5,071 nucleotides of DNA from positions 1-5,071 of IMG/VR virus record IMGVR_UViG_3300045988_001025. One strand, given 5' to 3'. A model generated the notes under the pieces. It worked only from the letters and a program-made list of their open reading frames with translations, was not told where the DNA came from and did not search any database. This document shows positions 1 to 5,071 of the stretch, one piece after another (within the stretch, counting starts at the first letter, position 1; every line of letters begins with the position of its first letter). The translations under genes were made by a program, and so were the position numbers. The DNA is from a virus.

Positions 1-89
1 ATTTTTTTTAATTATTCTTTTCGCGGAAGCAAATATGCTGCGTACCGCCTTAAACCTGATGATTCTAGAGTTATTCGCCTTGATAATGA
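1..89. repeat. Left copy of an 89-nt direct terminal redundancy, identical to 4983..5071. It marks a circular (or concatemeric) 4982-nt genome.
   Basis: Base-by-base comparison shows 1..89 (ATTTTTTTTAATTATTC...CCTTGATAATGA) equals 4983..5071 with no mismatch. The repeat starts at the first base of the window and ends at the last, as expected for an assembly overlap of a circle. Confidence 0.95.
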
Positions 90-189
90 CTATTATGTCA
101 TATCAGCTACGTTATATCTCATGATTCGTAGGTATTTAGTTTCATTTAGAAAAGGAGATGGTTCCTCTGAGACTCTATTCCATCTATGA
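1..189 (+). CDS. C-terminal part of a junction-spanning hypothetical ORF. It is 79 aa once the circle is closed and starts at ATG 4932.
   Basis: Frame 1 is open from position 1 to TGA 187-189 and is in phase with the ORF that starts at 4932 (4983 = position 1 = first base of codon 18). The joined product is MLISELEAVEKFCSNRNIFFNYSFRGSKYAAYRLKPDDSRVIRLDNDYYVISATLYLMIRRYLVSFRKGDGSSETLFHL. By hand count 44/79 codons end in T, against about 22 and 26 T at codon positions 1 and 2, the same T3 bias as the confirmed genes. I recognise no homology, and the SD abuts the start codon. Confidence 0.4.
   Translation: MFFNYSFRGSKYAAYRLKPDDSRVIRLDNDYYVISATLYLMIRRYLVSFRKGDGSSETLFHL
76..103 (+). other. dif-like 28-nt motif, a candidate XerC/XerD recombination site (attP of an integrase-free IMEX-type element).
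   Basis: The site is CGCCTTGATAA-TGACTA-TTATGTCATAT, against E. coli dif GGTGCGCATAA-TGTATA-TTATGTTAAAT. The XerD-side arm matches 9/11, the central region 4/6 and the XerC-side arm 5/11, limited to the inner ATAA. The inner ATAAT-N4-ATTAT palindrome is the same as in dif. The reverse orientation fits much worse. Confidence 0.4.
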
Positions 190-448
190 TAATAAGGCTG
201 AACAATTCAGCCCTCCACAGGTCTACCACAATGACATGCTTGCCTTGCGAGCTTTCGAAGCTTTAGTTAATGATGATAAAACGCTTATTAATACTTATCC
301 TGAAGATTTCAGTCTTCATTATGTCGGTAACCTTGGCGATATTAATGGCCGTTACTATATTGATGGTTCTGACGAAACCCGCGTTCCTGTATTGGTTGGT
401 CGCGCCGTAGATTACGTATATGATGTTGACAAAGACTCCACTAAATGA
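158..448 (+). CDS. VP5: Small non-structural protein resembling gokushovirus ORF5/VP5, the proposed analogue of phiX174 protein C.
   Basis: This 96-aa ORF sits directly upstream of VP3, as ORF5 does in gokushoviruses. Its N-terminus LYSIYDNKAEQFSPPQ...NDMLALRAFEALVND....YPEDFSLHYVG fits my recollection of the VP5 family pattern (hydrophobic-x-DxKA..F..P......A.R.F, then PEDFSL). No in-frame start lies upstream (TAG at 137-139). AAGGAG (152-157) directly abuts ATG 158, an atypical zero spacing. Confidence 0.7.
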   Translation: MVPLRLYSIYDNKAEQFSPPQVYHNDMLALRAFEALVNDDKTLINTYPEDFSLHYVGNLGDINGRYYIDGSDETRVPVLVGRAVDYVYDVDKDSTK

Positions 449-476
449 TACTCTGATTAAGAGCGTATCAGAAAAA

Positions 477-507
477 GGACGGTCTCGAAAGAGATCGCCC
501 TTTTTTT
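477..507 (+). terminator. Rho-independent (intrinsic) terminator downstream of the VP5-like ORF.
   Basis: GGACGGTCTC (477-486), a GAAA tetraloop, then GAGATCGCCC (491-500) form a 10-bp GC-rich stem with one mismatch and one G:T pair. A T7 run (501-507) follows immediately. An A5 run (472-476) precedes the stem, so the element is symmetric. Confidence 0.8.
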
Positions 508-555
508 GTACGCCACGCCCGCCGCGTCTAGGCGCCTGCGAAAGGAGGTGAAACT

Positions 556-1038
556 ATGAGGTTTAAGACAGCTTACGATCCTGTCGAAGAACATGACCAT
601 TGCGGCATTGAATTTACTATGCCGTCTCTCGCCGTTCAGGACGAGAAAGATGAGACCGATATCAACTACATCGTCAATAAGTATGCCGATGGTCAGAAAG
701 GCATAGCCACTCTGGATCTCGGCGATAGTTCGCAGTATGCTTATCTTCAGTTCGGAGATGCAACGCTTCCCGGCGACTACAGTACCGCTCTGGAATTAGT
801 GTCCGGAGTTCGCGAAGAATTCTATAGTCTGCCCGCTTACGTTCGAGCTAAATTCGGTCACGATCCGATGAATTTCATCAGCCAATTGAATAACCCTGAA
901 ACTCTCGATTATCTCCAACGAGAAGGTCTGTATGGGAGCAAATATACCTTTGATGAATCACAACAGTCCGTAAACAATGAGCAAACACAAGAAAAAAGTA
1001 ACACTTTAACTCAAAATAATGAAAATACACAAAAATAG
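556..1038 (+). CDS. VP3: Internal scaffolding protein VP3 (gokushovirus type).
   Basis: The ORF is 160 aa, with GGAGGTG (544-550) 5 nt before the ATG. PSLAVQDEKDETDINYIVNKY and ELVSGVREEFYSLPAYVRAKFGHDPMNFISQL match the conserved blocks I recall for gokushovirus VP3 (SLT-Q..KDE.DIN.IV..., then F..LPA..R..F.NDP..F). It sits immediately upstream of VP1. Confidence 0.85.
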   Translation: MRFKTAYDPVEEHDHCGIEFTMPSLAVQDEKDETDINYIVNKYADGQKGIATLDLGDSSQYAYLQFGDATLPGDYSTALELVSGVREEFYSLPAYVRAKFGHDPMNFISQLNNPETLDYLQREGLYGSKYTFDESQQSVNNEQTQEKSNTLTQNNENTQK

Positions 1039-1087
1039 GCGTCACCGAAGCCAGTTAATTACTTGATGTAACTGGCGTAGGTGACGC
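1039..1087 (+). repeat. 49-nt imperfect inverted repeat (bipartite hairpin) in the VP3-VP1 intergenic region.
   Basis: The outer stem GCGTCACC (1039-1046) pairs with GGTGACGC (1080-1087), and the inner stem GCCAGTTA (1050-1057) pairs with TAACTGGC (1069-1076). They are separated by a symmetric 3x3 internal loop (GAA/GTA). The apical loop is ATTACTTGATG (1058-1068). No T-run follows, so it is not a classical + strand terminator. Confidence 0.8.
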
Positions 1088-1099
1088 AAAAATAAACTA

Positions 1100-1139
1100 A
1101 AACCTAATAATAATTCGCTTTAGGTTAATTATTAGGTTT
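1100..1139 (+). repeat. AT-rich perfect 12-bp inverted repeat (hairpin) just upstream of the VP1 ribosome-binding site.
   Basis: AAACCTAATAAT (1100-1111) is the exact reverse complement of ATTATTAGGTTT (1128-1139), with a 16-nt loop. The loop holds a second TTAGGTT (1120-1126) that can pair with AACCTAA (1101-1107) instead, so two mutually exclusive folds exist. Confidence 0.75.
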
Positions 1140-1161
1140 ACACTTCGAAGAAGGTGAAAAA

Positions 1162-2883
1162 TTGGCTCGAAAAATTAGAGTTAGAGGTCATCGCTTCAGC
1201 GATGCTCCTGCAATGTATATGCGCCGAACCAAGTTCGACCGCTCGCACGTTTATAAGACAACTTTCAATTCAGGCAAGCTTATCCCGGTCTTCGTCGATG
1301 AAGTACTGCCTGGCGATACCACTAGGATGTCTATTAATTACTTCGCTCGTCTCGCTACTCCTATCAAGCCTATTATGGATAACATCTATCTCGATTGGTT
1401 TTTCTTTTTCGTTCCCAATCGCCTAGTATGGGATCATTGGCAGAACTTCTGTTTTGAACAAGAAGACCCTGGTGATCGCACTGATTATGTCATCCCTACT
1501 GTTACCGCTACTAGTAACTCTGATAATGCTTATGTAGGCTCTCTATGGGACTATTTCGGCTTGCCCGTGAATACGTCTGGTAATCTATCTGGTATTAATG
1601 CTCTTCCATTCCGCGCTGTCTACCTCATTTGGAACGAATGGTTTCGAGATGAAAATCTCCAGAAATCCGTTAAGATCCAGAAAGGTGATACCAATGAAGT
1701 ATTGGATTCTTCTCGCGCTGTTGATCAGCCTTCTTGGGTTTTCACATCAGATACTAGTATTGTTCCCGGCTTAGCTTGTCCACCTCGCGGTAAGCGCCAT
1801 GATTACTTTACTTCTGCTCTTCCCTGGACGCAGAAAGGACCCGGTGTATCTATAGGCCTTGCCGGCACCGCTACATTGGTCGATCCTTCGCCTGTTTCAG
1901 GCTATTTCGTCCAGCAATCCAATAACAGCTTAGGTGCTGCTCAGTTCTCGAAGGATGGTGGTGTGCATGAAGTCTTCACTGGTAATGGTTCCTTGATATA
2001 TCAAGGTGGTTATTCTACTTCCATCGCCGGTCACTCTATCAATGGTTCTGGTTCAGCTACTGTTACCGCTCAACCTGGGTCTTCATGGCTTTCGAAATCT
2101 GCTTATGCTGATCTTGACAGTTCAAGCATATTCACTATCAATAGTCTTCGCACTGCGTTTCAGATGCAGAAGTTCTATGAGCGCCTTGCTCGCGGTGGTA
2201 GTCGGTATACTGAAGTGCTTCGCTCTTTCTTCGGCGTGGTTTCTCCTGACGCCAGACTGCAGCGTCCTGAATTCTTAGGCTCTTTCACCAAGATGGTTAA
2301 CGTCAATCCAATAGCTCAGACTTCTGCCACCGACGACACGTCTCCTCAAGGCAATCTCTCTGCTTATGGTGTCACTGCGTCTAGATTCCATGGATTTACG
2401 AAATCTTTCGTCGAACATGGCTATATTATAGGCTTCGTATGTGCGCGTGCCGACCTCACTTACCAACAAGGCATCAATAAGATGTGGCTTCGTTCTACGG
2501 TTTATGACTTCTATTGGCCTACATTCGCGCATCTTGGCGAACAGGCTATTGAGCTTCGTGAGATCTATGCCCAAGGTACTGCATCTGATACTACTGTTTT
2601 TGGCTACCAGGAACGCTATGCCGAATATCGCTATAAACCTTCGCAGATTACTGGCAAGTTCCGTAGCTCTGTAACTGGCGGTAATCTGGACGTCTGGCAC
2701 TTATCCCAGTTCTTCAGTAATGCCCCTACTCTCAATGAGGAATTCATCACGGAGAACCCACCCATTAAGCGCATTATTGCGGTTCAAGATGAGCCTGAAT
2801 TCCTGCTCGATGTAGGCTTCCGTTACACTACTGTACGTCCTATGCCTATGTTCGGTACGCCCGGCCTTGTCGATCACTTCTAG
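1162..2883 (+). CDS. VP1: Major capsid protein VP1 (Microviridae F/VP1 family).
   Basis: The ORF is 573 aa. Hallmark blocks are RRTKFDRSHVYKTTFNSGKLIPVFVDEVLPGDT near the N-terminus and INSLRTAFQMQKFYERLARGGSRYTEVLRSFFGV..DARLQRPEFLG in the C-terminal half. The start is TTG at 1162, 5 nt after GAAGGTG (1150-1156). The roughly 25 residues before FDRS align in length and pattern (F..xP......R..FDRS) with the chlamydiaphage VP1 N-terminus as I recall it, which supports the TTG over internal ATG 1213. Confidence 0.97.
   Translation: MARKIRVRGHRFSDAPAMYMRRTKFDRSHVYKTTFNSGKLIPVFVDEVLPGDTTRMSINYFARLATPIKPIMDNIYLDWFFFFVPNRLVWDHWQNFCFEQEDPGDRTDYVIPTVTATSNSDNAYVGSLWDYFGLPVNTSGNLSGINALPFRAVYLIWNEWFRDENLQKSVKIQKGDTNEVLDSSRAVDQPSWVFTSDTSIVPGLACPPRGKRHDYFTSALPWTQKGPGVSIGLAGTATLVDPSPVSGYFVQQSNNSLGAAQFSKDGGVHEVFTGNGSLIYQGGYSTSIAGHSINGSGSATVTAQPGSSWLSKSAYADLDSSSIFTINSLRTAFQMQKFYERLARGGSRYTEVLRSFFGVVSPDARLQRPEFLGSFTKMVNVNPIAQTSATDDTSPQGNLSAYGVTASRFHGFTKSFVEHGYIIGFVCARADLTYQQGINKMWLRSTVYDFYWPTFAHLGEQAIELREIYAQGTASDTTVFGYQERYAEYRYKPSQITGKFRSSVTGGNLDVWHLSQFFSNAPTLNEEFITENPPIKRIIAVQDEPEFLLDVGFRYTTVRPMPMFGTPGLVDHF
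1991..2006. repeat. Perfect 16-nt palindrome CCTTGATATATCAAGG inside VP1 coding sequence.
   Basis: The sequence equals its own reverse complement (8+8, no spacer). It lies in the variable surface-loop part of VP1 (codons SLIYQG). Confidence 0.9.
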
Positions 2884-2897
2884 AAGGAGTTGGTTAT

Positions 2898-3584
2898 ATG
2901 TCATGGCTCTCAGATACATTAGGTAGTGTTGCTGGTTCTGTTCTTGGATCAGCAGTTCAATATCATTACAATTCCGCTAATGCCGCACAGGCTAACGCGT
3001 GGAATGTCGAAAATTATAAACATCGTTATCAATGGGCTGTAGAAGATATGCGCAATGCTGGTCTGAACCCTATTCTTGCTGCAACCAATGGTATAGGCGG
3101 TTCTATAGCTGGAGCTTCAGCTGCTTCCGTAGGTATGAGTGATATCGGTTCTACTATGAACTCTGCTAGATCCGCTAGTGCCGCTGAACGCCAGGCCAAG
3201 AATGCCGAGCATCTTGCCGGTTCTCAAATTGATAAAAACGCCGCAGAAGCCGATTCTATGCGCCAGAGAACCCATGGTATAGTCCTTGAGAATGGTATTC
3301 TCGCGAATGATTTGAATCTTCGTGAGCAAACTTATGAACAACGTCTTGGTTATGAGCTTCAGCGCATGGATCAGGAACTGGAGAACTTAAGACTCCAAGG
3401 ATCTTATCTCTCTTCAGGCATACTTTCCAACATAGCTTCAGCTAATCAGTCTAATTCTGCCGCGAGTTTCGCGTCCCAAAATGCTCGTCTCTCGAAGCAG
3501 GAAGCTGATTTCTATGATTCGTTAGGCGTTGGCAATTCAGGTCTTGGTCATATTCTTCGCGGTATTGGTTATCTTTTTAAGTAA
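2898..3584 (+). CDS. VP2: Minor capsid / DNA pilot protein VP2.
   Basis: This 228-aa ORF starts 14 nt after VP1, with AAGGAG (2884-2889) 8 nt before the ATG. It has a Gly/Ser/Ala-rich N-terminus followed by YQWAVEDMRNAGLNPILAA, which matches the Y.RAV.DM..AGLNP.LA signature I associate with gokushovirus VP2. A heptad-like central region (LREQTYEQRLGYELQRMDQELENLRLQ) follows. Confidence 0.85.
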   Translation: MSWLSDTLGSVAGSVLGSAVQYHYNSANAAQANAWNVENYKHRYQWAVEDMRNAGLNPILAATNGIGGSIAGASAASVGMSDIGSTMNSARSASAAERQAKNAEHLAGSQIDKNAAEADSMRQRTHGIVLENGILANDLNLREQTYEQRLGYELQRMDQELENLRLQGSYLSSGILSNIASANQSNSAASFASQNARLSKQEADFYDSLGVGNSGLGHILRGIGYLFK

Positions 3585-3600
3585 AGGAGTGTTATAAAAT

Positions 3601-3840
3601 ATGTCCAACAAAACTACTATGATATTAACCTTCATTGTTACCGTCGTTGTTCCCTTCATTCAAGAAGTTGTGGATTTAATTGAAGCTCTGAAAGGTAAAG
3701 CTTCTTCGAACACTGTCACCGCTAAAAAAGTTGCTTCGGACTTTCAAACCGATGTTGCGCAACTTGTTGAGCCAGTTGGTAATACGAGTTCTTCTAAAAA
3801 AACTAGCCGTTTTTTCGGTTCTTGGAGGGACGCTAAATGA
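3601..3840 (+). CDS. Hypothetical small protein with one N-terminal hydrophobic (transmembrane-like) helix and a hydrophilic tail.
   Basis: The ORF is 79 aa. AAGGAG (3584-3589) overlaps the VP2 stop and lies 11 nt before the ATG. Residues 7-20, MILTFIVTVVVPFI, are uncharged and hydrophobic with an internal Pro18, and the rest is polar. About 35/79 codons end in T by hand count, like the confirmed genes. Its stop overlaps the next start (ATGA at 3837-3840). I recognise no homology. Confidence 0.65.
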   Translation: MSNKTTMILTFIVTVVVPFIQEVVDLIEALKGKASSNTVTAKKVASDFQTDVAQLVEPVGNTSSSKKTSRFFGSWRDAK

Positions 3841-3947
3841 GACGTCGAAAATTGTCTAAGCGTGGTTCTCGTCGTCTTTTCCGGCGTACTTCCAGATCCC
3901 GCCGTAAAAATTTCAAGAGAGTAGGACGAGGTGGATTTAGGATTTGA
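3837..3947 (+). CDS. 36-aa arginine-rich DNA-binding/condensing protein, analogous to phiX174 J and gokushovirus ORF8/VP8. It is absent from the supplied ORF track.
   Basis: ATG 3837 overlaps the upstream TGA (ATGA), and GGAGG (3824-3828) lies 8 nt upstream. The translation is MRRRKLSKRGSRRLFRRTSRSRRKNFKRVGRGGFRI, with 14 Arg and 4 Lys of 36 residues, no acidic residue, and a short hydrophobic/aromatic C-terminus as in J. It sits between VP2 and VP4, where the small basic ORF lies in gokushoviruses. Confidence 0.7.
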   Translation: MRRRKLSKRGSRRLFRRTSRSRRKNFKRVGRGGFRI

Positions 3948-3972
3948 CATCCTGACTTAATCCTGATACAAT
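3944..3972 (+). promoter_or_regulatory. Sigma70-type promoter upstream of the replication gene VP4.
   Basis: TTGACA (3944-3949, perfect -35) is followed by a 17-nt spacer whose last three bases are TGA (3964-3966, extended -10 TGn), then TACAAT (3967-3972, 5/6 match). The -35 overlaps the stop codon of the basic ORF. The predicted start near 3979 is the first base of the VP4 SD AGGTGA. Confidence 0.6.
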
Positions 3973-3989
3973 CGGTACAGGTGATTAAT

Positions 3990-4901
3990 ATGGTATGTTA
4001 CAATCCTATACTCATGTACCCAGTCGAAGGAGCGACTACGAAAAATGGAAAACAACATTATAGTTTCTACGGTAGCCTTGCCGCTCACCCTGAGCTTGCT
4101 GGCGATAACCGTTTCATTCGTTGTTCTTGTAAGCAATGTATTGGATGTCGGCTCGAAAACTCTCGTCAATGGGCTGTTAGAGCTGTTCACGAAGCCCGTT
4201 CTTCGTCTTCTGCGTTTTTCGTCACTTGTACTTTTGACGATTATCATTTGCCTGCCGATCATAGCTTAAGCAAGAAATTTCATCAGACTTTCATGAAAAA
4301 TCTTCGTCGTGAGTATGGCAGTGGTATTCGCTTTCTTGGCTGTGGTGAATATGGTGATCTTCATGGTCGTCCCCATTATCATTACATATTGTTTAATATT
4401 GATTTTAGCGACAAAGTTTTTCGGTTCCGTACAGATGGTTATAATACTTATACTTCTTCTCGCTTCGCCACGATATGGAAATACGGTATGCATCTCATTG
4501 GTGATTTTAGCTTCGATTCTGCTGCCTATGTCGCGCGCTATATAGTAAAAAAGCAGACAGGTAAAGATGCTCCTTCTCACTATAATGGTCGCATTCCTGA
4601 ATTCATGGTTGCTTCTAATCGTCCCGGCATAGGTGCTAAATGGCTTGAAGAGCATGGTGAAGAGTGTTATGCTAACGATTATGTTGTTATCAACGGTAAG
4701 AAGATGCGTCCTCCTCGTTATTACGATAAGAAATTCGATGAAACGCATCCTCACTGGATGGAGTATATTCGTAACAACCGTATTGAGAAGATGCTTCATA
4801 ATCTGGAGAACAATACTTTTGAGCGTTTGGTTGACCGTTGCCGTGTTCAGGAAGGTAAGTATAAACATTTTCTTGGTAGAAAACTTGACAAGGTGTTGTG
4901 A
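3990..4901 (+). CDS. VP4: Replication initiation protein VP4, an HUH rolling-circle endonuclease of the phiX174 gpA superfamily.
   Basis: Motif I is FFVTCTF (4215-4235). Motif II (HUH) is HGRPHYHYILF, with H-Y-H at 4374-4382. Motif III is YVARYIVKK (4527-4553), with two Tyr spaced Y-x3-Y as in gpA. I prefer ATG 3990 (MVCYNP..., AGGTGA 3979-3984 5 nt upstream) over the track's GTG 3981, which lies inside that SD. Confidence 0.95.
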   Translation: MVCYNPILMYPVEGATTKNGKQHYSFYGSLAAHPELAGDNRFIRCSCKQCIGCRLENSRQWAVRAVHEARSSSSAFFVTCTFDDYHLPADHSLSKKFHQTFMKNLRREYGSGIRFLGCGEYGDLHGRPHYHYILFNIDFSDKVFRFRTDGYNTYTSSRFATIWKYGMHLIGDFSFDSAAYVARYIVKKQTGKDAPSHYNGRIPEFMVASNRPGIGAKWLEEHGEECYANDYVVINGKKMRPPRYYDKKFDETHPHWMEYIRNNRIEKMLHNLENNTFERLVDRCRVQEGKYKHFLGRKLDKVL

Positions 4902-4913
4902 TTGTGTTATCAT
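4885..4913 (+). promoter_or_regulatory. Sigma70-type promoter overlapping the 3' end of VP4 and reading into the junction ORF / VP5 region.
   Basis: TTGACA (4885-4890, perfect -35) is followed by a 17-nt spacer ending in TGT (4905-4907, extended -10), then TATCAT (4908-4913, 5/6 match). This is the same architecture as the promoter at 3944. The predicted start near 4920 lies just upstream of GAGGTG-ATG at 4926-4934. Confidence 0.6.
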
Positions 4914-4931
4914 TAAGTCAGAAATGAGGTG

Positions 4932-5071
4932 ATGCTTATTAGTGAACTTGAAGCTGTTGAAAAGTTCTGTAGTAATCGTAATATTTTTTTTAATTATTCT
5001 TTTCGCGGAAGCAAATATGCTGCGTACCGCCTTAAACCTGATGATTCTAGAGTTATTCGCCTTGATAATGA
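4932..5071 (+). CDS. N-terminal part of the junction-spanning hypothetical ORF. It runs off the window end and continues at 1..189 on the closed circle.
   Basis: ATG 4932 is preceded by GAGGTG (4926-4931, zero spacing). An in-frame TAA lies at 4914-4916, so the ORF cannot start earlier than GTG 4929. The frame stays open to the window end and is in phase with 1..189. See the entry for 1..189. Confidence 0.4.
   Translation, partial: MLISELEAVEKFCSNRNIFFNYSFRGSKYAAYRLKPDDSRVIRLDN
4983..5071. repeat. Right copy of the 89-nt terminal redundancy (identical to 1..89).
   Basis: Same comparison as for 1..89. Confidence 0.95.

Follow-up and report, generated by a model that had tools for sequence, protein, structure and literature searches.

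The gene at positions 3601–3840 of the plus strand of the window (the whole 5,071-nt stretch of viral DNA analysed here), hereafter ORF79 (ATG to TGA, 79 aa), is a genuine gene that is tightly conserved and subject to purifying selection, with a pattern of variation that is far beyond chance. It is an accessory gene limited to one clade of mammalian-gut gokushoviruses, and its product is very probably a real membrane-anchored protein that would cross the membrane once, as judged from hydropathy and helix prediction. The best overall explanation of the locus, namely that ORF79 is an accessory membrane protein whose roles include lysis, carries a probability of roughly one in three; taken separately, the assignment as a lysis effector is tentative, and ORF79 may be viewed as a plausible candidate for this function, with a putative target. 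Additionally, the last third of the gene seems to hold a second, overlapping coding layer.

Genomic context, family and selection

ORF79 lies directly downstream of the gene for the VP2 DNA pilot protein (2898–3584, plus strand) and is followed, on the same strand, by the gene for a 36-aa Arg-rich DNA-binding protein of the VP8/J-like type (3837–3947), to which it is coupled via an ATGA overlap. The other ORFs of the genome are VP1–VP5, VP8 and one soluble 79-aa ORF. The Shine–Dalgarno (SD) sequence of ORF79, AAGGAG at 3584–3589 of the plus strand, is located 11 nt upstream of the ATG and overlaps the VP2 stop codon TAA (3582–3584), and GGAG or GGAGG is found 8–11 nt upstream of the start of the homologous gene in all relatives examined. 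The junction between the ORF79 stop and the VP8 start is ATGA in 86 of the 92 relatives and GTGA in four. The SD of VP8, GGAGG (3824–3828, plus strand), is embedded in the codons of W75 and R76, and this TGG AGG pair is confined to lineages whose ORF79 homologue has a stop that either overlaps with the VP8 start or directly adjoins it. The fraction of T in the third codon position (T3) is 0.44 in ORF79, compared with 0.34–0.52 in VP1–VP5 and VP8. The SD, the T3 bias and the translational coupling reported in the initial annotation of this DNA are thus all borne out. The strong SD combined with the coupling to structural genes suggests abundant expression of ORF79, which would be made from the late structural operon through a chain of coupled translation running from VP2 via ORF79 to VP8. 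A fusion of ORF79 to VP2 is ruled out: none is seen among the members of the family, and the ‘VP2’ annotation that extends over an ORF79 homologue is due to the 8-nt overlap between the end of VP2 and the start of the homologue that exists in some relatives.

Over its entire length, ORF79 matches the profile of PHROG 23638 (E = 6.2e-48; residues 1–79 on positions 1–79 of 79), a phage family annotated with ‘unknown function’. The family falls into 493–653 clusters at 90% identity and into 31 at 50%, and nearly all of its members are encoded on contigs of roughly 5 kb; one contig of 10.8 kb (L102) is an inverted assembly duplicate. No homologues were found outside the gokushovirus clade of ORF79, and a scan of 185,579 species genomes for hosts or prophages turned up nothing but one free phage contig of 5.5 kb, which had been binned with a Clostridiales MAG. 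The 84-aa sister clade is missing from IMG/VR, and its DNA was taken from GenBank and from assemblies; in the 90-aa clade, a separate mini-ORF adjoins the ORF79 homologue. Chp2, phiMH2K and two other gokushoviruses (L117 and L118) lack a stand-alone membrane ORF in the slot of ORF79, and in 4 of the 10 outgroup gokushoviruses this slot is occupied by a non-homologous small hydrophobic ORF. Because the family is restricted to one clade, ORF79 cannot be a general gokushovirus lysis gene.

Conserved presence and synteny, which had been proposed as a check on the gene, hold throughout the family: ORF79 is intact in all 92 relatives that were fetched, always between VP2 and VP8, and the same interval is occupied in 12 GenBank relatives and in the divergent members. 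In the alignment of the relatives, the variable sites are distributed over the three codon positions as 26/11/57, and the dN/dS ratio of 0.05–0.19 equals those of VP1 and VP4 and is below those of VP2 and VP5. The combination of a capsid-level dN/dS with 92 intact copies out of 92 argues for a near-essential function of ORF79.

Anatomy of the ORF79 protein

The hydrophobic core of the protein, as delineated by hydropathy scales, is M7–I20 (MILTFIVTVVVPFI; 3619–3660, plus strand), with Pro18 encoded at 3652–3654, and the probable transmembrane (TM) helix spans approximately T5–V24 (3613–3672). The segment is above the thresholds of the Kyte–Doolittle (KD), Wimley–White (WW) and Eisenberg scales (KD 2.07 for a 19-mer, WW octanol −6.2 kcal/mol, Eisenberg <H> 0.73), and AF2 predicts a confident helix over residues 1–30 (pLDDT 89–96). 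With a core of only 14 residues that is far less hydrophobic than that of the phiX174 lysis protein E, the TM segment has to be considered moderate or marginal. The stand-alone, membrane-type gene with a hydrophobic helix and an internal proline recognized in the initial annotation is retained across the family, where I8, F11 and P18 are invariant. The N-terminus lacks the n-h-c pattern of a Sec signal peptide: I20 is followed by QEVVDLIEALKGKA, and the first pair of small residues suitable for positions −3/−1, G32/A34, lies 14 residues past the h-region, where 3–7 residues are expected, which makes a signal-anchor more likely.

Downstream of the core follows an acidic amphipathic juxtamembrane helix, QEVVDLIEALK (E22, D25 and E28; 3661–3693, plus strand), that is nearly invariant in the family, as is the N-terminal block ILTF...PFIQE.VD.I as a whole; the middle of the protein differs in both sequence and length among the members. 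The N-terminal 31 residues are the best-conserved part of the family, which indicates that the membrane helix itself contacts a specific conserved partner, conceivably in the same way as the TM domain of E engages MraY. The C-terminal motif SRFFGSWRD (3805–3831, plus strand) contains the SRF triplet that is invariant in the full-length members and takes the form SRF(F/L) family-wide. The protein contains 10 K/R and 7 D/E residues, mostly past residue 21, and the basic residues noted earlier close to the C-terminus are indeed present (K66, K67, R70, R76 and K79). The protein would thus be laid out as a six-residue N-terminal tail (with K4), a short helix with Pro18, an acidic amphipathic helix, a variable linker and a basic/aromatic C-terminus with SRF(F/L), and the flanking charges are compatible with a predicted N-in/C-out topology.

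The profile and structure searches suggested in the initial annotation lead to no known protein, and NCBI-style names offer no lead either. There is no Pfam match at E ≤ 1; the best match in the PDB profile search (E = 0.16) is to designed repeat proteins, and the best match in the BFVD fold search has E = 5, with a ‘holin’ match (E = 6, probability 0.08) at the chance level. The sole PADLOC match, to a 4TM model (E = 0.005), is weak and compositional and is not common to the homologues. Among all ORFs of the genome, no peptidase, amidase, lysozyme or holin was detected with Pfam and PHROGs, and a PHROG scan of the +1-frame peptides described below, the mini-ORF, the junction ORF and the outgroup ORFs in the same slot gave nothing informative.

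The frozen 3′ third and the +1 reading frame

Synonymous variation is almost absent from the segment 3763–3835 of the plus strand, with pS of 0.03 compared with 0.30–0.33 upstream. The 12 windows with the lowest synonymous diversity, out of the 1349 15-codon windows genome-wide, all fall within 3763–3840 (Mann–Whitney p = 8e-9 for the low synonymous diversity of the segment). In the clade of the window, all three codon positions are frozen over 3763–3835, so that no frame is favoured, and the final 13 nt of the segment are accounted for by the VP8 SD. The initial annotation held that ORF79 is not overprinted on another gene and that selection therefore acts on it alone. The former statement is valid inasmuch as ORF79 overlaps no known gene, although a +1-frame ORF is apparently overprinted on its 3′ third; the latter has to be abandoned because synonymous constraint reaches its genome-wide maximum in this third, which also overlaps the +1 ORF kept in the clade of the window.

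This candidate overprinted gene consists of 35 codons (MLRNLLSQLVIRVLLKKLAVFSVLGGTLNETSKIV; 3752–3859, plus strand; LAVFSVLGGMLNETSSFI is an example of a peptide unique to the +1 frame) and extends into VP8, terminating 19 nt beyond the stop of ORF79. In the clade of the window, its ATG is kept in 86 of the 87 sequences, its length is always 35 codons, and D51 of ORF79 is always encoded by GAT, which keeps the +1 ATG; the ATG and the frame are kept also in two further relatives (L093 and L008). Stops interrupt the frame in three others (L095–L097) and across the 90-aa clade, in which there is no +1-frame coding signal, so that the +1 ORF is not family-wide. The chance of an open +1 frame of 35 codons in this genome is about 0.33. 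The pN/pS of the +1 frame in the clade of the window is 1.9, a value that derives from tiny counts, with too few substitutions. In the 84-aa sister clade, pN/pS over codons 45–62 is 1.86 in the main frame versus 0.32 in the +1 frame, and there is a shift in which codon position varies (Fisher p = 0.0035). The +1 peptide shows WW values of −2.6 to −3.4 and a KD of about 1.5, contains internal R/K residues and has no clear TM segment, and no SD is present upstream of its ATG. In L010 and L011, another, very hydrophobic +1 ORF of 32 aa covers the start of the gene; it contains stops in sister genomes and is rejected as an artefact of the T3 bias.

Within the frozen segment, an A7 run (K66, K67 and the first base of T68; 3796–3802, plus strand) is invariant in 83 sequences, with codons 66 and 67 represented by one codon type each, and a T6 run is invariant as well. 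Recurrent 85-aa fusion proteins (P0230, with 14 members, and P0231–P0234) join ...NDSKK to LAVFSVLGGMLNE... at the A7 run, and the +1 peptide makes up two GenBank proteins of 40 aa (P0226 and P0227) that come from Microviridae MAGs; the 85-aa fusions could be homopolymer sequencing errors. The junction of other 85-aa frameshift chimeras (P0199 and P0224) is an A6 run (K42–K43; 3724–3729, plus strand) that is not conserved: of 82 sequences, about 35 have A6 and about 45 have A5G. Programmed slippage at this run is unlikely in this clade given the presence of A5G in over half of the relatives.

Two alternative readings emerge from these patterns. In one, which appears unlikely, the lysis effector is the Leu-rich, basic +1 peptide, an E-like product overprinted de novo, and ORF79 itself has another role; the peptide would be expressed from its own ATG or within the 85-aa fusion, via slippage at the invariant A7 run. 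The synonymous suppression in the host frame, the retained ATG, the fixed length and the constant GAT codon all point in this direction, and so do the independent 84-aa clade, with its coding signature switched to the +1 frame, and the recurrent A7-junction fusions together with the 40-aa proteins. The T3 codon bias favours hydrophobic +1 frames, which is the accepted origin of E-like genes. These signs are to be weighed against the broken frame in L095–L097 and the 90-aa clade, the appreciable probability of an open frame by chance, the lack of a frame-specific signal in the clade of the window (where substitutions are few), the moderate hydrophobicity with internal R/K, the missing SD, the share of the VP8 SD in the frozen segment and the potential origin of the fusions from sequencing errors. 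The other alternative, possible albeit somewhat doubtful, is that 3763–3835 has a cis-acting nucleic-acid function in place of a second protein, for instance in controlling the translation of VP8, as a signal for replication or packaging, or as an A7 slippage cassette. This is consistent with the VP8 GGAGG inside the segment, the invariant A7 and T6 runs, the equal freezing of the three codon positions in the clade of the window and the limited spread of the +1 ORF. However, the RNA and DNA folds of the segment are neither stable nor unusual (z = −0.86 and +0.69), and there is no match to Rfam, promoters or terminators within it, so structure and Rfam families do not account for the constraint; the phiX-origin-like heptamer CAACTTG at 3760 is a chance occurrence, as neither sister genomes nor outgroups conserve it; and a DNA element would not produce the frame-specific pattern of the 84-aa clade. 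A combined version, in which the VP2–VP8 interval is a two-layer lysis cassette of ORF79 and the de novo overprinted +1 peptide (translated from its own ATG, through A7 slippage, or both), is improbable.

Function and comparison with known systems

Under the preferred reading, ORF79 would be directed at the cell envelope, where it would bring about host lysis or set its timing, as an analogue of the single-gene lysis proteins without homology to them; another small hydrophobic peptide, from the +1 frame of its own 3′ third, might act alongside it. No lysis gene is known for gokushoviruses (PMC7062461), and none is named in the literature examined, in agreement with the initial annotation. In other microviruses, acquired M15 peptidases are encoded between VP2 and VP4 (PMC3394797), and lysis-associated genes between VP1 and VP4 (PMC9239249). 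A lysis role for ORF79 is plausible given the peptidases in this slot and the hydrophobic helix with an invariant proline in a genome without a recognisable lytic enzyme. Against this role, the 14-residue core is far weaker than that of E, the ORF79 locus contains a rival hydrophobic coding layer, and in the 90-aa clade the separate mini-ORF lies beside the homologue. Furthermore, phiX174 E is weakly translated, unlike the abundant expression suggested for ORF79. Gokushovirus EC6098 has only six genes, yet lyses Escherichia coli (PMC7062461); EC6098, L117, L118, Chp2 and phiMH2K, all without ORF79, still must lyse, so that gokushovirus lysis need not require such a gene.

The latter observation (for EC6098, PMC7062461) is compatible with ORF79 being a non-lytic membrane accessory, i.e. 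a K-like modulator of burst size, a superinfection-exclusion factor that would block DNA entry, or an inner-membrane tether for replication or assembly, a proposal that is best regarded as rather unlikely. This proposal fits a gene that has a strong SD and is coupled to structural genes, the clade-restricted spread is typical of accessory or host-interaction genes, and the SRF(F/L) motif and the acidic helix suggest a specific protein contact, not necessarily with cell-wall enzymes. The near-essential function implied by the capsid-level dN/dS and the uniformly intact copies is difficult to reconcile with it, as phages can do without the known genes of the K and exclusion types, and apart from the single weak PADLOC match, ORF79 shows no homology to K, to Sie/Imm families or to PADLOC models. 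It is even harder to view ORF79 as a minor virion or DNA-delivery component working with VP2, for instance a helper that is packaged alongside VP2 and VP8 and inserts into membranes, an idea that seems highly doubtful. Such a role would agree with the flanking pilot and DNA-binding-protein genes, both coupled to ORF79, with the constraint at the structural-gene level and with the N-terminal TM domains that VP2-like pilots themselves carry (PMC3394797), but ORF79 is missing from most gokushoviruses, including the structurally studied ones, no VP2 fusion is seen, and there is no similarity to virion-protein families in PHROGs.

The only elucidated lysis mechanism among microviruses is that of phiX174 E (PMC3394797, PMC7062461). 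The locus offers two short, synthesisable candidates, the 79-aa membrane protein with its conserved helix and the 35-aa overprinted peptide. In guts and oceans, gokushoviruses rank with the ssDNA phages of highest abundance, and single-gene lysis proteins have repeatedly revealed points at which the synthesis of the cell wall is druggable (MraY, MurA and MurJ). If either candidate lyses cells, it would be a new ‘protein antibiotic’, possibly with a new target, and the repeated rise of E-like genes in T3-biased microvirus genomes would be shown; the two-layer cassette, if real, would comprise the first lysis genes identified in Gokushovirinae, and would mean that T3 bias has independently driven the birth of an E-type gene once more. 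If neither does, ORF79 still represents a gene that is constrained as tightly as the capsid gene, lacks annotation in hundreds of genomes from gut viromes and merits addition to microvirus annotation pipelines.

Among known systems, the M15 peptidase and amidase genes of other microviruses share the slot of ORF79 (VP2 or VP1 to VP4) and are thought to be lytic (PMC3394797, PMC9239249), but these are horizontally acquired enzymes, whereas ORF79 is a 79-aa non-enzymatic membrane protein. Holins resemble ORF79 in the small size, one TM-like helix and hydrophilic, charged C-terminus; in contrast, the genome with ORF79 lacks an endolysin partner, and ORF79 matches no holin family. The single-gene lysis proteins of ssRNA phages (LysM/Sgl-M and MS2 L) are likewise short, with a single TM or hydrophobic segment, but belong to another virus realm, are mostly overprinted and show no detectable similarity to ORF79. 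These proteins are evolutionarily labile, arise repeatedly and are non-homologous between clades, and their identified targets are enzymes of lipid II supply. Closer to home, phiMH2K orfN and phiX174 K are small hydrophobic microvirus proteins with an accessory or unassigned role. The GenBank record of phiMH2K describes orfN as ‘similar to phiX174 E and K’, the only earlier proposal of an E-like gokushovirus gene that was found; unlike ORF79, orfN is overprinted within Vp4, and hhalign detects no similarity between it and the ORF79 family. K is non-essential, whereas ORF79 is as constrained as a capsid gene.

The comparison with E of phiX174 (Bullavirinae), an MraY inhibitor that acts with SlyD, is the most extensive. 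The E-like architecture proposed in the initial annotation stands as far as the helix with its proline and the tail are concerned, but not in terms of homology (hhalign probability of 0.4% over 8 columns for the family profile) or strength of the segment (WW of −6.2 for ORF79 versus −17.3 kcal/mol for the TM domain of E). ORF79 differs from E also in being stand-alone with a strong SD, E being overprinted in the scaffolding gene; in the flanking charges, which suggest an N-in/C-out topology opposite to that of E; and in the acidic juxtamembrane helix and the SRF motif, which have no counterpart in E. Both are small microvirus proteins with a short N-terminal tail, one hydrophobic helix that is the best-conserved part of the protein and has a conserved proline inside it, and a hydrophilic tail with basic residues, and both genes end at the start of a gene for a J-type DNA-binding protein. 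The parallel extends to the second layer: the E gene occupies the +1 frame of D and stops immediately ahead of J, and the +1 ORF within ORF79 stops just inside the J-like VP8.

Conservation, membrane segment and genomic setting of ORF79

ORF79 (window positions 3601-3840, + strand) is, beyond reasonable doubt, a real gene, and it is important to the phage. It matches PHROG 23638, a family with no assigned function, end to end (E=6e-48) and is intact in all 92 fetched relatives, with an ATG start in all, a TGA stop in 90, and an overlap with the downstream gene VP8 that reads ATGA in 86 and GTGA in 4. In genomes that are ~87% identical at the DNA level, the protein retains 91-95% amino-acid identity (tblastn). 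Among 83 distinct nucleotide sequences, the variable sites are distributed 26/11/57 over the three codon positions, and the dN/dS against seven close relatives is 0.05-0.19 (Nei-Gojobori), compared with 0.05-0.13 for VP1, 0.06-0.12 for VP4, 0.15-0.34 for VP2 and 0.15-0.31 for VP5 by the same method. The features noticed in the initial annotation are all present: the ATG start, 79 codons, AAGGAG at 3584-3589, a third-position T fraction of 0.44 (0.34-0.52 in the core genes), the ATGA overlap of the stop with the VP8 start, a hydrophobic stretch (MILTFIVTVVVPFI) that includes Pro18, and basic residues near the C-terminus (K66, K67, R70, R76 and K79).

Databases already list the family, with no function given, as PHROG 23638 and as scattered ‘hypothetical protein’ entries; some GenBank records use that label for ORF79 and others leave it unannotated. 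A ‘VP2’ feature that covers ORF79 arises from an 8-nt overlap, and a fusion of the two genes was rejected. One source (JGI) names P0002, a database protein 95% identical to ORF79, ‘nucleoside diphosphate kinase’, a name almost certainly wrong for a 79-aa membrane protein.

At 90% identity, the family comprises 493 clusters in a single-sequence search and 653 in a profile search, nearly all on ~5 kb contigs, and when 1.84 billion representatives were searched exhaustively with a HMMER profile, only 31 clusters at 50% identity emerged, with no link to any larger family. The synteny is constant in every member with available DNA: VP2, the ORF79 homologue, a small basic ORF and VP4. Three residues, I8, F11 and P18, which at least 90% of a divergent sample and all of its full-length members share, sit in the N-terminal block MS.K(T).(M/I/A)IL(T/A)F..S...PFI(Q/R)(E/D).VD.I..L(K/R); the middle region varies in both sequence and length, and a C-terminal motif, (W/F/T)SRF(F/L/I), is conserved. 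Conservation in the family therefore peaks in the 31 membrane-proximal residues, the opposite of the pattern of a generic membrane anchor. Prophage status was rejected for two contigs: a 10.8 kb one (NCBI GCA_019971555.1) is an assembly artefact in which a phage genome is duplicated head to head in inverted orientation, and a 5.5 kb one is an entire free phage genome binned into a Clostridiales MAG.

The protein is very probably membrane-anchored. Its hydrophobic segment passes the customary cut-offs on three scales (2.07 for the Kyte-Doolittle 19-mer, -6.2 kcal/mol for Wimley-White octanol, 0.73 for Eisenberg <H>), with a wholly apolar core of just 14 residues. In an AlphaFold2 model from a 15-sequence alignment, the protein is a single long helix, confident only at residues 1-30 (pLDDT 89-96) and poor thereafter. 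The flanking charges (K4 on the N side; E22, D25 and E28 on the C side) would favour an N-in/C-out topology under the positive-inside rule, and no signal-peptidase site comes after the hydrophobic stretch.

The window is a complete circular gokushovirus genome with all genes on the + strand. Positions 1-89 and 4983-5071 form an exact 89-nt terminal direct repeat, an assembly overlap of the circle, which leaves a true length of 4,982 nt. ORF79 aside, the genes are VP5 (158-448, Phage_ORF5), VP3 (556-1038, scaffold), VP1 (1162-2883, Phage_F), VP2 (2898-3584, pilot protein), VP8 (3837-3947, an Arg-rich 36-aa J-like ORF) and VP4 (3981-4901, Rep), and strong GGAGG-type SDs precede every gene. Two near-consensus sigma-70-type promoters (TTGACA-17-TACAAT and TTGACA-17-TATCAT, both with TG, 11/12 positions matched in each) lie at 3944-3972, upstream of VP4 and inside a highly conserved block (3926-4000, pi 0.009-0.037), and at 4885-4913, upstream of VP5 and an ORF that spans the circular junction; together with the SDs, they presumably argue against a Bacteroidota host. 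The junction ORF (~79 aa; 4932-5071 continuing at 90-189 on the de-duplicated circle) lies between VP4 and VP5, overlaps the VP5 start and is masked by the linearisation of the window; it is conserved, non-hydrophobic, without a match in PHROG and unannotated in the GenBank relatives, and its homologue in the related record L093 is a called 94-aa gene (1994-2278). Between VP5 and VP3 (480-497), the hairpin CGGTCTCGAAAGAGATCG with a T-run after it resembles a terminator.

The nearest GenBank records are gokushoviruses of human, pig and dog gut (86-88% nucleotide identity). Only 12 of the 3,233 microvirus records encode a VP1 more than 60% identical to that of the window, the next nearest being at ~52%, which places the window in a distinct clade. 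The C-terminal ~35 codons of VP2 (3476-3580) can be aligned to only 8 of the 86 close relatives, so this end is a swapped or variable module, as in enterobacterial gokushoviruses, whose VP2 C-terminus is also reported to vary (PMC7062461).

The 3' third of ORF79 and its +1 frame

The initial annotation held that selection acts on ORF79 alone, which is contradicted by per-codon synonymous analysis. Codons 1-50 show ordinary third-position diversity (mean pi3 0.23, pS 0.30-0.33) with a nearly invariant protein; between roughly codon 55 and the stop, synonymous variation drops to a mean pi3 of 0.024 and a pS of 0.03 (Mann-Whitney p=8e-9). The 12 lowest of the 1,349 sliding 15-codon windows across all genes all fall within nt 3763-3840. 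This segment coincides with a 35-codon +1-frame ORF (3752-3859; MLRNLLSQLVIRVLLKKLAVFSVLGGTLNETSKIV), the length of which is the same in all sequences and the ATG of which is retained in 86 of the 87, because D51 is always GAT. RNA and DNA folding of the segment is unremarkable (z = -0.86 and +0.69), and the segment has no match to Rfam, a promoter or a terminator; a phiX-origin-like heptamer, CAACTTG at 3760, was dismissed as not conserved. The GGAGG ribosome-binding site of VP8 accounts for the last ~13 nt; it lies within TGG AGG (W-R) codons, which occur only in those lineages whose VP8 start overlaps or abuts the ORF79 stop.

The bias towards T at third codon positions falls on the second position in the +1 frame, so that open, hydrophobic +1 frames are expected throughout the genome. 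With a +1-frame stop frequency of 0.031 per codon, the probability of 35 open codons is ~0.33; openness alone is therefore no evidence, and independent subclades were examined. In 15 distinct sequences of an 84-aa pig-gut clade, codons 45-62 have a pN/pS of 1.86 in the main frame, with low pS, and 0.32 in the +1 frame, compared with 0.06-0.34 in the main frame elsewhere; the codon position that varies shifts (Fisher p=0.0035), and the conserved +1 peptide (...WLS.NK.LLQKLLGIILTL.M...) ends one codon before the VP8 ATG. Overprinting is well supported in this sister clade and consistent with the data from the window's clade, which are not frame-resolved. It is absent from a 90-aa clade, 8 distinct sequences of which give no +1 signal and have stops in the +1 frame, and from three genomes, L095-L097, in which the +1 frame is broken ahead of the stop of the main frame.

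Searching a large database with the +1 frame recovered 85-aa fusions of ORF79 with the +1 peptide, and also two 40-aa proteins, annotated in Microviridae MAGs in GenBank, that are made up of this peptide. The fusion junctions lie at the first A-run (K42-K43; 3724-3729) or at the A7 run at 3796-3802 (...NDSKK|LAVFSVLGGMLNE...), the latter in five clusters, one with 14 members; in proteins P0230-P0234, P0224 and P0199, the joining results from the loss of one nucleotide in the A7 or A6 run. The A7 run is invariant across 83/83 sequences. The fusions could be homopolymer sequencing errors, natural (phase) variants or traces of slippage. An identical A9 run (GAT TTA AAA AAA AAC; L095 ~475-492, L097 ~3640-3657) occurs in two divergent members of the family, exactly at the opening of an ATG-less +1 ORF ending ...LILKKL; the run is a candidate site of transcriptional slippage or frameshifting, which would join a Leu-rich tail to the TM domain.

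The 90-aa clade carries, between VP2 and the ORF79 homologue, a separate gene for a 33-37-aa hydrophobic single-TM peptide (L127 298-399, L131 294-398, L134 296-400 and L012 2526-2639; e.g. MRSFLINLLLASISLLILSWLFMTAIIFSRTGVI) with its own SD, GAGGTGA, and, in one pair, 3 nonsynonymous versus 9 synonymous changes (pN/pS ~0.11). These observations, three cases only, are suggestive of a small hydrophobic peptide gene that accompanies the ORF79 family in three clades, in differing genomic arrangements.

Lysis and alternative functions

The proposal that ORF79 is a lysis effector is reasonable but unproven, with a probability of roughly 0.3. In its favour, PHROG and Pfam searches of the ORFs detect no peptidase, amidase or holin in the genome, and the sole other non-core ORF encodes the soluble 79-aa protein across the circular junction. 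No gokushovirus lysis gene is reported in three studies, in which some microviruses acquired peptidases instead (PMC7062461, PMC9239249, PMC3394797), often between VP2 or VP1 and VP4 (PMC9239249, PMC3394797), the slot occupied by ORF79. A small hydrophobic ORF non-homologous to ORF79 is present in this slot in 4 of 10 distant gokushoviruses, which counts for lysis, and no such ORF is found there in the other 6, including Chp2 and phiMH2K, which counts against it. Furthermore, EC6098, with six genes, lyses E. coli (PMC7062461), so gokushovirus lysis need not rely on an ORF79-like gene.

Also against lysis are the weakness of the hydrophobic segment and the strong ribosome-binding site and coupling to the structural genes, which suggest abundant synthesis. 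A non-lytic membrane accessory, K-like or acting in exclusion or as an assembly tether, is a possibility to be held just as tentatively, and a role in the virion or in DNA delivery appears improbable. Within the same locus, the +1 peptide or its fusion with ORF79 is a rival, somewhat unlikely candidate for the lysis effector. The clade-restricted distribution of ORF79 limits the interest of the finding; nevertheless, with two short, synthesisable candidates, gokushovirus lysis becomes directly testable.

Comparison with known systems

ORF79 has no match in Pfam, nothing significant in a profile search of PDB (best E 0.16) or a fold search of BFVD (best E 5), and only a weak compositional match in PADLOC. 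Alignment of the family by hhalign gives probabilities of 0.4% with phiX174 E and 0.1% with phiMH2K orfN, so the likeness to E is architectural rather than evolutionary; membership in the E family was rejected on this failed homology test and because ORF79 is not overprinted, and a holin in the operational sense was rejected for want of an endolysin partner and a holin family match. The TM domain is the functional part of phiX174 E, and the conservation peak at the membrane-proximal end of the ORF79 family matches the pattern in E. The hydrophobic segment of ORF79 is far weaker than the TM domain of E (-6.2 versus -17.3 kcal/mol, Wimley-White octanol). In phiMH2K, a cultured Bdellovibrio gokushovirus, orfN (3997-4326), unrelated to ORF79 in sequence, is overprinted in Vp4, and the GenBank record describes it as ‘similar to bacteriophage phiX174 E and K proteins’, an earlier untested E-like proposal. 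Hidden E-like genes in gokushoviruses are therefore not a new idea, unlike the ORF79 locus and its evidence, which are new; should ORF79 be a lysis protein, it would add a new, non-homologous variant to the single-gene-lysis proteins.
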